From: Candidatus Bathyarchaeota archaeon
GTDB taxonomy: Archaea; Thermoproteota; Bathyarchaeia; 40CM-2-53-6; RBG-13-38-9
Length of the DNA: 64,000 nt
Reading direction: 5' to 3'
Assembly (NCBI GenBank): GCA_963807605.1
Contig: CAWECG010000001.1
Location: 160,001 to 224,000 of the forward strand
Part shown: positions 1-64,000 of the stretch, piece after piece
How the letters are laid out: every line of letters starts with the position of its first letter
Position numbering within the stretch: the first letter of the stretch is position 1
Program-made: the position numbers and the translations under genes
The notes under the pieces: generated by a model
What the model was told of the DNA's origin: nothing
Databases searched by the model: none
Seen by the model: the letters and a program-made list of their open reading frames with translations, nothing else

Positions 1-419
1 TTCATGCAGTCAGATCGAGGCTCGAGAGATTGGGTGTCTCTCTCAACGAGAATCAACTTACGAGCGTCGTCCAAGCCATAAAAGAGAGACCGACCATCAG
101 CAGATTTAGAGACGCAGATATAATTGAGTTAGCCGAGCGAGTGACTGGTAAAACCCTCAAGGCTCAGGTTCCCAGCAAAGTGGAAGCTCTCTTGAGAGTA
201 AAGTGTGAATCAAACGTTTACACAACGGCGATAGCTAGGAAAATCCGGGCTCTCAAGAAAGTAACCAAGGTGTACGAGGTAACTGGAAATTACGACATCG
301 AAGCTACTATAACCGCCGATTCTACCTTCGACCTGAATGAAATCCTGGAGAGGATAAGAGAGATTGAGGGTGTCGAAGCAACCGAGACTCAACTGGTTTT
401 GAAAAAGTTTGAGACATAG
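1..419 (+). CDS. 3' part of a homocitrate/isopropylmalate synthase-family protein with C-terminal RAM (Lrp/AsnC-type) regulatory domain; 5' truncated by window edge
   Basis: Frame is open upstream of the TTG at 30 and reads HAVRSRLERLGVSLNENQL (LeuA/HCS post-catalytic subdomain); C-terminal VYEVTGNYDI...IREIEGVEATETQLVLK is a RAM fold. Confidence 0.7.
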   Translation, partial: HAVRSRLERLGVSLNENQLTSVVQAIKERPTISRFRDADIIELAERVTGKTLKAQVPSKVEALLRVKCESNVYTTAIARKIRALKKVTKVYEVTGNYDIEATITADSTFDLNEILERIREIEGVEATETQLVLKKFET

Positions 420-427
420 ACTTTCAC

Positions 428-442
428 CAATAAACTTATAGG
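428..442 (+). promoter_or_regulatory. Putative BRE/TATA promoter for the ilv leader transcript
   Basis: caataaaCTTATAgg about 50 nt upstream of the leader ATG. Confidence 0.5.
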
Positions 443-490
443 CAAATGAAAAGATTTTATGCAAGAAACCGGGCGATGAGTGAAGGCGAG

Positions 491-574
491 ATGTTACCAG
501 TGGCATATCCAAGACTCCCCCATTGCTTGAAGTTGATAGCGCTGCTCATCGTCGTTTTAGTACTTCTAGTGTAG
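491..574 (+). CDS. Putative ilv leader peptide MLPVAYPRLPHCLKLIALLIVVLVLLV (27 aa)
   Basis: ATG 491 after SD-like gaaggcgag, TAG 572-574; 12 of the last 13 codons are Leu/Ile/Val; directly upstream of ilvB. Confidence 0.75.
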   Translation: MLPVAYPRLPHCLKLIALLIVVLVLLV

Positions 575-634
575 CCTGAGCAGCGAACTCTCTGTTATTG
601 CTGCGCGGGTCGTATAAAACAACAGTAGAGATGA
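540..634 (+). promoter_or_regulatory. Putative attenuator with alternative stems 1:2, 2:3 and 3:4, the last overlapping the ilvB SD
   Basis: 540-548 cgctgctca pairs with 577-585 tgagcagcg; 580-586 pairs with 598-604; 588-596 pairs with 621-630. Confidence 0.6.
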
Positions 635-641
635 TAAAAAT

Positions 642-2321
642 TTGGTGAAATTAACCGGCGCCAAGGCGCTGGTGGAATCGCTGGAAAGAGAGAAAGTACA
701 GACTATGTTCGGCATACCAGGTGGGCAGATAATGCCTGTCTACGACGTACTACTGGACTCTAAGATCAGACACATACTCGCAAGACACGAACAATCGGCA
801 GCCCACATGGCAGATGGGTATGCAAGGGCTGGCGGAAGAACCGGAGTCTGTATGGCAACCTCTGGTCCTGGGGCCACGAATTTGGTGACTGGATTAGCTA
901 CTGCACACTTAGACTCATCACCAATAGTGGCTGTGACAGGCCAAGTTCCCACCCCACAGATAGGTCTTGATGCTTTCCAAGAGGCGGATATAATAGGCAT
1001 AGGAAGTCCAGTTACCAAATACAGCTTCCAACCGCGTAAGGCTGAGGAGATACCATTAGCCGTTAAGCAAGCCTTCTTCATAGCCCAGACAGGAAGAAAA
1101 GGTCCCGTCCTAATAGATCTACCCAGAGATGTTCAATTAGAGTCGGCTGAAATGGAATTTCCAGATAGGGTTGAGATTAGAGGATACAGAACAGTCTACA
1201 AGCCAGACCCAGAGAAAATAGGCCGAGCGGCAGAGATGTTGGTCAGAGCTGAGAGGCCGCTTATACTAGCAGGCGGAGGAGTAAGTCTAGCAAATGCTTC
1301 TAGCGGGTTACAAAAACTATCTGAATTACTCTTGGCACCGGTCGCTACCTCATTAATGGGTAAAGGTACTTTCCCAGAAGATCATCCTCTTTCCATAGGC
1401 ACCATAGGAATGCACGGTACAAGAGAAGCTAACCAGTTGATCTACGAAACTGACATCCTATTAGCTATCGGTTGCCGATTCAGTGACAGAACAACTGGAA
1501 AGGTGGATGAGTTCTGCCCAACCTCACACGTCATACATATAGACATCGATCCCACGGAGATTGGAAAGAACAAGTGTGTGAATCTCGCAATAGTAAGTGA
1601 TGCAGGCATGGCACTCGAAGAACTCTGCAGCGCATTGCGTAGGAAAATAGAATCGAGAAAGGACACCCCTTGGTCGAGGAAAGTTAAGGAAGTCAAAGAA
1701 TCCTTCGCAAACAAGATAGAAAACTCTGGCAAAGAGTTGACTCCCCCAAAGATCCTAAAAGAACTTCGTAGATTGTTGCCATTGCAGTCAATAGTCACGA
1801 CTGAAGTAGGTCAGAATCAAATGTGGGCTTCACTATACTTTAAGGCTCTGCAGCCACGCACTTTCATCACTTCAGGCGGATTTGGATGTATGGGATACGG
1901 TTTTCCCGCCTCTCTGGGTGCGAAAGTCGCCAAGCCTGACGTGCCAGTCCTGGACATAGCTGGAGACGGAAGCTTCCAGATGACAGAAAACTCTCTGGCA
2001 ACGTCGATATCTGAGAAGATACCCGTCACAGTCTTGATACTCAATAACAGGATGTTGGGAATGGTTGCACAGTGGCAGAGGCTGTTCTACAACCGGAGAT
2101 ACTCCGCCGTTCAGTTAGGTAAAGTTCCAGACTTTGCGAGACTCGCCGAGGCCTACGGAGCTGAGGGAATACGCGTCGGCTCGATCAAGGAAATGTCGGA
2201 AGCAGTCAAGAAATCCTTACGAAGCGATGTTACAACAGTCATAGACGTCCCAATCGATCCCGAAGAAAACGTATTGCCAATGGTGCCTGGAGGATACGGC
2301 CTGAAAGATGTCATAGGGTGA
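642..2321 (+). CDS. ilvB: Acetolactate synthase large subunit
   Basis: HEQSAAHMADGYAR, TSGPGATN and the ThDP motif GDGSFQM...NNRMLGMV. Confidence 0.97.
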   Translation: MVKLTGAKALVESLEREKVQTMFGIPGGQIMPVYDVLLDSKIRHILARHEQSAAHMADGYARAGGRTGVCMATSGPGATNLVTGLATAHLDSSPIVAVTGQVPTPQIGLDAFQEADIIGIGSPVTKYSFQPRKAEEIPLAVKQAFFIAQTGRKGPVLIDLPRDVQLESAEMEFPDRVEIRGYRTVYKPDPEKIGRAAEMLVRAERPLILAGGGVSLANASSGLQKLSELLLAPVATSLMGKGTFPEDHPLSIGTIGMHGTREANQLIYETDILLAIGCRFSDRTTGKVDEFCPTSHVIHIDIDPTEIGKNKCVNLAIVSDAGMALEELCSALRRKIESRKDTPWSRKVKEVKESFANKIENSGKELTPPKILKELRRLLPLQSIVTTEVGQNQMWASLYFKALQPRTFITSGGFGCMGYGFPASLGAKVAKPDVPVLDIAGDGSFQMTENSLATSISEKIPVTVLILNNRMLGMVAQWQRLFYNRRYSAVQLGKVPDFARLAEAYGAEGIRVGSIKEMSEAVKKSLRSDVTTVIDVPIDPEENVLPMVPGGYGLKDVIG

Positions 2322-2834
2322 AAATGTTGACAAAGACATTTGTAATATCCGCATTGGTTGAACATAAACCAGGTGTTCTCTATAAGGTCTCGAACATGTT
2401 CTGGCGCCGCGGCTTCAACATTGAGAGCGTATCCATTGGAACTGCGGAGAAGGAAGACTTGGCTAGAATGACGATAACTATCAAGGGTGAGGAGAAAGAT
2501 GCCGAGCAGCTTGTCGGCCAGCTTGAGAAACTGATAGATGTCCTCAAAGCTCAACGGCTCGACCCGGAAAAAGCCGTTATGAGAGAGCTTGCCCTCATCA
2601 AACTCAGCGCCGTAGACCAAAAGAATCCGCTCGGACATCTTCCATTACGTCGAGGTATTTAGGGGAAGGATAGTTGATGTCTCCCCGGAGACGGCTACCG
2701 TCGAGATAGTTGGGAGTAAGGACAAGATAGACGCGTTCATCAATCTGACGCGCAACTTCGGGTTAGTGGAGGTTGCTAGGACCGGTGAGACTGCTCTTAT
2801 AAGGGGACCAGAATCTGTAAGGATAAGCGAATAA
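2318..2834 (+). CDS. ilvN: Acetolactate synthase regulatory subunit; one apparent extra A near 2624
   Basis: ACT domain VEHKPGVL...RRGFNIESV; after a 1-nt shift reads IRSDIFHYVEVFRGRIVDVS...EVARTGETALIRG to TAA 2832-2834. Confidence 0.9.
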
Positions 2835-2847
2835 GGTGATTTAGAGT

Positions 2848-3852
2848 ATGGCAAAAGTATTTCACGACAAAGATGCAGACCTAAAGTATCTTGAAGGAAA
2901 GACCATAGCCGTTATCGGCTACGGTAACCAAGGGCACGCTCAAGCCCTGACATTCAGAGACTCGGGCATCAACGTAGTAGTAGGCTTAAGACCTGGAGGA
3001 AAATCCTGGAAATTGGCGGAGCAGGAAGGGTTCAAACCTCTAACAGTGGACGAGGCAGCGAAGAAGGCGGACATCATACACATGCTGTTTCCAGACCTTG
3101 AACAGCCGGCAGTCTACAAGAAATCCATCGAACCGAACCTCAAAGCCGGCAAGACAATCAGCTGCTCACACGCATACAATATACACTTCAAACAGATAAT
3201 CCCGCCAAAGAACGTAGACGTCATCATGGTGGCGCCGAAGAGCCCCGGCTCAAGACTCAGAGAGATCTACAAGCAAGGCTTCGGTGTACCTGCGCTAATA
3301 GCGGTCTACCAAGACGTCTCCGGCAAAGCGAAAGGGACAGTGCTTGCAATGGCCAAAGCTTTGGGCGCAACGAAGGCAGGAGTGATAGAGACGACATTCA
3401 AAGAAGAAGCCGAGACCGACATAATAGGCGAACAGATAGTCCTCGGAGGGGGATCAATGGAACTGATCAAGAAGGGCTTCGAAGTCCTCGTTGAGGCGGG
3501 CTATCAACCTGAACTCGCATACTTCGAGGTTGCTAATGAGCTGAAGCTCATGGTCGATCTTCTCTACGAAGGCGGGCTAACTAGGATGATGAAGATGATA
3601 TCCCACACGGCGCAGTACGGTAGCATGACCGTCGGTCCTCGAGTGATAGATGACCACGTGAAGGAGAACATGCGCAAGGTTGTAAAATTCGTTCAGAGCG
3701 GTGAATTCGCAAGAGAGTGGAGCGGTGACCCTCAGAAGAGCATGGAGAGACTGAACAAGCTGATGAAGGAGCTTGAGGAACACCCGGTAGAGAAGGTTGG
3801 GAAAACAATCAGACAGATGGCTGGAACCGAGAGAGGTGCCACTGCCTACTGA
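2848..3852 (+). CDS. ilvC: Ketol-acid reductoisomerase
   Basis: [29 protein letters not shown]. Confidence 0.97.
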
Positions 3853-3912
3853 CTGTGATCAATGAATTCCATACCTAGCATTCGAAAACCATGCGAAAAT
3901 CACTCTTTTTTT

Positions 3913-3929
3913 CCGAAAACTCTTTATTA
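3913..3929 (+). promoter_or_regulatory. Putative BRE/TATA promoter for leuC, preceded by a T-tract near 3906-3912
   Basis: ccgaaaacTCTTTATTA. Confidence 0.45.
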
Positions 3930-3971
3930 GAGTACGATATGATGTTTAGGCAACATGGCAGGCTATGAAAA

Positions 3972-5234
3972 TTGAACATATTCGAAAAGATCCTCGCTAG
4001 GGCATCGGAAAGAAAGGAAGTAACCCCAGGGGAGATAGTCGAAGCAAACATCGATATGGCGATGATTCACGACCTAACCGGTCCTCTAACAGTGGACTCC
4101 TTCCGTAAGATTGGCGCCGAGAAAGTATGGGACCCAAAGAAGATAGTGGTAATTTTTGACCACTTGGTTCCTCCAAGCACCGTCAGGGCTGCTACCCTCC
4201 AAAAAGGAGTCAGAGAATTCGTGAGAGAACAAGGAATCAGAAGCTTCTACGATGTCGGCCAAGGAGGGGTCTGCCACCAAGTCTTTCATGAGAAGGGATA
4301 TGCAAGACCCGGTGAACTGGTCGTCGGTGCCGACTCACACACATGCACCTACGGAGCACTAGGAGCCTTAGCTACTGGAATAGGATCAACCGAGATGGCA
4401 GCAGTCTTTACAACAGGAAGAATGTGGTTCAAAGTGCCTAAAGTCATGAAGATCCATACTAGCGGAAAATTCGAGAAAAATGTTACCTCAAAGGATCTCA
4501 TACTAAGAATAATCGGAGATATTGGAGAGGGTGGAGCAATATACAAGGGAATGGAATTCACAGGTCCAACATTCACAAACATGAGCATTGATGGAAGATT
4601 AACAGTATGTAATATGGTGGTCGAGGCAGGAGCAAAAGCAGGCATAGTCCCGCCAGACAACAAAACCCTCACTTACGTCAGAGCAAGAACAAAGAAACCA
4701 TTCAAACCATTAAAAAGTGATAAAGACGAAGCTTATGAAGAGCAGCTAGAATACGATGTTTCAAAACTAGCTGCTCAAGTAGCCTGCCCCTCATCAGTTG
4801 ATAACGTCAAACCTGCATCTGAACTGTCTAACGTAAAAGTAGACCAAGTATTCATAGGATCATGCACAAACGGACGAATCGAAGATCTCAGGTTCGCTGC
4901 ATCAATCCTGAAGGGTAAAAACCTTCACCGCGATGTCCGAATGATCGTAAGCCCCTCATCCCAACAAGTATACAGCCAATGCCTCAAAGAGGGGCTGTTC
5001 CAAATATTCATGGAAGCTGGCGCAATAGTGACCAATGCAACGTGCGGGCCCTGTCTGGGTGGACATATGGGATTACTAGCTGCAGGAGAGGTCTGTATCA
5101 GTACCTCAAATCGTAATTTCATAGGCAGAATGGGAAGCCCTCAATCCTACGTTTACCTGGCTAATCCAGCTACAGCAGCAGCATCTGGAATAGCTGGATA
5201 CATAATCGATCCAAATGAATTGAGGAGGAGATGA
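3972..5234 (+). CDS. leuC: 3-isopropylmalate dehydratase/homoaconitase large subunit
   Basis: GADSHTCTYG, FIGSCTNGR, CGPCLG, STSNRNFIGRMG. Confidence 0.93.
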   Translation: MNIFEKILARASERKEVTPGEIVEANIDMAMIHDLTGPLTVDSFRKIGAEKVWDPKKIVVIFDHLVPPSTVRAATLQKGVREFVREQGIRSFYDVGQGGVCHQVFHEKGYARPGELVVGADSHTCTYGALGALATGIGSTEMAAVFTTGRMWFKVPKVMKIHTSGKFEKNVTSKDLILRIIGDIGEGGAIYKGMEFTGPTFTNMSIDGRLTVCNMVVEAGAKAGIVPPDNKTLTYVRARTKKPFKPLKSDKDEAYEEQLEYDVSKLAAQVACPSSVDNVKPASELSNVKVDQVFIGSCTNGRIEDLRFAASILKGKNLHRDVRMIVSPSSQQVYSQCLKEGLFQIFMEAGAIVTNATCGPCLGGHMGLLAAGEVCISTSNRNFIGRMGSPQSYVYLANPATAAASGIAGYIIDPNELRRR

Positions 5235-5734
5235 AGTTGATCATTACTGCAAAAGCTGTAAAGTTTGGAAACAATATAAACACAGACGTAATCCTACCGG
5301 GTAAATATCTTGAATTGATCGATCCTAACGAACTAGGAAAACATGCATTGGAAGGACTTGATCCAACCTTCCCGCAGAGAGCAAAAGAAGGTGTAATAAT
5401 CGTAGGTGGCAAGAACTTCGGTTGCGGATCAAGCAGAGAACAAGCCCCAATAGCTCTAAAGGCGGCAGGAGTTAAATGTGTCCTCGCTGAGTCATTCGCA
5501 AGGATCTTCTATAGGAACGCGATAAACATAGGGCTGCCGGCCCTAGAATGCTCAGGCATCTCAGAAAAAACCAATGAAAGTGACTCGATCTCTATAAACT
5601 TGAAAGACGGAATTGTGGAAAACCACACTAAAGGAATCACCTTAAAGACCTCCCCTATGCCCGAGTTTATCATGAATCTATTAGAAGAAGGAGGCCTCAT
5701 CCCTCATACAAGAGGCCTGATCGGTAAAAAATGA
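5231..5734 (+). CDS. leuD: 3-isopropylmalate dehydratase small subunit
   Basis: NINTDVILP, NFGCGSSREQA, SFARIFYRN. Confidence 0.93.
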   Translation: MKLIITAKAVKFGNNINTDVILPGKYLELIDPNELGKHALEGLDPTFPQRAKEGVIIVGGKNFGCGSSREQAPIALKAAGVKCVLAESFARIFYRNAINIGLPALECSGISEKTNESDSISINLKDGIVENHTKGITLKTSPMPEFIMNLLEEGGLIPHTRGLIGKK

Positions 5735-5844
5735 GAGAACATAACATCGCACTTATACCTGGCGATGGTATTGGCCCAGAACAGACTGAAGCTGCACTGA
5801 AGGTTTTAGAAGCGCGCGCTAAGAGTATAAGAGAAAAATGCTAA
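5731..5844 (+). pseudogene. 5' remnant of the native leuB
   Basis: ATGA overlap with leuD; MREHNIALIPGDGIGPEQTEAALKVLEA then breaks at GCGCGCGCT (5812-5820). Confidence 0.85.
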
Positions 5845-5860
5845 GGAGAAAAGAAGAACG

Positions 5861-6922
5861 ATGAGAAAGAAATATAATGTCGCAGTAATTGGCGGTGACG
5901 GTACAGGTCCGGAAGTGGTAGCAGAAGGATTAAAAGTCCTGAAAGCAGCTTCGAATGAATTTGGTTTTTCGTATGATACGACAATGTTTGATTTCGGTGG
6001 TGAGCGGTACCTGAAGACCGGAAAAACAATTACCGATGAAGAACTGGAAGGATTGAAAAAGTTTGATGCGATCTATCTTGGTGCAATCGGACATCCGGAT
6101 GTAAAACCGGGAATTCTGGAGCAAGGAATTCTTCTCAAGATACGATTTGCGCTCGATCAGTATATTAATTTACGTCCGGTGAAACTCTATAATGAAGCCT
6201 TTTGTCCCTTAAAGGATAAGAAACCGGAAGATGTTGATTTCGTCGTTGTGCGTGAAAATTCCGAAGGCCTCTACAAAGGACTCGGCAGTTTTGAAAATAA
6301 AGGGACAAAAAATGAAGTAGCAATTCAAATATCGCACAATACACGGAAAGGCGTTGAACGCTGTATTCGCTATGCGTTTGAATACTGCAAGAAACGCAAC
6401 AGCAAGAAAAAGAAACTCACGCTCTGCGGAAAAACGAATGTCCTGACATATGCATGGGATCTCTGGCAGCGAACATTTGATGAAGTGAAAAAAGAATATC
6501 CAGACATTCAAACCGAGTATGTGAATGTTGATGCAACAACCATGTGGTTTGTAAAAAATCCAGAATGGTTTGATGTGATTGTTACTGATAATTTATTCGG
6601 TGATATTATCACTGATCTTGGAGCGATGGTGCAAGGCGGTATGGGTATCGCCGCGGGTGGCAATATTAATCCGGAAGGCGTTTCTATGTTTGAACCGATC
6701 GGCGGATCTGCACCAAAGTATACCGGGAAACATGTTATTAATCCGCTTGCAGGGATTTGCGCCCTTGGGATGCTTCTGGAAAATATCGGTGAAGAAAAAG
6801 CCGGCAAAGGCGTTGAGAATACAGTGATTCGTCTTGTTCAGACTAAGATAAGAAGCCTTTCAGCAGGAAAGATGGGGTATACCACCGAAGAAGTCGGCGA
6901 TATGGTTGCAGGCGGGTTATAA
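5861..6922 (+). CDS. leuB: 3-isopropylmalate dehydrogenase, compositionally foreign (bacterial-like)
   Basis: [42 protein letters not shown]; 10 of 12 Arg codons are CGN versus 5 of 5 AGR in adjacent leuD. Confidence 0.92.
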
Positions 6923-6942
6923 GAAAAACACGCGCGCGCTGT

Positions 6943-7101
6943 GAAAAGGAAGACGACACGAAGTGGACGAATGCAGCTAACGCAATTGAGGAAGCCTTCG
7001 TCAACAATCTAGAACAAGGCGTCTACACACCTGATCTTGGAGGGAAGAGTAGAACAGCGGAAGTTGGAAAAGCAATAGCACAACAAATAATCGAGGGATA
7101 A
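6943..7101 (+). pseudogene. 3' remnant of the native leuB
   Basis: EKEDDTKWTNAANAIEEAFVNNLEQGVYTPDLGGKSRTAEVGKAIAQQIIEG*; TPDLGG C-terminal motif; stop lies 2 nt before leuA. Confidence 0.85.
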
Positions 7102-7103
7102 GA

Positions 7104-8630
7104 ATGCAGCAGGAGAAGGATAGAGTCTGGATATTTGATACTACTCTAAGGGACGGCGAACAGACTCCCGGGGTATCCCTCACACCAGAGGAGAAGCTAG
7201 AGATAGCTATGAAGCTGGACGAGCTTGGCGTCGACACTATAGAGGCGGGTTTCCCAAGAGTATCACGAGGGGAAGTTGAAGCTACTAAGCTCATTTTGAA
7301 ACAAGGTCTGAAGGCCAAAGTCTGCGGACTCGCACGGACTGACCAGAAGGACATCGATGCCGCTCTCGAATGTGGAGTCCCCTACATACACGTATTCATA
7401 GCAACCTCAGAGATCCACATGAAACACAAACTGCAAATGAATAAACAACAGGTTCTAGAGGCTGCAACAAAATGGGTAGGTTACGCGAAGGATCACGGTG
7501 TGATTGTAGAATTCTCACCTGAAGACGCGACTAGAACCGAGCCCGACTTCCTCAAACAGGTCCTTAAGGTCGCTGAAGAGGCTGGAGCCGACATAATAAA
7601 CGTTCCAGACACCGTCAGCGCCGCAACACCTGAGAGGATGTTCGAGATCATAAAAGAATGCGTATCCACGGTAGCCATACCGATCAGCGTTCACTGCCAC
7701 AATGATTTCGGCTTGGCTGTAGCAAACTCACTCGCCGGAATCAGAGCAGGAGCATCGCAAGCCCATGTAACAATAAATGGGCTGGGCGAAAGAGCAGGTA
7801 ACGCCTCTCTTGAAGAGTTTGTAATGTCCCTCCATCTGCTAGAGAATAAGAAGACAAGCATCAACACCAAGCTCATCTACGAGACCTCAAGACTGGTATC
7901 CGGGCTTACAGGCGTACTTATACAGCCGAACAAGGCTATAGTTGGAGAGAATGCCTTCGGTCATGAATCCGGGATCCATACACATGGAATGCTGAAAAGT
8001 CCCTTAACATATGAACCGATCACCCCTGAGCTTGTTGGAAGAAAGAGATGGTTCCAAGCCGGAAAACATGCCGGAGGACACGGCCTTGCCGCCAAGCTTG
8101 AGGAGGACGGCCTTCATCCAACTGAAGAACAGATGAAAGAGATAACCCGTCGAGTCAAGGATATCGGCGACAGGGGAAAGATGGTGGCCGATGCAGACCT
8201 ATTCGCAATCGCCAAAGCAGTTATCGGCGGAGTTTCGGAAGAGAAGAAGATCGTTGAGTTAGAGAATCTCACAGTTGTAACAGGAACAGGCGTGGTCCCA
8301 ACATCATCGGTCAAGCTACTTATTGACGGAAAAGAGTACATATCCTCGGAGACCGGCGTTGGGCCGGTCGACGCTGCCATCAAGGCTATCCACAAGATAG
8401 TTGGTCCGCTGGCGGACGTGAGATTGAAGGAGTATCGACTGGAAGCCACAACTGGTGGGTCCGACGCTTTAGCCGAAGTCCTCATAAAGATAGAGGATAG
8501 CGCAGGCAACATTGTGTCGGCCAGAGCAGCCAGAACAGATGTGGTGACTGCAAGCGTAGAAGCAGTGATAGAAGGAATCAACAGGACACTAATCAAGAGC
8601 CGCATCAAGAGTTCCGAAGACCGGCGCTGA
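7104..8630 (+). CDS. leuA: 2-isopropylmalate synthase (citramalate synthase not excluded)
   Basis: [24 protein letters not shown] and the C-terminal regulatory domain GVGPVDA. Confidence 0.88.
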
Positions 8631-8674
8631 GCACGACACTTCAGAGCTTCCAGAAAGATAGACAGTGACTCATT

Positions 8675-9805
8675 GTGGCCAAGCACAGGATAGCACTTCT
8701 TCCGGGCGATGGTATCGGCAAAGACGTAATCGATGCAGCCAAGATAGTTCTTGACGCGACAAGACTTGACGCCGAGTATTTTCTCGGTGAGATTGGATGG
8801 GAATTCTGGAAGAACGAGGGCGACCCTTTACCCCAGAGAACTCTAAGCCTACTTAGAAGGACCGACGCCTGCTTGATGGGAGCAATAACCTCCAAACCTA
8901 AGGATGAAGCTCAACTTGAGCTAGACCCCAAGCTGAAGAACAAAGCTTACGATTACTACAGCCCAATAGTCAGGCTCCGTCAGGAGTTTAATCTCCACAC
9001 GAACATAAGACCCTGCAAGAGCTACAAAGGCAACCCACTCAACTTCAGAGAAGGAATAGACATAGTAGTATTCAGAGAGAATACCGAAGGCCTCTACAGC
9101 GGAGTTGAGTTCCACCCCCTGCCGTTGCCACTGATGCAGTGGCTAATTAAGAATCATCCGAAGATGAAGAGATTCGAATCTACGCCTCTTGATGAGATAG
9201 CAATCTCATTGAGGATAATGACTAGGAAAGCCTGCGATACGATCCTGACCAGTGCATTCGAGTACGCCAAGAAGAAAGACTACAAGACCGTCACCGTAGT
9301 CGAGAAGCCGAACGTACTGAGAGAGACAGGCGCGCTGATGCTCAGAGAAGCGCGAAGAATTGCCACGAACTACCCTTCAATTCAACTCCTAGAAGGAAAT
9401 ATAGACGCGATCTGTATGTGGCTGATAAAGAACCCCTTAGACTACTCGATAATTGTGGCTGAGAACCTTTTCGGAGACATCATCTCCGACCTCTGCGCGC
9501 AACTTGTGGGAGGCTTAGGCTTCGCGCCGAGCGCGAACGTCGGTGATAGCTATGCAATCTTTGAACCAACACATGGCTCGGCTCCGAAGTATGCGGGACA
9601 GTACAAAGTCAACCCTCTGGCAACAATCCTCTCTGCAGCTATGATGCTTGAATACCTTAGAGAAAATGCCTTGGCAGCAAGAGTTGAAAACGCAGTCGCA
9701 GCTGTCATCGCAGAAGGAAGAGTAAGAACCTACGATATGGGCGGAAGCAGCACCACCTTGGATATGGCACATGCCATATCTGACAAGCTGAGTTCAAGCT
9801 CGTAA
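8675..9805 (+). CDS. Isocitrate/isopropylmalate/homoisocitrate dehydrogenase family protein
   Basis: GDGIGKDV, FRENTEG, ENLFGDIISD, FEPTHGSAPKYAG. Confidence 0.9.
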   Translation: MAKHRIALLPGDGIGKDVIDAAKIVLDATRLDAEYFLGEIGWEFWKNEGDPLPQRTLSLLRRTDACLMGAITSKPKDEAQLELDPKLKNKAYDYYSPIVRLRQEFNLHTNIRPCKSYKGNPLNFREGIDIVVFRENTEGLYSGVEFHPLPLPLMQWLIKNHPKMKRFESTPLDEIAISLRIMTRKACDTILTSAFEYAKKKDYKTVTVVEKPNVLRETGALMLREARRIATNYPSIQLLEGNIDAICMWLIKNPLDYSIIVAENLFGDIISDLCAQLVGGLGFAPSANVGDSYAIFEPTHGSAPKYAGQYKVNPLATILSAAMMLEYLRENALAARVENAVAAVIAEGRVRTYDMGGSSTTLDMAHAISDKLSSSS

Positions 9806-10017
9806 TTCTATTGAAAAATTGTGGGCAGAGGAAGCTAGATCTTCACGGCATTTGAGTCTCCAAACCTCTTTTTTCTACGCGGCGTCGTAACACTTGTTAG
9901 AAGGTCGGTATATCAGGACCTTCCTTAGCACTACGATTGGTTACGGTCTTGTCTACGGTTGTGGTCAATCGAAAACGAAGTAGGAGCTTGACGAGTAATA
10001 TCGATCATTGAATTTCT

Positions 10018-10398
10018 CTAAGGCGTTTGCTCACGGTATATGTGACATATTATTCCTGCGATTAAGATGAGAACCGCTCCCACTCCAACCAATTGGGGTC
10101 CTGAGATCAAAGATGCGATTATGAGTACAACTCCGATCACGATGCCTCTTACCCCTGCACTAGCAAGTCTGCTCTTACTTGTCATGTGGAAACAATCGAA
10201 TCCTAAAAGGGCGCCTACGATCTCTATTATGATCCCGGCCAAGTACGTATATTGAAGCGGTTCGCGAAGTCCGAAGGTTGGATACACCGTCGTTATCGGA
10301 AGACTCAGAACCGCAATTATAAGGACAATAGTGGAACCTAGCAGGAAAAAGATGGATGCTAAATCCAAGAGCGTCTTTCTGCTGAAGGCTTCAGGCAT
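10018..10398 (-). CDS. Hypothetical membrane protein (about 4 TM)
   Basis: ATG-started ORF with several hydrophobic segments. Confidence 0.65.
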   Translation of the reverse strand: MPEAFSRKTLLDLASIFFLLGSTIVLIIAVLSLPITTVYPTFGLREPLQYTYLAGIIIEIVGALLGFDCFHMTSKSRLASAGVRGIVIGVVLIIASLISGPQLVGVGAVLILIAGIICHIYREQTP

Positions 10399-10578
10399 AA
10401 CAAGTCACTACCATATTATTCCTCTTGTTTAGTATTTAGAAATTCCTGAGAGTGATGGGGACTTCGTTGAGGATCTGTTTACAGGTGATTCCATGCAGCT
10501 TCGATCTTAATTGAGTTAATCAGAGAAAAAATCAAATTTATCTGCTCAGCATCAGTTGATTCGGCGGTGTGAAGATTC

Positions 10579-11108
10579 ATGGATATGTCAGAATTGATGA
10601 ATCTGCTGCAGGCGACCATTGGCTCGGTAGTGATGATTTCAAGCTCAACCTTGTTGTGTCTAGTAATACAAACACGATATGGAAGAGTTGTCGACAAGAT
10701 TCGACAGCTCATATACGAACGACGTCGTCTTCAACAATCAGATAGCCACAAGCAATCGCTTTCAGGCGCGAATAGGGATCTGGCTCAAGAAAGACTCAAC
10801 AATATTGATACTCAGATAGGTCTTCTGCTCAATAGAGGTTCCAAACTTAAGCGAGCTCTTTTCTTCACTTTCTCCGCGTCTTCGCCTTCATATTCAGTTC
10901 CTTCCTAATATTTGTAGGTTCAATGCTGGGACCGGCTATGACAATTCCTTTTGTCGCATTGACATTCTTCTTTGGCATGTTATTCCTTCTGCTCGGCGCT
11001 GTCACCACCGTTAATGAAATCGCAAACTCCTACGATGTTGTCACCAAAGAAGTGAAGTTTGCAAAGTTCGAGGCATTGAGAATTTCTAATCAGACATCAG
11101 AACCATGA
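10579..11108 (+). CDS. DUF2721-like membrane protein; apparent 1-nt deletion near 10875 splits it into two ORFs
   Basis: VMIS...TRYGRVVDKIRQL N-terminus; the shifted frame continues FAFIFSSFLIFVGSML into the 10923 ORF. Confidence 0.65.
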
Positions 11109-11252
11109 AGGCATCGTCGAAAGCTTCGAACCCCTTGGCTAACCTAATCTCTGTCACCCAAGTATCCGGCAAGGTGGGAGCGCCATCGGGAACAAACGGT
11201 TGATTGACAATCTGTAGCGGTTTTGCAGACAATCTTGAGAGACAATGAGCGG

Positions 11253-11921
11253 CTATTTCGTTGCTGTCTTCTCTTTGTGTCTCCTTTCAAGTTCCTTGAA
11301 TATTTCGCCTAGTGCTACTTTTCTTGATGCAAGAAGAATCATCAGGTGAAAGATCAAGTCCGTTACTTCCGATACAAGTGCATTCGGCTTGTCTTTCGGC
11401 GCTAGAATGACCTCTGTGGACTCTTCGCTGATCTTCCTCAGGATCGCGCTTTCACCCTCATCCACCAAGCTCTTGACATAAGATCTCTCGTCGCCGCTCC
11501 TTATCCGTTCACCTACTATCTCATATATTCTGTTCAATGTTGATGCGTTCGGACGAGGCTCCTCCTCTTTGATGACTGGCTTGTGAAAGCAGCTTTCCAT
11601 GTTTGTGTGACAACATGGACCTACCTGTTGAACTTTGAACAAGACGGCATCGTTGTCGCAGTCCAGACTAAGATTCTGCACTATAGAAAAGTGTCCGGAC
11701 TCTTCGCCTTTCATCCAAAGCCTCTTTCTAGTGCGGCTCCAGAAGTGGGTCTTCCCTGAGACCAGGGTAAGTATGAAGGCCTCCCTATTCATATATGCCT
11801 GCATGAGAACCCTATTGTTAGAGGCGTCCTGGACTATCGCCGGGATCAGTCCATTACCTTTTTCAAAGTCAATCCTCTGAGCCATCTCCTCCGCCTCTTT
11901 TCTGCTCATCTGCAGAACCAT
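11253..11921 (-). CDS. hisIE: Bifunctional PR-AMP cyclohydrolase/PR-ATP pyrophosphatase
   Basis: FWSRTR, KGEESG, DCDND, CHT; SYVKSL, DLIFH. Confidence 0.95.
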   Translation of the reverse strand: MVLQMSRKEAEEMAQRIDFEKGNGLIPAIVQDASNNRVLMQAYMNREAFILTLVSGKTHFWSRTRKRLWMKGEESGHFSIVQNLSLDCDNDAVLFKVQQVGPCCHTNMESCFHKPVIKEEEPRPNASTLNRIYEIVGERIRSGDERSYVKSLVDEGESAILRKISEESTEVILAPKDKPNALVSEVTDLIFHLMILLASRKVALGEIFKELERRHKEKTATK

Positions 11922-11936
11922 TCGCCCCAGATCCTC

Positions 11937-12743
11937 CTATGATGTCGGTCTGACAGGAACTCCGTGACTCGAAAGGTACTCTTTGACCTTCATAACAGGA
12001 TAAGTGGCTCGGTGGAATATTGATGCGGCCAGCGCAGCATCGGCTGCCCCTTCGACCAACGCCTCTCGAATATGCTCGGGATCACCAGCCCCTCCGCTAG
12101 CGATAATCGGTATGTGCGTACTCTCGGAGATGGTTCTTGTAAGAGGTATGTCATAGCCTCGCTGTGTCCCATCGCAGTCCATACTTGTAAGGAGGATTTC
12201 ACCAGCACCCAACTCCTCGACACGGGTTGCCCATTCCACTGCGTCGATCCCGGTTGGTATCCTTCCACCTTCAACATGGACTTGCCACCAACACGCTCCC
12301 TGTGGTGTATCCACGACCATCTTGTTGTCACGTTTCTCGTAGGACCTCTTTGCGTCAATGGCAACTACGATGCATTGAGTGCCGAAAGCCTCAGCTGCTC
12401 TCTTGACAAGGGTCGGGTCCTTCACAGCACCTGTATTTATTGAGATCTTATCTGCACCTGAACCTAGTATCTCGCGGATGCCTTCTATCGACAGTATTCC
12501 GCCACCGACAGTAAACGGTATGAAGAGAGTCTCAGCGGTTCTCTTGACGACATCGAGGAAAATCTTTCTTCTCTCAAAAGATGCTGTGATGTCGAGGAAG
12601 ACTACTTCGTCAGCACCTTCCGCGCCGTAGGCTTCAGCGAGCTTAGCGGGATCGCCTTCCTCCTTTATATTAACAAACTTGACCCCTTTGACTACCTTTC
12701 CATCTTTGACATCGAGGCATGGGATTATTCTCTTAACCAGCAT
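11937..12743 (-). CDS. hisF: IGP synthase cyclase subunit
   Basis: [23 protein letters not shown]. Confidence 0.97.
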
Positions 12744-13455
12744 TCATTGCAGCCTCCAGGGCCTCTTTCAAAGTGAACTTGTTCTCGTATAGTGCCGTAC
12801 CCAAGATTACGCCTTGAACACCTATCTTTGCTAGAGCGCGTATATCCTCCGGGCTACTTATTCCTCCTGAGGCTATCACAGGAATCTTCAGTTGGCGGAC
12901 AAGCCTCTTTGTGTCGTTGAGCGCCGGGCCGCCTAATGTCCCATCCGCATTGACTGAGGTGAAGATTACGGATCCGACACCTATCGCTTCCAGTTTCTGT
13001 GCGACTTCAATATACTCAAGAGAAGTCTTGCTCCTCCATCCCTCTATTGCTGGGCTGCCATTCTTGACATCTATGGCTGCGGCAACTCTGTCCTTGCCGA
13101 AGATGGAGGCGGCTTCTGAAACAAGTTCAGGCTTTCTGATGGATGCCGTTCCAAATATGATTCTTGTAACGCCGAGGTCTAGGACCTGCCTTGCCTTCTC
13201 AATCGTTCTTATTCCGCCTCCAACCTCGGTCTTGATCTGTACCGACTTCACGATTCTGCTTATGGTCTTGGTGTTCTCTCCGAGACCTAAGGCAGCGTCT
13301 AAGTCAACTATGTGAAGCATCTCAGCACCCTGTGCTTGAAAGAATCTGGAAGCCTCTGATGGATCCTCATAGTATTGTTTGGTTCTCGAAGGATCTCCCT
13401 GGAAAAGTCGGACGCATCTTCCGCGCATAAGATCGATAGCTGGAATTACTATCAC
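12733..13455 (-). CDS. hisA: ProFAR isomerase
   Basis: IPAIDL, LHIVDLD, VGGGIR. Confidence 0.96.
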
Positions 13456-13463
13456 AGGTTATA

Positions 13464-14072
13464 CTACTTCCTTATCACCCCGACGAAGTTTCTAAGTACT
13501 GTCAAACCAGCCTGTGAGCTCTTCTCGGGGTGAAATTGGGTGGCAAACACGTTTCCCCTCTCAAGAATTGAAGGAAACTCCGTTCCGTATTCTGTCTTTG
13601 CAACTACGTCGCCCTCATCCTCCGGCTTCGCAACGTAGGAGTGAACAAAATAAGCATATGAGTTATCTGGAACTCCCTCAAGAATCGGGCTTTTTCTAAT
13701 TATCTCGATATTATTCCATCCAATTTGGGGAAGCTTAACGTTCGTCGGCAGCTTGACTACCTCTCCTTTTAGAAGATTTAGGCCAGGAGTTACTCTGCCC
13801 TCATAGCTCTTTGTGAACAAGAGCTGGAGACCGAGGCATATCCCCAACAGTGGCTTTCCATTCTTGACTTCCTGAATCAATACGTCTTCAAGTTTTGAGA
13901 GGTTCTTCTTTGCTTCTGCGAAAGCGCCGACTCCAGGCAGAACTATGGCATCAGCACTTCTTACCTTTGCAGGATCGCTTAGGATCTCAACCTCAGCTCC
14001 CGCTTTCTCGAGGCCTTTCTTGACGCTATACAGATTTCCAACGCCGTAGTTGACGATGATTACTAAAGTCAC
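13464..14072 (-). CDS. hisH: IGP synthase glutaminase subunit
   Basis: LPGVGAF, GICLGLQ, QFHPEKS. Confidence 0.96.
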   Translation of the reverse strand: MTLVIIVNYGVGNLYSVKKGLEKAGAEVEILSDPAKVRSADAIVLPGVGAFAEAKKNLSKLEDVLIQEVKNGKPLLGICLGLQLLFTKSYEGRVTPGLNLLKGEVVKLPTNVKLPQIGWNNIEIIRKSPILEGVPDNSYAYFVHSYVAKPEDEGDVVAKTEYGTEFPSILERGNVFATQFHPEKSSQAGLTVLRNFVGVIRK

Positions 14073-14073
14073 T

Positions 14074-14652
14074 CTATAGTTCGCCTTTCGTGCTAGGAAT
14101 AGTCTTGCGGGCTCTTAGTTCTAATGAGCATGCTTCCCTTAGCGCTAAAGCTAGAGCCTTTGTTGAAGCTTCTACCTTGTGATGATCGTTGGTTCCGTAT
14201 AAAGCTGTCACATGGATGTTCGACTTAGATGATTGTGCCAGAGAAACGAAGAAATGATCTATGTCCTCAGTCTTCAAGTCCTCAATTTCATTCGACTGAA
14301 TTTTCAGATCGATACTTGGATAGGCTCTTCCTCCGAGATCGATCACTGCTCTAGCCAGCGAATCGTCCATTGGTACATGTGCTGAACCGAATCTTCTTAT
14401 GCCCCTCTTGTCTCCTAGAGCTTTGTTTACGGCTTCTCCGAGTGCAAGTCCAATATCTTCTGACAGGTGGTGTTTGAGGTCTCCGGAGGCCTTTACCTCC
14501 AAGTCTATGAGCGAGTGTCTGCCGAGAGTAGTCAGTAGATGATTAAGGAATCTGTTTCCCGTCTCCACCTTGACGTTTCCTTTACCGTCCAGGTTAAGTC
14601 TCACTGAGATCTTAACCTCGGCTGTCTCTCTCTTGACTGCTACTTTTCTCAA
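14074..14652 (-). CDS. hisB: Imidazoleglycerol-phosphate dehydratase (monofunctional)
   Basis: HHLSED, PMDD, NDHHKVE. Confidence 0.96.
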   Translation of the reverse strand: MRKVAVKRETAEVKISVRLNLDGKGNVKVETGNRFLNHLLTTLGRHSLIDLEVKASGDLKHHLSEDIGLALGEAVNKALGDKRGIRRFGSAHVPMDDSLARAVIDLGGRAYPSIDLKIQSNEIEDLKTEDIDHFFVSLAQSSKSNIHVTALYGTNDHHKVEASTKALALALREACSLELRARKTIPSTKGEL

Positions 14653-15861
14653 TTTCCATGCCTTCCCATTCTGTCAAAGACTGCTGGTATCGAGTTCGCA
14701 TCTCTTATTATTACTTCGACCCCAAGTTCCTTGAACCTGTTTTGCAGAGTATTCATAGTTGGTGAAGAAGATAGCGTGCCTATGAAGAGTATATTCTTTG
14801 CCTCGAATCTCCTGAGCATTTCTGGTCATCAAGGCATCTGCGAACGTATCTCCCACGTAAGCTACAGTCCGACAATCCTTGCAGAATCCTTCTAGAAGAG
14901 CTACGAAGGCTCTTGCGTCTGGCTTCCCGAGAATTGAATTGGATTCCAAGTTTCTCGATGCTCTCATGATGTCCTCGTTGAAGAAAATAGCTCTCTCGTC
15001 GAAATAGCCAAGAAGGTTGTGTTTCTGCAGGATATAGATGCCTTCATTCCTGGGTCTTTCTGAGTACAGCGCCATAAGGCCAAATCTCGACCTCACCTTC
15101 TCCAATGTCTCAAAGGAGGGTATTCTCGTTTCGTTGTCTATCAGACCCTCACCGAAGTCAAAGAAAGGCTTCTTGCCAGAGAATTTTTGGTATAATGTCC
15201 GCCCCAAATATGTCTCATCGAACAACCTCCTGAGCAAATCCTCTCCATCGACACTGAATGGACAGAGGCTCTTCACATTCTCAAGCATGGGCTCACTCAA
15301 GGCCAAGTTTTGGCTGATCCCTTTCAAAATTGGGAGGGACATCTTCTCACTGAATGTCTCCGATAGACTGTTGAGGCCTAGTAGTGAATCGGACTTCATC
15401 CTCTCTAGGTATGGGATATCTATCCCCATTTGTCCTGATTTCCCTCCTAAATCCCTCAGTCTGCTCACAATATTTCTTAGGTCTGAAGGAGAACGCACTT
15501 GATCCTCGTCAGCAGATGCAGGCTTAACCCAACCTTCGAGCAGGCGTACTATCAATCCCAAATAGTAAGTGATCAGCGCGTAAGTTAGATTCCAATCGTT
15601 ATTGAAGGCACCAGTATTCTTCATCTTCTGAATGTCCTCTTGTGTTGCCAAGCGACCTTCTTGTCCCTTAAGTCCGACGAGTTCAAGAAAGAAGTAATCG
15701 ACTGAACGGGCTATCGCTTGCCTGTATGAGTCTCTGTCTGAAACTATTACTCCGTCACAGTCAAAGATCAGCTTCTCAACTTCTAGGAGTAACGGGATTG
15801 CGTCGTCCCTGCATAGAGTCAGCTCATCACCGAGAGTATGGTATGACTGTCGGAGCTTCAA
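14649..15861 (-). CDS. HAD-family hydrolase, candidate histidinol-phosphate phosphatase; apparent +1 error near 14798
   Basis: FDCDGV, GKPD and VGDTFAD motifs; the corrected frame ends at TGA overlapping the hisB start. Confidence 0.75.
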
Positions 15862-16940
15862 ATTAGGATGCGCCTTAATTCCCGCAGGAACCTCTCATTC
15901 AGAGGCCGCGTCCCAACGGTAACCCTCAGACAGTTGCGAAGCAGAGGGATGCTCCCTCTGTCTTTTATCAGGACTCCTTTCTGCCTTAACTCAGACTGGA
16001 TCTGTGATGACGTTTTTGCGCCCTCGACTCGAAATAGGATGAAGTTTGCGTCTGATGGGAATGGGGTTACCCCTCTAAGCTGTTGAAGTTGATCTCTCAG
16101 CCACTCTCTTTCTTTCTTGACAGCCTCCCAACTTTTCTTGAAGTAATCGCATCTTCGAAGTGCTTCCACTGCTAATTGCTGTGCTACAGCGCTTACGTTG
16201 AACGGGTGGACGGTCTTCTTGATTCCGTCCACTAATTCCTGATCGGTTATGAGGTATCCGATCCTTACTCCAGCTAAACCATAGGCCTTAGAGAAGGTTC
16301 TGAGAACAACAAGGTTGTCATATTGATCTGCCCACTTTAGAACAGAGTATCCTGAAAACTCTGCATAAGTCTCATCGATGACTATAGTTGTCTGGCATTT
16401 GCTAAGCAGTTCTTCTAAATCTCTCTCCTCAAACTGGTTTCCCGTCGGGCTGTTAGGAGAACAGATGAAAAGAAGTCTAGCCTCACTAGAGGCTTTTATC
16501 AACGCATCCATGTCTAGGCTGAAATCTGGTTTGAGCCTGACCTCGACTTTCTGACCTCGACATAGCTGTGTATAATACGTGTACATGAAGAATGTCGGCT
16601 CAGCTACAACAACCACCGATCCATTGTCTATTATAGTCCTAGTTAACCTGTCGAGAACATCATCTAGACCGTTCCCTACAAAGATACGTGATGCCTCTAT
16701 ATTGTAAAATTTCCCAATAGCCTCGACTGCAAGCCTCGCATGAGGCTCGGGATATTCTCTCGGGTCTATTCTCCTGAGTGCTGCACCGAACATCTTCGTC
16801 AATACTCCCTTCTCAATCAATGGGTTCTCGTTTAGGCTCATTCTGACAAGGTCCGGAAGGGCTTCAGTTGGGAAGTCCTCATCAAGTCTGTAAGGAGATA
16901 TCTCCAAGAGGTCCTCTCGGATTACTTCTCTGAATCGCAT
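15858..16940 (-). CDS. hisC: Histidinol-phosphate aminotransferase
   Basis: LNENP, SPNSPTG, RTFSKAYGLAGVRIGY. Confidence 0.95.
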   Translation of the reverse strand: MRFREVIREDLLEISPYRLDEDFPTEALPDLVRMSLNENPLIEKGVLTKMFGAALRRIDPREYPEPHARLAVEAIGKFYNIEASRIFVGNGLDDVLDRLTRTIIDNGSVVVVAEPTFFMYTYYTQLCRGQKVEVRLKPDFSLDMDALIKASSEARLLFICSPNSPTGNQFEERDLEELLSKCQTTIVIDETYAEFSGYSVLKWADQYDNLVVLRTFSKAYGLAGVRIGYLITDQELVDGIKKTVHPFNVSAVAQQLAVEALRRCDYFKKSWEAVKKEREWLRDQLQQLRGVTPFPSDANFILFRVEGAKTSSQIQSELRQKGVLIKDRGSIPLLRNCLRVTVGTRPLNERFLRELRRILI

Positions 16941-16942
16941 TT

Positions 16943-18250
16943 TCAGACACCTCTAGCCTTTATAGATTCGGAGTGGGCCCGCAGGTTCTCGATCTCGGCC
17001 AGCGTCACTGTAGTCTTAGCTAGTCTCTTCAATCCCTCTTTCGAGCAACGAACATAGCTAATAGTCTTGACAAAATCTTTGACTGAAAGCCCGGAGTAGT
17101 TCTTGGCGGATCCGCCTGTTGGCAGGACGTGGTTTGTTCCTGCAGAGTAGTCGCCAACAGCGACTGGTGAGTATTGCCCCAAGAATATGAGGCCTGCATT
17201 TCTTATTTGTGGAAATAGTCTGGATGCATCTCGAGTCATGATGACTACATGTTCAGGTGCGATCAGATTTGTGAGTGTTGTGGCCTCTTCGAGATCGTCA
17301 ACAATTATTATGATCCCCTTTTTGTCCAATGCGATTCTCGCGGTTTCGGATCCGAGGCCAATCTTAAGATTCTCACCTACTCTTTCTCTAACTTCGTTTG
17401 CGATTCTTTCGGAGCTGGTTAGCAGGATGCAAGTCGCGTTTTCATCGTGTTCGGCCTGCGCCAACAGGTCTGATGTAATGAATCGTGTGTTTGCGCTATC
17501 GTCTGCTATGATTAGTATCTCGCTTGGACCAGCGGGGAGATCCACCGAGACGCGTTCGCTCAAGAGTTGCTTGGCGGCTGTCACGTAAATGTTTCCTGGG
17601 CCGACTATTTTTTCTACTGGACTTATCGTCTTGGTGCCGTAGGCCATCGCTGCAATAGCTTGTGCTCCACCGACGCAGAATATTTCGTCTACCCCTGCGA
17701 TATCTGATGCCACAAGGATATACGGGTTAAACTTTCTTTTCGGGGATGGTGGGCTACACACAACAATCCTTTCAACTCCAGCTATCTTGGCAGGAATAGC
17801 ACACATCAAGACTGACGAGGGATAGGAGGTCTTTCCCCCTGGGGCATAGATGCCAACTGATGATACTGGTCTTGTAGAAACCCCGAGTGTGACGCCTCCG
17901 CTAGACTGTTCAAATGCTATGCGGCTGAACTGCATTTTGTGAAATCGCTTAATGTTAGAAGCCGCCTTTCTCAGTGCTCTGACTTCGACTTCTCGAGTTA
18001 GACTGTATGCTGCATCGACGTCTTCTCGTGTAGCTCTTATCGTGCAAGAATCTAACCTTACCCCATCGAACTTTTGAGTGAACTCAAATAGAGCCTCATC
18101 ACCGCGTGTTGATATCGATTCGATTATGCCTTTGACATCTTCAGCCACACTTTCGAGTTCCAGTCGGCCTCTGTTGAGAATCTCATCGAGCAACTGGCCT
18201 TTCAATTCCCTAGATCTTATTAAACGCATAATAATGAGCCTTCTAACCAA
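16943..18250 (-). CDS. hisD: Histidinol dehydrogenase
   Basis: GPGNIYV, AGPSE, LAQAEH, APEH, GTNHVLPT. Confidence 0.96.
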   Translation of the reverse strand: MVRRLIIMRLIRSRELKGQLLDEILNRGRLELESVAEDVKGIIESISTRGDEALFEFTQKFDGVRLDSCTIRATREDVDAAYSLTREVEVRALRKAASNIKRFHKMQFSRIAFEQSSGGVTLGVSTRPVSSVGIYAPGGKTSYPSSVLMCAIPAKIAGVERIVVCSPPSPKRKFNPYILVASDIAGVDEIFCVGGAQAIAAMAYGTKTISPVEKIVGPGNIYVTAAKQLLSERVSVDLPAGPSEILIIADDSANTRFITSDLLAQAEHDENATCILLTSSERIANEVRERVGENLKIGLGSETARIALDKKGIIIIVDDLEEATTLTNLIAPEHVVIMTRDASRLFPQIRNAGLIFLGQYSPVAVGDYSAGTNHVLPTGGSAKNYSGLSVKDFVKTISYVRCSKEGLKRLAKTTVTLAEIENLRAHSESIKARGV

Positions 18251-18384
18251 CGAAGGGAAGTTCCAAGGTTGACCTAATAAGCTGGTTTTTGAGACTTAAA
18301 GTTCATTGGGAGCATCTATGTCGGTCGAACTTCACGACTTCGTAGTCGCCCCGAATACAAATCTGGCACACGGGTCGGTTGAGA

Positions 18385-19213
18385 ATGGCTGGTAAGATCA
18401 CGATAGCATATCTGGGCCCTAAAGGGACCTTTACTGAACAAGCTGCAAGAACATTCTTTCCAGGTCCTCATGAGTTCATGGATTGCAGAGATATTCCGGA
18501 GATCTTCAGTGCGGTGACATCTAACGTCGCCGAATATGGAGTTGCGCCTGTTGAGAACTCTATCGAAGGTTCTGTCAGGATAGCTTTAGACCTCCTCCTA
18601 GAATCTGACATCAAAGTCACTGGTGAAATTGAGCAACGGATAGTCCACCATCTTATAGCTGATGAAAGTGTTGAGATCTCAACAATACGGGCAGTGGTCT
18701 CACATCCGCAGGTATTCCCCCAATGTAGGAACTTCTTGAGGGAAAGACTCCCAAAAGCCGAGTTAGTAGAAGTCGGGAGTACAGCAGCAGCGGTCAAGTC
18801 GGTTAGAGGAACCAAAGACGTGGCCGCTATTGGCAGTGAACTGGCTGCCAAGATATATGGCATGAAGATACTCGTGAGAGGCATAGAAGATAATCCTAAC
18901 AACTCCACCAGGTTTTTTGTTCTCGGATATAGAGTGGCGAATAGAACTGGAAACGATAAGACTTCGATAATCTTCTCGACAAAGCATGCTCCAGGAGCGC
19001 TCTATGAAGCCCTTGGGGTCTTTGCCAAGAGAAAAATCAACCTTACGAAGATCGAGTCTAGGCCAACACGGAAAACGCCTTGGGAATATGTGTTCTACTG
19101 CGATTTTGAAGGACACCAGGAGGAGAGACTAATCCAAGATACTCTAAACGAACTCAAAGACAAGACGATTCTCCTTAAGATCTTCAGGATCATACCCCAA
19201 AGCGAGGAATTAG
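18385..19213 (+). CDS. pheA: Prephenate dehydratase; apparent +1 error near 19183
   Basis: YLGPKGTFT, PVENSIEG, TRF, NLTKIESRP; the corrected end reads LGSYPKARN*. Confidence 0.93.
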
Positions 19214-19266
19214 CTCAGTATTTTTTTCACTGAGTAAACTCCAAATGATCTACAAGTCTTTGCGGC

Positions 19267-19707
19267 TTATCCTTTTTTTCTATGAGTGACTTTTTCGATT
19301 GCGTTTTGCAGTTTTCGCGGCTCGGCAGAATACAGTCTTATGAACTCGCCTCTTCTTGGACGGAAGACCGAGACATAACCTCGTTTCTCGTTTACTTTAG
19401 CAAGGTAGTTGGACTTCAAGGGAATGAGCCTTTTCCCTTCTGAGTCAATTCCTGTTGACAGGACTCTGTAACGACTGGGTATTATCAAGATGGGAGAAGG
19501 GAGAAGTAGGACGGAGAGGATCAGAAATACGATCATTGATATCAGAAGGTTCCCGACATGGAAGACTACTACTTGAACAAAGACGACCACATAAAGAGTC
19601 AAGATATCCAGCAGGAAAATGAGGATTGCCCTTAGGATTCTTCTATTACGGTCGGCTAATTTTAGGTCCGTTGAATCAGTCTGGTACAGGACATCCTTAT
19701 CCGTCAT
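19267..19707 (-). CDS. Hypothetical membrane protein (2 TM plus soluble domain)
   Basis: ATG-started ORF with hydrophobic N-terminal half. Confidence 0.6.
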   Translation of the reverse strand: MTDKDVLYQTDSTDLKLADRNRRILRAILIFLLDILTLYVVVFVQVVVFHVGNLLISMIVFLILSVLLLPSPILIIPSRYRVLSTGIDSEGKRLIPLKSNYLAKVNEKRGYVSVFRPRRGEFIRLYSAEPRKLQNAIEKVTHRKKG

Positions 19708-19998
19708 TAGGTTAACCTGCTATTGAATGGTTCATAGCTGTGTCTTTTGCGGACAGAAAAACTTTCTTGACAATCACTCCTATCGCAATCCAAGACCTGT
19801 AGTAATAGGAAACGATTTGATTTAATAGTCGAAACATGATGGCTTATTCGTCTACTCTAAATGAACATGGGAACCTAATATCGGAACTTTGAGAGTCATC
19901 TGCTATTTGTTTTCATTGTCCCCCCGAGGCAAGCTTAAATAGAGTGGTAGATTCTAAAAGCAAGAAATCTGCAACATTTCTTGGATTGGGTGCTAGGT

Positions 19999-20448
19999 TT
20001 GGCCAGAATGTACACAAGCAAGCGAGGAAGATCCAGCTCCACTAGACCAATCAGCAAGAAACCTCCAAGTTGGTGCAAATACCGGGAAGAAGAGGTAGAA
20101 GCGATAATAATGAAACTTTCAAAGCAGGGAAACAATCCAAGTACAATAGGCACTATTCTCAGAGATACCTACGGCATACCGCTTGCTAGATCGATAACCG
20201 GAAGGAAGATGGGACTGATTCTGTCACAGTCACAACTTTCTTCCACCATTCCTGAAGACCTTCAGATCCTTCTCGAGAAGGCTAAGGCGCTCGCCAAGCA
20301 TCTTGAAAGGAATAGGCAGGACTCCGTCAACAAGCACGGCCTCACCCATGTTGAATCAAAAATACATAGACTCGTAAAATTCTACAAGTCTGAGGGAATC
20401 TTGCCAAAAGACTGGAAATACACCCACGTCGCAGCATCCGTCGAATAG
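19999..20448 (+). CDS. rps15: 30S ribosomal protein uS15
   Basis: MARMY..KRGRSSSTRP, LRDTYGIP, ESKIHRLVKFYK. Confidence 0.97.
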   Translation: MARMYTSKRGRSSSTRPISKKPPSWCKYREEEVEAIIMKLSKQGNNPSTIGTILRDTYGIPLARSITGRKMGLILSQSQLSSTIPEDLQILLEKAKALAKHLERNRQDSVNKHGLTHVESKIHRLVKFYKSEGILPKDWKYTHVAASVE

Positions 20449-20717
20449 AAGGTCTTCTTAACGCATGCTCTCCAGAGCCTACTATAGGTAGCAATTTTAA
20501 CCTCGCCACTGTAGCCGTATTCATGGTTATTCTTTCTAAAACAGCATGTACTAGCTGCCGTTATGAGGATGCCTTATGTTCTGCTCGCAAACGGAACTAT
20601 ACGGATGGTCATTGTTTCCATCGTGAAAAGATGGAAGATCAGGCAAATGCCTGGCTTTCGGGGACTAGTGAGGCTAAGACATGGGGAAAGGTGAAGGAGA
20701 GCGTACGTTTATGATCA

Positions 20718-21218
20718 TTACTTCCCCGTTTGACTTATTCCCAGTTTCTTAGCTAATTCAGCAGTTTCGTCGTCGCTCATCCAGAACACCTTGAGGTAGT
20801 TGTAGATCTCCAAGTCACTCATCCCGATTTGTCTGGCCTCTTGAACCGTGCACTTGTAAGCCTCGATCTCCGTGGGTCTGTCCACATATTCGAAGCTGTC
20901 GTTGAAAAGCTCATTACCCTTCAAAAACTGCTTCACGTGGACCAACTCATGAATCAAATCCAAGTAGATCTCCTCTACATTACCATGCTTCAGGTAGTAC
21001 GTACTGACGATCAAGTGACCGTCCTCATCGCTTACCCCCATATACCCGTATCTTGACGAAAAGAACTCGACCTTCAGGTTGCGAAGCACCTCTTCAGTCT
21101 TATCGCCGAAAATGCGTCTAACCGCCTCAGCCTTCTCAAAGCCCTTAAAGTGATCAGAGAATCTGTACAGCGCCACCTTGACAGTTCGAGGAATCTCGAC
21201 ATCAGGCATATTCTTCAT
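20718..21218 (-). CDS. Hypothetical zincin-like protein
   Basis: HELVH (HExxH) plus downstream EIEAY. Confidence 0.7.
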   Translation of the reverse strand: MKNMPDVEIPRTVKVALYRFSDHFKGFEKAEAVRRIFGDKTEEVLRNLKVEFFSSRYGYMGVSDEDGHLIVSTYYLKHGNVEEIYLDLIHELVHVKQFLKGNELFNDSFEYVDRPTEIEAYKCTVQEARQIGMSDLEIYNYLKVFWMSDDETAELAKKLGISQTGK

Positions 21219-21519
21219 GAATTGTCTTCCTCAACCTTGATGAACACAAATCTCAGGTTCTGTAGGTTCCTTCTTCAGAAGAAACTAATGAGACTATGGA
21301 TTGCTCCATGAGGTTCCTTCCCCAGCTTGGAAGGGGATCCTGCGCTGTGGATCTCTGGAGTCTTAAACACACAAGTTACAATACATATCTTTTAAAATGG
21401 GTCGACTGATAGTTCGCCAGCCACTTTACAACAGCCAGATCGCCAAACATGTGACGTTTGACCGACCAGGATCCCGCAAAATACAGATATAGCGTAGATG
21501 AGGAGTTCGTTGAACAGGA

Positions 21520-22950
21520 ATGCTTGATTCTCATAAGAAGCTCATAGACGAAGCTGAACGAGCTGCCGAGAAGATCAAAGATAACATATCTGAAGGATCT
21601 CGTATTGCGGTCGGTTGTCACTTCGATGCTGACGGACTGGCTGCCGCCGGAATATTGGTGAAAGCGCTTTACAGAGCAGGTGCATCGTTTCATTTGAGGG
21701 TCTTGAAGCAGCTTGACCCGCAGGACATCGAGTTCTTTTCCAAATCCGCCTCTGATGCAGTGATCCTTGCGGACATCGGAAGTGGCTATCTTGATCTTCT
21801 GAAGGATCTAGCGAACTCAAAGGACGTCTTTGTCTTAGACCATCACCAAATCAATGGCGAGAACTTTGGGAGGCTCATACACGTCAACCCGCATCTATCA
21901 AACCTCGATGGAGGAAAAGAAGTGAGCGGCGCCGGAGTCTCCTACACAGTGGTAAAAGCGTTGGACCAGCAAAACATCGACCTGTCTCCCTTGGCGGTTG
22001 TAGGAGCTGTAGGAGATATGCAGGATAAAAATGAAGGGAGAACACTTCGTGGATTCAATTCGCTTATAGTGGAAGATGCCGTCAAGTCAGGTCTTCTCAA
22101 AGTTGAGACGGACTTGATAATCTACGGAAGAGAGACGAGGCCAGTCCACAAGGCTCTATCACATACAGTGAATCCATTTCTTCCCGGGCTGAGTGGACAG
22201 GAAGACAACTGTTTCGCATTACTATCTTCATTGTCGATACCAATTAAGGTCGGCGACAGATGGAGAACTGTGGTTGAACTCTCTAGTGATGAAAAGAAGA
22301 AGATACTATCGGCTATAGTTGAAAAGATCACCTCTGGCGGTCTTTCAGGAGCCGTTGTCATGAACTTGATCGGAAGCGTCTATACGCTTCTTGGAGAAGA
22401 AAATTGGACTCCTACACGTGACGCGAGAGAATATGCCACATTGCTAAACTCCTGTGGAAGAATGGGCCATCCGTCGATTGCGATAGCTGTATGCATGGGA
22501 GAGCGAGGCCCTACAATCGCTGAAGCCAACAAGATCCTTTCAGAACATCGAAAAGCTCTGGCGACGTATATGACTTTGATAACAGAGAAGCCGTCTTCCG
22601 TAGAGAGTCTCGGGAGACTTTCTGTAATTCATGGTGAGGAGTATTTAAACGAGAATATGACTGGAGCTGTATCCTCCTTGCTGTCGTCATCTGAGACATT
22701 TGCTCCAGGCAAAGTGATCATTGTTTGCGCCAAGACGAGAAATGGCGAGATAAAGATCTCAGCTAGAGCCACCGCGAAGATGGTTGAAAAAGGGGTAAAC
22801 CTGGGTCACTCCCTCCAACATATCGCCGAGAAATACGGAGGAATTGGTGGCGGCCACAAAATTGCAGCCGGTGCCCAGATTCCTCAGCAGAGATTGAAGG
22901 AATTCCTCAAAGAACTCAGCGATGAGCTATCAAGGTTGCTTCAAGAGTGA
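21520..22950 (+). CDS. RecJ/GAN-like DHH phosphoesterase
   Basis: HFDADG, DIGSG, LDHH, GGGHKIAAGA; conserved position after uS15. Confidence 0.92.
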   Translation: MLDSHKKLIDEAERAAEKIKDNISEGSRIAVGCHFDADGLAAAGILVKALYRAGASFHLRVLKQLDPQDIEFFSKSASDAVILADIGSGYLDLLKDLANSKDVFVLDHHQINGENFGRLIHVNPHLSNLDGGKEVSGAGVSYTVVKALDQQNIDLSPLAVVGAVGDMQDKNEGRTLRGFNSLIVEDAVKSGLLKVETDLIIYGRETRPVHKALSHTVNPFLPGLSGQEDNCFALLSSLSIPIKVGDRWRTVVELSSDEKKKILSAIVEKITSGGLSGAVVMNLIGSVYTLLGEENWTPTRDAREYATLLNSCGRMGHPSIAIAVCMGERGPTIAEANKILSEHRKALATYMTLITEKPSSVESLGRLSVIHGEEYLNENMTGAVSSLLSSSETFAPGKVIIVCAKTRNGEIKISARATAKMVEKGVNLGHSLQHIAEKYGGIGGGHKIAAGAQIPQQRLKEFLKELSDELSRLLQE

Positions 22951-23201
22951 ATATAACAATCAATATCCGCCTTCGAAACACACGATTGGCTAAGGCCCTC
23001 GCAAAGGCTCTTGAACCTGATAATACGCTTGCTCCGTCAACACTGAGTGTAAAGACTTGGGCAAAGAAGGACATTGCAACAACATCGATAACCTGTAGAA
23101 AGAGCCTTGAAACATTCATAGCAACCATAGATGACTTACTATTGTGTGCGGATGCGGCACATAAGACGCTGGAGGATGTTGAAACTGGTAAACGAGCTTA
23201 G
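22947..23201 (+). CDS. pcc1: KEOPS subunit Pcc1 family
   Basis: ALEPDN and TIDDLL motifs; uS15-DHH-Pcc1 context. Confidence 0.8.
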   Translation: MNITINIRLRNTRLAKALAKALEPDNTLAPSTLSVKTWAKKDIATTSITCRKSLETFIATIDDLLLCADAAHKTLEDVETGKRA

Positions 23202-24759
23202 GATGTGCGCAAAGATCCTACTGAGGTTTAGTGGAGATATCGAAAAGGCAAAAGAATCAATTGGCGAAGCGATTGAAGAAGCAAACAAGACAATCTTGAT
23301 CAAAGGCGCACCCCAAAATCAGGAAGCCGAGGCTGCAAGAATAATCACTTGGAATGTTAAAGGCTCGTCTCTAGAATTGGAGATCGATTCAGGGAGACTC
23401 GTCAGGGCAACCACTGCCGCCCTTAGGCTGCAAAAATTCTTGGGAAACATCTTAGGCAGAGACTTCAAGATTGGGATACGGGAGCTGAAGGCTGAGACGA
23501 TTGAATTCTCGATTCAAAGCGATCATGAAATTGATCGCGAAGTAATTAATCGAATAAAAGCGATTCCAAATATCTCAAGTGTCAAGCATGAGGCTAACAG
23601 GGTAAGGATAACAATTGGCCAGATGAGTGAACACGATCTAAAGAACAACGTCCCTGACAGGCTCATAGCCAGGGCCAAGGATCTCTTGGTCAGCGCTCCA
23701 AAACCACTCACCCCCTTCCAACCGGTTCTTGTTGTAAAGAGGGGCGAGGTCAAAAAGGCGAGATTTGACAAAGATCCGATGCAGGTCGCCATAAATTTAG
23801 GATGGATCAAAGAATTCCCTGGACGCGGACAATGGATCTACACAACTCCCTACGCCCAGCTATTCGAGATCATAAGGGATAGTCTCATTGACGAAGTCGC
23901 AACTCATCTAGGCTTTCAACCATTCATGCTTCCCAAACTGATACCATTAGAGATCATGAGGAAGATGCCAGGATACCTCGATGATATCCCTGAAGGAATG
24001 TACTATTGCTTTCCTCCTCCAAGAGACCCAGAAGCCTTCAGCACATTCAAGGAGACTCTGAAGCTTACAAAGGAGATATCCAAGGAGGAACTCAAGAAGG
24101 CCCTCAAAGATCCAGAGTATGTGCTTGCTCCAGCCCAATGTGAACCATTCTGGCAGTTCTACGGAAAGGAGACCTTGAATCAGGACGATTACCCATACAA
24201 GCTCTACGACACCTCGGGCTGGACTTACAGATGGGAGGGAGGTGGGGTAGAAGGTATGGTGAGAGTACATGAATTTCAGAGGATCGAACTGACGTACCTC
24301 GGTACTCCAAAACAGGTGATCGAGATTCGAGACGCCGTACTGGACAGGCTACTCAATGTTGCGGACAGAACACTTGATATGGAATGGAGGGTGACAGCGG
24401 CGATACCCTTCTGGGCACGTGAAGGAACCATAGAAATGAATATTCAAGACAGCGCGGAAGTACCTGCGTACGATCTTGAGATATATCTGCCATACAGAGG
24501 AGCCAGAGAGACATCCGAGTGGCTCGAAGTTGCGGGATGCTTCGTACACAAACTGAAATTCGTGGACAGCTTCGGTATACGCGAGATCAAGAATAGAGAG
24601 ACCTGGACAGGATGCTCGGGCCTCGGCTTGACACGATGGGTCGCGGCCTTCCTGGCAACTCATGGCTTTGAACCAGAAGACTGGCCAAAGAATGTACAAG
24701 CCAACTTCAATGAGAATTACAGGTTGCCCAAGAGTCTGCTCTGGCCACCGAAAAGATAA
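23176..24759 (+). CDS. serS: Type-2 (methanogen-type, Zn-dependent) seryl-tRNA synthetase; the track labels it minus but it reads on +
   Basis: SGR.VRA, APAQCEPF, YRWEGGG, EFQRIE, WTGCSGLG; start approximate (ggagg at 23171). Confidence 0.93.
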   Translation: MLKLVNELRMCAKILLRFSGDIEKAKESIGEAIEEANKTILIKGAPQNQEAEAARIITWNVKGSSLELEIDSGRLVRATTAALRLQKFLGNILGRDFKIGIRELKAETIEFSIQSDHEIDREVINRIKAIPNISSVKHEANRVRITIGQMSEHDLKNNVPDRLIARAKDLLVSAPKPLTPFQPVLVVKRGEVKKARFDKDPMQVAINLGWIKEFPGRGQWIYTTPYAQLFEIIRDSLIDEVATHLGFQPFMLPKLIPLEIMRKMPGYLDDIPEGMYYCFPPPRDPEAFSTFKETLKLTKEISKEELKKALKDPEYVLAPAQCEPFWQFYGKETLNQDDYPYKLYDTSGWTYRWEGGGVEGMVRVHEFQRIELTYLGTPKQVIEIRDAVLDRLLNVADRTLDMEWRVTAAIPFWAREGTIEMNIQDSAEVPAYDLEIYLPYRGARETSEWLEVAGCFVHKLKFVDSFGIREIKNRETWTGCSGLGLTRWVAAFLATHGFEPEDWPKNVQANFNENYRLPKSLLWPPKR

Positions 24760-25036
24760 AGACAATCCAGGCAGACGCTAACGGTGGGCTAAGAAAATAC
24801 CTTCATCAGAGGATCTAAAGCAAAACAATGCGCGCTCTTCTTGGAGGACGAAGTGACTACGAACCTCTAGGGTTCTGCCAAGTTGTCGGTTGATACGCCT
24901 CTAGAATTGAACTGTCAAAAATCGGTTGATGCAAGCGACCTTACCAAGTCTCTATCGGTTCGTCTAGTTTCTAACTCGTGTCAAAAATCATCGAGTGCGA
25001 CACATGTTAAATCTGCATGTGGAGTGAATCTTAACC

Positions 25037-25381
25037 ATGGAAATCGGCAAGATACTAAAAGCAATTCTTGCGTCAATTGGCGACATCGCTTCTATTTCTT
25101 GGCTCCTAGTCTTGCTGGGAGTTATCCCAGAACCTATCTTTCATGGAGCTGAGTTCTTGGCAACATACTACCCATACTTCGTGCTTTCGGCACTGGCGAT
25201 GTTCTTTTCGTTTACCCTTTGGCTGGGCTATCAGTTGGGTCTTTACAAAGAAAGAAGAAAGAAGGGGAGAAGTTCTCTCTACATCGGAGCGGCGCTTAAG
25301 GAGGGTCGAGATTATAGAATCACAGGTCAAGTAAGATCGAAAGATGAGCAACATGAGTCAAGCAACGAGAAATCAAGTTAG
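25037..25381 (+). CDS. Hypothetical membrane protein (cargo of the element)
   Basis: Two hydrophobic segments followed by a basic cluster; ggagtga SD. Confidence 0.6.
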   Translation: MEIGKILKAILASIGDIASISWLLVLLGVIPEPIFHGAEFLATYYPYFVLSALAMFFSFTLWLGYQLGLYKERRKKGRSSLYIGAALKEGRDYRITGQVRSKDEQHESSNEKSS

Positions 25382-25610
25382 TTCCGCTCTTGTTCTTTCG
25401 AGTTTTGCGAGTTTCTTCAATAGGACTAGGTCTGATTCGCACCCCTCGGTAAGCGCCTTCAATCCAAGCTTACGTATGCGTGTCAACACAACCGTGTAGC
25501 TCTTCAGCCGCTCACCTTTCAGATAGGCTTCCAGTACCTTGCGTTCAGGGGGGATACTGGAATGCGTTGGTAATGACTGCTGGTCTACAGGCGTTGCTCT
25601 TCTTCCTCAT
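25373..25610 (-). pseudogene. Small helical protein, frameshifted near 25550-25560 (cargo of the element)
   Basis: ATG 25610; after a 1-nt shift reads PPERKVLEAYLKGERLKSYTVVLTRIRKLGL...DLVLLKKLAKLERTRAELT*. Confidence 0.4.
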
Positions 25611-25777
25611 CGCAAAGGGTTACTATTGCTAAACACAAAGACCCTCTGAATTATCAACCGTTATTTTACAGCCACGAGAACTTACTGTATCAACCGCAGA
25701 CTTTACAGAACCAACCTCTAGCAAACATTTTAAGGATGGGCATTGTAGTAGCTCGAGCCAAGATCGAGGTCAAGTGT

Positions 25778-26431
25778 TTGTCGAAAGCTCCTGGAAGAAT
25801 TCGTGATAAATGGCGCATGAAGGAGTGGTACCAAGTATTCACGCCATCCTACTTCGGAGAGTTGAATATTGCAAACATACCCTGCGCGGACCCATCTAAA
25901 CTAGTCGGAAGGGTTGTGGAGAGCACACTCTACGAAATTACAGGAGACTTCTCCCATCAATCGATCAAGCTCTACTTCCTTGCAAAAGAAGTGAAAGGAG
26001 AAAAGATCGAGACAATACTCAAAGGACACGAATATTCCGCAGACTACCTCAGGAGTCTCGTGCGAAGAGGTAGCTCTAGGATAGACGGTATATTCAAACT
26101 AACGACCAAAGATGGATATACAAGCCGAATATCGGTAGTAGCCTTTGCGAAGGGCAGGATCAACATCTCACAGCAGCACACAATCAGGAGGATGATGCGA
26201 GAGGTTCTTGAAGAAAAAGCTAAGACTCTCAGTTACGACCAGCTTTGCCATGAGATGGTCCTTGGCAGCGTAGCAAAAGCAGGCATCGGCTCAGATATCT
26301 ACAACCTCGCCAAACGTATAAGCCCACTCCGGCATGTCGGAGTTAGGAAATCAAAATTGCTCTCTCTGCCAGTGGCAGCAACTCCTGAAGCGGCTGTGGC
26401 AAGTGTGGCAACCGAAGAGACTCCCGCCTAG
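25778..26431 (+). CDS. rps3ae: 30S ribosomal protein eS1 (S3Ae)
   Basis: RDKWRMKEWY, DYLRSLVRRGSSRID; TATA-like ttttaa near 25727 favours the TTG at 25778. Confidence 0.96.
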   Translation: MSKAPGRIRDKWRMKEWYQVFTPSYFGELNIANIPCADPSKLVGRVVESTLYEITGDFSHQSIKLYFLAKEVKGEKIETILKGHEYSADYLRSLVRRGSSRIDGIFKLTTKDGYTSRISVVAFAKGRINISQQHTIRRMMREVLEEKAKTLSYDQLCHEMVLGSVAKAGIGSDIYNLAKRISPLRHVGVRKSKLLSLPVAATPEAAVASVATEETPA

Positions 26432-26544
26432 ACCTCTTCTCATCTCAAGGCGGAGATCCCTCTGCGAGGAGGATTTTGGCCTCCACATATGTCATAGTAT
26501 ACAAGATGTCGAAGACGAAAAGTGGACCAGTTCTGTGATATGAC

Positions 26545-27915
26545 TTGAAGGAGAAGCTCTTCGGATCATCCGGCGTCCGAGGTGTTGCTAACCTCGATCT
26601 AACCCCCGAGTTTGTACTCAGGTTTGGCCTCACACTAGCCAATTTTACGGCAGGCGGCAAGATAGCAGTTGGATTCGATACTAGGTCATCGAGCCAGATG
26701 GTTGTTCATTCCTTGATAGCGGGACTGTTGGCAGGTGGAGCTGAGGTTAAGAATCATGGTTTGATCCCTACACCAGTCTTGGCCTATTTGACCGCGGATG
26801 CAAAATGCAAGGCTGGTGCTATGGTGACTGCCAGCCATAATCCTGCCGACTACAATGGGGTGAAACTCTTCGATAAAGACGGAATGGCGTTTAATCATAA
26901 CTTGGAGAACGAGATCGAGAGACGGTACAATTCGACTGACCTGAAGCGTGCGAGCTGGAGTGCACTTCGCACAGTCGAGACAGTGGACTCCACTAACCGG
27001 TACATCGAAATGATCAGAAACATGGTCTTCATCGAAAAACCGTGGAAGGTAGTCGTAGACCCCGGATGCGGAGCTGCATACTCCCTAGGGCCTAGGTTGT
27101 TCCGCGAGCAAGGATGCAAAGTCCTGACTGTCAACGCTCAACCCGATGGATTCTTCCCCGGGAGAGATCCTGAGCCCAGCGCCGATTCACTGAATGTCTT
27201 ATCAAGAATAGTTAAGGAGACTGGCTCAGACGCGGGAGTAGCATATGACGGCGATGCCGATAGGATGGCCATTGTCGACGAGACAGGAGAATTGGTGCCT
27301 ATGGACCAGTTGATAGCCGCTTACGGAGCCTATCTTGTATCCTTGAACGAGAAGACGATAGTTGTTCCAGTTGACGCATCGATGTGTATTGAGGAGAGTA
27401 TCGTGGGCATCGGCGGGAGCGTCATCAGGACAGCCGTCGGTGACGTAAATGTCGCCGAAGCCGTACTAAAGCACAAGGCAGCGCTCGGAGCAGAAGCAAG
27501 CGGTGCTTGGATAAACCCCAACTATAGCCTCTGTGCTGACGGAATCCTCTCAAGCATGCTGGTCTTAGCTACAGTCTCAAGTCAGCGAGTCAACACAACC
27601 CTCTCCAAGTTCGTAAACTCGATTTCCCGATACCCAATACTAAGAGGCAAAGTCCCCTGTCCGGATGAGCTCAAGACCGAGGTTATGAACGAGTTTCAGT
27701 CAGAGCTTTTCAAAATCATGCCTGAGAAGAGTGAAATTCTTACTATCGATGGCGTGAGAGCCGCTTCGGAAGATGGATGGATATTGATAAGGCCCAGCGG
27801 CACTGAACCGGTACTAAGAATAACCGTTGAGGCCAAAGATCGCTCCAAAGCAGAACTGTTGATGACTCAGACTCTCGCGCTAATGCAGAACATGATCAAA
27901 CGCTTATCCCACTGA
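26545..27915 (+). CDS. glmM: Phosphoglucosamine mutase / phosphohexomutase
   Basis: TASHNP, DGDADR, RPSGTEP. Confidence 0.9.
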   Translation: MKEKLFGSSGVRGVANLDLTPEFVLRFGLTLANFTAGGKIAVGFDTRSSSQMVVHSLIAGLLAGGAEVKNHGLIPTPVLAYLTADAKCKAGAMVTASHNPADYNGVKLFDKDGMAFNHNLENEIERRYNSTDLKRASWSALRTVETVDSTNRYIEMIRNMVFIEKPWKVVVDPGCGAAYSLGPRLFREQGCKVLTVNAQPDGFFPGRDPEPSADSLNVLSRIVKETGSDAGVAYDGDADRMAIVDETGELVPMDQLIAAYGAYLVSLNEKTIVVPVDASMCIEESIVGIGGSVIRTAVGDVNVAEAVLKHKAALGAEASGAWINPNYSLCADGILSSMLVLATVSSQRVNTTLSKFVNSISRYPILRGKVPCPDELKTEVMNEFQSELFKIMPEKSEILTIDGVRAASEDGWILIRPSGTEPVLRITVEAKDRSKAELLMTQTLALMQNMIKRLSH

Positions 27916-27997
27916 GTCTACTAAAGTTCTCTTGTTGAACCATCTCGATTAAGTTACAGAACAAGATGCAAGAACGTTGGTATAGCTGGTCTAGATT

Positions 27998-29290
27998 ATG
28001 AGAGCCGTCATCCTCGCCGCCGGTGAAGGAGTAAGACTAAGGCCGCTCACAGAGAACAGACCAAAACATATGATTCCGATAGCAGGCCGGCCACTTCTTC
28101 AACATGTTATTGAGGCCTTCAAACACAATGGTGTGCAGAAATTTACTATTGTTGTGGGATATCTGAGCGAGGTTATCGAGCGTTCCCTCTCTGATGGTCG
28201 TGGCCTCGGAGTTGACATCACCTATGTTCATCAACGCAAGGCTCGAGGTACGGCTGACGCAGTTGCGCAACTACATGATCAGCTTGACGAGTCACGTTTC
28301 CTGCTGTGCTATGGCGACATCTACGTCTCTCAGAGTGCCCTTGCGGAAGTTATGAAAGCCTTCAACGACAAATCAGTTGACGCCGCGATGGCTGTCGTAA
28401 AAGTCAAGGACCAAGAGCACTACGGATTAGTCACAATCCACGAAGGATACGTAAAAGAGATCATCGAAAAACCGAAGCGCCCTTCGCCAGCTGGATTCGC
28501 CAACGCGGGCATATACGTCTTCGAAAAGAGCATATTCGATGGTGTAAAGAGGACGGCAAAATCCCCCAGAGGAGAACTTGAATTAACAGATTCAATAGCG
28601 AATCTCATAAGATCTGGCATCAAGGTCAAACCAGTTCTAATAGACCAAAAGGACTGGCTTGACATAGGGCGTCCTTGGGATCTTTTTCAGGCCAATGAGA
28701 GAGCTCTGCAGGCGATCCAACCCACCAAGGAAGGTTACGTCGAGAGTACTACGGTTCTGATGGGTCCCGTCACTGTGAAACCGGGAGTAAAGGTTCTTTC
28801 AGGATGCCGCGTGGAGGGTCCAGCATACGTGGGCGAAAGGTCTGTAATCGGTCCGAATTGCTACATCAGACCCTATACCAGCATCGGCCAAGACGTCAGA
28901 GTTGGAAACGGCTGCGAGATCAAGAACTGCATAATCATGAATCGCACAAAGATACCGCATCAGAGCTACTTTGGAGACAGCATAATAGGTGAAGAATGCA
29001 ATTTCGGTGCTGGAACTTTGACGGGAAACCTGCGACTTGATGAAAGGACTGTTCTAATGAGGATCAAGAGAAAGATTGTTGATAGTGGAAGGAGGAAGCT
29101 TGGAGCGATAATTGGAGACGCCGTCAGCACCGGGGTAAACGTCAATCTTATGCCTGGCGTTAAAGTAGGTTCAAGAACAGCCATAGGCCCCGGAGTTATA
29201 GTATACAAAGACCTTCCCGCAAACGTCAAGGTTCTGCTAAAACAAACCACCGTAAAGAAGATGAGAAAAGAATCAAATGAAAAGGTTTGA
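27998..29290 (+). CDS. glmU: Bifunctional sugar-1-phosphate nucleotidyltransferase/acetyltransferase
   Basis: ILAAGEGVRLRPLT, RGELELTD and C-terminal hexapeptide repeats. Confidence 0.9.
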   Translation: MRAVILAAGEGVRLRPLTENRPKHMIPIAGRPLLQHVIEAFKHNGVQKFTIVVGYLSEVIERSLSDGRGLGVDITYVHQRKARGTADAVAQLHDQLDESRFLLCYGDIYVSQSALAEVMKAFNDKSVDAAMAVVKVKDQEHYGLVTIHEGYVKEIIEKPKRPSPAGFANAGIYVFEKSIFDGVKRTAKSPRGELELTDSIANLIRSGIKVKPVLIDQKDWLDIGRPWDLFQANERALQAIQPTKEGYVESTTVLMGPVTVKPGVKVLSGCRVEGPAYVGERSVIGPNCYIRPYTSIGQDVRVGNGCEIKNCIIMNRTKIPHQSYFGDSIIGEECNFGAGTLTGNLRLDERTVLMRIKRKIVDSGRRKLGAIIGDAVSTGVNVNLMPGVKVGSRTAIGPGVIVYKDLPANVKVLLKQTTVKKMRKESNEKV

Positions 29291-29293
29291 GAA

Positions 29294-29617
29294 TTGGTGG
29301 AACTAGACAAGGATACACTCCGAAAAAAGTATCCGAACCTTTGGGGCGAGCTTGAGAGCATCCCTGCCGCAAGACCACACAGTAGGAAGATTCAGAATGA
29401 CATGTTTCGAGGCTATGCCCCTAACGTGATAGACTATCTCAGAAGATGTGATAGAAGCGAGCAAGCGGAGAAAACAATCTCGTACCTCGTTGAGCATAAT
29501 GAGATAACTGCCGATTACGCCGAGGGACTGCGCAAACAATTGAGGGAAAGGGGTCTAAGGAGCTTCGGGCCGAGGAAAAGAGAGGGATTCTATTTGAAAG
29601 AGGCCGGCCGGACTTAG
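29294..29617 (+). CDS. DUF2095-like protein
   Basis: KKYPNL, GYAPNVIDYLRRC, GLRSFG. Confidence 0.75.
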   Translation: MVELDKDTLRKKYPNLWGELESIPAARPHSRKIQNDMFRGYAPNVIDYLRRCDRSEQAEKTISYLVEHNEITADYAEGLRKQLRERGLRSFGPRKREGFYLKEAGRT

Positions 29618-29777
29618 GAAATCTGGCGCAGGTACCAAATAGTGTTGAGAACACCTTCTAACCATACTCCTTGCAGAACCTCTTCCTAGGAAGGTTTATC
29701 AAGAGATTTGCAGAAGTACGCCATCATCTTCATGTAGGATGTAAGAATACCACATTCAATCACATTAGTGAGGACGC

Positions 29778-30242
29778 TTGAGTTCTTCCAATAGTCTCAC
29801 AGGCAAGACGTTGCGCAATCGAGGACAGGTTACAGAGCAGACGATGCGCCAACTTGCATTCAAGTGGCGTAGAGATCCAGCTATTTTGCGCGTCGAGAAA
29901 CCCACAAGGTTGGATCGCGCTAGAAGACTCGGTTACAAGGCCAAACAAGGCTTCACAGTCGTTAGAATCAGAATCCGAAAGAGTGGAGCTAGGAAGAAAA
30001 GGCCAACCTCAGGACGCAGACAGAAAGCGATGGGTGTAAGAAAGATCAAGTGGGCCAAGAGTGGCAAACAGATTGCAGAAGAGAGGGTGGCCAAGAGATA
30101 TCCGAACATGGAGGTGCTTAATTCATACTTCCTCTGGGCCGATGGCAAGTACCTCTGGACAGAGATCCTTCTTGTCGATCCAAGCCATCCTGCCGTAATG
30201 AGCGATCCTCGGGTTAAGTGGATTTCGAGAATCGGAGACTAG
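29778..30242 (+). CDS. rpl15e: 50S ribosomal protein eL15, lacking the usual C-terminal tail
   Basis: PTRLDRARRLGYKAKQG, AEERV, VLNSY, VDPSHP. Confidence 0.95.
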   Translation: MSSSNSLTGKTLRNRGQVTEQTMRQLAFKWRRDPAILRVEKPTRLDRARRLGYKAKQGFTVVRIRIRKSGARKKRPTSGRRQKAMGVRKIKWAKSGKQIAEERVAKRYPNMEVLNSYFLWADGKYLWTEILLVDPSHPAVMSDPRVKWISRIGD

Positions 30243-30263
30243 CACTATAGGGAGCTCTTATTG

Positions 30264-30647
30264 ATGGAAATTCGGCCGAAAGTCGTCCGGAGACCGGTGA
30301 CAATGCAGAGGAAGAGCCTTGGAAGAGGTTTCTCGAAGTCTGAACTCAAAGAGGTTGGACTTTCGAGTAGCACCGCGAGAAGATTGGGAATAGTGACTGA
30401 TGATCGAAGGAAGAGTAAGCACCAGGTAAACGTCGATAGTCTTCAAGAGATGCTCAAGACTACTGGAAAAAGTATCCCTGAGCTGGTAAAAGAAGCAGCC
30501 CCTACGAGAATCCGTTTCACGAGCGGACCTCATTATGGAAGGGCTCAGAGAGGATTAACTTCTTCGGGCAAAAGGATGCGTGGGCTTTTTAGGTCGAGAG
30601 GATCTAGAGGCACGCGTGGATACAAATTCAAGAAGCTGAAACGCTGA
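30264..30647 (+). CDS. rpl13e: 50S ribosomal protein eL13 with an eL15-like C-terminal tail
   Basis: GRGFSKSELKEVGL...LGIVTDDRRKS; tail HYGRAQRGLTSSGKRMRGL. Confidence 0.88.
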   Translation: MEIRPKVVRRPVTMQRKSLGRGFSKSELKEVGLSSSTARRLGIVTDDRRKSKHQVNVDSLQEMLKTTGKSIPELVKEAAPTRIRFTSGPHYGRAQRGLTSSGKRMRGLFRSRGSRGTRGYKFKKLKR

Positions 30648-30714
30648 AGCTGCAAACTAATTTCTCAATCTTGAAGTGCTCATCTCATATCACACGTACA
30701 GTTGAAGACGGCCT

Positions 30715-31527
30715 ATGGACCTGACCGTTATAAAACTGGGAGGATCGGTGATAACTGAAAAGGATGGCACCTCGTCATTTAACAGATCACTTCTGGACGA
30801 GATCGCCGAGGAGTTGGCCGAGATAAAGACAAGACTACTCCTCATTCATGGAGCAGGAAGCTTCGGGCATCCAATTGCAAAGAAATATGCTATTGATGAA
30901 GGGTATAAGGACTGTGAGCAGCTGAAGGGCGTCACTGAAACAAAGTGCTCAATGCTTTCTCTCACATTGATGATCACTCAATCGCTAGCTGATCACAACA
31001 TTCCGGTAGTTCCATTCCTATCTTCCAGCTGCATGGTTGCTGAGGCAGGAAGACTGGTCAGAATCGATCTCGATCCATTCAGGGTGATGCTCAACCTTGG
31101 TCTCGTACCTTTATGTAGCGGGGACGTTGTGGCGGATCTGAAAATGGGATTCTGTATAGTCTCCGGCGACCAAATAGCTGTACATCTAGCCGAGAAGCTG
31201 GATGCTAAACGAGTAATATTCGGATGCGACGTTGACGGAGTCTTCGACTCTGACCCAAAGAAAAACCCGAACGCGAAATTGATTAGGCTAATCACGCCCA
31301 AGAGTTTGAAGAAGCAGATGGATTTTCTAGGGGAGTCGGCAGCGACTGATGTCACTGAAGGTATGCTAGGAAAGATCAAGGAATCAATCGAGCTAGTCTC
31401 TAGCGGCAAAGAGGTCGTAATAATCAATCTCAGACGGCCGAAGATTCTTACCAGGTTCTTTGAGGGTCAAGATGTTCCATGTACGCGATTGGTTTCAGAT
31501 AATGAGAAAGCGAGATCCTCTATTTAA
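30715..31527 (+). CDS. Isopentenyl phosphate kinase
   Basis: KLGGSVIT.K, HGAGSFGH, SGD, DVTEGMLGK. Confidence 0.92.
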   Translation: MDLTVIKLGGSVITEKDGTSSFNRSLLDEIAEELAEIKTRLLLIHGAGSFGHPIAKKYAIDEGYKDCEQLKGVTETKCSMLSLTLMITQSLADHNIPVVPFLSSSCMVAEAGRLVRIDLDPFRVMLNLGLVPLCSGDVVADLKMGFCIVSGDQIAVHLAEKLDAKRVIFGCDVDGVFDSDPKKNPNAKLIRLITPKSLKKQMDFLGESAATDVTEGMLGKIKESIELVSSGKEVVIINLRRPKILTRFFEGQDVPCTRLVSDNEKARSSI

Positions 31528-31541
31528 CTAAAGAATCAAGT

Positions 31542-32588
31542 TTGTATGATCGACTTTCAAATCACTCTGCTCCGGTGAGAATATTGAATATCACGCAGGT
31601 CTTAAACGAGACAAGCCGGGCAGTCGATCCCATCATGTTGAAATATCTCAAGGGTGGTTCCGCGAAGGATTTCCTGCCCATTGTGACTCACCAAGTGAAA
31701 GCGGGAGGAAAGCGGGTGAGGCCCGCATTAACACTGCTAAGCTGTCAAGCTTGTGGAGGCAAGCGTGAAGACGCACTCCTTGCTGCCGCTATGATAGAGC
31801 TCATCCACAACTACTCACTCATAATGGACGACATAATCGATCATGGAGAGTTGCGAAGAGGCTTGCCCACTGTCAGAGCACGATACGGCGACCCCCAAGC
31901 ACTACTCGCCGGGATGTTTCACCGAGAAGTCCTAAGCGAAATAGCCCAAGACTCCTCCAGGCCCAAAGAGATGCATGGCCTTCTAGTCAACTCGATCAAA
32001 CAGACGATAGAGGGAGAACGCCTCGATATTCTATGTGAACAGGGAGGTAGAGATGACCCATACCTAATCAGGCATCGGTACACCACTGTAACGCCGGAAC
32101 TATACTTTAGGGTGATCAAGAAGAAGACCGCTGAACTAATCAAGGCTGCCTGCTTAGCAGGCGCCATTTCAGCTCGCGCAAGAAAACCCTACCAGCAAGC
32201 AGTCTCAAAATATGGGGAGAAAGTCGGCCTCGCCTTCCAGGTCATCGATGATTTCCTAGACATATTCGGTCAAGAGACTGGGAAGCAGAAGGGTAAGGAC
32301 ATTATTGAACATAAGCTTGACAACGCTGTCATAGTATACGCTCTATTAAAAATGAATCCTGAGCATCGCTCCAAACTCGTGAGTATGATACAAGCAAGAA
32401 AGATGGATCAAGTCAAACTCAAACAAGTTTTAGGCCTTCTGGAATCCACCGGCACAAGGGCGAAGGTCCAGGAATTAGCGAAAGATCTTGTTGAGGATGC
32501 TAAGAAGAGTCTGAAAGTGCTCCCAGAAACATCAGCCAGATATGCCCTTGCAGAATTGGCTGACTTTATCAGGTCCCGCCTCTACTAG
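31542..32588 (+). CDS. Polyprenyl (GGPP) diphosphate synthase; true start probably slightly downstream
   Basis: GGKRVRP, DDIID..ELRRG, FQVIDD. Confidence 0.92.
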   Translation: MYDRLSNHSAPVRILNITQVLNETSRAVDPIMLKYLKGGSAKDFLPIVTHQVKAGGKRVRPALTLLSCQACGGKREDALLAAAMIELIHNYSLIMDDIIDHGELRRGLPTVRARYGDPQALLAGMFHREVLSEIAQDSSRPKEMHGLLVNSIKQTIEGERLDILCEQGGRDDPYLIRHRYTTVTPELYFRVIKKKTAELIKAACLAGAISARARKPYQQAVSKYGEKVGLAFQVIDDFLDIFGQETGKQKGKDIIEHKLDNAVIVYALLKMNPEHRSKLVSMIQARKMDQVKLKQVLGLLESTGTRAKVQELAKDLVEDAKKSLKVLPETSARYALAELADFIRSRLY

Positions 32589-32604
32589 ATGAAACCTCAA
32601 TTTG

Positions 32605-32985
32605 TTAAAGAAGGCGAAGATGCCCGGTAACCTCGTCGATCAGTTTACTTGGTCCCGGACCTATACCGACGCATGTCAGCGTGTCAGGTCTAAGTTGTGT
32701 GAGCCCCCTGTCACGAACGGTTGTTATTGGCAAACCGAGCCTTTTAGCTTTCATCTCTAATTCATGAATTTCATCTTCAGAATTCACTTTCAAAACCACC
32801 TTACATTGGCCTTCATCAAGCCAATCTCTCCACCATGCGTTGTGCTTTTTCCTTGTAATCTCCGAAGCTGAAACGGACGCGTGACCCACCTGCGCAGAGA
32901 CCTTACCCTTTCCCATCTTCAGGTCTTGCCTGACGACCACTGCTAGCTTATACTTGACATCCGGGTAATCTGGCACTTGGCTCAA
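32605..32985 (-). CDS. pth2: Peptidyl-tRNA hydrolase Pth2
   Basis: RQDLKMGKGK.SAQVGHA, DRGLTQ, GIGP. Confidence 0.95.
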   Translation of the reverse strand: MSQVPDYPDVKYKLAVVVRQDLKMGKGKVSAQVGHASVSASEITRKKHNAWWRDWLDEGQCKVVLKVNSEDEIHELEMKAKRLGLPITTVRDRGLTQLRPDTLTCVGIGPGPSKLIDEVTGHLRLL

Positions 32986-33017
32986 CTCAGTTGTCTAACA
33001 ATAGTCTCTGCTCAGAC

Positions 33018-33737
33018 CTAGTCGAGGCCGAGCTCTGAGACATCTACTTTTCCCTCATTATCAATATCGATGATGTTGAGTGAATGGCCAAATCGTCCCC
33101 GTGTCCTTATACTAGAAGTGGTCCCTGCATTGACTAAGACGGTATTGTTAATTTGAAGTACTCTCCTCACATGTCTGTGGCCCATAAGCACTAGGTTCAC
33201 GTTATGTTTGAGGACTAGGTCAAGGATGTCTCCAGCGTCCTCTAGTACATTCATCTCGCGGCCTGAGTAGGGGACAGGCACCAAGTGATGATGGAAGACT
33301 ATGACCTTGACAACATCCTTCGTCAAAGCTCCGAGCTTATCTTCTAAGTAGTTTTGTCTTCTTCGGCCTAGTCGCCCTTCATCTCTATCTGGCTCCGGGC
33401 TATTCATGATGAAGATTCTGCATCTGCCCGTGTCAACGTCGTATTCCAGAGGACTGATCAGTTCGCGAAATAGAGACTGCCCATAGTTCCGTTCGTCGTG
33501 GTTACCGGGCGCAACGATTACTCTTGGACGGATGGACTTCATCTTCTCAATCGCTAGTTCATAGTCTGCTAGAACACCGTTGTCGGTGAGATCACCTGTG
33601 TGAACAACTATCTCAGGAGCTGGATCCAGATCATTGATTCTCTTAATTGCCCGATCGAATATGTTCTCCAGGAACTGGCCGTATCTTGAAATGTGAGTGT
33701 CAGATATCTGCACGATTCTATAAGCGATTACTTTCAA
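33018..33737 (-). CDS. Calcineurin-like metallophosphoesterase
   Basis: SDTH, TGDLTD, PGNHD, HHH, GHRH. Confidence 0.9.
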   Translation of the reverse strand: MKVIAYRIVQISDTHISRYGQFLENIFDRAIKRINDLDPAPEIVVHTGDLTDNGVLADYELAIEKMKSIRPRVIVAPGNHDERNYGQSLFRELISPLEYDVDTGRCRIFIMNSPEPDRDEGRLGRRRQNYLEDKLGALTKDVVKVIVFHHHLVPVPYSGREMNVLEDAGDILDLVLKHNVNLVLMGHRHVRRVLQINNTVLVNAGTTSSIRTRGRFGHSLNIIDIDNEGKVDVSELGLD

Positions 33738-34028
33738 ACTGCTTCCCTAGATCCGGTCTGTGTGCAAATTTGCTTTTTGCAGCCAATTTTTTGGTCTGCG
33801 GGACCGGAAGACGCATCTACTGTTCATTGTTCGCCAGTTCTTCCTCAGGCTTAAGCTTTAACATCTTCTGCGGCTTCCATTGATTGAAGAGTAATTGGAG
33901 CTCGCGCATGTTTTTCTCCAATGACACTATTTAATTGCATTACGGGTGAAAAGTGGTAAATCGAACTTCCTTCTGGAACATTTGTATGAGGATATTCTAC
34001 GCTTGAGATCACGAGGCTGCTATCTGTA

Positions 34029-34490
34029 ATGAGATTGGTTGAATCACCTGGGAAAGTCATCTCTATTGAGTTAAATACGATTGCTCATGCGACAGAGAGT
34101 CTCGATAAGGTAGAGACAGCCATTCTAAACGTCCTGCCAACTCAAGTGCATGACTCAACGTCATTCTGCAGACGTTACCTGAAAGGTCATCATGGAAACC
34201 CAATAGTCACATTGACCATGAGATTGGCGAAGGGGAAGGCGGCTAGGATGTCTGTTGAGCACTTATTCAGAATGCTTAGTCCCACCGAGAAGCATGAACT
34301 AGACTTAGAGTTTGAGAGATATCTAGACGAAGAAGACAATTTCTACATAAGGCTGGACAAACAGGAAGCGTTCAAAGGTAAGATCAAGCTGGCGCGGGAA
34401 GAGCCTATTAGAATCAAGATAAAAACAAAAATGTGGCAACCTACTCCAGAAGGAGCAAAAGAGATTCTTAGAAATCTGGGCATGGCCTAA
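34029..34490 (+). CDS. Archaeal RNA-binding protein of the RNase P/exosome superoperon
   Basis: HATE..DKV, GHHGNPI, YIRLDKQ. Confidence 0.85.
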   Translation: MRLVESPGKVISIELNTIAHATESLDKVETAILNVLPTQVHDSTSFCRRYLKGHHGNPIVTLTMRLAKGKAARMSVEHLFRMLSPTEKHELDLEFERYLDEEDNFYIRLDKQEAFKGKIKLAREEPIRIKIKTKMWQPTPEGAKEILRNLGMA

Positions 34491-35170
34491 TGAGAAAATT
34501 CGCCGACATCAACGTGAAAGCCCCTATTGGAAAGTACGATCTTCAAGATAGAATGGCAACTCTAGCTTGCGAGATCGGTCTGTCAATGGTCTGTCTGCGT
34601 TTTACTTCGAAGACCCCTTCGATCGAAGTAGAGTCATCTACGAAGATATTTCGCAATGCGGGTCTGGAGGTTGCGGTTGGAATCGACCTCTCGCCAAACT
34701 CTCGTAAGCAACTTCTTAATCAACTTAGGACTTTTCGCCGTGGTTTTGACATCGTCGCAGTTAAGTCCGCGGACACAAGGACGATGGCTGTGGCTACACA
34801 CGATAGTCGCGTTGATTTAATATCACTAGAACTCCAAAGATCCTTTCGCACCAAACTATCCCTTCTGAAGGCCAGCAAGTCGAACCTCGAACTTGAGCTG
34901 GCAAGAATCATACAGCCTGGATGCTCCGTCACCTATGAATCGTTGAAGCCCCTATGCGGAGAAATTGAGTTAGCACGGAGATGCCGGTCTGACGTTGTTA
35001 TTTCAAGTGGGGCGACTAACCCGCTTACTTTGCGCGCTCCAAGGGATATGATCTCTCTGACATCGTCTTTGGGGGCAAAGAATCAGTTCTCGCTAAAATC
35101 TGTTTCCGATATCCCCTTTGAAACCGTCAGGAAGAATCTGGCTATGCACTCCAGAGAGGTCGTAGAATAA
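34490..35170 (+). CDS. rnp3: RNase P subunit Rpp30
   Basis: DSRVDLI, SSGA...LRAPRD; gene context. Confidence 0.85.
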   Translation: MRKFADINVKAPIGKYDLQDRMATLACEIGLSMVCLRFTSKTPSIEVESSTKIFRNAGLEVAVGIDLSPNSRKQLLNQLRTFRRGFDIVAVKSADTRTMAVATHDSRVDLISLELQRSFRTKLSLLKASKSNLELELARIIQPGCSVTYESLKPLCGEIELARRCRSDVVISSGATNPLTLRAPRDMISLTSSLGAKNQFSLKSVSDIPFETVRKNLAMHSREVVE

Positions 35171-35497
35171 ATGGGGAAGGAACGTCGAAGATATCTGCTC
35201 GTGAGAGTGCTGAGCAACGAGAAAGTCTCTGAGAAGGACCTCACGTCAGCCCTTACCATGGTGGCCCAGAATCTCTTTGGCTCGGTCGGCCTTTTGCAGA
35301 TATCACCGAGGATTGTCAAATATGACTCCCTTCGTAGCGAGGCCATTCTAAGATGTAGAGCAGAATCGGTGGAAAGGCTCAGGTCAGTTGTTGCGATGTT
35401 GACTCAGGTTGCCGGTCACCAGGCTGCTGCTTTTGTCATCCATTCGTCAGGAACTATTCGCGCTCTCCGAAGACTGCACGCCGCTGAAGATCTGTAG
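35171..35497 (+). CDS. rnp2: RNase P subunit Pop5/Rpp14
   Basis: RRRYLL, LFGSVG, ILRC, SGTIR. Confidence 0.88.
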   Translation: MGKERRRYLLVRVLSNEKVSEKDLTSALTMVAQNLFGSVGLLQISPRIVKYDSLRSEAILRCRAESVERLRSVVAMLTQVAGHQAAAFVIHSSGTIRALRRLHAAEDL

Positions 35498-35542
35498 AAC
35501 TATATTTGAGCAGTTTAGTGGAGATGTGCTCCAACTCTCTGC

Positions 35543-36115
35543 CTATTCCCACCGGACGACAGGTTTCCTGACAACGCCGTAAATCAGGCTGATGACTCCT
35601 AAGACTGCAATTGGATATCCTATTTGAGTGAGAATTCTCTCCTGTCGGGCCTCTGGAACCATACTCTCGGAGGTGTATCTTGCTGATATCGTGACTTCCT
35701 TCTTGTATGTTGGATCAAGACTGTTGTCGAACAGAATGTAGAATGTTCCGTTCTCAAGTGAAATGAATGTCTCGTTGAATTCGTCGACCTTTTGACGTTG
35801 CAAGACATAACTGACGTTCTTTTGTCCATTCTTCCAACTCTGGTACGTTTTGTCATTCATGACGTAGAGGTCTATTTGGCCACTCTTGTTGGAATCCGGA
35901 ACCTGTACTTTACCGTCAAGGTTTACAATCCAGTTTTGCTGGAGGTAAACATCCTTCACTGCGAAGTCTCCAATAGGAGATAGCTTCACCTTATCAAAGA
36001 GAAGGTGATTCTCGATCTTAGGTACATCTACTACGTAGGAGTAAGCTCCGAAGTTAATCATCAACAAGCCTACAGCCAGCAACGCGATTCCCGCAAAAGT
36101 TGGCGCAGCTCTCAT
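35543..36115 (-). CDS. Membrane-anchored protein with GOLD/p24-like beta domain
   Basis: N- and C-terminal TM; IDLYVM...GTFYILFDNS. Confidence 0.6.
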   Translation of the reverse strand: MRAAPTFAGIALLAVGLLMINFGAYSYVVDVPKIENHLLFDKVKLSPIGDFAVKDVYLQQNWIVNLDGKVQVPDSNKSGQIDLYVMNDKTYQSWKNGQKNVSYVLQRQKVDEFNETFISLENGTFYILFDNSLDPTYKKEVTISARYTSESMVPEARQERILTQIGYPIAVLGVISLIYGVVRKPVVRWE

Positions 36116-36589
36116 TCAAATGTTCACCATTCCAGCTTACGCTTCCAATCTGAAAGTTGCAGGCGAGGAAAATCACAATTCATTTTGCATGCCTCATGGC
36201 GTCCTCGTTAAGATTCATCTCTCAGCAAGTCTGGGGTCATCATGGTTTGTCTTCTTGTTGTGACATCTAATTTGCGTTCTTGCTGCATTTAACATCTCCC
36301 CTGAGCGAAACAACCAAATGTGTGCCTAGGTTCATTATCGGAAGGAAACACCACCCGTGTGTTTGAAGATAGATTGGCCAGTCAGAAAAATCGATAAGCT
36401 ACGAGCTTAGACATGGCAATGGATTCGTCGAAAAGGATCCCTCATGATCATCGACAAGCAATACTTGGTAGAAAGATCTCTGGAGCCAGTTTAGTGTTAC
36501 CGACTCAAGCTCAAGGTCGGCGATATTCCTTTTTACAAAAGGTTTTTACTGGGGCATAATGTATTTCGATAGAAAGATTTCTTGACTAG

Positions 36590-37345
36590 GTGAACAGTTT
36601 GTCGATGTTTGCAGCCCCAGGAGCGTACGATCGTGCGATAACAGTCTTCTCGCCAGACGGTAGACTTTTCCAAGTTGAGTACGCGTCGGAGACAGTGAAG
36701 AGGGGCGCGACGGTTCTTGGAATAGCTTGCAAAGAAGGTGTGGTCTTGGCAGCTGAAGAAAGAGCCGCGTCCAGACTGCAAGATCTCTCCTTCATGTGGA
36801 AAATCTTCCAGATCGATGAACATATTGGCGTGGCAGTCGCCGGTCTCAGCTGTGACGCACACACACTCGTGGACCAAGCGAGAGTTTATGCTCAAAGCAA
36901 CAGACTCATGTACGATGAACCCATCGACGTTGAGATGCTGACTCGAAGAATCGGAGAGATAGAGCAACTCTATACTCAACATGGCGGAGTACGACCATTC
37001 GGTCTGTCGATGATTTTTGCAGGCGTCGACAGGAAAGGTAGCAGAGTCTTCTGGACGGACCCAAGCGGAGCATACCTGGCCTACAAAGCATGGTCAATAG
37101 GCGCTGGAGGCGATGTTGCGAACGAAGTTCTTGAGGCAGATTACAGTGACGACCTTACACTCGAAGATTCAATCATCCTAGCGCTCAAGTGCATGGCAAA
37201 AGTGCTAGAGGGAAAGGCGGTTCCACAAAAGGTGAGGATGGCAGTAATACCGGCGGACACTAAGAAGTTCAGAAAACTCTCGATCGATGAGATTGACAAA
37301 TATCTCAAGAAACTCGAGCCAACGAGAAAGGCTCCTCAGAAATGA
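36590..37345 (+). CDS. psmA: Proteasome alpha subunit
   Basis: [20 protein letters not shown]. Confidence 0.98.
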
Positions 37346-38031
37346 GTAGCAAGTATACAACTGCAAGAGTAGCTGTCGAAGGCGAACATTTTGAGATACT
37401 TGTAAAACCAGATCTTGCCCTTGACTTCAAGATGGGTAAGGCTGTTCCTGTCACACAGATAATTGCAATAGAGGAAATATTTTCAGATGCGAGCAAGGGG
37501 ACCAGAGCCTCTGCTGAGAAGCTCCAGAAGACTTTCGGGACTACAGAGCCGGTCAAGATAGCCGAAGAGATCATGAGGCGTGGAGAGCTACAGTTAACAA
37601 CAGAACAGAGACGACAACTGGTAGAAGACAAGAAGAAGAGCATAATTGGGTTTATCTCGAAGAATTGTATCGACCCTCGAACAGGAGCACCTCACCCGCC
37701 TTTAAGGATCGAGCAAGCTCTCTCACAGATCAGAGTTTCAATCGATCCCTTCAAGAGTCCAGAGGAACAATCAAAGGAAATTATCGATAAGCTGAGGCCG
37801 CTCTTGCCGATCAAGATGGAGCAGATGCAGCTCACAGTCAACATACGGGCAGAATTCGCCGCAAGGGCTTATGGCGCATTAAAGAGCTTCGGAGTGATAC
37901 GCAGAGAGGAGTGGCAGTCGAACGGCTCCTGGGTGGGTACAATGGAGATGCCCGCTGGAGTATACGGCCCATTTATAGAGAAGCTTGGGAAACTGACACA
38001 AGGAACAATCCAGACAAAAGTGATCAGATAG
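37342..38031 (+). CDS. Ribosome maturation factor SBDS/Sdo1
   Basis: [23 protein letters not shown]. Confidence 0.95.
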
Positions 38032-38043
38032 AGATTCAGCTCG

Positions 38044-38202
38044 TTAATCTGTATCTTCTTTAAGCATCTTCTCTAGCCTTGCGACATCGTTCCTGAGTCT
38101 TTCAAGCTCCTTCAATATGTTCTCCACGACTTCCACCAAGTTCTTCTCCTTACCCTTCTCCAAGTCTGATCGACCGATCCGAGTCTTCTCTACATCACAC
38201 AT
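38044..38202 (-). CDS. Small coiled-coil protein (about 52 aa), below the track cutoff
   Basis: ...LVEVVENILKELERLRNDVARLEKMLKEDTD* shows a heptad pattern. Confidence 0.4.
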   Translation of the reverse strand: MCDVEKTRIGRSDLEKGKEKNLVEVVENILKELERLRNDVARLEKMLKEDTD

Positions 38203-38581
38203 ATATTATTGAGGTTCACATGTCAAATATCTTGCTCCATAGACAATCTGCGCGCAGTCATTTGTGATCTCGCAAATGGAAGCTCAGCATGGGATTCGGC
38301 TGAACTCAAAAGATGGTCAAGAATGGCGCGACAAGAAACGAATAAAGCGATGCTTAACCTTCAAGATCGAGGCAAATCACAGAAAGACTTAGTAAGGTCA
38401 GTCAATGAACTAACGTGAACTTACTCAAAAGCAGAAGTGTGAAATGGCTTCACAGCAGGAGGACCACATTCCAACCTAGTCCAATAAGATTGGACAAGAG
38501 AACAGGTGAGTCCCCCCTTGGCATGCTTTGAATAGTCGATGATAAAGTAATAAAATTAGAAGGTCTTAAAGAGACACGGGA

Positions 38582-39304
38582 GTGTCAACCTTGACGATGT
38601 ATGTTGAAAAGAGGCAGGTCGTTACACCCGGCGAGTTGCTTGCTCAGGGCGACTACTATCCAGATCTTAACACGTTCAGAAATGGCGAACTCATCTACTC
38701 AACGGTGATGGGAATCTTCGACTTCAGAGGCAGTCGCCTCTCAGTCGTCCCGCTTAAGCACTGCTACATCCCATTCGTCGGTGATCTCGTTATAGGAAAG
38801 ATAGTAGACATCGGCATGTCTGGTTGGTCTGTCGACATAAATTCGCCTTACCCGGCGCTTCTGCCGGCAACGGAGACTGCGAGCAGAGAACGCGGGCCGA
38901 GGAGGGAGAGTCAAGGACTATTCGTCATCGGAGACCTTGTAAAAGCAAAGGTACTCGCATTCGACAGAACTAGAGATCCGCTACTTACCTTACGGGATCG
39001 AGGACTTGGGAAAGTGACCCAAGGAAGAATGATAAAAATCTCACCATCTACGATCCCGCGTCTAATAGGTAAGGAAGGCTCGATGATTAACATGCTGAAG
39101 AAAGAGACCGCATGCTCCATAGCAGTGGGTCATAACGGAATTGTGCTCATCTCATGTGAATCTCCAGAAAACGAGGAAGTTGCAGTCAAAATCATCAGAA
39201 TGATCGAACGTGAAGCTCACACACAAGGGTTGACAGATAGAGTATTCGAACTAATCAAAAAAGAGCTTAAAGGTGAAAAAGTTGTCAAAAGAGAAGATAC
39301 CTGA
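38582..39304 (+). CDS. rrp4: Exosome subunit Rrp4
   Basis: S1 and KH domains; [21 protein letters not shown]. Confidence 0.95.
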
Positions 39305-40049
39305 AAGACTAATCAACGATAATGGTATCAGGCTTGATGGAAGGAGACCTGAAGAGCTTAGGCCGACCAAACTCCAAGTGGGAATACTTGAGAATGCGGA
39401 CGGATCAGCCTACATTGAACAAGGGAAGAACAAGATCATGGTCGGAGTCTACGGGCCTCGAGAAATTCATCCCAAACACCTGGTTCTGGCGGACCGAGCT
39501 GCCATCAGATGCAGATATCGCATGGCACCATTCTCAACCGATGAGAGAAAGAGCCCTGCCCCATCAAGACGAGAGATTGAGATCTCCAAGGTAATCAGAG
39601 AGGCCTTGGAACCATCAGTGATGTCCGAATACTACCCCCGAACAGTCATCGACGTATTCATAGAAGCACTTCAATGCGACGGCGGGACAAGGTGCGCTGG
39701 AATAGTAGCAGCATCCCTAGCCCTAGCCGACGCTGGCATCTCTATGAAAGAGCTCGTCTCAGCCTGCTCAGCAGGCAAAATCGACGGACAGATCGTCCTC
39801 GACCTCTTCGACACCGAAGATAAGTATGGCCAAGCAGACCTGCCAGTCGCGATGATGCCAAACCTCAACGCGGTAACCTTGATACAGATGGACGGCAACC
39901 TCAGCAGGCAAGAGTTCGAGAAAGCCTTAGAGATGGCGATGGAAGGGTGCAGACAGATAAGAAACCTCCAAGCCGAGGCGCTCAAGAAGAGATACCGAAC
40001 CATGCTTGAGGTAGAAAAACCCCAAGAGGTAAGCGAGGGAGCTAAATAA
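39273..40049 (+). CDS. rrp41: Exosome subunit Rrp41
   Basis: [25 protein letters not shown]. Confidence 0.96.
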
Positions 40050-40864
40050 TGTCAACAACCCCTCAAGGCCCATTCGCGGCGAAGCTTGAACGAAACTCGA
40101 TACTTGAGCTTGCATCAAGGAATCGCCGGCTCGACGGCAGAGGCTTGACGGACTATAGAGAGATGAAGATCGAGACAGGCGTGGTAGAGAAGGCAAGCGG
40201 ATCAGCACAGGTCACGCTTGGCAAGACAAAGATTCTCGCCGGAATAAAACTAGAAGCTGGAACACCCTTCCCAGACACGCCGAATGAAGGAGTACTCACA
40301 GTAAATGCCGAGCTTACGCCCCTAGCCTTCCCAACCTTCGAGCTCGGTCCTCCTGGGGAAAATGCAATCGAGCTTGCAAGGGTCGTCGACAGAAACCTCA
40401 GAGAATCCAAGACCATAGACGTTGCAAAGCTATGCATAGAACCGGGCAAGCAAGTCTTCGTAGCGTTTGTGGATATTGACGTGCTCGACCACGACGGAAA
40501 CCTCATCGACGCGTCAACATATGCCGCGCTTGCAGCCCTCATGACAAGTAAAATGCACAAATACGAGGTCAAGGATGGAAAGATCGTTTACCAAGAAGGC
40601 TTCCAGCCTCTTCCATTGAACAACTATCCCGTACCAGTAACCTTTGCAAAGATCGGAAAGACCTTGATGGTAGATCCCTGCCTGGCAGAAGAAGATGCTA
40701 TGAGCACCAGACTAACGGTGGGAATCGAAAAGGATGATGCCGTATGCGCGATGCAAAAGGGGGGGATGGGTGAGCTGGACTCCAACGAAGTTAAAGCCGC
40801 GGTAGACTTGGCGATTAACAAATCAAGAATTATTCGAACACTCATCATGGAGACTGCGAAGTAG
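40049..40864 (+). CDS. rrp42: Exosome subunit Rrp42
   Basis: PFPDTPNEG, ELARVVDR, DGNLIDA. Confidence 0.96.
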   Translation: MSTTPQGPFAAKLERNSILELASRNRRLDGRGLTDYREMKIETGVVEKASGSAQVTLGKTKILAGIKLEAGTPFPDTPNEGVLTVNAELTPLAFPTFELGPPGENAIELARVVDRNLRESKTIDVAKLCIEPGKQVFVAFVDIDVLDHDGNLIDASTYAALAALMTSKMHKYEVKDGKIVYQEGFQPLPLNNYPVPVTFAKIGKTLMVDPCLAEEDAMSTRLTVGIEKDDAVCAMQKGGMGELDSNEVKAAVDLAINKSRIIRTLIMETAK

Positions 40865-40865
40865 A

Positions 40866-41258
40866 ATGCCAAGGATGAGTAAGACTCGGCTTGGAGGAGG
40901 TCTCGCCACACGATACGGAACTGCGCCCAGAAGACGGTACATCGACGTTCTTACCAGGATGCGACGGTTCCACGAATGTCCAAGATGCCGAGTCAGGGCA
41001 GCCAAGCGAGTAAGCGTCGGACTCTGGCAATGCAGAAAGTGCGGATATCAATTCACTGGAGGCGCTTACGTTCCTTTCACAAAAACCGGAGAGACAGCCA
41101 AGAGGTCTGCCACAGCAATCACCTACTCGCCCACCATCGCTGAGACTTCTGCCGCTTCCACTGTCCCCGGAACTCCTCTCCCTAAGTCTCGAAACTCCAA
41201 AAGAAAGCCTCGCAGAAAGAAACCCTCAGAGGAGACTTCAAAGGAAGAGACTAAGTGA
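40866..41258 (+). CDS. rpl37ae: 50S ribosomal protein eL43 (L37Ae) with a long low-complexity C-terminal extension
   Basis: RYG, CPRC, WQCRKC, FTGGAY. Confidence 0.93.
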   Translation: MPRMSKTRLGGGLATRYGTAPRRRYIDVLTRMRRFHECPRCRVRAAKRVSVGLWQCRKCGYQFTGGAYVPFTKTGETAKRSATAITYSPTIAETSAASTVPGTPLPKSRNSKRKPRRKKPSEETSKEETK

Positions 41259-41773
41259 TACTTGTAACTACTGGAAGAAATCCCACTCAGAGCACCAGAA
41301 GATTATGCAAGGAACTTACCAGATTTATGCCCAACACGCGTAGACTGGTAAGGGGTAAGCTAGGCCTACGCCAACTTCCAGATGAACTTGCCTCGGCTGA
41401 ATCTGATCGGATGATCATCGTATACAGGGGATTCGGTGGACCAAGTCAGCTGGGACTAGTCAGACTTGACGGCAGTCAGCTGAAGAAGATCCCTCCAACA
41501 ATAATGTTGCAGAGTATGAAACTCGAGCCAACCAGAAAACGGCACTCAAGCAAGGTAGAATGCATAACCGCGGACTCAAAGGATGCCCTACATCTGGCTG
41601 AGGTTTTCTCAGAATTCCTAGAGCTGCCTTTGGCTGATTACAAAACCTCCGATTTCAAACACTCACTGCATATATCAAGTGATGCAAGAAGAGTTTTGAC
41701 GATCGCTCCTATTCATCTGCAGACAGGGCATATGGAAGGATTCAGTCTAATCGCCAAGAAACTGCAATGGTGA
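41255..41773 (+). CDS. Brix/Imp4-like ribosome biogenesis protein
   Basis: ILVTTGRNPTQSTR...RGK; superoperon position. Confidence 0.8.
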   Translation: MILVTTGRNPTQSTRRLCKELTRFMPNTRRLVRGKLGLRQLPDELASAESDRMIIVYRGFGGPSQLGLVRLDGSQLKKIPPTIMLQSMKLEPTRKRHSSKVECITADSKDALHLAEVFSEFLELPLADYKTSDFKHSLHISSDARRVLTIAPIHLQTGHMEGFSLIAKKLQW

Positions 41774-41779
41774 GGTTCC

Positions 41780-42040
41780 TTAGGGCACAAGCGCAAAGCT
41801 GTAGAGGCTGAAGTTGCGGTGCCATTCCGCTCACTCTCCAGTCTCAAAGCAATAAAGACAGCGATGGTAGTGGATGAGAAGAATTGGCCAACACAAAAAG
41901 CAGCTACAAGAATCATGACCCGGAAGAAGACATTAACACTTAATGTCCAAACAGACAATATCTCTTTCTTAAGGGCCGTACTCAACACCAATCTCAGACT
42001 GTTGCTAACTTGGAGAAGAATTGTCGACGCTCTTGGATAA
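41780..42040 (+). CDS. Second Pcc1-family paralog; start uncertain
   Basis: DNISFLRAVLNTNLRLL; frame open from 41774; located upstream of prefoldin beta. Confidence 0.7.
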   Translation, partial: LGHKRKAVEAEVAVPFRSLSSLKAIKTAMVVDEKNWPTQKAATRIMTRKKTLTLNVQTDNISFLRAVLNTNLRLLLTWRRIVDALG

Positions 42041-42442
42041 GATTTCGAGAACCACGATTTCTTGAACAAGTAAGATCATCTTTGTAGAAAATCATCGATA
42101 GTTGTAGTAAGATCTTGACGTCTTCACCTAAGTCGTAACTTTGTTATACTGGCAAAGAGATCATAGCATTTCACAAGTGGGAAGTAGATGCTTGATTTCA
42201 ATAAGCCCAAGTCGTGTTAAGTCCCTCCAGAGAATCTAGGTCTCTGATGCCATCTGCTTCCATTTGCAAATGGTATAGTTGTAACCGTCTTACACGTAGC
42301 GGAATAGTTCAGGGTTAGATCACAAAACTCACATGACATTGCCTTTGTTTTCGTCTCAACGAACGTTCTATATATGACATACACACTCCAATTAGATTTG
42401 TCCTCTCAAACAGGACTCGCAGTCAGACCGGAGGTGACTGTT

Positions 42443-42481
42443 TTGCCTAAGGCCAAGAAGAAGGCTAAGAAGAAAAAGTAA
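42443..42481 (+). CDS. 12-aa Lys-rich micro-ORF MPKAKKKAKKKK
   Basis: Perfect SD GGAGGTGA at 42430-42437, TTG start, TATA-like tatatatg near 42369. Confidence 0.55.
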   Translation: MPKAKKKAKKKK

Positions 42482-42607
42482 GTTAGACTGGCCAGCCTCT
42501 CACAACGCGCTCAAACTCACTCGAGTAGTGTTTGAGAGTCAGTTAGCTTCATATCCAAGTAACTCATCAGCATAGAAGCCATTACTGCAGACAAGGATGT
42601 CGAACAA

Positions 42608-42973
42608 TTGGAAGAGGAAAGAGAGATACCCCCAGAGCTTAAAGAACAGCTTGTAAGGCTTCAACAACTACAACAAACTCTTCAGGCCGTCGTAACTCAA
42701 AAACAGCAACTTGAGCTTGAGAGGACCGAGAATGAGAAAGCTATGTCGGAGCTTGAGAAGGTAACGGATGATACGCCTGTCTACAAGAGTCTGGGTACCA
42801 TATTGGTGAAATCTGATCGGCAAAAGCTGTTGGGTGAACTTAAGGAGAGAAACGAACTAACAGATACTCGGATCACAGTTCTCGGGAAACAGGAAGAGCG
42901 AACGAGAACTCGGCTCAAAGAGCTTCAACAGAAGCTTCAGGAGAGGCTGGGTCCCCCATCGGAGCCTAAGTAA
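42608..42973 (+). CDS. pfdB: Prefoldin beta subunit
   Basis: LQQLQQTLQ, VYKSLGTILVK and coiled coils. Confidence 0.95.
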   Translation: MEEEREIPPELKEQLVRLQQLQQTLQAVVTQKQQLELERTENEKAMSELEKVTDDTPVYKSLGTILVKSDRQKLLGELKERNELTDTRITVLGKQEERTRTRLKELQQKLQERLGPPSEPK

Positions 42974-43209
42974 AGCTATTCCATTATTTTTCAAAGATCC
43001 ACGACCCGCCTCGGTAACGACTTCAGCACAACAATCTCTGACGGGATCCGACATCTTTTCATTGCGATCCGGACTGTCAAGATGAGCTATAATTTCAGAT
43101 GTCAAGACTCTTGGTTAATTCAACCCTGCGTTATCATTTTTTGAAATTATTGCACAAACCTACAATGTAGTCTCAAGGACAGTTTGCAAAACTGCTGAGG
43201 AACTGATCT

Positions 43210-44307
43210 ATGTATCAAGTTTCCGAGCTTCGATATATGGTCAAAAGGGCCAGAAAGATTACAATTCTGACGCACAGGAATGGTGATCCTGACGCTATCT
43301 GCTCTGCCTTCGCTCTCAAGAGACTGCTAAAGAGTCTGAATCCTAGACTGGAAGTTGTTGTAGGAACGCCTGAAGGAGTCAATAAACTCTCCGAAAAGAT
43401 CCTCAGCCGATTTGGAGTGACGGTCGAGTCGAATCCCCAACTTCAGGATCTCGACATAATATTCATGGTGGATACTAACAGTCTACTACAACTAGGAAAA
43501 CTGGGGACTACTGTTGAGTCTCTTGGAAAACCGGTTGCAATCATCGATCATCATTATCCAAACGAATCAATCAAAAGATTCCCCCACATCGAATATTGCA
43601 ACGAAAAATCGCCCTCCACCTGCGAGATAGTCTATGAACTTTACAGACAGTCAAAAAAAGAATGTCCCCGGCAAGAAGCTTCAATGCTCCTTGTTGGAAT
43701 CGTATGTGAGACTAGACATCTCAGACTGGCGACATCTAAAACTCTTCTCGTCGTAGCTGAGCTAATTGAGCGAGGAGCCCAGATTGAAGAACTCTCCCCC
43801 CTTCTCGAGGTCCCAATGGACGATTCGGAAAGGATGGCAAGACTCAAGGCTGCACAGAGATGCAACACGCTTCGTCTAGGAAAATGGATCGTTGTGACTT
43901 CAAAGGTTGGATCGCATCAAGCCTCCGCTGCGCGAGCTCTTATAATGCTTGGCGCCGACTTGGCTACAGTAGGAGGGGACGACAAAGACCGGCTTAAGCT
44001 GAGTCTTCGTTCAACGAAAGAATTCCACCAAGCGACTGGAATCCACCTTGGAAGGGATCTCGCTAGGCCATTAGGTGAATACTTTGACGGGAGCGGGGGC
44101 GGTCACTCTCTTGCAGCCGGAGTCAGCTGTTCGGGAAGACTAGAACCTGCTTTAGAGAAATGCGTAGATTTCATCAGGGATTTGATGAGGAACGACCAGA
44201 AACCCACACGAATCCGTTGCCATGCTGAAGAAGAGATAACACAGTCCACGGCCTCAGAAACCCGATCCCTCGAGTGCAAAAGAAATGACAATAATCAACA
44301 TGCATGA
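43210..44307 (+). CDS. DHH/DHHA1 phosphoesterase (NrnA-like)
   Basis: HRNGDPDA, IDHH, GGGHSLAAG. Confidence 0.9.
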   Translation: MYQVSELRYMVKRARKITILTHRNGDPDAICSAFALKRLLKSLNPRLEVVVGTPEGVNKLSEKILSRFGVTVESNPQLQDLDIIFMVDTNSLLQLGKLGTTVESLGKPVAIIDHHYPNESIKRFPHIEYCNEKSPSTCEIVYELYRQSKKECPRQEASMLLVGIVCETRHLRLATSKTLLVVAELIERGAQIEELSPLLEVPMDDSERMARLKAAQRCNTLRLGKWIVVTSKVGSHQASAARALIMLGADLATVGGDDKDRLKLSLRSTKEFHQATGIHLGRDLARPLGEYFDGSGGGHSLAAGVSCSGRLEPALEKCVDFIRDLMRNDQKPTRIRCHAEEEITQSTASETRSLECKRNDNNQHA

Positions 44308-45130
44308 TCTGACTTTCACTTATGCAGGGTCAACGAGGCCTGCAATCGAGAATGTGAACCTGTCCGTGGAAAGGGGAGAATTTGTTGTGCTCACAGGACC
44401 AAGTGGCTGTGGAAAGACCACTCTGGCACGATGCCTGAACGCCCTCATACCAAGCTTCTACCAAGGTGAGATGTCAGGCACGACATCAGTCTTAGATATT
44501 GATATCTCGAAGTCAAGCACAAGCGAGCTTGCAAGGAAAGTAGGGTTCGTCTTTCAAAATCCTGAAAATCAGTTATTCTCACTATCAGTTGAACGTGATG
44601 TAGCGTTCGGCCCTGAGAATCTAGGGCTCCCGAGAGAAGAGACCCGAAGGCGGGTTGAATGGGCCATGACAGCGGCTGGCGTAGCTGAGTTCCGAGAAGC
44701 CGCTCCATACGAGCTCTCAGGAGGACAACAGCAGCGGGTAGCCATAGCAGCTGTCTTGGCAATGAAGCCTGAGATAATAGTCCTAGATGAGCCTACCTCA
44801 TTCCTAGACCCGCGCTCTGCATCTCAAATACTTGAGGCTATAGCTAAGTTGAGAGATGAGGTCGGCGTAACGATAATCCTGATAGAACATAGACTCGATT
44901 TGGTCTCAAAGTACGCTACTCGGATTCTAATAATGGATCGCGGCAGAATAATTCTTGAAGGATCGCCGTCAAGGGTCTTCAGTGAAGAAGTCGAGCTGAT
45001 AGGGGTTGGGATACCCAAGGTCTCCATGCTCTTCAATCTCCTGAAGAAGGATGGTTTCAACCTGGGCGCAATTCCAGTCACCGTCGATGAGGCATCCCAA
45101 AGAATACGGAGATATCTTACCCATGATTGA
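44285..45130 (+). CDS. ecfA: ECF transporter ATPase
   Basis: GPSGCGKT, FQNPENQ, LSGGQQQR, LDEP. Confidence 0.92.
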   Translation: MTIINMHDLTFTYAGSTRPAIENVNLSVERGEFVVLTGPSGCGKTTLARCLNALIPSFYQGEMSGTTSVLDIDISKSSTSELARKVGFVFQNPENQLFSLSVERDVAFGPENLGLPREETRRRVEWAMTAAGVAEFREAAPYELSGGQQQRVAIAAVLAMKPEIIVLDEPTSFLDPRSASQILEAIAKLRDEVGVTIILIEHRLDLVSKYATRILIMDRGRIILEGSPSRVFSEEVELIGVGIPKVSMLFNLLKKDGFNLGAIPVTVDEASQRIRRYLTHD

Positions 45131-45953
45131 AGTCAAAGACCTTCACTTCGAATACGACGGAAAAGAGGTTCTGCACAACGTCAATCTTAGGGTAACGGAC
45201 GGCGAGTTTGTAGCCATAATGGGAGAGAACGGCGCGGGAAAGACCACACTCGTGAAACACTTCAACGGCCTGCTTAAGCCAACCAGGGGTGAAGTGCTGG
45301 TCGATGGTCTATCTACAAAGAAATCAACAGTGGCTGCCCTCTCGAGATACGTAGGATTGGTCTTCCAGAATCCCGATCACCAACTCTTTTCTGAGACCGT
45401 ATTCCAAGAGGTTGCCTTTTCACTGATAAATTTCGGCTATCCCGAGGAGACCATTAAAAAGAGGGTGAAGCTTATTCTTGAAACGTTGGACCTCGCTTCC
45501 TACACCGAGGACTCCCCCTTCTTACTGAGCGGAGGCGAGAGGAAGAGGGTTGCCTTGGCCTCAGTTCTGGTCTCCGACCCCAAGTACGTCATCCTTGATG
45601 AACCCACAATCGGACAAGATCATCAACAGAAAGATAAGCTCAGAAACTTCATCATACAGTTGAACTCTCAAGGTAGAACTGTAGTCATCGTAACCCACGA
45701 TGTCGAGTTCGTTGTCGAATGTAGGCCGAGAGTGATTCTTCTCTCAAGAGGATCCATAATCGCCGACAATCCTTATGATGTGATCTTCTCAGACAACGAG
45801 CTGATAGAGAAGGCATCGCTTGCTTCCCCACAGATTGCGATGCTGATGTCATCCCTAGGCGACTTGGGTTTCAGCCCCAGAATCTTGGATATCTACCAAG
45901 CAAAGTCGGTTCTCGAGCAGAGGTTGAGCAATGTTGTCTTTAAGAATCTTTGA
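45123..45953 (+). CDS. ECF transporter ATPase A'
   Basis: GENGAGKT, FQNPDHQ, LSGGERKR. Confidence 0.92.
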   Translation: MIEVKDLHFEYDGKEVLHNVNLRVTDGEFVAIMGENGAGKTTLVKHFNGLLKPTRGEVLVDGLSTKKSTVAALSRYVGLVFQNPDHQLFSETVFQEVAFSLINFGYPEETIKKRVKLILETLDLASYTEDSPFLLSGGERKRVALASVLVSDPKYVILDEPTIGQDHQQKDKLRNFIIQLNSQGRTVVIVTHDVEFVVECRPRVILLSRGSIIADNPYDVIFSDNELIEKASLASPQIAMLMSSLGDLGFSPRILDIYQAKSVLEQRLSNVVFKNL

Positions 45954-46734
45954 AGGATTCAGGTTCAAGCACAGCGCCACGCCAATCCACCGAATGGACC
46001 CGAGACCGAAATTTCTGATAGCCTTGACTATTTTCGCCCTGTCCCTTGCATTCATGAACATCATCGTCCTTCTGTTTCTCTTTGCAGGGCAACTCCCACT
46101 GGTCTACGTCGCCAAATCAGTGCGTCGATGGTTCAACTCAATAAAAGGAAGCACGCTCCTAGGAGCACTCATATTCGTTATGAATTTTATTACTGGATCA
46201 ACATTAGTCTTCTCAGCAACTATGAGTGTGAGATTCCTCGTTCTGGTTTCAGCCTTCTCTTTATTCTTCATGACTACCTCCCCGGACGATCTGGGGTTGG
46301 CCCTTGAGAAGGCGAGGCTGCCATACGCCTTGAGCTTCACCTTCACAATGGCAGTTAGACTGGTTCCAACGATAGCCCTCGAGGCTCAAACCATAGTTGA
46401 CGCTCAAAGGTCCAGGGGACTAGAGTTAGATAGAGGAAACCTCCTGCAGAGAGTCAGAAAGTATATTCCAATACTCATCCCGCTAATCGTCTCAGCCATA
46501 AGAAGAAGCACAGAATTGGCAGAGGCCTTGGAGTCTAGGGCGTTCGGAGCAGTAAAGAATCGTGAGTCCCTAGTAACCCTCAGAATGAAGCCGATCGACT
46601 ACATAGCAGGTATAATGGCAGTTGCCATTCTCGTGATAGGAATCTATGCTCAATTCTCAATCGCGATTCCAAATCTCGATACTGGAATAAAGATGCGGGC
46701 TCTATGGAGCTGCCTAGGTCTTCTTGGCCGATAA
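45931..46734 (+). CDS. ecfT: ECF transporter T component
   Basis: DPRPK, AQRSRG, ALESRAF. Confidence 0.92.
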   Translation: MLSLRIFEGFRFKHSATPIHRMDPRPKFLIALTIFALSLAFMNIIVLLFLFAGQLPLVYVAKSVRRWFNSIKGSTLLGALIFVMNFITGSTLVFSATMSVRFLVLVSAFSLFFMTTSPDDLGLALEKARLPYALSFTFTMAVRLVPTIALEAQTIVDAQRSRGLELDRGNLLQRVRKYIPILIPLIVSAIRRSTELAEALESRAFGAVKNRESLVTLRMKPIDYIAGIMAVAILVIGIYAQFSIAIPNLDTGIKMRALWSCLGLLGR

Positions 46735-46926
46735 AATGAATTGTTCAAATACCGATTTACGATCACTCAGCATTTACAGAAATAGTCATGCGTCAGTCAA
46801 ATCAGATATTCATGAGACTCCTCAATAAGTCGAAGGAAGCTCAAGCTTCAAATCCTAAACTCTGACCAGAATAGTCCGGTTGAAGGAGGAATATCAATAA
46901 ATCACTCAGAATCCGGTGACGGTCTA

Positions 46927-47562
46927 TTGGGTAAGTTAGATGCATCCAGTTTCGCAGACAAGATCTTGGCAGCTTCGAGTCTTGCCTCTGAGGGGTCCGA
47001 AGGAGAAATTGAGTTTGCCTTCACGGACAAGGTAATGAGAGATCCCTCGGCAAAAGTAAAGATCCTTAACTATACTAAAGAGCATTCACGTGAGGGATTC
47101 GCATTCGATGACTATGTAAGTGTAAAGGCTGGCTCATCAAATCGCCACTCAGGCAGAGCACCTCTTGTGACGAGCGGCTCAGTCAAACCGGCCGAAGAGA
47201 AGGTTAGAGGCCTTCTAACTTTCATTTCATCGATTGGTAGGTTGGAGGATCTTGTGGAGTACGTTACGGTTGCTGTTAAACCTAAAGGGACAACGATGTT
47301 CTACACACAGTCCAGAGAGTCTAAAGATATGGATCCTCTCTTGAGGGAGCGTCTCAAGCAACTCGAGTCAAAATGGGCGGAGCTACCGGAGTTCGCCAGA
47401 CAACTACTTACTGCCACATTCCTAATCGAGAATGACAACTCCTATGAGATAGAAGTGGAAAGAGTGGATGGACCGTTTACAGGAAAAGAAGGCCGAGCGA
47501 AGGAGATTGTAGCTGCGGTTTTTCAGTCAAGATTGAAGCTCGTCAGAAGCTTCACAAAATGA
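46927..47562 (+). CDS. Hypothetical protein
   Basis: 211-aa ORF with no recognised motif. Confidence 0.6.
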   Translation: MGKLDASSFADKILAASSLASEGSEGEIEFAFTDKVMRDPSAKVKILNYTKEHSREGFAFDDYVSVKAGSSNRHSGRAPLVTSGSVKPAEEKVRGLLTFISSIGRLEDLVEYVTVAVKPKGTTMFYTQSRESKDMDPLLRERLKQLESKWAELPEFARQLLTATFLIENDNSYEIEVERVDGPFTGKEGRAKEIVAAVFQSRLKLVRSFTK

Positions 47563-47765
47563 ACTGAGTCCCCTTATGAAATACGCTAGGCGCTGCAGAC
47601 TCTCGTGTTATCATACGGGAAAGAATCTTGAAGACGCCAGAGATGATCGTCCATTCATGGGCTGCTGATTCCTCTGATTAGCTCTCTTTCACTTGATCTT
47701 ATAGGTGACAAAATCGAAACCATCTACGTCTTAAGACGTTGATGCTCGGGGATTGGCGAGAAGAC

Positions 47766-48446
47766 ATGATAAGGGTAATTGTGGATGAAAGGGAGAGATC
47801 GCAAGTTCCCGCAAGACTCAGAGAATTGGGTTTGACTTTAGATTTCAGATTGCTCGAGGAGGGTGACTATGTCATGGCTGGATACGCAATCGAAAGGAAG
47901 ACTGTGCGAGACTTTCTCTCGTCTTTGTATTCGGGAAGACTCTTTGATCAAGCCTACCGGTTGGGACAAGCTTATCGTTTCCCACTAATGATTGTTGAGG
48001 GCGATTATCACTCGATTCTCAACGAGATGAGAAATCCCAGAGTATTCTGGGGAGCCTTGGCGACTCTCTCCTTTGGATATGGCCTAAGAATCTTCTTCAC
48101 GTGGAATGCAAAACAAACAGCCGATCTGATAGGAATCCTCGCCAGACATCTGCCTAAGATTAGGTCGCGTCCACCAGCTGTTGTTAGAAAGCCGAGGTCT
48201 AATAGAATGCGTGAGGGGCAAGCTGCCCTTATCCAAGGGCTACCAGGGGTTGGATCTAGGTTAGCGGAACAACTTCTGAAGCGTTTTGGTACTCCACGAA
48301 GGGTATTGTTAGCTACAGAAGCCGAGCTCAGTCTTAGGGGCGGCTTAGGAAGGGCTAAGGCAACTAAGATAAAGTTTCTTCTTGATACGGACTACAATGC
48401 CTTAGATGAGTCTAAGCAATTGAGGCTGTCTGAGGCCAGACCGTAA
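47766..48446 (+). CDS. xpf: Short (crenarchaeal-type) XPF/ERCC4 endonuclease
   Basis: VDERE, GDY, IERKT..DF, HhH motifs, C-terminal PIP-like QLRLSE. Confidence 0.9.
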   Translation: MIRVIVDERERSQVPARLRELGLTLDFRLLEEGDYVMAGYAIERKTVRDFLSSLYSGRLFDQAYRLGQAYRFPLMIVEGDYHSILNEMRNPRVFWGALATLSFGYGLRIFFTWNAKQTADLIGILARHLPKIRSRPPAVVRKPRSNRMREGQAALIQGLPGVGSRLAEQLLKRFGTPRRVLLATEAELSLRGGLGRAKATKIKFLLDTDYNALDESKQLRLSEARP

Positions 48447-48492
48447 CCATAAAAAGAGCTACGTGAAGTCTTACAGGGGGGTTGCCAGTAGA

Positions 48493-49092
48493 ATGACGCT
48501 CAAGACGTTCAGCGCGGCTTGCTACCAGATCACTAAAGGCGTTGAGAGGACTTTATCGAGGATATCCCAGCGCCAGGTTGAGGGGATGATCAACATGATG
48601 CTCTGGGCTAAGTTCCGGCGTATCCTTGTGATAGGTGTCGGTCGAAGCGGCCTCATAGGCAGAGCCTTTGCCATGAGATTGATGCATCTCGACTTTGATG
48701 TCTACGTTATGGGTGAGACCATTACCCCGGCAATAGGTAAAGGAGATTTGATAATCGCAATATCAGGTTCAGGAACAACGAAGCTTGCGGTGACGGCTGC
48801 TGAGATTGGAAAGGAGGTTGGTGCGAAGATAATCGCGGTCACTTCCCACCCCAACTCGGACCTGGGAAAGATAGCTGACCACCTTGTCCAGATTAGAGGT
48901 CGAACGAAGATCGCTAAAGAGAGAGACTACTTTCTTCGTCAGCTAACGGGTGTTCACGAGCCCTTAGCTCCGCTCGGGACGATATTCGAGCTTAGCGCAA
49001 TGGTCTTTTTCGACAGTTTAATTGCGGAACTGATTGAAAGATTAGGAAAGAGTGAGAGTGAACTCCGGAGAAAACACGCAACTATAGAGTAA
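48493..49092 (+). CDS. hxlB: 6-phospho-3-hexuloisomerase
   Basis: GVGRSG, FAMRLMHL, GETITP, SGSG, APLGTIFE, KHATIE. Confidence 0.93.
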   Translation: MTLKTFSAACYQITKGVERTLSRISQRQVEGMINMMLWAKFRRILVIGVGRSGLIGRAFAMRLMHLDFDVYVMGETITPAIGKGDLIIAISGSGTTKLAVTAAEIGKEVGAKIIAVTSHPNSDLGKIADHLVQIRGRTKIAKERDYFLRQLTGVHEPLAPLGTIFELSAMVFFDSLIAELIERLGKSESELRRKHATIE

Positions 49093-49116
49093 GTAGATCT
49101 CGTCACCAAGCACAGT

Positions 49117-49803
49117 TTACTTTTTCTCAACGAGTTCAGCAAAGCCGTCCTCTAGGTGGCCTCTATCTCCAAGCCAGATCTTATGAAAATCCCTAACGAC
49201 TAACCTTTTCTTGAATAAGGGACCGTCGAGCACGAAGGTCTCGTACTCTCCTCCCTCGCCCGAGAGATTCACCCCGTACTTGTCTCTCAAGAGAATTAAC
49301 TCTTTGATTGCCTCTTGGTCAAGTTTCCTGCCAAGCCATTTCTGGCCTAGACCTAAAGCTGCTACCGCAACTATTACCGGGTTAAGCCCTGACATCAATT
49401 GATCATGGAGAAGCTGTAGAGGATCCAGCCCCCATAATGGTGTGAAACACTCCATTCCAAGGTATCTCGCCGTCTCCTCTATCCTTTTTTTCTGGTATTG
49501 GCTTGCAATAGCTCCAGCAGCAATCCCGTCTATCCCGAAGCGCTTCTTAACTTCTCCCAGATGTCTTTTGAGTTCGTCCTTTTCTTCTTCTCCCTGCCCC
49601 GTTATGTTATAGGTTAAGATTGGCAGATCCATAGCTTCGGCTTGTAGGGATGTCCATTGAATGCAGGGGTGGTGGAAGAGCCATGATTCATCGCTTCTAG
49701 GGATAAATGTGATCAGGTGCTCGATATCGAAATTCTGTTCTCGGGCCTTCATGATTGTGTAGCAACTGTCTTTTCCGCCGCTGAAGAGGACTCCTACTCG
49801 CAT
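49117..49803 (-). CDS. dph6: Diphthine-ammonia ligase
   Basis: SGGKDS, GEGGEYETFV. Confidence 0.9.
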   Translation of the reverse strand: MRVGVLFSGGKDSCYTIMKAREQNFDIEHLITFIPRSDESWLFHHPCIQWTSLQAEAMDLPILTYNITGQGEEEKDELKRHLGEVKKRFGIDGIAAGAIASQYQKKRIEETARYLGMECFTPLWGLDPLQLLHDQLMSGLNPVIVAVAALGLGQKWLGRKLDQEAIKELILLRDKYGVNLSGEGGEYETFVLDGPLFKKRLVVRDFHKIWLGDRGHLEDGFAELVEKK

Positions 49804-50076
49804 GATTCATCTTCGCTTTCGGTTGTGCCTGCTGTCTTTATTAGCGCGCGCCCAACCTTCACATCACAATGTGTTGAACCGAACATATTTACTCTTTGAA
49901 GTGTCTGCTATCACTTGTGTTCCGCAGGTGGCTCCATTAGCTGTCGAGCTTACAACGAATATGCAGATAGTCGCGAAGATTTTATCAGTTTCAGTAATAG
50001 GAAAAACAATCCAAACCTATACATTGATGCTCGTAAGATGGACTTGTGAGGATTTCTGTCAAGAAGTGAGAGATAT

Positions 50077-50265
50077 ATGCCACAGATATGCATATTTCAG
50101 ATAGATACGGGAATAAAGGGATCATCTGGAATCTCGATTTGTCCTATTTCGGAGACTGTCGCAGACATCTGGACTGGCAAGCTGAACGTCGATCGGCTGC
50201 TCAAATGTTGCCAATTTTGTCCCTATAGGGTAAACGCTATTCGATTCAAAGAAAGTCCGAGCTAA
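50077..50265 (+). CDS. Small Cys-rich hypothetical protein; reads on + although the track says minus
   Basis: atgccacag at 50077; CCQFC motif; SD-like gaagtgag upstream. Confidence 0.45.
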   Translation: MPQICIFQIDTGIKGSSGISICPISETVADIWTGKLNVDRLLKCCQFCPYRVNAIRFKESPS

Positions 50266-50623
50266 GCCATGTTTCAGAGGGAACGTCTTCAAAGAGTTCT
50301 CCCCATTTTTTTTGACGTGTGATTATAACGTCTCCGAGCTGGTGGGCATGAAAGATAATTCGAAGAAACGCGCGCGCTTCCTGAACACCTAATCCACTAG
50401 CGCCCATGCTCGTAACTGTACTGTCTGTCTTCACAGTAGAATCCCACATTGGGATGGCAGGCCATATGCATTATCCTACGGGCGAACGCTCCGCAGACTT
50501 TTTGCGTGCACAACAGAAAGTCAAAAGCCTCGAGGTAACGTCTCACTGAAAAGACAAACTATAAAAGTTTACATGATCTTTTGGAGCTAGCCTTTAGCAA
50601 ATTTAGGACTGGAGTAAATAGAG

Positions 50624-52841
50624 ATGCCGCATTACAAGTCAACTGCAGAGATAATGAAGATAATACAACACAAGGATCAGATCCGAAAGATCTAGGCAAC
50701 ATTTGCCTAGTCCGGAATATATTGGTATTATCGCCCATGTTGATCATGGCAAGACTACCATGTCTGATTCCTTGTTAGCCTCCTCCGGTTTACTTTCTCC
50801 ATCCGTAGCCGGAAGTGCCTTGGCTCTTGACTATATGGAGGAGGAACAGAAAAGACAGATGACTATCAAAGCTGCTAACGTCAGTCTCCTGCATGAAAAG
50901 GACGGAGTTTCCTACGTCATTAACCTCATCGATACACCGGGACACGTCGACTTCTCAGGTAGAGTAACAAGATCTCTGAGGGCGATCGACGGCGCCGTTG
51001 TGGTTGTTGACGCTGTTGAAGAGGTCATGGTCCAAACTGAGACAGTGACGCGGCAGGCCCTTGAAGAGAGGGTTAGACCTGTCCTCTACGTCAACAAGAT
51101 CGACCGGCTCATCAAGGAGCTCAAACTAAGCCCGGAACAGATCGAGGAAAGAATTACCAGAATAATCAGGGATTTCAATCATTTAATTGAGATGTATGCT
51201 GAACCTGAGTTCAAGAACAATTGGAAGATTAGTTTTGCGACCAACACGGTGGCTTTGGGCTCAGCCAAGGATCGTTGGGGTTTCAACTCTGAGATTGCTA
51301 AAAAGAAAGGAATCAAGTTCTCTGACATTGTCGTTGCCTATGAGCAGAATAAGGTTGAGGAGTTGAGGGAGAAGGCTCCGCTTAACGAAGCCATACTGAA
51401 CATGGCTGTCGAGTCGATGGCCCCACCAGATGTTGCCCAAAAATACAGGATCCCAAAGATCTGGAAGGGAGATATCAACAGCGATATCGGCCAGGCGATG
51501 ATGAATTGTGATGACAATGGCCCGGCTGTGATGGCCGTCTCAAACATTGTCGTCGATCCTCAAGCTGGGGTCGTTGCAACGGGTCGTCTCTTCTCCGGAA
51601 CTCTGCGTGAAGGGGATACGGTCCATTTGGTTGGGGCCAAGTCCGACTCTAGGATTCAACAGGTCTGTATATACATGGGTCTTTACAGAGAGATAGTCGG
51701 CGAATTAACGGCTGGAAATATCCCAGCGCTATTAGGGCTTGATGCTGCGAGGGCTGGTGAGACGATCTCCTCGGCAAAAGATGTGGCGCCTTTTGAAGCT
51801 GTCAAGTATGTTACAGAGCCTGTTGTAACGCTGGCTGTCGAGCCGAAGTACAGTAGAGATCTACCAAAGCTTGTTGATACTTTGAGAAAGCTCTCGATCG
51901 AGGATCCTAACTTGGTCACAACGATCAATGAGGAAACTGGGGAGTACCTCATTGCCGGTATGGGCACGCTACACCTTGAGATAGCGACGACCTTGATTCA
52001 AAAGACAGGTCTCCAGATCACTATGTCGAAACCCATCGTCATCTACAGAGAGAGTATCAGGAAGCCTGCAGGCCCAGCCGAGGGTAAGTCGCCTAACAAA
52101 CACAGCCGGATCTACATCGAGATTGAGCCTATGAGTGAAGAAATTGTGAACATGATTAAGACAGGCGAGATCGGCGAGTATATGGACAAATCGGCAATGG
52201 CAAAGATCCTGAGAGAACACGGCTGGGCCCCTGATGAGGCAAAGGGTGTCTGGAGCGTAGATGAGGGTTGCAACATACTCACCGAGGTTACCAAAGGAGC
52301 CCAATTCCTACAAGACGTCAAGGATATGGTCGTCGCTGGTTACAGGTGGGGGATAAAGGAAGGACCATTGGCATATGAGCAGATTAGAGGAGTGAAGGCC
52401 AAGATTGTCGATATCCAACTTCACGAGGATCCGGTTCACAGAGGACCTGCCCAGATAATGCCCATGACAAGGAGAGCCTTCTTTGTCGCCTTCCTCTCCG
52501 CAGAGCCGACACTTCTTGAGCCGATTCAGAGGATGACTGCGAAGGTCGCTCCAGACCTTCTAGGATCAGTGACCAGCGTAATTAGTCAGAAAAGAGGAAA
52601 GGTTGTCTCAGTGGATCAGAAGGAAAACATAGTATACATAGTAGGCGAGATGCCCACCGCTGAGACTTTTGATCTCTCTGAGTCCCTTCGAAGCGCAACC
52701 GCGGGGAGGGCTTTCTGGGGTCTAGAGTTCGCCAGATGGTCTGCTGTTCCAGCGTCATTAATCGGTCAAGTCATTCAAGACATTAGGAAGAGGAAGGGGT
52801 TGCCGCCTGAGCCCCATAAGGCCCAAGACTTCATGGAGTAG
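50624..52841 (+). CDS. fusA: Elongation factor EF-2, join(50624..50687,50719..52841), 728 aa after splicing
   Basis: MPHYKSTAEIMKIIQHKDQIR|NIGIIAHVDHGKTT, DTPGH, NKID, diphthamide loop HEDPVHRGPAQ. Confidence 0.93.
50688..50718 (+). other. 31-nt bulge-helix-bulge (BHB) mRNA intron in EF-2
   Basis: Central helix TCCG 50682-85/CGGA 50713-16; 3-nt bulges AAA 50686-88 and ATA 50717-19; intron stem ctaggcaa/ttgcctag. Confidence 0.88.
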
Positions 52842-52866
52842 AGACGACCGTAAGATCCCAAGTTTC

Positions 52867-53058
52867 CTAGACGCCAAAGATCCGTCTCAGCGCCCAAATG
52901 ACTATCCCTGCTAGGAAGGCTAGACCAAGCACCATCATGAAGACTAATGCGTAGGTAACTACTCTCCCAAGCAACTTCAGATCCAAATAGCTCTCCTCTC
53001 CTTTCTTATCTTTGTCTTCAGATTTCCTACCGTATCGTCCTGCCAACACCCAGGTCAC
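52867..53058 (-). CDS. Small membrane protein
   Basis: Charged N-terminus followed by a long hydrophobic segment. Confidence 0.45.
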   Translation of the reverse strand: MTWVLAGRYGRKSEDKDKKGEESYLDLKLLGRVVTYALVFMMVLGLAFLAGIVIWALRRIFGV

Positions 53059-53231
53059 CGGCAGAACCTGTTGGTGTGCTATCGTGCTTTAATTCTTTGG
53101 GGCTGAATCTCAGATCAGTCGCTGATAGACCCGTTCGATGAACTACCCATGCGTTGAACTAGGTTTTCTCGTGAAATACATTGCTAGACAGTTATCATCT
53201 ATTCCCAGTGGAATTGTTTCCTGGGGAGTTG

Positions 53232-53732
53232 TCATTTCTCCCTTAGCTTTATTGCTGCCACAAGTGTGGCGAGAGATAGGCCGATGACCGTGCCTCCTGC
53301 AACAAGTATCTGAAGTATTGAGGTTAGAGGGATGGTGACTAGGGGGATGGTTTGTGGTTTGTTGATGAAGTGAGGGTCATGACAGCCGGTGCAATTGATA
53401 GTGATAATCCCGTGCTTTCCGTCTTTCCAAGCTTGGTAGAACTCCGCGTGGCACTGGGCACAGAGAGTAGGGGATTGCTCTATGGGAATTACTTTTCCAT
53501 TCTTGAGTGTCAACGTTGACATATCGGGGCTATGGCATGTTGTGCAGGGGGACGTGGGAAATCTATGCCTATCCATGCTCATGGGATGACATCTGGTACA
53601 GTCCACATTATCAGGATCAGACGCCTTGAAGTACTGGCTCTGCAACACGATGACAGCTACAACTAGAATAAATGCAAGAAAAATAACGATCCTTTTCAGA
53701 TCTGTTGGAGTTCTTGCTTCGAGCCTTGTCAT
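53232..53732 (-). CDS. Membrane-anchored tetraheme cytochrome c
   Basis: CTRCH, CTTCH, CAQCH, CTGCH; N- and C-terminal hydrophobic segments. Confidence 0.88.
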   Translation of the reverse strand: MTRLEARTPTDLKRIVIFLAFILVVAVIVLQSQYFKASDPDNVDCTRCHPMSMDRHRFPTSPCTTCHSPDMSTLTLKNGKVIPIEQSPTLCAQCHAEFYQAWKDGKHGIITINCTGCHDPHFINKPQTIPLVTIPLTSILQILVAGGTVIGLSLATLVAAIKLREK

Positions 53733-53748
53733 AATTGCTCACTATGAT

Positions 53749-55009
53749 TCAGTGTTTGAGCGCATTTGCCATAAGATCCATCACCGAGGTTACCTTGACT
53801 CCAAGGTTATAGTGTTCGTTCAGATCATTCAGTTGTGAGCGACAATTCTCGCAAGCGGACGCGACGGCGTCTGGCTTCGTCTCTCTTATCTGTTCAGCCT
53901 TCCTTCTTCCAGTCTTCATCCTCAACTCTTTGAAATCTGGTACTGCTACAACACCGCCACCAGCTCCGCAGCACCAATTGTATTGCCTGCTTGGGGGGGC
54001 CAGTTCTCTGAACTCCTTCACAGCGGCTCTTAGAACGGTTCGAGGCTCTTCGTAGATCCCGCCGTTTCGTCCAAGCTGGCAAGGATCGTGATATGTTACG
54101 ACTTCAGGGTTTGCTGATGGGTCGAGCTTGACTCTCCCGTCTTGGAGGTACTTGGCCATAATCTCCACGATGCTCTTGACTTGGAAGGGGAAGCTTCTGT
54201 TGAACCACTTTGATGCGAACTGCTTCATCACGCGGTAGCCATGTCCACACTCAGTCATGACGACGCTCTTTACATTTAACGTCTCGGCTTCCTTTATGAT
54301 CTGGCCTGTCAGGACCTTGGCGGCTTCAATATCTCCTAGAAAGTAGCTGTAGTTGGCTGCGTCAAAGAGGCTTAGCGACCAGCTATCTTTGGTATAGTTG
54401 AAGATCTTCGCAACCGGCATTATCGTGTGTGCTCCTGCTATGGGAACGTACAGCATATCCGCACCCCGGTTCTTGACCGGGATTCTTGCTTCTGGATCCG
54501 CAGTCTCTGTCTGAAGCTGGGTTTCCAAGGTCTTAATTTGTTCCAGGTAGAGATCTTCGTATTGTGAGATGTTCTTTGCCTTCTCAACCCCGACTTGAGC
54601 TATCATTGTGAGCATCTCAGGGGCTGTGCCTCCGGTCTTGCAGAGGAATCTTCCGGCTGAGACTGGCCAGGGAGGATTCTATGCCGAAAGGGCAGTGGAC
54701 AGTGCATCTTCTACACAGAGTGCACTCGAACATGGCATCCGAGACCTCTTTGAAGTTCTCATCGTTAAGCTCCATGGCTTTGAAGAACTTCGGGGCTAAT
54801 CTTCCTGCGAGGGTGTAGTATCTTCTGTGGACTCTGCGCAACAGGGCAAGCTTGTAGGCTGGTGAGTGGATCGGTGCATCGGTCTCGTAGTACATGTGGC
54901 AACGTTCTGTACAGGCACTGCAACGGGTGCAAGTGTCCAAGTGGTAGAATGCCTGTCTGGTCAGTCTCTTCTCAAGTGTCGCTGCAGTCTCTTTTCTGTT
55001 GTCAGTCAT
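53749..55009 (-). CDS. DsrK/HdrD-like Fe-S protein; apparent +1 error near 54665 splits it
   Basis: CTRCSACTERC and CTLCRRCTVHC; TECGHG; CCG domain YHDPC...WCCGAGGG...CENC. Confidence 0.85.
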
Positions 55010-55722
55010 TTTCTCTCCAGCGTGATAAGCAGGCTAGTCAGTCCCATGCCCATGGAGTGAACCATCTTGCCGAGCGGAAAGTAGATCATAAAAATCAAGG
55101 TTAGCAAATAATGGATCAAGAAAGCTAGATCTGTTGGAAGATAGGAGGGTGAGAGCGCAGCCAGACTGACGAAGTATCTTCTCAGTTCAAGAAGGTTTGT
55201 GTTTGAGAAGAATCGAATATAGATGCCGGATACAGCTATTGCCAAAACGAGTAGAATGGCAAAGTAGTCTTCAGGATCTGAGAGTTTCCTGAGAAATCTC
55301 GGAAATCGGCGACCAAAAAGGAAGAGGAGCGCGATGATCATTATGGCGCCTGTTGCACCGTCAAAGTACTTTGACACCAGTTGAAAGGTATTCGGATCGG
55401 TCTTGAGGATCTCCCAGAACCAGATGTATTTGAAGAAGGCTTTGTAGTGGCTTATCACCACCATAATCAACGAGAGATGTAAAAGCAGTGCCCCAGCCCA
55501 GAGGGCCTTCTCCTCACGCAGTAACCTTGGGTATACGAGAACATCGCGTAACACTCTCGGGAAGGCTCGGCCAAAGCCTCTTGAACCGGGGTAGATTGTG
55601 AACTGCATTTTTGCCTTTGGCCTGCGCATCCACCTGTAAAGTCTGTAAAGCATACCATCTATTAGCACGATTAACGCGATGTACGGTAGGACCGCTGTGA
55701 TAAAGAACGTTGTCCAGTCCAT
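55006..55722 (-). CDS. DsrM/NarI-like di-heme b membrane subunit
   Basis: About 5 TM; His pairs LLH...ISH and LIH...FPLGKMVH; LSDPEDY. Confidence 0.85.
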   Translation of the reverse strand: MDWTTFFITAVLPYIALIVLIDGMLYRLYRWMRRPKAKMQFTIYPGSRGFGRAFPRVLRDVLVYPRLLREEKALWAGALLLHLSLIMVVISHYKAFFKYIWFWEILKTDPNTFQLVSKYFDGATGAIMIIALLFLFGRRFPRFLRKLSDPEDYFAILLVLAIAVSGIYIRFFSNTNLLELRRYFVSLAALSPSYLPTDLAFLIHYLLTLIFMIYFPLGKMVHSMGMGLTSLLITLERK

Positions 55723-55752
55723 TGGCCCGGTGCTCTTCCATTTTCTTAGCGG

Positions 55753-55992
55753 CTATTTGGTCTTCTTCACATGGAACTTGATCGTTGTTCCTTCGCGTTC
55801 TGTTTTAAGGATCTCGTTACCTGATGTCTTCGCCCACGCGGGGATATCTGCTAGAGTTCCAGGGTCGGTTGCCAGGACTTCTAGCACTGTCCCTGCTGGG
55901 TAATTTCTTATAGCCTCTGTGAGTTTGACTATGGGCACGGGACAGAAGAGTCCTCGTACATCCAATGTGGCGTTGGGTTTGATCTCAGTCAC
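55753..55992 (-). CDS. tusA: TusA-family sulfur carrier
   Basis: LDVRGLFCPVP, DIPAW. Confidence 0.92.
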   Translation of the reverse strand: MTEIKPNATLDVRGLFCPVPIVKLTEAIRNYPAGTVLEVLATDPGTLADIPAWAKTSGNEILKTEREGTTIKFHVKKTK

Positions 55993-56005
55993 TTGTGGTC
56001 GCGCC

Positions 56006-56476
56006 CTAAATGAATAATGTCATTGACGCTCCTTGGCATAGTTCCACGAATGTGGCGGCGCCGATCAAGTCATCCACTTCGGGAATCAGGTCCTCTTTGG
56101 TTATGCCGGTTAACTGCATCGTGGGAGTGCATGCGTGGAATTTGACTCCTTGTTCTTTTGCCATTTTGATCATTTCTGGGAGTGTCGGCATATTGCTCTT
56201 CTTCATTTTGCCCTTTATCATCTTGGTAGCCATGGCTGTCATCCCTGGAAGCATGCCGAGGATGTTTGGAATCGGTAGCGAAGGATTCCCGACTGGGGAC
56301 AACTTGAGATTAGCCGATTTCTTCTTGGTTATTATGTCCATTCCCCAGAAGGTAAAGTACAGGTGAACATCCCAACCCATGGCCGCAGCGGTCGTGGCTA
56401 TCATGAACGGTGGAAAGGCCATGTCGAGTGTTCCTTTAGAGATGACAATTAGAGCTTTCTTTTTCTCTTCAGTCAA
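56006..56476 (-). CDS. DsrE/DsrF-like (DsrE2) sulfurtransferase
   Basis: YFTFWG, HACTPTM, GAATF; GGAGGTGA SD before the TTG at 56476. Confidence 0.88.
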   Translation of the reverse strand: MTEEKKKALIVISKGTLDMAFPPFMIATTAAAMGWDVHLYFTFWGMDIITKKKSANLKLSPVGNPSLPIPNILGMLPGMTAMATKMIKGKMKKSNMPTLPEMIKMAKEQGVKFHACTPTMQLTGITKEDLIPEVDDLIGAATFVELCQGASMTLFI

Positions 56477-56572
56477 ATGTCTCACCTCCGAGAACTTTCT
56501 CAGTCTCCCTCAGGTGGCACGTGTCCAGTTTTCCAGCGTTTTCTGGTTTCATCAATTGTCTAAACCCATTCC

Positions 56573-56911
56573 TTACTCTCGCCAGCCTGACCTTGTAGTC
56601 TTGGCCTCTTTGACCAGCTGTTCTTTCATGATGGACCTTACTAAGTTACATGCTTCTATGATTCTGGGGTTAGAGAGTGAGTAGTACACGCTTTTTCCTT
56701 CTCTTCTCTCATTGATTATCCTGTTGCGGCGCATGACCGAGAGATGTTGAGAGACGTTGGGTTGTCTTAGTTGTGTGATGTTTGCAAGCTCGGTGACAGT
56801 CTTTTCGCCTTTTTCCAGAATGTGAAGTATCTCGAGTCTCTTAGGATTGGTTAGGACCTTGCAGAACTCTGACTGCAGCTTGTACAGGGAGGGTTCGGAC
56901 TCAGATAGCAA
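56573..56911 (-). CDS. ArsR/SmtB regulator, BigR/SqrR-like
   Basis: FCKVLTNPKRLEIL, VSQHL, IIEAC; two Cys in the N- and C-terminal helices. Confidence 0.88.
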   Translation of the reverse strand: MLSESEPSLYKLQSEFCKVLTNPKRLEILHILEKGEKTVTELANITQLRQPNVSQHLSVMRRNRIINERREGKSVYYSLSNPRIIEACNLVRSIMKEQLVKEAKTTRSGWRE

Positions 56912-56914
56912 GAG

Positions 56915-56932
56915 TATTCAATATTTCGAATA
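56915..56932. promoter_or_regulatory. Palindromic operator TATTC-N8-GAATA between the TATA box (about 56942-56949, minus strand) and the arsR start
   Basis: tattc-aatatttc-gaata. Confidence 0.6.
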
Positions 56933-57130
56933 TTATGGCTCTATTAAAGCATTTGCGAGAATTACGTTCTAACTGGGTATTATCGATTAGGGCTAGCTCT
57001 AGAAGCAGGTTTACGCGCGCGCGCTTGGCGTGTTCTTAAGTTATGTCGGTGCAGAAACTTTAAGCTCTATCTTGCTAAGAGACACGATAGGCATCTACAA
57101 CGTGCTCTTCCCTTTAAAGAGAAGTCAGCG

Positions 57131-58810
57131 ATGTTTGACTTAGCGAAAGATAATCCGATATTTTATCATGTGCTGGTTAGTGTTGTAGGTGTCGCTGTGG
57201 GCATCCTGACTTGTGCTTTCTATCTGGTATATCTGACCTTATGGTCAGAGATCACTAAAATCATAGAGTACTATAGGCCCTTCTTTTTTGTTTCTGCCTT
57301 TCTAGCCTTGGGTTTGTCTTACTTACTAGTCAGACTTTTCGCAGAAACAAAGATCACAGGGAGTGGAACTCATACTGTCCTAGAGGTTTTCCACCTTAGA
57401 AATGGCGATGTGAGTTTTCGCGACGCATTGATCAAGCCATTGGCGTCCATGTTTACCCTAGGATTCGGAGGAAGCGCTGGACCAGAGGGTCCCAGCTTGC
57501 TTCTCGGTGGGGGCGTAGCCTCGGGAATCTCAAAAAAGTTCAAAGTCAAAACAAGTTTCATGCGAAGCATATTTATCTCTGGTGCTGCTGCTGGTCTGTC
57601 CGCGACGTTTAGAACTCCCCTGACCGGAATACTTTTCGCGTTGGAAATCCCTTATAAACGAGGATTTGAAAGGGAGACATTTATCGATGCTTCCATCGCC
57701 TCAATTGTGTCTTATCTTGTCGCAGTGACAATTCTGGGTAGTGAGAGGATTTTCAAGATTGTAGAGAATGTTCAACTATCTTTAGACAATATTCTTTTGT
57801 CTCTACTCTTGGGGCTGCTATGCGGCGTCTATGCCCTATTTTTCGTCAAGACTTTCAATCTATTCGGAAGATTTGGATCGGAGATTAGAAAGAAAGCTGG
57901 AAGTTACGGAATGATCGCTTTGGGTAGCATCATGTTGGGGGCAGCAGGATATTTCTCTCTTTTCAGCATTGGTGTAGGCCTGAATTTTGTCGACGCTCTC
58001 GTCTATGGGGAAGCCATGACATTGACCTTTTTAGTCATTCTGATTCTAGTAAGGACTTTTGCAACCTGTGTAACCTTGAATTTCGGTGGTGGTGGGGGGC
58101 TCTTTTTCCCAACAATAGTTATTGGTGCAGGCATTGGTTACCTTTTCTCCACTATTTCAGGGACACCCTCGCAGGAGCTCTTTATTGCGATAGCTATAGC
58201 TGCTTTACTGGCTGGAACGCACAAGATGCTTCTTACGCCCGTCGCTTTCATAGTTGAAACATTGGGGGGCGGTTATGCCATACCTGCCCTGCTTGCTAGC
58301 AGTGTAAGTTACTTGGTGTCGGGAAAGTCTTCGTTCTATCCCCTTCAACTTGATACAAAACTGAAGTATGAAGAGCTTGCCCTTCAAAGGTTCTACGTCG
58401 ACGCGAAGAAATCGATTCCAGAACGCTTGCGTACCACTATGGCAAAGGACTTTATGACAAAGAATGTCTTAGCTCTAAACTTGGGAATGAACGTTAAAGA
58501 TGCCTTAGGGAAGTTCAGTACGACACACTTCAGAGTCTTACCCGTTATAGATCAAGAATATGACGTTGTTGGATATGTGACTCTAGAAGATCTCGGACAC
58601 ATAAGAAAGATGCATTATGAGAAAGATATTTCAGAAATCTTGACTCATAAGCCTTTAACCGTCTATGAAGAGACTAGTCTGGAGAAAGTTGCCGATTCTA
58701 TGATTGAGCGTGACGAAGACCACGTCTTCGTGACGGATAATAAGGGGAAACTCCTAGGAGTAATTGCAAGCATTGACGTGGTAAGAAAAATATTGGAGCT
58801 TTCCGCATGA
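57131..58810 (+). CDS. ClC chloride channel/transporter with CBS pair
   Basis: GSGT, GGSAGPEGP, GGLFFP, C-terminal CBS domains. Confidence 0.93.
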   Translation: MFDLAKDNPIFYHVLVSVVGVAVGILTCAFYLVYLTLWSEITKIIEYYRPFFFVSAFLALGLSYLLVRLFAETKITGSGTHTVLEVFHLRNGDVSFRDALIKPLASMFTLGFGGSAGPEGPSLLLGGGVASGISKKFKVKTSFMRSIFISGAAAGLSATFRTPLTGILFALEIPYKRGFERETFIDASIASIVSYLVAVTILGSERIFKIVENVQLSLDNILLSLLLGLLCGVYALFFVKTFNLFGRFGSEIRKKAGSYGMIALGSIMLGAAGYFSLFSIGVGLNFVDALVYGEAMTLTFLVILILVRTFATCVTLNFGGGGGLFFPTIVIGAGIGYLFSTISGTPSQELFIAIAIAALLAGTHKMLLTPVAFIVETLGGGYAIPALLASSVSYLVSGKSSFYPLQLDTKLKYEELALQRFYVDAKKSIPERLRTTMAKDFMTKNVLALNLGMNVKDALGKFSTTHFRVLPVIDQEYDVVGYVTLEDLGHIRKMHYEKDISEILTHKPLTVYEETSLEKVADSMIERDEDHVFVTDNKGKLLGVIASIDVVRKILELSA

Positions 58811-58929
58811 GGAGCGGACGCTAATCGAAGTCTGGTTTTACTATGCAATATCTACAGTCATTTTCGGGAGTTTCTTTCTGATATACGGTGCATTTACTGA
58901 GAAATAGCTATGCCGTCTGGAAAAGATTT

Positions 58930-58954
58930 TGGCGGACGCGACGGGATTTGAACC
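58930..58954 (-). other. tRNA 3'-end fragment (T-loop, acceptor strand, CCA), possible att site
   Basis: Reverse complement GGTTCAAATCCCGTCGCGTCCGCCA; no 5' half adjacent. Confidence 0.65.
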
Positions 58955-59122
58955 TCTTTATGGCGGAGCTTGAGAGGCTCTCAAAGAACTGCTTGTCTAG
59001 CCTGCTCTTTAGTCGTCATTTCTCTAACATACGGTTCTACTGCTATCCATAAAGAGGAAACAGAGGGAGAAAGGCATAACGCTAAATTAACGTTGAGTGA
59101 GACATAGTAGTGACGTGTCTTT

Positions 59123-59371
59123 ATGCCGAGAAGGAAGAAGAGTTCAAGCATAATATCTGAAGTACTAACATCCGCTGAAAACCTAAGGAACAGTCTAAAC
59201 GCTGTCCCAGCTGAGGTTCAAGAAAAAATTAGAGATTTGGCTTTAGTTATAGTCAGCAAAACTGAAAAGCGGCGTGGTCGCCCACCAGGAAAGCGAAGGG
59301 GCAGACCGAGAAAGAAAAGGGGCAGACCAAGGAAGAGGGCAAAAGCAGTAGAGACGGCACCACAAGCTTAA
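59123..59371 (+). CDS. Small basic protein with three AT-hook motifs
   Basis: KRRGRPPG-KRRGRPRK-KRGRPRKR. Confidence 0.7.
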   Translation: MPRRKKSSSIISEVLTSAENLRNSLNAVPAEVQEKIRDLALVIVSKTEKRRGRPPGKRRGRPRKKRGRPRKRAKAVETAPQA

Positions 59372-59390
59372 GTGGACGGCAAGCGTACGG

Positions 59391-59423
59391 GGAAGCCCAC
59401 GGTTTTAGTCGTGGGAGGAAGAC
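59391..59423 (+). mobile_element. Orphan IS200/IS605-type end hairpin
   Basis: ggaagCCCACGGT-ttta-GTCGTGGGaggaagac. Confidence 0.55.
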
Positions 59424-59546
59424 GGTACAACTCGGTGTTTATACGATTATTAGTATAAACACTAATGTGTTGACACTGCTGATCGAAGCTAAAATCTCTC
59501 CGATTTCAGTTTCAATATCTATCCTAATAAATGAGGGCTTTCATGA

Positions 59547-61562
59547 ATGGCCGCGAAGGGACTCTTTAGACTCGTTACAGACTACACGCCTAAGGGCGAT
59601 CAGCCAGAAGCCATCAGATTACTATCAGAAGGCGTTAAACAGCGACTTGAGGGTCAGACCCTTAAGGGTGCTACAGGAACAGGGAAAACCTTTGTCATAG
59701 CACATGTCATAGCGAATACGCAGCGACCAACCTTAGTAATCTCGCACAATAAGACCCTTGCAGCCCAACTCTATACAGAGTTCAAGACATTCTTTCCAGA
59801 AAACGCTGCTGAATACTTCGTAAGTTACTACGATTACTATCAACCTGAAGCCTACGTTCCAAAGACCGACACTTACATTGCCAAAGAGACCTCGATAAAT
59901 GATGAGATTGACAGGCTGAGGCATTCAACTACCCAGTCCCTGCTCTCCCGAAGGGACGTAATAGTTGTGGCCAGTGTCTCCTGCCTGTATGGTCTTGGTT
60001 CTCCCCAAGAGTACCTGAGAGTCGTCCTCCACCTGAGAAAAGGTCAGTCTGTAAACAGAAACGAGGTACTCAGGAGACTTGTCGATATGCAGTATGAGAG
60101 AAACGATGTTGCCTTGAGCAGAGGGCGCTTCAGAGCAAGGGGGAATACGATTGAGATCTGCCCGGTCAACCAGGAGAACGTCTTCAGGATCCAGCTTCTG
60201 GGCGACAGGATCGAAGAGATCGTTGAACTCGATCCCGTCACCGGATACATGAAGAATATGAAAGAATACGTCTTCGTATTCCCAGCCAAACATTTCGTAA
60301 CACCGAGAGATGAACTCCTACGAGTGATCAAATCTATCCAGGAGGAACTGGAAGCGAGACTTCTAGAGCTGAGATCTGCCGGGAAGTTGCTTGAGGCTCA
60401 AAGACTTGAGCAAAGAACAAGATACGACTTGGAGATGATCGCTCAGATGGGTTACTGCCCGGGGATTGAGAACTATTCCAGACACTTCGATGGACGTAAC
60501 CCAGGTGAGCCCCCGCAGACTCTGCTGGATTATTTCCCTAAAGGATTCCTGACTGTTATTGACGAATCCCACGTTACTATCCCCCAACTGCATGGAATGT
60601 ACGGTGGAGATCTGTCGAGGAAAGAGATCCTGATAGAGCACGGATTCAGGTTGCCTTCAGCCAAAGACAACAGGCCATTGACCTTCGAGGAGTTCAATGC
60701 AAAGGTCGGACAGGTAATCTATATGTCAGCGACCCCTGCCCACTATGAATTGCAGAAAAGCCAAAGGGTTGTTGAACAGATAATTAGGCCGACAGGGCTT
60801 GTTGACCCTGAGATAATAGTCAGACCGGTAAAAGGTCAGGTCCAAGATCTGCTCCAAGAGATAAAGGCCAGAGCACAAAGAAAAGAGAAGACTCTAGTCA
60901 CAACCTTAACAAAGAAGATGGCTGAGAATTTGGCTGAGTACCTGCAGGAGAGTGGAATTAACGTTCATTATCTTCACTCGGAGATTCAAACTCTAGAGAG
61001 GGTTGATATACTAAAGGATCTTCGCCTCGGAGTCTACGATGCCGTAGTCGGCGTCAACCTTTTGAGGGAAGGGTTAGACCTTCCGGAAGTCTCTCTTGTC
61101 GCAATCCTGGATGCTGACAGCGAAGGTTTCCTACGCTCCGAGACCTCACTCATACAGACCATGGGCAGAGCCTCCCGGAATATCTCAGGTCAAGTGATAA
61201 TGTACGCGGATCGCATCACGAATTCAATGAATAGGGCTATAGACGAGACCAACCGTAGGCGCGCAATCCAGCGAGTCTACAATAGGGAGCACGATATAGT
61301 CCCTGAGACGATAAAGAAAGAGGTCAAGAGTATACTCGCTGCAGCCCCAGTCCTTCAGGCTCAACATGGGATCTCAGTTCCCGAAGCACCAAGATCACTC
61401 AGGGTCAAATTCCGGTCAAGAGACGAGTTTGAAGCAGTCATAGCCAGTCTGGAGGAGGAGATGCTTGAGGCTGCAAAGAAACTGGAGTTCGAGAAAGCGG
61501 CGGCTATAAGGGACCAGATAAGGCTGCTTAGAAGGGGTGAGAAGGTTTCAACGGCAATATAA
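59547..61562 (+). CDS. uvrB: Excinuclease ABC subunit B
   Basis: [46 protein letters not shown] domain. Confidence 0.98.
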
Positions 61563-61564
61563 TC

Positions 61565-64000
61565 GTGAAGGGTGCAAGGCAGAACAATCTCAAGAACATA
61601 ACAGTGGTAATTCCAAGGAATCGTCTAGTCGTTATGACAGGGCTGAGTGGCTCAGGGAAATCTTCTCTGGCCTTCGACACGATCTACGCCGAGGGACAGC
61701 GGAGATATATAGAATCACTATCAGCTTATGCACGACAGTTTCTCGGCCAACTTGAGAAGCCTGACGTTGATTACATAGAGAACCTCTCGCCGGCTGTCGC
61801 GATCGAGCAGAGAACGGCAAGCGCCAATCCGCGATCAACAGTGGCAACGGCGACGGAGATCCACGATTATCTCAGACTCCTTTTCGCGAGAATAGGAATA
61901 CCTCACTGCTACATCTGCGGAAGAAGAATCGCCAAGCAGACTGTTGAACAGATAGTCGATTCCGTAATGAGCCAGAAAAGCGACTCCTTAGCTAAGATTC
62001 TGGCTCCTGTTGTGCGGGGAAGGAAAGGGGAATACAAAGACCTCCTGGAAGACCTCAGACTCAAAGGATTCGTAAACGCAAGAGTAGACAAGAAAGAGAT
62101 CAGGATAGACCAACCCGTAAGACTGGAGAGATACAAGAAGCATACAATAGAAGCAGTTGTCGACAAACTCAGACTTACCACTCAAGAGAAGCCCAGACTC
62201 GCAGAGTCGATACAGATAGCATTGAATCTCTCGGGCGGGATTGTCACCATCGAGGCCGGAGGGTCCGAACTGGCCTTCAGTGAAAAACTCGCATGCCCAA
62301 AATGCGGGATAAGTATAGAGGAGCTGGAGCCCAGGATGTTCTCCTTTAACAGTCCCTACGGGGCCTGCGAGGAATGTACAGGCTTAGGAGTCAAGATAGG
62401 AATCGACCCGGAACTTGTCCTGCCCAACAAAGAGAAATCGATCTCGGAAGGGGCGATAAAACCATTCTTCGGCCCCATAGATGGGTGGGTTCTCTCCCAA
62501 TTTCGACCAATTGCTAGGCGACATGGCCTAGACTTTGACACGCCAGTTAAAGAGTTGACCGAGAAGCAGCTGCATCTAATCCTCTACGGAAACCCTTCGA
62601 CAGAAGGGGGGAAACTTTCGAAGGTGTTGTCAACATGCTTGAGCGGAGATACAAAAAGACTCAATCGGAGGCCATGAAAGAATGGTATCAGAAATTCATG
62701 AGCGAGACGCCCTGCCCGAAATGCAGAGGAGACAGACTCAAGTTACAGTCTTTGTCTGTCAAGATTCGTGACGTATCGATCGCGGAATTAACAAGGATGT
62801 CGATAACTGCTGCGACAAAGTTTCTGTCCACTTTAGTGCTAAGCGACAGAGAAAGGTTGATTGCCGAGAGGATACTAAAGGAACTAAATCAGCGACTGAA
62901 CTTCCTGGTCAACGTTGGACTTGGTTATCTCACCCTCGATAGAAGGATGAGCTCCCTATCAGGTGGAGAGGCTCAGAGAACCCAGCTTGCCACACAGATC
63001 GGTTCGGGTCTAACTGGCGTGTTGTATGTTCTGGATGAGCCGAGTATAGGTCTCCATCAGAGAGACAACAGAAAACTCCTTGAGACACTGCGTAAGATGC
63101 GAGATTTGGGAAACACAATAATTGTCGTCGAACACGACGAGGAGACGATTCTAGAGTCTGATTATCTGATCGACCTGGGCCCGGGGGCGGGGAGAAATGG
63201 TGGCCAAGTTGTCGCCACTGGGACACCGGAAGAGATTATGAAAAACCCTCAATCTTTGACAGGGAAATACCTGAGCCATCAACTATCCATACCCGTACCT
63301 GCAGGCAGGAGGCCCGGAAATGGGAAAACCCTGACTGTTCTAGGCGCTTCTGAGAATAATCTCAAGAATATTGACGTAACTATTCCTCTTGGCACTTTCG
63401 TCTGCGTGACGGGAGTCTCAGGTTCAGGCAAGAGTACCTTTCTGAATGAGATACTGTACAAAGCGCTAGCCCAGAGACTTCAAGGCTCGAGGGAGAAACC
63501 AGGAGCTTACAGATCACTGGTTGGAGTCGATAATATCGACAAGGTGATAATAATAAATCAGTCACCCATAGGCAGAACCCCTCGAAGCAACCCAGCAACA
63601 TACATCGGTGTATTCACACCGATGAGAGAGCTCTTCTCGAAACTTCCAGAATCAAGAGTTAGAGGATACAAACCTGGCAGATTCAGCTTCAATGTTCGTG
63701 GAGGAAGATGTGAAGCTTGTCAAGGTGCTGGAACAATAACAATTGAGATGCACTTTCTACCCAACGTCCATGTGCCATGTCAGGTCTGTCGAGGTAAGAG
63801 ATACGGGAGGGAGACCCTTGAAGTGAAATATAAAGAAAAAACCATATCCGACGTGCTCGAGATGACCGTGGAAGAAGCTTTGGAGTTTTTCTCAGCGATC
63901 CCACAGATCTCAAACAAACTGCAAACCATAGTCGATGTTGGCTTAGGCTACATAACGCTAGGCCAAAGCGCAACTACCCTATCAGGGGGTGAGGCGCAGA
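61565..64000 (+). CDS. uvrA: Excinuclease ABC subunit A, 3' truncated by the window; frameshift in G-run 62606-62611
   Basis: [23 protein letters not shown]; shifted frame continues FEGVVNML...[28 protein letters not shown]. Confidence 0.95.

Follow-up and report, generated by a model that had tools for sequence, protein, structure and literature searches.

The textbook example of how bacteria exploit transcription-translation coupling is attenuation by a leader peptide. In the enterobacterial ivbL-ilvBN, ilvL-ilvGMEDA, and leuL-leuABCD loci, as in the archaeal leader described below, a short leader ORF rich in codons for the pathway's own amino acids lies directly before the operon, charged tRNA is presumably sensed by the ribosome, and the peptide is otherwise free to vary. 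In Escherichia coli pyrBI, the ribosome sterically occludes a hairpin that adjoins the leader ORF or reaches into it; no antiterminator takes part, and the signal is the speed of the polymerase (UTP), close coupling leading to read-through. In the ermC and cat leaders, a stalled ribosome directly opens a hairpin which contains the SD of the regulated gene. The ilvB leader of Corynebacterium and Mycobacterium (IlvL, ilvB-II motif) is also similar in having an Ile/Leu/Val uORF before ilvBNC with hairpins close behind, one upstream hairpin having been proposed to time the start of translation (PMC10272879, PMC11857589, PMC13236596). A literature search did not find leader-peptide control described in archaea.

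I analyzed a 64,000-nucleotide stretch of contig CAWECG010000001.1 of a Candidatus Bathyarchaeota archaeon (hereafter, the window). As shown in Table 1, a currently unannotated leader ORF ending in a run of Ile/Leu/Val codons lies 67 nt upstream of the ilvB start; both the ORF and the run were located where the first-pass annotation had placed them. The genes downstream are ilvB-ilvN-ilvC-leuC-leuD-leuB (identities by Pfam). The leader ORF has further in-frame ATGs at 476 and 446 and an imperfect ribosome-binding site (GAGUGA at 478–483, 7 nt from the AUG, and GAAGG at 482–486; the 3′ end of 16S is GGAUCACCUCCU). No match was obtained with the Rfam 15 covariance models for leaders, riboswitches, and T-boxes in positions 1–3000 of the window at E values up to 1, and an exact-protein look-up of IlvB gave no matching record. 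A neighboring gene with an Lrp/AsnC domain was rejected as an Lrp-type regulator; it encodes an HMGL-like synthase enzyme with a C-terminal RAM domain.

Table 1. Features of the ilvB leader region (positions in the window)
Feature	Position	Strand	Remarks
BRE/TATA-type promoter	427..443	+	ccaataaac + TTATAGGC
P1, 5′ strand	472..481	+	GGCGAUGAGU; overlaps the SD-like GAGUGA of the uORF and the in-frame ATG 476
Leader ORF	491..574	+	27 codons plus stop; ATG 491, TAG 572–574; end LIALLIVVLVLLV
Ile/Leu/Val run	542..571	+	10 codons; most constrained core, codons −5 to −2 (557–568)
P1, 3′ strand	544..553	+	GCUCAUCGUC; within the Ile/Leu/Val run
P2 hairpin	575..609	+	1 nt past the stop; outer stem 575–578/606–609, inner stem 580–586/598–604
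A-rich unstructured spacer	610..627	+	TATA-like UAUAAA at 614–619
ilvB ribosome-binding site and start	628..644	+	GAGAUGAU at 628–635; start TTG 642

In related leaders, a cGATA-N3-TTAT(A/T)AGG element is found about 117–151 nt 5′ of the uORF stop (the script mis-picked the element in L009–L011), and the in-frame start codons are mostly 48–58 nt 3′ of the TATA box. ATG 491, at 55 nt past the TATA box, matches the start codons of the relatives. From archaeal promoter geometry, the transcription start is predicted near 463–468. The sole conserved promoter in the related leaders is that upstream of the leader ORF, an SD-like element is kept before ilvB in 40 of the 45 leaders compared below, and a TATA-like hexamer occurs in the spacer in only 2/45. 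On these grounds, the leader ORF and ilvB probably share one transcript. The TTG of the window's ilvB aligns with the ATG of its relatives.

The codon run exceeds chance expectation. In the whole genome (2.65 Mb, six frames), there are 54 Ile/Leu/Val runs of at least eight codons, and the leader's run of ten ends exactly at the stop codon. Other Ile/Leu/Val runs ending at a stop in this genome are located within genes, antisense to them, or upstream of unrelated ones. Every one of the six Leu and four Val codons occurs in the leader ORF; this is a weak signal (Leu, P = 0.14; Val, P = 0.22) and is absent in relatives such as L008. A crude genome scan for His, Trp, Thr, Phe, Met, or Cys tails followed by a hairpin yielded no convincing candidate.

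Is the leader conserved in relatives? I searched the 105 genomes of the window organism's order, 49 of which have ilvB. The first-pass annotation had proposed testing related genomes for a uORF rich in BCAA codons and for stems that covary; the uORF was found in 45/49 genomes covering nine of ten families, while among the stems only its 2:3 hairpin was borne out, and not its 1:2 and 3:4 pairings. The remaining four comprise one whose contig breaks off within the leader, one that was not retrieved, and two that have no such ORF. The ilvB identity across these genomes ranges from 58 to 82%. The common anatomy consists of a BRE/TATA promoter, a short Ile/Leu/Val-tailed ORF, a stop codon 59–75 nt before ilvB, and two covarying helices. 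Since the stop-to-start distances occupy all three residue classes modulo 3, recoding or frameshifting from the leader ORF into ilvB was dropped.

The tail of the leader peptide is conserved, and its N-terminal part is not conserved across families. Among 44 distinct leaders, Ile/Leu/Val occupies codons −2, −3, and −4 in all 44 and codon −5 in 43 (98%), and the frequency drops to about 60% at codons −9 to −12. Over the last 12 codons, 415 of 528 residues (79%) are Ile/Leu/Val; as to other hydrophobic residues, there are only two Phe among the 528 and neither Met nor Trp. The second codon position of the tails is U at a frequency of 0.79, with an entropy of 0.76 bits versus 1.6 at positions 1 and 3. 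The tail codons are thus under a period-3 constraint, and the frame is maintained.

A covariance model built from the closest genera (R1) was too sequence-specific, giving only weak matches in other families (E values of 0.007–0.9), and therefore cross-family permutation tests were used for the helices. The only segment pairs that beat their controls were P1 and P2, and the window's whole leader folds no better than its shuffles (z −0.41). With 7 bp, one of them G-U, the inner stem of P2 is the pairing formerly called 2:3. In all 45 leaders, a stable hairpin of −14 to −33 kcal/mol starts in the stop codon or at most 2 nt past it, and in 33 it starts within the stop codon itself. In this genome, just 7% of gene ends are followed by a hairpin of −14 kcal/mol or better. 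The arms of P2 vary by family, the cognate mean being −19.3 kcal/mol versus −8.6 for cross-family partners, and no permutation out of 20000 was as low. I considered P2 as the terminator of the upstream gene and rejected it because the gene already stops at 419, upstream of the conserved promoter, and other families have different upstream neighbors.

P1 is a long-range helix between the ribosome-binding region of the leader ORF and the first Ile/Leu/Val codons. In a MAFFT alignment (A1), 87.5% of its cells pair, with a U-A to C-G change in four sequences. Other families have different sequences at this site and retain the pairing, as in GACGAUGAGU/ACUCAUCGUC, CUACGAGCG/CGCUCGUAG, and GAUGGGGCU/AGCCCCGUC. 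Cognate strands average −18.7 kcal/mol versus −14.1 for cross-family partners (3/20000 family-level permutations as low), and in certain families (f7 and f10) the helix is weaker. Part of the signal could come from purine-rich SD regions facing pyrimidine-rich Leu/Ile codons, but cross-family partners do worse. The first-pass annotation did not describe P1.

Compared with the enterobacterial attenuators, the archaeal leader has neither conserved 1:2/2:3/3:4 alternatives nor a terminator made of a hairpin plus a U tract. Its regulatory codons reach the stop codon, where the hairpin begins, and the codon-run strand has its partner upstream, in the region where ribosomes bind to translate the leader itself. 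Promoter (TATA/BRE), polymerase, and termination factors are those of an archaeon. The actinobacterial ilvB element has a leaderless leader ORF and a proven terminator with an overlapping antiterminator, neither of which was seen in the archaeal leader.

The conserved Ile/Leu/Val-tailed ORF and the two conserved helices suggest ribosome-based sensing. From the comparison of genomes, the ilvBNC-leuCDB messenger very probably carries at its 5′ end a leader peptide through which the ribosome senses Ile/Leu/Val. In this respect, the first-pass proposal of a leader attenuator before ilvBNC stands as to the amino-acid-sensing ORF and falls as to its four-strand switch, whose pairings 1:2 and 3:4 are not conserved. 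I read the mode of action as steric occlusion of P2 without strand exchange. Under a shortage of charged Ile, Leu, or Val tRNA, the ribosome would stall on codons −5 to −2, and its leading edge would adjoin or cover the first bases of P2 and keep the base of the hairpin open (ON). With ample supply, the ribosome would complete the ORF and depart, allowing P2 to close. A closed P2 would mean OFF, most likely by a premature transcript end before ilvB through hairpin-dependent or factor-assisted termination; premature 3′-end formation is my best guess for the output of P2. P1 may close behind the first ribosome and keep the leader ORF silent once the messenger is complete; the decision would then be made a single time, during transcription. 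This full chain, from the stall to the silencing by P1, is a tentative proposal, and I hold it with somewhat less than even confidence. The leader would resemble pyrBI in steric occlusion, but it would have to respond to Ile/Leu/Val-tRNA and with the opposite sign. It would resemble ermC and cat in the direct opening of a hairpin, but P2 does not contain the ilvB SD, which is predicted to be accessible.

In Haloferax volcanii, 503 mapped transcript ends are preceded by hairpins, one hairpin gave 59% termination of transcripts in vivo, and a transcript end at 1377114 on the minus strand is listed 47 nt 3′ of HVO_1509, a gene taken by its locus tag alone (PMC7237163). I counted these hairpin ends in favor of the termination reading, together with the U5–U6 directly 3′ of the hairpin in L012 and L072, the U6 run further downstream in L043, and the unsequestered ilvB SD. 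An objection to the chain is that P2 has no U tract, an absence that the first-pass annotation had already noted after its pairings. No U5 tract occurs in any of the 45 spacers, which are A-rich, and a terminator scan of positions 1–9000 did not flag P2. T5 runs are found at 9% of gene ends in this genome; since neither T5 runs nor hairpins mark gene ends here, P2 as a terminator is without local precedent. Another objection is that stalls at codons −12 to −6 would leave P2 able to fold. There is also an objection of timing: a closely following ribosome on the stop codon would cover P2 as well, and the polymerase would therefore have to pause past P2 for longer than a terminating ribosome and shorter than a starved stall. 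It is somewhat unlikely, but conceivable, that this is an archaeal type of attenuation built from P2 and P1, in which a stall on the Val-Val-Ile-Leu core sets the transcript end with the assistance of the hairpin or FttA, and that it is widespread before ilvB across phyla.

The same sensor may work with the role of P2 reversed, which I consider unlikely. P2 would then form behind the polymerase upon an upstream stall and mean ON, while a ribosome on the stop codon would cover the 5′ arm and leave about 60 nt of naked 3′ arm and spacer, where an FttA/aCPSF1-type factor would terminate transcription (OFF). This geometry is that of the classical attenuators, with a stop-bound ribosome covering 'region 2'; it requires neither a terminator-type U tract nor a third pairing, and its sign is correct if coupling is tight. 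FttA prefers U-rich RNA (PMC13681488), and the A-rich, U-poor spacer would be a poor substrate for it after P2 folding. However, stalls at the most conserved codons (−2 to −5) adjoin or invade P2 and would look OFF-like under starvation, P2 would refold once the ribosome departs and leave the factor a brief window, and the relatives with U5–U6 just after the hairpin resemble terminators. A control of messenger lifetime is quite improbable; here, a stalled 5′ ribosome or the state of P1 and P2 would alter the decay or processing of the ilv mRNA, and not its synthesis. P1 does lie at most about 20 nt from where the messenger is predicted to begin, P2 has no terminator-like tract after it, and in Bacillus the ermC mRNA is stabilized by stalled leader ribosomes, but the start of P2 at the stop codon and the constraint on codons −2 to −5 would be left unexplained. 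It is at least as improbable that the leader is no sensor at all, being a gene for a hydrophobic (membrane) peptide or the by-product of a structured 5′ UTR, with ilvB nearly leaderless from an internal promoter at 614–619. The tail and preceding residues do form a stretch of 15–18 mostly hydrophobic residues, and the TATA-like hexamer lies 23–28 nt before TTG 642. On the other hand, the tail is restricted to Ile/Leu/Val with no broad hydrophobic mix, the N-terminal parts are unrelated among families while the position before ilvB is fixed and the frame is kept under the period-3 constraint, and the rarity of the hexamer and the retention of the ilvB SD speak against an internal start.

The remaining alternatives concern the accessibility of the ilvB SD. 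The first-pass annotation had proposed a switch of mutually exclusive pairings 1:2, 2:3, and 3:4, in which 3:4 masks the SD. All three pairings are present in the window: 540–548/577–585 (1:2) is a perfect 9-bp duplex, and 588–596/621–630 (3:4), also of 9 bp but with a single bulge, reaches into GAGATGA at 628–634. In this sequence, the tail and the 5′ arm form a strong duplex (−17.5 kcal/mol, z −2.9). Across the 45 leaders, however, there is no signal for 1:2 (z +0.45, cognate and non-cognate pairs both at −6.3 kcal/mol) or for 3:4, the pairing of the loop with the SD region (z +0.28). Even in the family alignment including sister genera, 57% of cells pair versus 35–48% in slid controls, a level reached by 31/500 shuffles. 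With the 5′ arm of P2 masked, the freed 3′ arm formed no alternative hairpin (mean z 0.04), and pairing of the 3′ arm with the spacer was no better than in controls. Footprint-constrained folding did not reproduce the claimed masking that depends on ribosome position; the unpaired probability of the SD window was 0.41 free and 0.44, 0.45, and 0.44 with ribosome masks. Judging from the comparison, a switch via 1:2 and 3:4 is specific to this sequence and not conserved, and I regard it as very improbable. Translational attenuation of the ermC/cat type has a small chance of being the answer. Ribosomes on the last Ile/Leu/Val codons would open P2 and a weak pairing of the U-rich tail with the purine-rich spacer and SD, giving the 30S subunit better access to ilvB on completed messengers. 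Thirty-four of 45 minimum-energy folds pair the tail (last six codons included) with the spacer/SD region, and in nearly all leaders the 3′ end of P2 lies 19–37 nt before the ilvB start, which is the edge of a 30S footprint. In family f2, pairing of the tail with the SD exceeds that of recoded controls (z +1.7 to +2.1), with the SD unpaired at 0.23–0.29 versus 0.46–0.57. This enrichment is limited to f2, and neither the footprint masks nor the recoding showed a general effect: over the 45 leaders, natural tails equal their Ile/Leu/Val-preserving recodings (4.77 versus 4.67 pairs to the SD, mean z 0.03), the tails of L008–L011 pair with the SD less than their recodings do, and the window's sequence has a z of −0.9. 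Besides the unchanged SD accessibility under the masks, P1 would close the leader ORF on mature messengers and so oppose steady-state sensing.

The conserved leader ORF and its two helices point to sensing of Ile/Leu/Val by the ribosome, a kind of control known from bacteria, in uncultured archaea. The ORF before ilvB is a matter for genome annotation, and the two-helix leader bears on the control of amino-acid operons in lineages without recognized regulators. If the leader is a sensor, it would be a mutable element with which to ask whether archaeal ribosomes communicate with the polymerase or with a termination factor.

The ilvB gene of the window is preceded by a leader ORF of 27 codons, and this ORF, together with every coordinate and base pairing proposed in the first-pass annotation, was verified on the sequence. 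Is such a leader common among relatives? The closest named IlvB relatives are Bathyarchaeia MAGs (61–64% identity). The window belongs to a GTDB order with ten families and 105 species genomes, of which 49 have ilvB; the ilvB upstream region was examined in 48 of these. The leader element, with the conserved BCAA-rich ORF that the annotation would predict, is present in 45 of the 48 regions. At L021 the contig is truncated within the element, while the 3′ arm of the hairpin past the ORF (P2) and the ribosome-binding site (SD) remain visible; no such leader ORF was found upstream of ilvB at L015; and L030 lacks the element, its ilvB being just 51% identical and preceded by another gene.

Features of the leader locus (window coordinates)
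Feature	Position	Details	Basis
HMGL-like synthase gene, end	3-419	C-terminal RAM domain; full gene L001:19-1275	Pfam
Promoter element	427-443	cGATA-N3-TTAT(A/T)AGG	
P1	472-481/544-553	long-range helix	
Leader ORF	ATG 491 to TAG 574	27 codons, C-terminal end LIALLIVVLVLLV; lies between 419 and 642	
P2	575-609	hairpin	
ilvB	TTG 642-2321		Pfam
ilvN, ilvC, leuC, leuD, leuB	within 1-7000	in this order downstream of ilvB	Pfam

The domain order of the upstream gene is HMGL-like, HCS_D2, and RAM (the Lrp/AsnC ligand-binding domain); these domains mark its product as a synthase of the LeuA/CimA/homocitrate-synthase type, with an allosteric tail. A regulatory role, considered because of the RAM domain, was rejected since the domains are those of an enzyme.

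Each of the 45 leaders contains a short frame with a string of Ile/Leu/Val codons at its end and a stop codon 59–75 nt before ilvB. In the last 12 codons of the 44 distinct leaders, Ile/Leu/Val account for 415 of 528 residues, Phe for two, and Met and Trp for none. The second codon position is U at a frequency of 0.79 with a column entropy of 0.76 bits, versus 1.6 bits for the first and third positions. The constraint is graded: counting back from codon −1, the last before the stop, Ile/Leu/Val occupy −2, −3, and −4 in 100% and −5 in 98% of leaders (most commonly Val-Val-Ile-Leu for −5 to −2), then successively 89%, 80%, and 73%, and about 60% at −9 to −12, while codon −1 is Ile/Leu/Val in half of them. 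The N-terminal parts of the ORFs show no relationship between families. Runs of at least eight Ile/Leu/Val are rare in the genome of the window (54 over six frames), and no other such run there precedes a BCAA gene. It had been noted that the ORF uses every one of the six Leu and four Val codons; this holds but is only slightly unusual (P 0.14 and 0.22), and it is not true of relatives such as L008.

Two helices are conserved with this frame. P2 has a predicted energy of −14 to −33 kcal/mol in the 45 leaders; in 33 of them its first paired base belongs to the stop codon, and in the others this base lies no more than 2 nt beyond. The hairpin ends at a median of 36 nt downstream of the stop. The arm sequences vary by family, and cognate arms pair at −19.3 versus −8.6 kcal/mol across families; when each family was represented by a single leader, not one partner permutation in 20000 matched the real pairing. 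P1 joins, over 9–15 bp, the 20 nt before the ORF start (its SD region) with the codons that open the Ile/Leu/Val run, its 3′ strand always lying 10–38 nt upstream of the stop. The strand pairs differ by family (GACGAUGAGU/ACUCAUCGUC, CUACGAGCG/CGCUCGUAG, GAUGGGGCU/AGCCCCGUC, GGAGCUAGAAAGGA/UCCUUUCUCUCC), and 3 of 20000 family permutations matched the real pairing. Within the family of the window, where the 5′ strand has changed from U to C the 3′ strand has changed from A to G, so that Val is encoded in place of Ile. In a MAFFT alignment unfitted to structure, 77% of the P1 and P2 cells pair, versus 34–51% in slid controls; no shuffle of 500 reached this.

Of the covarying stems proposed earlier, the 2:3 pairing (580-586/598-604) survives as the inner stem of P2, conserved across families. 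The 1:2 pairing of the ORF tail with the P2 5′ arm (540-548/577-585) is strong only in the sequence of the window (z −2.9); the mean z over 45 leaders is +0.45, cognate strands being equal to non-cognate ones. The 3:4 pairing of the P2 loop with the SD region (588-596/621-630) gives no signal over the 45 leaders, nor does pairing of the P2 3′ arm with the spacer before the SD. Masking the 5′ arm brought out no alternative hairpin (mean z 0.04, 0/45 below −2). The whole leader of the window, folded alone, was no more stable than its shuffles (z −0.41), and no Rfam family matched the leader. The proposal that ribosome position controls exposure of the ilvB SD was not borne out: in folds with ribosome masks, predicted SD accessibility is independent of ribosome position. 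The U-rich tail pairs with the purine-rich spacer or SD in 34/45 folds, equally to Ile/Leu/Val-preserving recodings (4.77 versus 4.67 pairs); family f2 alone exceeds them. In f2 (L118-L120, L125, L127), pairing between the final Ile/Leu/Val codons (AUUCUU-type) and the ilvB SD (AAGGAG) exceeds that of recoded controls, with the SD predicted unpaired at 0.23–0.29 versus 0.46–0.57, which suggests a translational component in this family.

The promoter element lies about 117–151 nt upstream of the ORF stop in the leaders (the script picked a wrong position in L009-L011), and in-frame start codons are mostly 48–58 nt past it, ATG 491 being at +55. With the usual archaeal promoter-to-start spacing, transcription of this leader would be predicted to start near 463–468, and the 5′ UTR would be about 25 nt. 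The leader ORF and ilvB are most likely on one shared transcript, since an SD-like element precedes ilvB in 40/45 leaders and a TATA-like spacer hexamer occurs in only 2/45. In the window this hexamer is UAUAAA at 614–619, 23–28 nt upstream of the ilvB start; transcription from it could yield an ilvB mRNA that is almost leaderless. The TTG start of ilvB lines up with ATG in relatives. In the genus group (window 628–644; L129:2980-3003), the ilvB SD reads GAGAUGAU and is mismatched at its center to the 16S 3′ end GGAUCACCUCCU, and in more distant families it reads GAGGUGA.

That the leader ORF is part of a ribosome-based sensor of Ile/Leu/Val seems secure, since it would otherwise be hard to account for the codons and the grading of their constraint, the frame, the constant site before ilvB, and two helices that have to be opened by a ribosome translating the ORF. 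Because a third pairing is not conserved, the ribosome would act by steric occlusion. On its 3′ side, the footprint of a ribosome extends about 11–12 nt beyond the first base of the A-site codon. When stalled at codon −5, a ribosome would thus abut P2, and at −4 to −2 it would cover the first 1–6 bases of P2. This reach matches exactly the invariant codons, which favors P2 as a negative element whose base a starved ribosome would hold open. Timing is where this model is weakest, since P2 would also be covered by a ribosome that trails the polymerase closely and sits on the stop codon. The model therefore requires the polymerase to stay beyond P2 for a longer time than translation termination lasts. 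If the roles are reversed, with folded P2 as the ON state and naked RNA open to factor-dependent termination, the sign would be correct under tight coupling, but the strongest constraint, at codons −2 to −5, is left unexplained.

With P2 as the negative element, its effect would most likely be a premature transcript end. The ilvB SD is unmasked, and P1 would limit leader translation to the first ribosome, which fits a decision during transcription. Termination associated with hairpins is on record from Haloferax (PMC7237163). In L012 and L072 the hairpin is immediately followed by U5–U6, and L043 has a U6 run farther downstream. A high-scoring transcript end is listed for the Haloferax volcanii chromosome at 1377114 (−), 47 nt past the CDS HVO_1509 (PMC7237163 supplementary tables). 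As the annotation had noted for the window, no U-tract follows the pairings; U5 occurs in 0/45 spacers. In the genome of the window, a T5 run is present in the 3′ flank of only 9% of long ORFs (opposite strand, 6%) and hairpins directly past stop codons are rare; thus its termination signals are not of the oligo-T kind.

Ile/Leu/Val-rich ORFs before ilvB were also found in DHVE2, Archaeoglobus/Archaeoglobaceae, Methanomassiliicoccales, and Thermoplasmata-type MAGs (L043, L072, L086, L055, L094, L079, L096). L072 has a small hairpin and U6 between the ORF stop and the SD, and L079 and L096 have the run in mid-peptide, followed by a conserved LGV.VDLRI tail. Methanosarcina (L045-L047) has a conserved element about 60–200 nt before ilvB without Ile/Leu/Val codons, with common blocks such as catccatatataacatgat and gtgagtgtgag. 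Full-text literature searches turned up bacterial ilvB leaders and no archaeal leader-peptide control, and none is mentioned in reviews on uORFs or on coupling in archaea. This type of control is known from bacteria; its anatomy here and its proposed occurrence in the archaeal domain are new.

Follow-up and report, generated by a model that had tools for sequence, protein, structure and literature searches.

In-situ displacement of operon genes by foreign counterparts has been known from phylogenies for two decades, and the route by which the newcomer reaches its predecessor's exact place was left open. Xenologous displacement in situ was reportedly described under the name of 'mosaic operons' by Omelchenko, Makarova, Wolf, Rogozin and Koonin in Genome Biology (4:R55) in 2003; their cases are said to be tree-inferred, clean replacements without remnants, with the mechanism left open. 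The leuB locus described here is similar to a mosaic operon in that one operon gene has been swapped in place for a functionally equivalent foreign gene, its neighbours being native. It differs in that the displaced gene has left both of its ends beside the intruder and in that the allele crosses species boundaries. In-situ xenologous displacement as a kind is known; what is new is a preserved intermediate, spread across species and a motif at the joints. We consider it likely that this locus represents a preserved early stage of such a displacement, and that the new allele has since spread between species. Because the ends of the displaced gene flank the intruder, the foreign piece would have been inserted into the resident homologue rather than acquired by neighbour-mediated exchange or through a tandem intermediate.

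Homology-facilitated and double illegitimate recombination have been described for natural transformation in Acinetobacter, Streptococcus and Pseudomonas stutzeri, where illegitimate joints form at 3-10 bp of microhomology between the partners (PMC3240628). Similar to these events, the leuB locus has taken in about 1 kb of foreign DNA with a resident deletion of similar size, and its joints lack long homology. The short right stub in the source genome also fits a one-sided homologous anchor combined with an illegitimate join of this type (PMC3240628). In contrast to the transformation joints, the two leuB joints have one and the same GC palindrome of 8-9 nt, a sequence that the recipient lacks, and the host is an archaeon. 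In archaea, the replicative primase PriSL(X) of Saccharolobus islandicus performs microhomology-mediated end joining; its terminal transfer, strand annealing and extension activities repair breaks with small insertions or deletions, and a fixed-sequence patch has not been reported for it (PMC12019639). A PriSL(X)-like activity could write a self-complementary patch at DNA ends before joining. The resemblance is one of mechanism only, and the motif is tied to no enzyme here.

The window is the whole stretch of archaeal DNA that was analysed (64,000 nt); it comes from the source genome, G000, of an uncultured member of the Bathyarchaeia, and all coordinates are positions within it. The insert measures 1.12 kb and lies in a leuC-leuD-(leuB)-leuA operon (Table 1), where about 0.66 kb of resident DNA (codons 29-247) was lost in exchange. 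A preliminary description of this DNA had proposed that the native leuB survives as a 28-codon N-terminal stub coupled to leuD and a 52-codon C-terminal stub beside leuA, and profile and tblastn matches agree with this. By hmmscan, the first 28 codons of the stub ORF (MREHNIALIPGDGIGPEQTEAALKVLEA) match positions 1-32 of isopropylmalate/tartrate dehydrogenase models; by tblastn, the N stub is 75% identical to residues 1-28 of a relative's intact native LeuB. Its alignment to native leuB genes stops at ...TTAGAA(GC). The C stub (frame 6943-7101, 52 codons plus stop, 2 nt upstream of the leuA ATG) matches model positions ~310-350 and native LeuB residues 297-341, and the remnant is 128 nt shorter than in two other species, G001 and G008, where it begins at residue 248. 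The resident gene in G000 is reduced to residues 1-28 and 297-342, and its ancestral state is visible in five relatives (G002, G005, G006, G011 and G012), which carry an intact 342-aa native leuB between leuD and leuA.

Table 1. Features of the leuB locus and related sites in the 64,000-nt window
Feature	Position	Strand	Remarks
leuC, isopropylmalate isomerase large subunit	3972..5234	+	420-aa ORF; native operon gene
leuD	5231..5734	+	native operon gene; stop overlaps leuB-stub ATG (ATGA)
Native archaeal-type leuB, N-terminal remnant	5731..5811	+	codons 1-27/28; open frame, coupled to leuD
Left joint	5812..5820	.	GCGCGCGC plus T; context A-GCGCGCGC-T-A
Donor-derived 5' leader of insert	5821..5860	+	AAGGAG at 5843-5848; A-run at 5834-5838
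Bacterial-type leuB, complete; predicted 3-isopropylmalate dehydrogenase	5861..6922	+	353 aa; xenologue
3' tail of insert past stop codon	6923..6930	+	short; identical in three species
Right joint	6931..6940	.	C-GCGCGCGC-T; sister strains differ by one GC unit in length
Native leuB, C-terminal remnant	6941..7101	+	residues ~297-342; stop 7099-7101
leuA, 2-isopropylmalate synthase	7104..8630	+	508-aa ORF; native operon gene
Dehydrogenase paralogue, same superfamily	8675..9805	+	376 aa; conserved; below every equivalog cut-off
Two (GC)4 runs (49844 and 50370)	49844..50378	.	lie on either side of the site at which the ATP-dependent DNA ligase gene found in the family is absent
(GC)5 run of the motif	57015..57024	.	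~70 nt from a synteny break against all matching relatives searched (G002, G003, G008)

The genes on either side belong to the host. LeuA and LeuD share 80-86% identity with family members (for the leuA product, across most of them), and leuC shows 70-83% DNA identity with a same-genus relative. The paralogue downstream of leuA is distinct from the displaced gene and occurs in all relatives examined. Agreeing with the preliminary description, no transposase or integrase ORF was found within ~3 kb of the insert, nor between positions 3000 and 11000. A search of the G000 genome yielded no second copy of the cassette. There is no target-site duplication at the locus, where host sequence was deleted instead, and no attC-type structured site at the cassette borders, which bear only an 8-10-nt palindrome without further consensus. 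The insert therefore has neither the transposase or integrase nor the target duplication or attC site of a transposon, insertion sequence or integron cassette.

As earlier proposed, the middle of the native leuB has been replaced by about 1.1 kb holding a complete leuB. The product matches NF002898, the LeuB equivalog, with 505.2 bits against a cut-off of 393, and residues 2-350 align with model positions 2-342 of 347. Based on this full-length match above the curated cut-off, the insert is predicted to encode a 3-isopropylmalate dehydrogenase (LeuB, NF002898/PRK03437 type). The native-type leuB falls in a different subfamily, TIGR02088 (421 bits, cut-off 409.8), which comprises archaeal isopropylmalate/isohomocitrate dehydrogenases. 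By these assignments, intruder and displaced gene would belong to the same functional family, and no other gene in the G000 genome reaches the cut-off for LeuB or TIGR02088.

The codon usage of the insert sets it apart, as had been observed from the letters: its arginine codons are 10 CGN and 2 AGR, where the neighbours use mostly AGR, and T-ending codons make up 0.33 of its codons versus 0.12-0.19 in the neighbours. Searched separately, insert and stubs gave the predicted outcome of bacterial best matches for the former and archaeal best matches for the latter. Bacterial MAG proteins are 80-93% identical to the insert protein. Identity was 80-89% across the best 120 matches, whose source names, where given, are all Omnitrophota or Omnitrophica; the closest named relatives (88-93%) come from MAGs labelled Bacteroidota and Ignavibacteriales, the nearest being a MAG labelled Bacteroidota (91.5-92.9%) in which the gene lies on a 725-kb contig. 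The nearest bacterial DNA is ~77% identical. In the tree, the three archaeal copies discussed below form one group (SH-aLRT 100) nested, by branches with 98-99 support, in an Omnitrophota-dominated clade. The ~40 nt preceding the ATG had been read as the end of the donor's upstream gene. This did not hold, as the leader with its AAGGAG ribosome-binding site aligns instead with the intergenic leader of the nearest bacterial homologue; in the Ignavibacteriales locus L019, blastn homology begins at 5832 and the matching region is intergenic. The A-run within the leader is A5 in the G000 assembly and one A longer (A6) in every other copy, and owing to the A5 run the N-stub frame in this assembly stops 17 nt before the insert ATG. 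Two 151-nt contigs from one metatranscriptome fall on the insert, with 1 and 4 differences. On matches, tree and gene order, the insert is a phylogenetically foreign gene at a conserved operon position.

Comparison of the locus among sister genomes revealed either the intact native gene or the same insert. The latter, with an identical left joint, was found in G001 and G008, one of which is from another genus. Insert DNA is 97-99% identical among the three species (dS 0.019-0.046), and identity drops sharply from 97-100% in the insert to 60-80% at the joints. The genes on either side share 70-80% identity, and their synonymous sites are saturated. Between G000 and G001, for example, the third base is common to only 46% of the same-amino-acid codons of leuD. 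G012, a congener of G008, has the intact native gene. Since the insert is near-identical (dS 0.02-0.05) while its flanks are saturated, the allele has spread between species after a single insertion, most likely by recombination in the stubs. The N stub is common to G000 and G008; for G001 and G008, the shared part is the first ~124 nt of the C stub (90% identity). Because this proximal part is 90% and not 99% identical, one transfer is insufficient, and several rounds or ongoing exchange within the insert must be assumed.

These comparisons uphold a recent xenologous displacement by illegitimate recombination with operon position kept, as the preliminary description had suggested, in that the insert matches bacteria, the stubs match archaea and sister genomes show both states. 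They amend the view that the event was private to G000: judged by synonymous divergence, the allele is common to three species and far younger than their divergence. For this reason, at least some of the three species, possibly including G000, would have received it from a related archaeon by recombination and not directly from a bacterium.

We also considered whether the cassette is a mobile unit with (GC)4 ends (an 8-bp inverted and direct repeat) that was placed independently in the leuB of three species by an enzyme recognising or writing the motif. The motif does lie at both ends and marks joints elsewhere, and native sequence starts again right at the motif in G000, from residue 297 rather than 248. 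However, the left joint is base-identical in all copies, and the similarity tracts reach different lengths into the stubs, which is the signature of homologous exchange and not of independent insertion. Together with the missing target duplication, transposase and second copy noted above, this makes a mobile unit improbable.

The bacterial-type leuB of the trio is not the only one in the family. Genomes of the genera g4 and g7 also carry a bacterial-type leuB between leuD and leuA, and among them G004 retains decayed remnants of the native gene. One ancient insertion inherited vertically by G000, G001, G008 and g4/g7, with constraint accounting for the high insert identity, would explain this shared position and the decayed remnants, and an AU test did not reject a single clade of the trio and g4/g7 (p = 0.104). 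Nevertheless, we regard such inheritance as very unlikely. Insert synonymous sites are 97-99% identical against saturated flanks, which constraint cannot yield; intact native genes persist in four other genera, G008's own genus included; the trio leuB lies far nearer to bacterial sequences (path 0.19) than to those of g4/g7 (68-71% identity); the G004 remnants reach further inward on both sides, so that its joints are unlike the trio's; and constraining the tree costs 43.6 log-likelihood units. With two further lineages holding different bacterial leuB genes, displacement has probably recurred, and leuB appears to have been replaced by bacterial versions up to three times in the family.

The misjoining of a bacterial contig piece into an archaeal contig during assembly or binning, which the preliminary description had left as its alternative, has a negligible chance of being correct: the foreign composition of the insert, the low-complexity GC runs at its joints and G000's homopolymer errors typical of long-read assemblies (the A5/A6 difference) would suit it, but five independent assemblies covering three species (G000, G001, G008 and the metagenome contigs L108 and L109) have an identical left joint, the three that reach the other side (G000, G001 and G008) all have the right joint with species-specific flanks, contigs from two soil runs of a separate study read through both joints as they are in G000, with the 128-nt deletion private to that version, and the 1-3% differences among insert copies rule out a single collapsed sequence. 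To the extent that contigs can tell, a chimera is refuted. At the right joint, the bridging X1/X2 contigs include +2 nt variants.

For the displacement, we propose the following history. A bacterial piece of ~1.1 kb would have been joined into two breaks within the resident leuB of one family member, probably of a (GC)4-rich lineage. The piece would have held one complete leuB with its own ribosome-binding leader, and codons 29-247 would have been lost as it entered by end joining without homology, each joint bearing an A(GC)4T patch absent from the native gene. The insertion may then have been tolerated or favoured, as the incoming gene would restore the destroyed function under operon control; the open frame of the N stub ends at or just after the new start, so that translation could pass from leuD to the new gene. 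Sequence comparison shows that the allele subsequently moved between species already at synonymous saturation, with end points in the stubs that vary by pair. Lastly, another 128 nt of the C stub are absent from G000, and the missing stretch begins precisely at the right GC patch; this reflects either a later deletion or an illegitimate join on the right as the allele came into the lineage.

The leuB locus would thus be a preserved intermediate, with the intruder inside its predecessor. This arrangement suggests that the position of the insert is explained by a filter, since a gene can be disrupted without harm only by an insertion that supplies its function. The stub ends may provide homology arms through which the new allele can pass between species that are otherwise highly diverged, and the spread appears to have taken place within a small fraction of the species' divergence time. 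The apparently repeated replacement of leuB also raises the question of a flaw in the native enzyme or a merit of the bacterial versions.

That both joints carry the same motif was seen at the outset, and GCGCGCGCT is indeed present at 5812-5820 and 6932-6940. These joints are two copies of a genome-wide junction motif and no private microhomology. In G000, GCGCGCGC occurs 298 times versus 14-25 expected, and AGCGCGCGCT 106 times versus 5 for the reversed control; the over-representation is roughly 20-fold, family-specific and intergenic. Copy number varies among lineages, and in G008 AGCGCGCGCT has only 4 sites genome-wide, one of which is the leuB joint. Short palindromes of this kind are known from other organisms. 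HIP1 (GCGATCGC) of cyanobacteria is over-represented and common inside genes, and the REP/BIME sequences of bacteria are extragenic palindromes; the REPs measure 20-40 nt, have a longer consensus and a transposase of their own, and are intergenic near gene ends. The (GC)4 motif shares with them its shortness, strong over-representation and lineage-variable copy number. Unlike HIP1, 91% of its runs lie outside long ORFs, and 9% fall within ORFs of at least 120 aa compared with 76% of random positions. Unlike REP, only A(GC)4T is conserved, without consensus past TA..TA, and the flanks are unique at 223 of the 269 sites. We looked for a longer repeat element linked to the motif and found none; only the other 46 sites have a similar flank elsewhere. 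Our literature search on the motif in Bathyarchaeia found nothing.

The motif is absent at either joint from the five intact native leuB genes, and the native sequence at the right-joint spot is GTCGCACCCTCAGCC. The recipient has no more in common with the patch than GC at the left joint and, at the right, a loose CGC.C.CTC. Restriction and religation at pre-existing GCGCGC sites was rejected for the recipient, given the motif's absence from all five; moreover, a truncated copy of a paralogue ends in the motif, and its intact copies do not have the motif at that point. Introduction of the motif by the donor was also rejected, as 18 (GC)4 runs were counted across 80 bacterial loci (619 kb) and leuB borders had none of them. 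Tentatively, and with the odds against us, we suggest that the patches at the joints might have been newly written by a so far undescribed end-joining or insertion route active in this family, by which bacterial DNA would be captured and exchanged for a resident gene in a single step. If true, a reaction that cuts, tails with a self-complementary GC linker and ligates would be a concrete mechanism for in-situ displacement, and the cassette would be a dated, two-sided example of it with known before-states in the five intact orthologues. The motif sits at rearrangement joints, for which leuB gives a clean before-and-after case; the locus should be among the cleanest test cases for the process that writes or uses the GC motif at such seams.

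Our analysis has shown that the source genome (G000), a 2.65-Mb assembly of an uncultured archaeon in 5 contigs, carries a complete foreign leuB inside the remnants of its native leuB. The N-terminal stub aligns with residues 1-28 of a relative's intact native LeuB (75% identity) and the C-terminal stub with residues 297-341 (64% identity). The same joint sequence, GCGCGCGCT, is found at 5812-5820 and again at 6932-6940. Native stubs around a foreign gene had been proposed in the preliminary description, as had the sharing of one sequence by both junctions; model matches and alignment confirmed the former, and the latter was also correct.

Features of the leuC-leuA locus, in window coordinates
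Feature	Position	Remarks
leuC	3972-5234	
leuD	5231-5734	
Native leuB N-terminal stub (short ORF)		Starts in an ATGA overlap with leuD; first 28 codons resemble the N-terminus of isopropylmalate-dehydrogenase-family models
Complete leuB of the insert	5861-6922	353 aa
Native leuB C-terminal stub (open frame)	Ends at 7101	Last 52 codons before leuA resemble the C-terminus of isopropylmalate-dehydrogenase-family models
leuA	7104-8630	
Conserved paralogue	8675-9805	376 aa

The insert protein reaches 505 bits with NF002898, the LeuB equivalog (cut-off 393), and relatives have a native gene of the archaeal TIGR02088 subfamily (421 bits, cut-off 409.8). Since no further gene of the source genome reaches the LeuB or TIGR02088 cut-off, the insert likely encodes its working enzyme. 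The foreign codon usage reported earlier was evident: 10 of the 12 arginine codons are CGN, where the neighbours use mostly AGR, T-ending codons make up 0.33 of the insert versus 0.12-0.19 of its neighbours, and GC3 is 0.38 against 0.43-0.60. The best 120 database matches to the protein are 80-89% identical, and all source names given are Omnitrophota/Omnitrophica. Among species-representative genomes, the top matches come from MAGs with the labels Bacteroidota and Ignavibacteriales (protein 88-89%, DNA approximately 77% identity), followed by dozens of Omnitrophota. The 90% cluster of the protein (208 members) includes a 'Bacteroidota bacterium' MAG protein that is 91.5-92.9% identical and lies on a 725-kb contig. 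In a tree of 105 sequences, with native archaeal LeuB as the root, the insert copies of the three archaea form one tight group deep within an Omnitrophota-dominated clade (branch supports 98-100). Insert and stubs thus have bacterial and native archaeal matches, respectively, as had been anticipated. The roughly 40 nt before the ATG had been taken for the end of the donor's upstream gene. However, the 29 nt 5′ of the ATG, AAGGAG included, align with leader sequence of the Ignavibacteriales homologue. That sequence is intergenic, as the upstream gene ends 175 nt away, and this stretch is therefore a donor leader rather than a gene end. Relative to the other two archaeal copies, the source-genome protein has 11 private amino-acid changes, four of which are Phe/Tyr swaps (positions 45, 114, 171 and 197); insert dN/dS is 0.85 between G000 and its congener G001 and 0.23 between G001 and G008, a species of another genus.

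All comparisons are based on MAGs and contigs, and a chimeric assembly had been raised as an alternative. This can be dismissed, as the joints recur in independent material. G001 and G008 both carry the same insert after the same left joint (...GTTTTAGAAGCGCGCGCTAAGAG...), and an exact search of public metagenome contigs with this 23-mer returned two further records, both from other samples, which match G008 at 99.3% and G001 at 99.2% identity, respectively. Contigs from two soil-metagenome runs of another study cover 5500-6168, 5699-6473, 6454-7072 and 6464-7400 at 97-98% identity to the source genome in both flanks and insert, and thus bridge both joints of its version, including the private short C-terminal stub. 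By these sequence comparisons, the insert within leuB remnants is not an artefact. The soil contigs, which are from the same species, differ in a right GC run longer by one dinucleotide and in the A run at 5834-5838, which is A5 in the source genome and A6 in these contigs, G001 and G008; A5 may be an erroneous homopolymer count in the long-read assembly. A sixth A would extend the native stub frame in this species to a TGA that overlaps the new leuB's ATG. In G001 and G008, this frame ends 22 nt downstream of the new start.

Sliding comparison of the three carriers gave 60-83% identity in leuC, leuD and leuA and 95-100% in the insert; identity changes abruptly at the joints. Synonymous divergence within the insert is 0.019-0.046, and codons for the same amino acid share their third base in 97-99% of cases there and in 46% in leuD. 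The insert is thus far younger than the species carrying it; the C-terminal stubs of G001 and G008, still uninterrupted frames of 95 codons, also fit with a recent event. The ends of the high-identity tract differ from pair to pair. G000 and G008 have the entire N-terminal stub in common, with about 5% differences, and G001 joins this similarity only about 35 nt before the left joint. Further, the first 124 nt or so of the C-terminal stub are 90% identical between G001 and G008, after which identity drops to 70%, and the distal part in G008 is nearest to the native gene of G012, a species of the same genus with an intact native leuB. These differing ends argue against independent insertions into the three genomes as well as vertical descent; they form the pattern of homologous exchange whose crossovers lie within the stubs. 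At least two between-species transfers are needed, and the 90-95% identity of the common stub parts suggests more than one round of exchange; after an older tract of greater length, exchange may have continued inside the insert, where cross-species homology is now near-perfect. Recent xenologous displacement with operon position kept, as first proposed, therefore holds for the foreign gene within native remnants; the allele, however, is not limited to the source genome.

A survey of 16 species genomes of the family covered the sister-genome comparison suggested earlier, and relatives were found with an intact native leuB, the same insert or another bacterial-type leuB. Five of the 16 have an intact native gene between leuD and leuA (genera g2, g5, g6 and one g8 species), and three carry the insert. 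Genera g4 and g7 also have a bacterial-type leuB between leuD and leuA, but a different one (68-71% identical). The decayed native remnants in G004 (AALIPENRIDPEQ... upstream; LGITPSALVGKY and ...AKRILEN downstream) extend further inward than the stubs described here, so the joints differ. In genus g3 (L007, L008, L005, L010), native leuB is a 14-codon stub (MKKHNITVIPGDGI) coupled to leuD, with leuA directly after. The third bacterial-type leuB (66-67% identical) is found at other positions in this genus: G013 has it on the leuA contig, approximately 3 kb downstream of that gene, and in G003 and G015 it is not on the leuA contig. In G003, TAGCGCGCGCTA stands 14 nt upstream of its start; in G013, degenerate versions of the GC motif, TAGCGCACACTA and TAGCGTACGCTA, follow its stop. 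The three bacterial types fall at three places among bacteria in the LeuB tree, and forcing the first two into one clade lowers the log-likelihood by 43.6 units, though with p = 0.104 in the AU test. Recurrent displacement of leuB within the family is thus favoured by the tree, though not proven.

Both joints consist of a short self-complementary run, typically A(GC)4T. In five intact native leuB genes the joint sequences are absent at both positions, which read GA(G/A)GCTG(T/C)(T/C)... on the left and GT(C/A)GC(A/T/C)CC(C/A/G)TCAGC(C/T)AA(T/C) on the right. The source genome has 298 occurrences of GCGCGCGC (269 distinct runs of 8-15 nt) versus 14-25 expected; A precedes 79% and T follows 81% of runs, with no further consensus, and flanks are unique at 223 of the 269 sites. 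Only 9% lie within ORFs of at least 120 aa, compared with 76% of random positions. AGCGCGCGCT occurs 106 times (reversed control, 5), 119 times in G001, 16-63 times in eight other family members, 0-5 times in G005, G006, G008, G011, G012 and G014, and 0-3 times in genomes outside the family. The left joint is one of only four motif sites in G008, which suggests that it arose in a motif-rich lineage and entered G008 together with the allele. Outside the leuB locus, one repeated gene has a truncated copy with AGCGCGCGCT at its end, a point at which the sequence of four intact copies is ordinary, and two further isolated runs border IS or repeat debris. By these comparisons, the motif marks joints, and the sequence that was broken did not contain it.

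We propose that a single illegitimate two-ended insertion removed 0.66 kb of resident DNA and survived because the insert would complement the gene it broke and take over operon control. The N-terminal stub would have been kept as a leader frame ending at the new start, and homologous recombination in the stubs would have spread the allele, which is near-identical in three species with mosaic edges. A further 128-nt loss in the C-terminal stub of the source genome starts exactly at the right GC run; it would be a subsequent deletion or mark the point where a one-sided homologous entry ended illegitimately. Inserted and deleted sizes match the insertion-deletion events of homology-facilitated illegitimate recombination in transformable bacteria (PMC3240628). 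This process and primase-mediated end joining in Saccharolobus (PMC12019639) are the closest mechanistic precedents; unlike the leuB joints, neither has a fixed patch. Xenologous displacement in situ is already known. As far as could be found, there is no description of a preserved intermediate with both stubs, of allele spread across species and genera, of probable recurrence within one family or of joints built of a family-specific GC palindrome, and the literature yielded no description of the motif in Bathyarchaeia.

The remaining three GC runs of the window are all at structural differences, and in 20 kb compared with G008 the motif occupies two of two structurally different gaps and none of five collinear ones, although these numbers are small. 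At 49804-50700, the source genome lacks an ATP-dependent DNA ligase gene (approximately 540 aa, KxDG motif) that G002 and G008 have between the same two genes, and a 526-bp unique filler lies between two of the runs, TAGCGCGCGCCC and AACGCGCGCGCTT. The syntenic ligase of G001 (L124/L119, C336:7900-10800) is split into three broken frames of 214, 217 and 103 aa, reflecting either a decaying gene or assembly errors. The only ligase-like genes of the source genome are 31% (C4:390446-392156) and 28% (C1:589627-590331, partial) identical to the family's gene; the missing ligase may be a second xenologous displacement. The third run, (GC)5 at 57015, follows by about 70 nt the end of collinearity with G002, G003 and G008 near 56948 (three of the five relatives searched matched here). 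A ClC-type channel gene with CBS domains (57131-58810) comes next; none of the five gives a DNA match to it, and homology resumes near 59548 on other contigs of relatives. Genome-wide, (GC)4 runs cluster in accessory regions rich in IS (C1:340-600 kb, C3:0-280 kb, C4:0-40 and 640-730 kb). These regions include a 1.14-kb IS, with five or more identical copies, and several short elements that are multi-copy and common with relatives; a 20-kb sample (L115, C1:346001-366000) matches family genomes only in small parts. At L113 (C1:341196-344692), outside the window, the genome has a fourth member of the LeuB dehydrogenase superfamily; it has 363 aa, scores below all cut-offs and is 41% identical to native LeuB. 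This gene lies between an unannotated 378-aa ORF, for which NCBIfam gave no family match, and an IS5/IS1182-family transposase.

Follow-up and report, generated by a model that had tools for sequence, protein, structure and literature searches.

The sole EF-2 gene of a Candidatus Bathyarchaeota archaeon (GenBank assembly GCA_963807605.1) is interrupted by a 31-nt insert that is very probably a genuine mRNA intron of the EndA/RtcB type, with cleavage and ligation inferred in the absence of RNA data. Here, we describe this insert and its counterparts in relatives, a rare known class of intron in a gene not previously reported for it. The intron would make an essential single-copy translation GTPase dependent on the tRNA-splicing enzymes over much of a widespread archaeal class, and it clearly matters for both archaeal RNA biology and genome annotation, EF-2 being a widely used phylogenetic marker.

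Genome and locus

The window analyzed (64,000 nt of contig CAWECG010000001.1) comes from a metagenome-type assembly (2.65 Mb; five contigs; G+C content, 47%; estimated completeness, ~94%), and one EF-2 copy was found in this 94% complete genome. All features described below lie on the + strand. A first-pass annotation, made from the sequence letters alone, had placed the EF-2 start at ATG 50624, a stop at TAG 50693, and the remainder of the gene in another frame; each of these positions holds. The frame opened by ATG 50624 comprises 23 codons (MPHYKSTAEIMKIIQHKDQIRKI) and is closed by the TAG at 50693 to 50695. The main EF-2 frame (50703 to 52841; 712 amino acids [aa] from TTG 50703) is offset from it and is open from 50664. 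This open reading frame (ORF) is otherwise intact, with all five domains (Pfam GTP_EFTU, EFG_II/III/IV, and EFG_C), its GTP_EFTU match beginning only at profile position 6. Upstream are a TATA-box-like element (TATAAAAG, 50560 to 50567, ~57 to 64 nt 5′ of the start codon), read from sequence with its function inferred, and a GGAG Shine-Dalgarno-like motif (50611 to 50614) that lies 9 nt 5′ of ATG 50624.

Excision of positions 50688 to 50718 (31 nt) yields AUC CGA AAU AUU GGU, corresponding to QIR/NIGIIAHVDHGKTT (a slash marks a junction), and a protein of 728 aa (21 + 1 + 706). Exon 1 (50624 to 50687), which varies in a coding-type manner in relatives, holds 21 codons (MPHYKSTAEIMKIIQHKDQIR) and base 1 of an Asn codon; exon 2 (50719 to 52841) supplies the last two bases of that codon, continues with IGIIAHVDHGKTT to the stop, and carries the Pfam domains. 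In the predicted spliced junction, ...CAGAUCCGAA is joined to AUAUUGGUAUU... with 31 nt skipped (RNA form, ...AUCCGAA/AUAUUGG). The spliced mRNA is predicted to encode the junction-spanning peptide DQIR/NIGIIAHVDHGK, and the internal TTG start would give the N-terminal peptide MPSPEYIGII... (MPSPEYIGIIAHVDHGK). Gene callers would be expected to miss the intron, and automatic annotation of such loci should yield a truncated EF-2 and genes that look split or frameshifted.

BHB fold and proposed splicing

The minimum-free-energy fold of the junction (RNAfold, 50670 to 50732) contains the central 4-bp helix, the AAA bulge, and the inner hairpin, and it confirms the bulge-helix-bulge (BHB) that the first-pass annotation had drawn there from a TCCG/CGGA helix, AAA and ATA bulges, and an 8-bp intron stem. 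The central helix pairs the exon strand UCCG (50682 to 50685) with the intron strand CGGA (50713 to 50716), flanked by the 5′ bulge AAA (50686 to 50688) and the 3′ bulge AUA (50717 to 50719). The inner hairpin (50689 to 50712) consists of 2 bp (GA/UC), a bulged U, an 8-bp stem (CUAGGCAA/UUGCCUAG; ctaggcaa/ttgcctag in the DNA), and a CAU loop. Each strand carries its bulge 3′ to the 4-nt helix segment, as in a canonical BHB, and the criterion of two opposite-strand 3-nt bulges around a 4-bp helix is satisfied. A cut between bases 2 and 3 of each bulge (PMC2738675) falls at 50687/50688 and 50718/50719 and restores QIRNIGIIAHVDHGKTT; the excision, the R-N-I-G motif, and the 728-aa product that had been proposed on this rule were all reproduced.

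The outer exon-exon helix (5′ strand, 50676 to 50681; partner, 50720 to 50726) is imperfect, as had been claimed, with a bulged A; the pairing favored by RNAfold is AUCAG/UUGGU, which leaves a 5-nt 3′ bulge. The inner helix is strong, and its pairs covary in relatives. With so weak an outer helix, the motif counts as a relaxed hBHBh′, which needs a broad-specificity enzyme. By itself, the query fold only modestly beats shuffles (z = −2.17; 8/200 shuffles fold equally well), and it is conservation and covariation in the aligned relatives, not this one fold, that place the putative BHB beyond chance. ARAGORN and Rfam gave no match over the window, and a self-splicing group I/II intron was excluded on the lack of an Rfam match in the window and the insert length of only 31 nt.

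In the mechanism that we propose, the intron would split the conserved IRNIG motif between Arg and Asn, just 5′ of the P-loop. In the pre-mRNA, exon-1 UCCG would pair with intron CGGA, flanked by the AAA and AUA bulges, with the remaining intron forming a hairpin. A two-subunit crenarchaeal-type EndA would cleave both bulges after the second base, and RtcB would join the exons, and probably circularize the intron, to give the mRNA for the 728-aa EF-2. Unspliced mRNA would encode only a 23-residue peptide, since the conserved UAG lies in frame at the third codon beyond the 5′ splice site. That the RNA is cleaved and ligated in vivo is an inference; what has been observed is the structure with its conservation and covariation, the restoration of frame and motif, and the genes for the enzymes.

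Public sequence data did not bear on the splicing event. Only two matches were found among public sequencing runs, with ~5% of sampled words each. Across four of the public runs, the region 50664 to 51664 was sparsely covered by contigs of relatives, with the junction uncovered and no joint at the intron, and the runs are uninformative either way. The spliced-junction pattern was matched at 34 loci in metagenome contigs, all of them intron-less EF-G/EF-2 genes from other organisms, located on genomic contigs several kb long, with no cDNA of an intron-bearing lineage among the 34.

Conservation in relatives

Alignment of the EF-2 5′ ends of relatives had been suggested as a check in the first-pass annotation, and it bore out both the intron and the covariation of its stem. 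EF-2 loci were gathered from relatives and a species-level genome collection (110 loci; P-loop region recovered in 96), and an insert at exactly the same codon was present in 64 loci, representing 49 distinct Bathyarchaeia EF-2 sequences. These inserts are 25 to 54 nt long, with length modulo 3 equal to 0, 1, and 2 in 13, 19, and 17 sequences, respectively, and the cut rule restores [IV]-R-N-[IM]-G in 49/49. Conserved flanks (...AUCCG-AAA-G ... C-CGGA-ANA-(U/C)AU...) enclose an interior of variable sequence and length. The 5′ bulge is AAA in 42 sequences, AAU in 4, and UAA in 3; 47 of the 49 have ANA as the 3′ bulge.

Covariation was measured on a MAFFT alignment of the 49 distinct intron-bearing sequences. 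The central helix is paired in every one, with one CG-to-UA compensatory change and six UA-to-UG changes. Within the intron, inner pair 1 is an invariant G-C, and pairs 2, 3, and 4 are changed on both sides in 18, 16, and 12 sequences. The covariation score was 0.283 versus 0.166 in shuffles (0/500 shuffles as high), all slid-register controls scored below the proposed structure, and 67 cells were changed on both sides versus 26.5 in shuffles (0/500 reached the observed count). In the outer helix, 73.8% of cells pair across relatives, and both sides have changed at two of the six pairs. Because of shared ancestry among the sequences, the counts of covarying cells overstate independent events.

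The Ile-Arg codons, which supply the exon strand of the central helix, are AUC CGA/CGU in 47/49 intron-bearing genes, and 30 distinct intron-less genes use five Arg codons (AGG, CGC, CGU, AGA, and CGA) and varied Ile/Val codons. In the intron-bearing genes, the exon must both encode protein and maintain base pairing, a double constraint that accounts for the frozen AUC CGA codons.

A stop codon in the exon-1 frame lies inside 49/49 introns (UAG, 41; UAA, 4; UGA, 4), exactly three codons past CGA in 45 of them, versus 0.35 stops per intron in composition-matched shuffles. The U and A of the stop codon are retained even where they have no pairing partner in the stem; positions 4 and 5 of the inner stem, taken in the ungapped register, are paired in only 30/49 and 29/49 sequences. 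This pattern suggests that the stop codon itself is under selection, with the count inflated by sequence relatedness. Unspliced mRNA would give only a 23- to 26-residue peptide across relatives; in the query, translation would end after 23 residues at the in-frame UAG (50693 to 50695).

Alternative explanations

The interruption could be read without an intron if exon 1 were either a small ORF of its own or a decayed remnant and if an N-terminally truncated protein, starting at TTG 50703, were the functional EF-2. This is the expected call of an automatic gene caller, and the 712-aa ORF from that TTG does have an intact P-loop. Exon 1, however, varies among the 49 relatives with a third-position bias (column entropy by codon position, 0.61/0.40/1.18), a coding signature, and its peptide, (M/V/L)PR(Y/F)K(S/T)T.EI.KI..NK(D/E)QIR, is homologous to the N terminus of intron-less EF-2. 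The GGAG-like motif precedes exon 1, not the TTG, and a purine-rich motif of this kind is found 6 to 12 nt 5′ of the exon-1 start in most relatives. Moreover, 33/49 sequences have no ATG, GTG, or TTG in the downstream frame 5′ of the P-loop, and most of the others offer only the Met of an N-M-G variant; since those 33 lack any start codon before the P-loop, an internally initiated, truncated EF-2 is not a general solution. Judged by these signatures, exon 1 is translated, and truncation is highly improbable. It is next to impossible that the locus reflects an error of assembly or sequencing or is an inactivated pseudogene: the metagenome-type origin of this five-contig assembly might invite that suspicion, but inserts of differing sequence occupy this site in dozens of genomes that were assembled independently, and the remaining ORF of the sole EF-2 copy is intact with all five domains.

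Translational recoding (programmed frameshift, stop-codon readthrough, or hairpin bypass as in T4 gene 60) would also join the two frames without splicing. The arrangement of a stop codon and then a stable hairpin just past the break resembles the layout of a bypass signal, and a frameshift window formally exists, with the downstream frame open from 50664. Against this, the inserts fall into all three modulo-3 classes, and 13/49 are in frame with an internal stop; because of the 13/19/17 split and the in-frame stops in all, no single recoding event fits all homologues. A frameshift would also swap the conserved IRN motif for unconserved residues (e.g., ...RSRQHLPSPEY), landing at CGG 50713 reads AAU AUA UUG, which is the wrong frame, and stem covariation together with a fixed 4-bp helix and two 3-nt bulges matches the needs of EndA, not those of the ribosome. 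We give recoding very little credence, and the BHB intron put forward in the first-pass annotation is the only reading that fits all 49 homologous inserts.

Distribution

An EF-2 protein tree was built from 78 distinct sequences (quick IQ-TREE). The intron is absent in 15/15 outgroup sequences (including Methanomethylicia, Culexarchaeia, Nitrososphaeria-labelled, Marsarchaeota, and Desulfurococcales-labelled records) and in two Bathyarchaeia clades, one of the Hecatellales type and one comprising loci L085, L086, and L093 to L096. It is present in a hot-spring clade (L088 to L092, with ~63% identity to the query) as well as in the large clade that holds the query genome, within which two intron-less lineages are nested (L042; L068 to L071 plus L082). 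The minimum number of changes on this tree is 4, a pattern consistent with an old gain followed by several precise losses. Confined to Bathyarchaeia, common to deeply diverged clades, and lost in at least two nested lineages, the intron is old. For intron evolution, these lineages illustrate how an mRNA intron can be gained, long retained, and precisely lost; for gene expression, one must ask how splicing can proceed where transcription and translation are coupled.

Splicing enzymes and further probable introns

Two EndA paralogues are encoded in the genome. The first is closest to crenarchaeal catalytic alpha subunits (2cv8, 3p1z_B, and 2zyz_B); the second, a divergent protein, can be aligned with the structural half of fused enzymes and has weak matches to beta-subunit models. 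An alpha-like plus a beta-like EndA fits a putative (alpha-beta)2 enzyme, a type that has a broad substrate range and accepts relaxed motifs (PMC5829648). RtcB is also encoded (575 bits), and ARAGORN found only 31 tRNA genes in the genome, most with introns at assorted positions.

A homology-free, genome-wide scan for BHB motifs joining open or coding-like frames returned 4,902 observed versus 5,060 expected; scans at all stringencies were similar, with no excess over random expectation, and a scan limited to ANA/ANR bulges returned only 46 observed versus 32. The homology-free scan is unable to discriminate short exons, so it yields no total of mRNA introns.

The first-pass annotation had anticipated that other genes of this lineage may hide such introns, and five further genes were found with inserts that have a perfect 4-bp helix, two 3-nt bulges, and an inner hairpin. 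Rule-based excision restored a conserved motif in each, with Pfam profile coordinates contiguous across the junction. The cbf5 insert (19 nt; restored motif, GGTL/DPMVTG) leaves DKCLD in exon 1 and TruB_N 17 to 149 in exon 2. Removal of 37 nt from aIF5B restores GH/VDHGKTT, with GTP_EFTU matched from position 12, and removal of 26 nt from rnhB restores GVDEAGR/GP, with RNase_HII matched from position 9. In argF, a 31-nt insert interrupts STRT/R (OTCace_N 1 to 52 and then 54 to 148), and in nadE, a 32-nt insert interrupts MLG/YFTKFGDG (NAD_synthase 2 to 136 and then 138 to 242). The genome carries at least six mRNA BHB introns, EF-2 included, with their splicing inferred. It is conceivable, though we hold it to be doubtful, that Bathyarchaeia keep a set of EndA/RtcB-spliced core-gene introns (EF-2, aIF5B, cbf5, RNase HII, OTCase, NAD synthetase, and probably more), in which the EF-2 intron, with its selectively kept stop, is a checkpoint tying synthesis of the translocation factor to tRNA-splicing capacity. 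Regulatory coupling of EF-2 output to EndA/RtcB activity is speculation, without test data.

Relation to known introns

A BHB intron in the cbf5 pre-mRNA was reportedly described by Watanabe in 2002. The BHB intron of cbf5, which encodes the aCBF5 pseudouridine synthase, is 16 to 44 nt long in Desulfurococcales and Sulfolobales (Yokobori 2009, PMC2738675). According to Schwarz et al. (2020, PMC7714728), the cbf5 mRNA intron was the only one on record besides their own 5′-UTR case. A full-text literature search found no report of an EF-2 intron, and an archaeal EF-2 study that included Bathyarchaeota makes no mention of one (Narrowe 2018, PMC6143161).

The EF-2 intron shares with archaeal pre-tRNA introns the hBHBh′ geometry, the cut rule, and processing by EndA plus RtcB; unlike those introns, it separates exons that encode protein, and it has a conserved in-frame stop. 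The BHB of Haloferax volcanii HVO_1309 (PMC7714728) is likewise an mRNA substrate of EndA outside tRNA and rRNA, but it lies in an untranslated leader, leaves the reading frame intact, and is served by a homodimeric enzyme with strict BHB specificity. In eukaryotes, HAC1/XBP1 offers a parallel in spliceosome-independent removal of a short mRNA intron by a protein endonuclease, with joining by tRNA ligase/RtcB and a changed frame. There, however, the endonuclease is IRE1, the substrate has twin stem-loops, not a BHB, and a regulated stress-response role is established, whereas such a role is only speculative for EF-2.

The cbf5 intron differs from that of EF-2 in that its splicing was shown by cDNA and in vitro cleavage, while that of EF-2 is only inferred. 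Membership of the EF-2 intron in the cbf5 intron family was rejected: the gene is different, and the family site is between bases 1 and 2 of an Asp codon, in contrast to the Arg/Asn position before the P-loop; the lineage also differs, and the two introns are non-homologous. In other respects they are alike, both being short, inside coding sequence, of relaxed BHB form, and cut between bulge bases 2 and 3, in hosts with a hetero-oligomeric EndA and with an ancient gain and secondary losses. The query genome's own cbf5 has its 19-nt insert at the identical site, splitting the catalytic Asp codon (G/AC) where the studied crenarchaeal cbf5 intron does (PMC2738675).

The 19-nt insert in cbf5 (+ strand of contig C3 of the genome carrying the window, positions 1143681-1143699; locus L151, 236-254) lies at a site identical to that of the classical crenarchaeal cbf5 intron. 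It has a canonical bulge-helix-bulge (BHB) layout, CCCU-AGA-GGCUGAGAAGCC-GGGG-AGA, and interrupts the codon for the catalytic Asp after its first base (G|AC); once it was excised by rule, AGHGGTLDPMVTG was regained. For this and the inserts that follow, excision was applied to the sequence by the BHB cutting rule, and splicing is inferred.

BHB inserts were also located in the genes for aIF5B (37 nt; contig C1, 148014-148050, − strand; L153, 1738-1774) and RNase HII (26 nt; contig C4, 128220-128245, + strand; L152, 36-61). The former falls within the P-loop, which is interrupted between GH and VDHGKTT, and exon 2 matches Pfam GTP_EFTU from profile position 12 onwards. In RNase HII, excision regained the motif MVEIAGVDEAGR|GPLLGPLV, with exon 2 beginning at RNase_HII profile position 9.

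An ornithine/aspartate carbamoyltransferase gene carries a 31-nt BHB insert within its STRTR motif (C1, 88030-88060, − strand; L154, 755-785; fold z = −3.05), flanked by OTCace_N profile positions 1-52 and 54-148. The 32-nt BHB insert in the NAD synthetase gene nadE (C3, 875125-875156, + strand; L155, 563-594) is flanked by NAD_synthase profile positions 2-136 and 138-242, and its excision regained KSEMMLG|YFTKFGDG.

A further candidate BHB insert of 45 nt, with stops inside, was observed on C1 (584759-584805, + strand). It links two coding-like frames of approximately 150 codons each (...EAIRLAE|NNLNVEAHYQTTG...), for which the gene family was not identified.

Only 31 tRNA genes were recognised by ARAGORN in the whole genome, and for most of them introns were predicted, at differing positions; the genome's tRNA genes seem to be heavily interrupted and under-detected.

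In three relatives' genomes (G016, G025, and G033), which belong to one family of the same order as the genome studied here, the EF-2 match lies within open frames of 1085-1270 aa (loci L030 and L031, both missed by the P-loop motif search of EF-2 loci) and begins only at query residues 15-17. These long frames may represent an intein or a fusion.

In the window, the upstream neighbour of EF-2, in divergent orientation, is a diphthamide synthase gene (49117-49803, − strand; Pfam Diphthami_syn_2, 214 bits), a family named after an enzyme of diphthamide biosynthesis. Diphthamide is a modification of an EF-2 histidine. Two proteins are encoded downstream of EF-2 (53232-54615, − strand): a small multihaem c-type cytochrome, whose CXXCH motifs occur in pairs, and an HdrD-like protein with a CCG domain.
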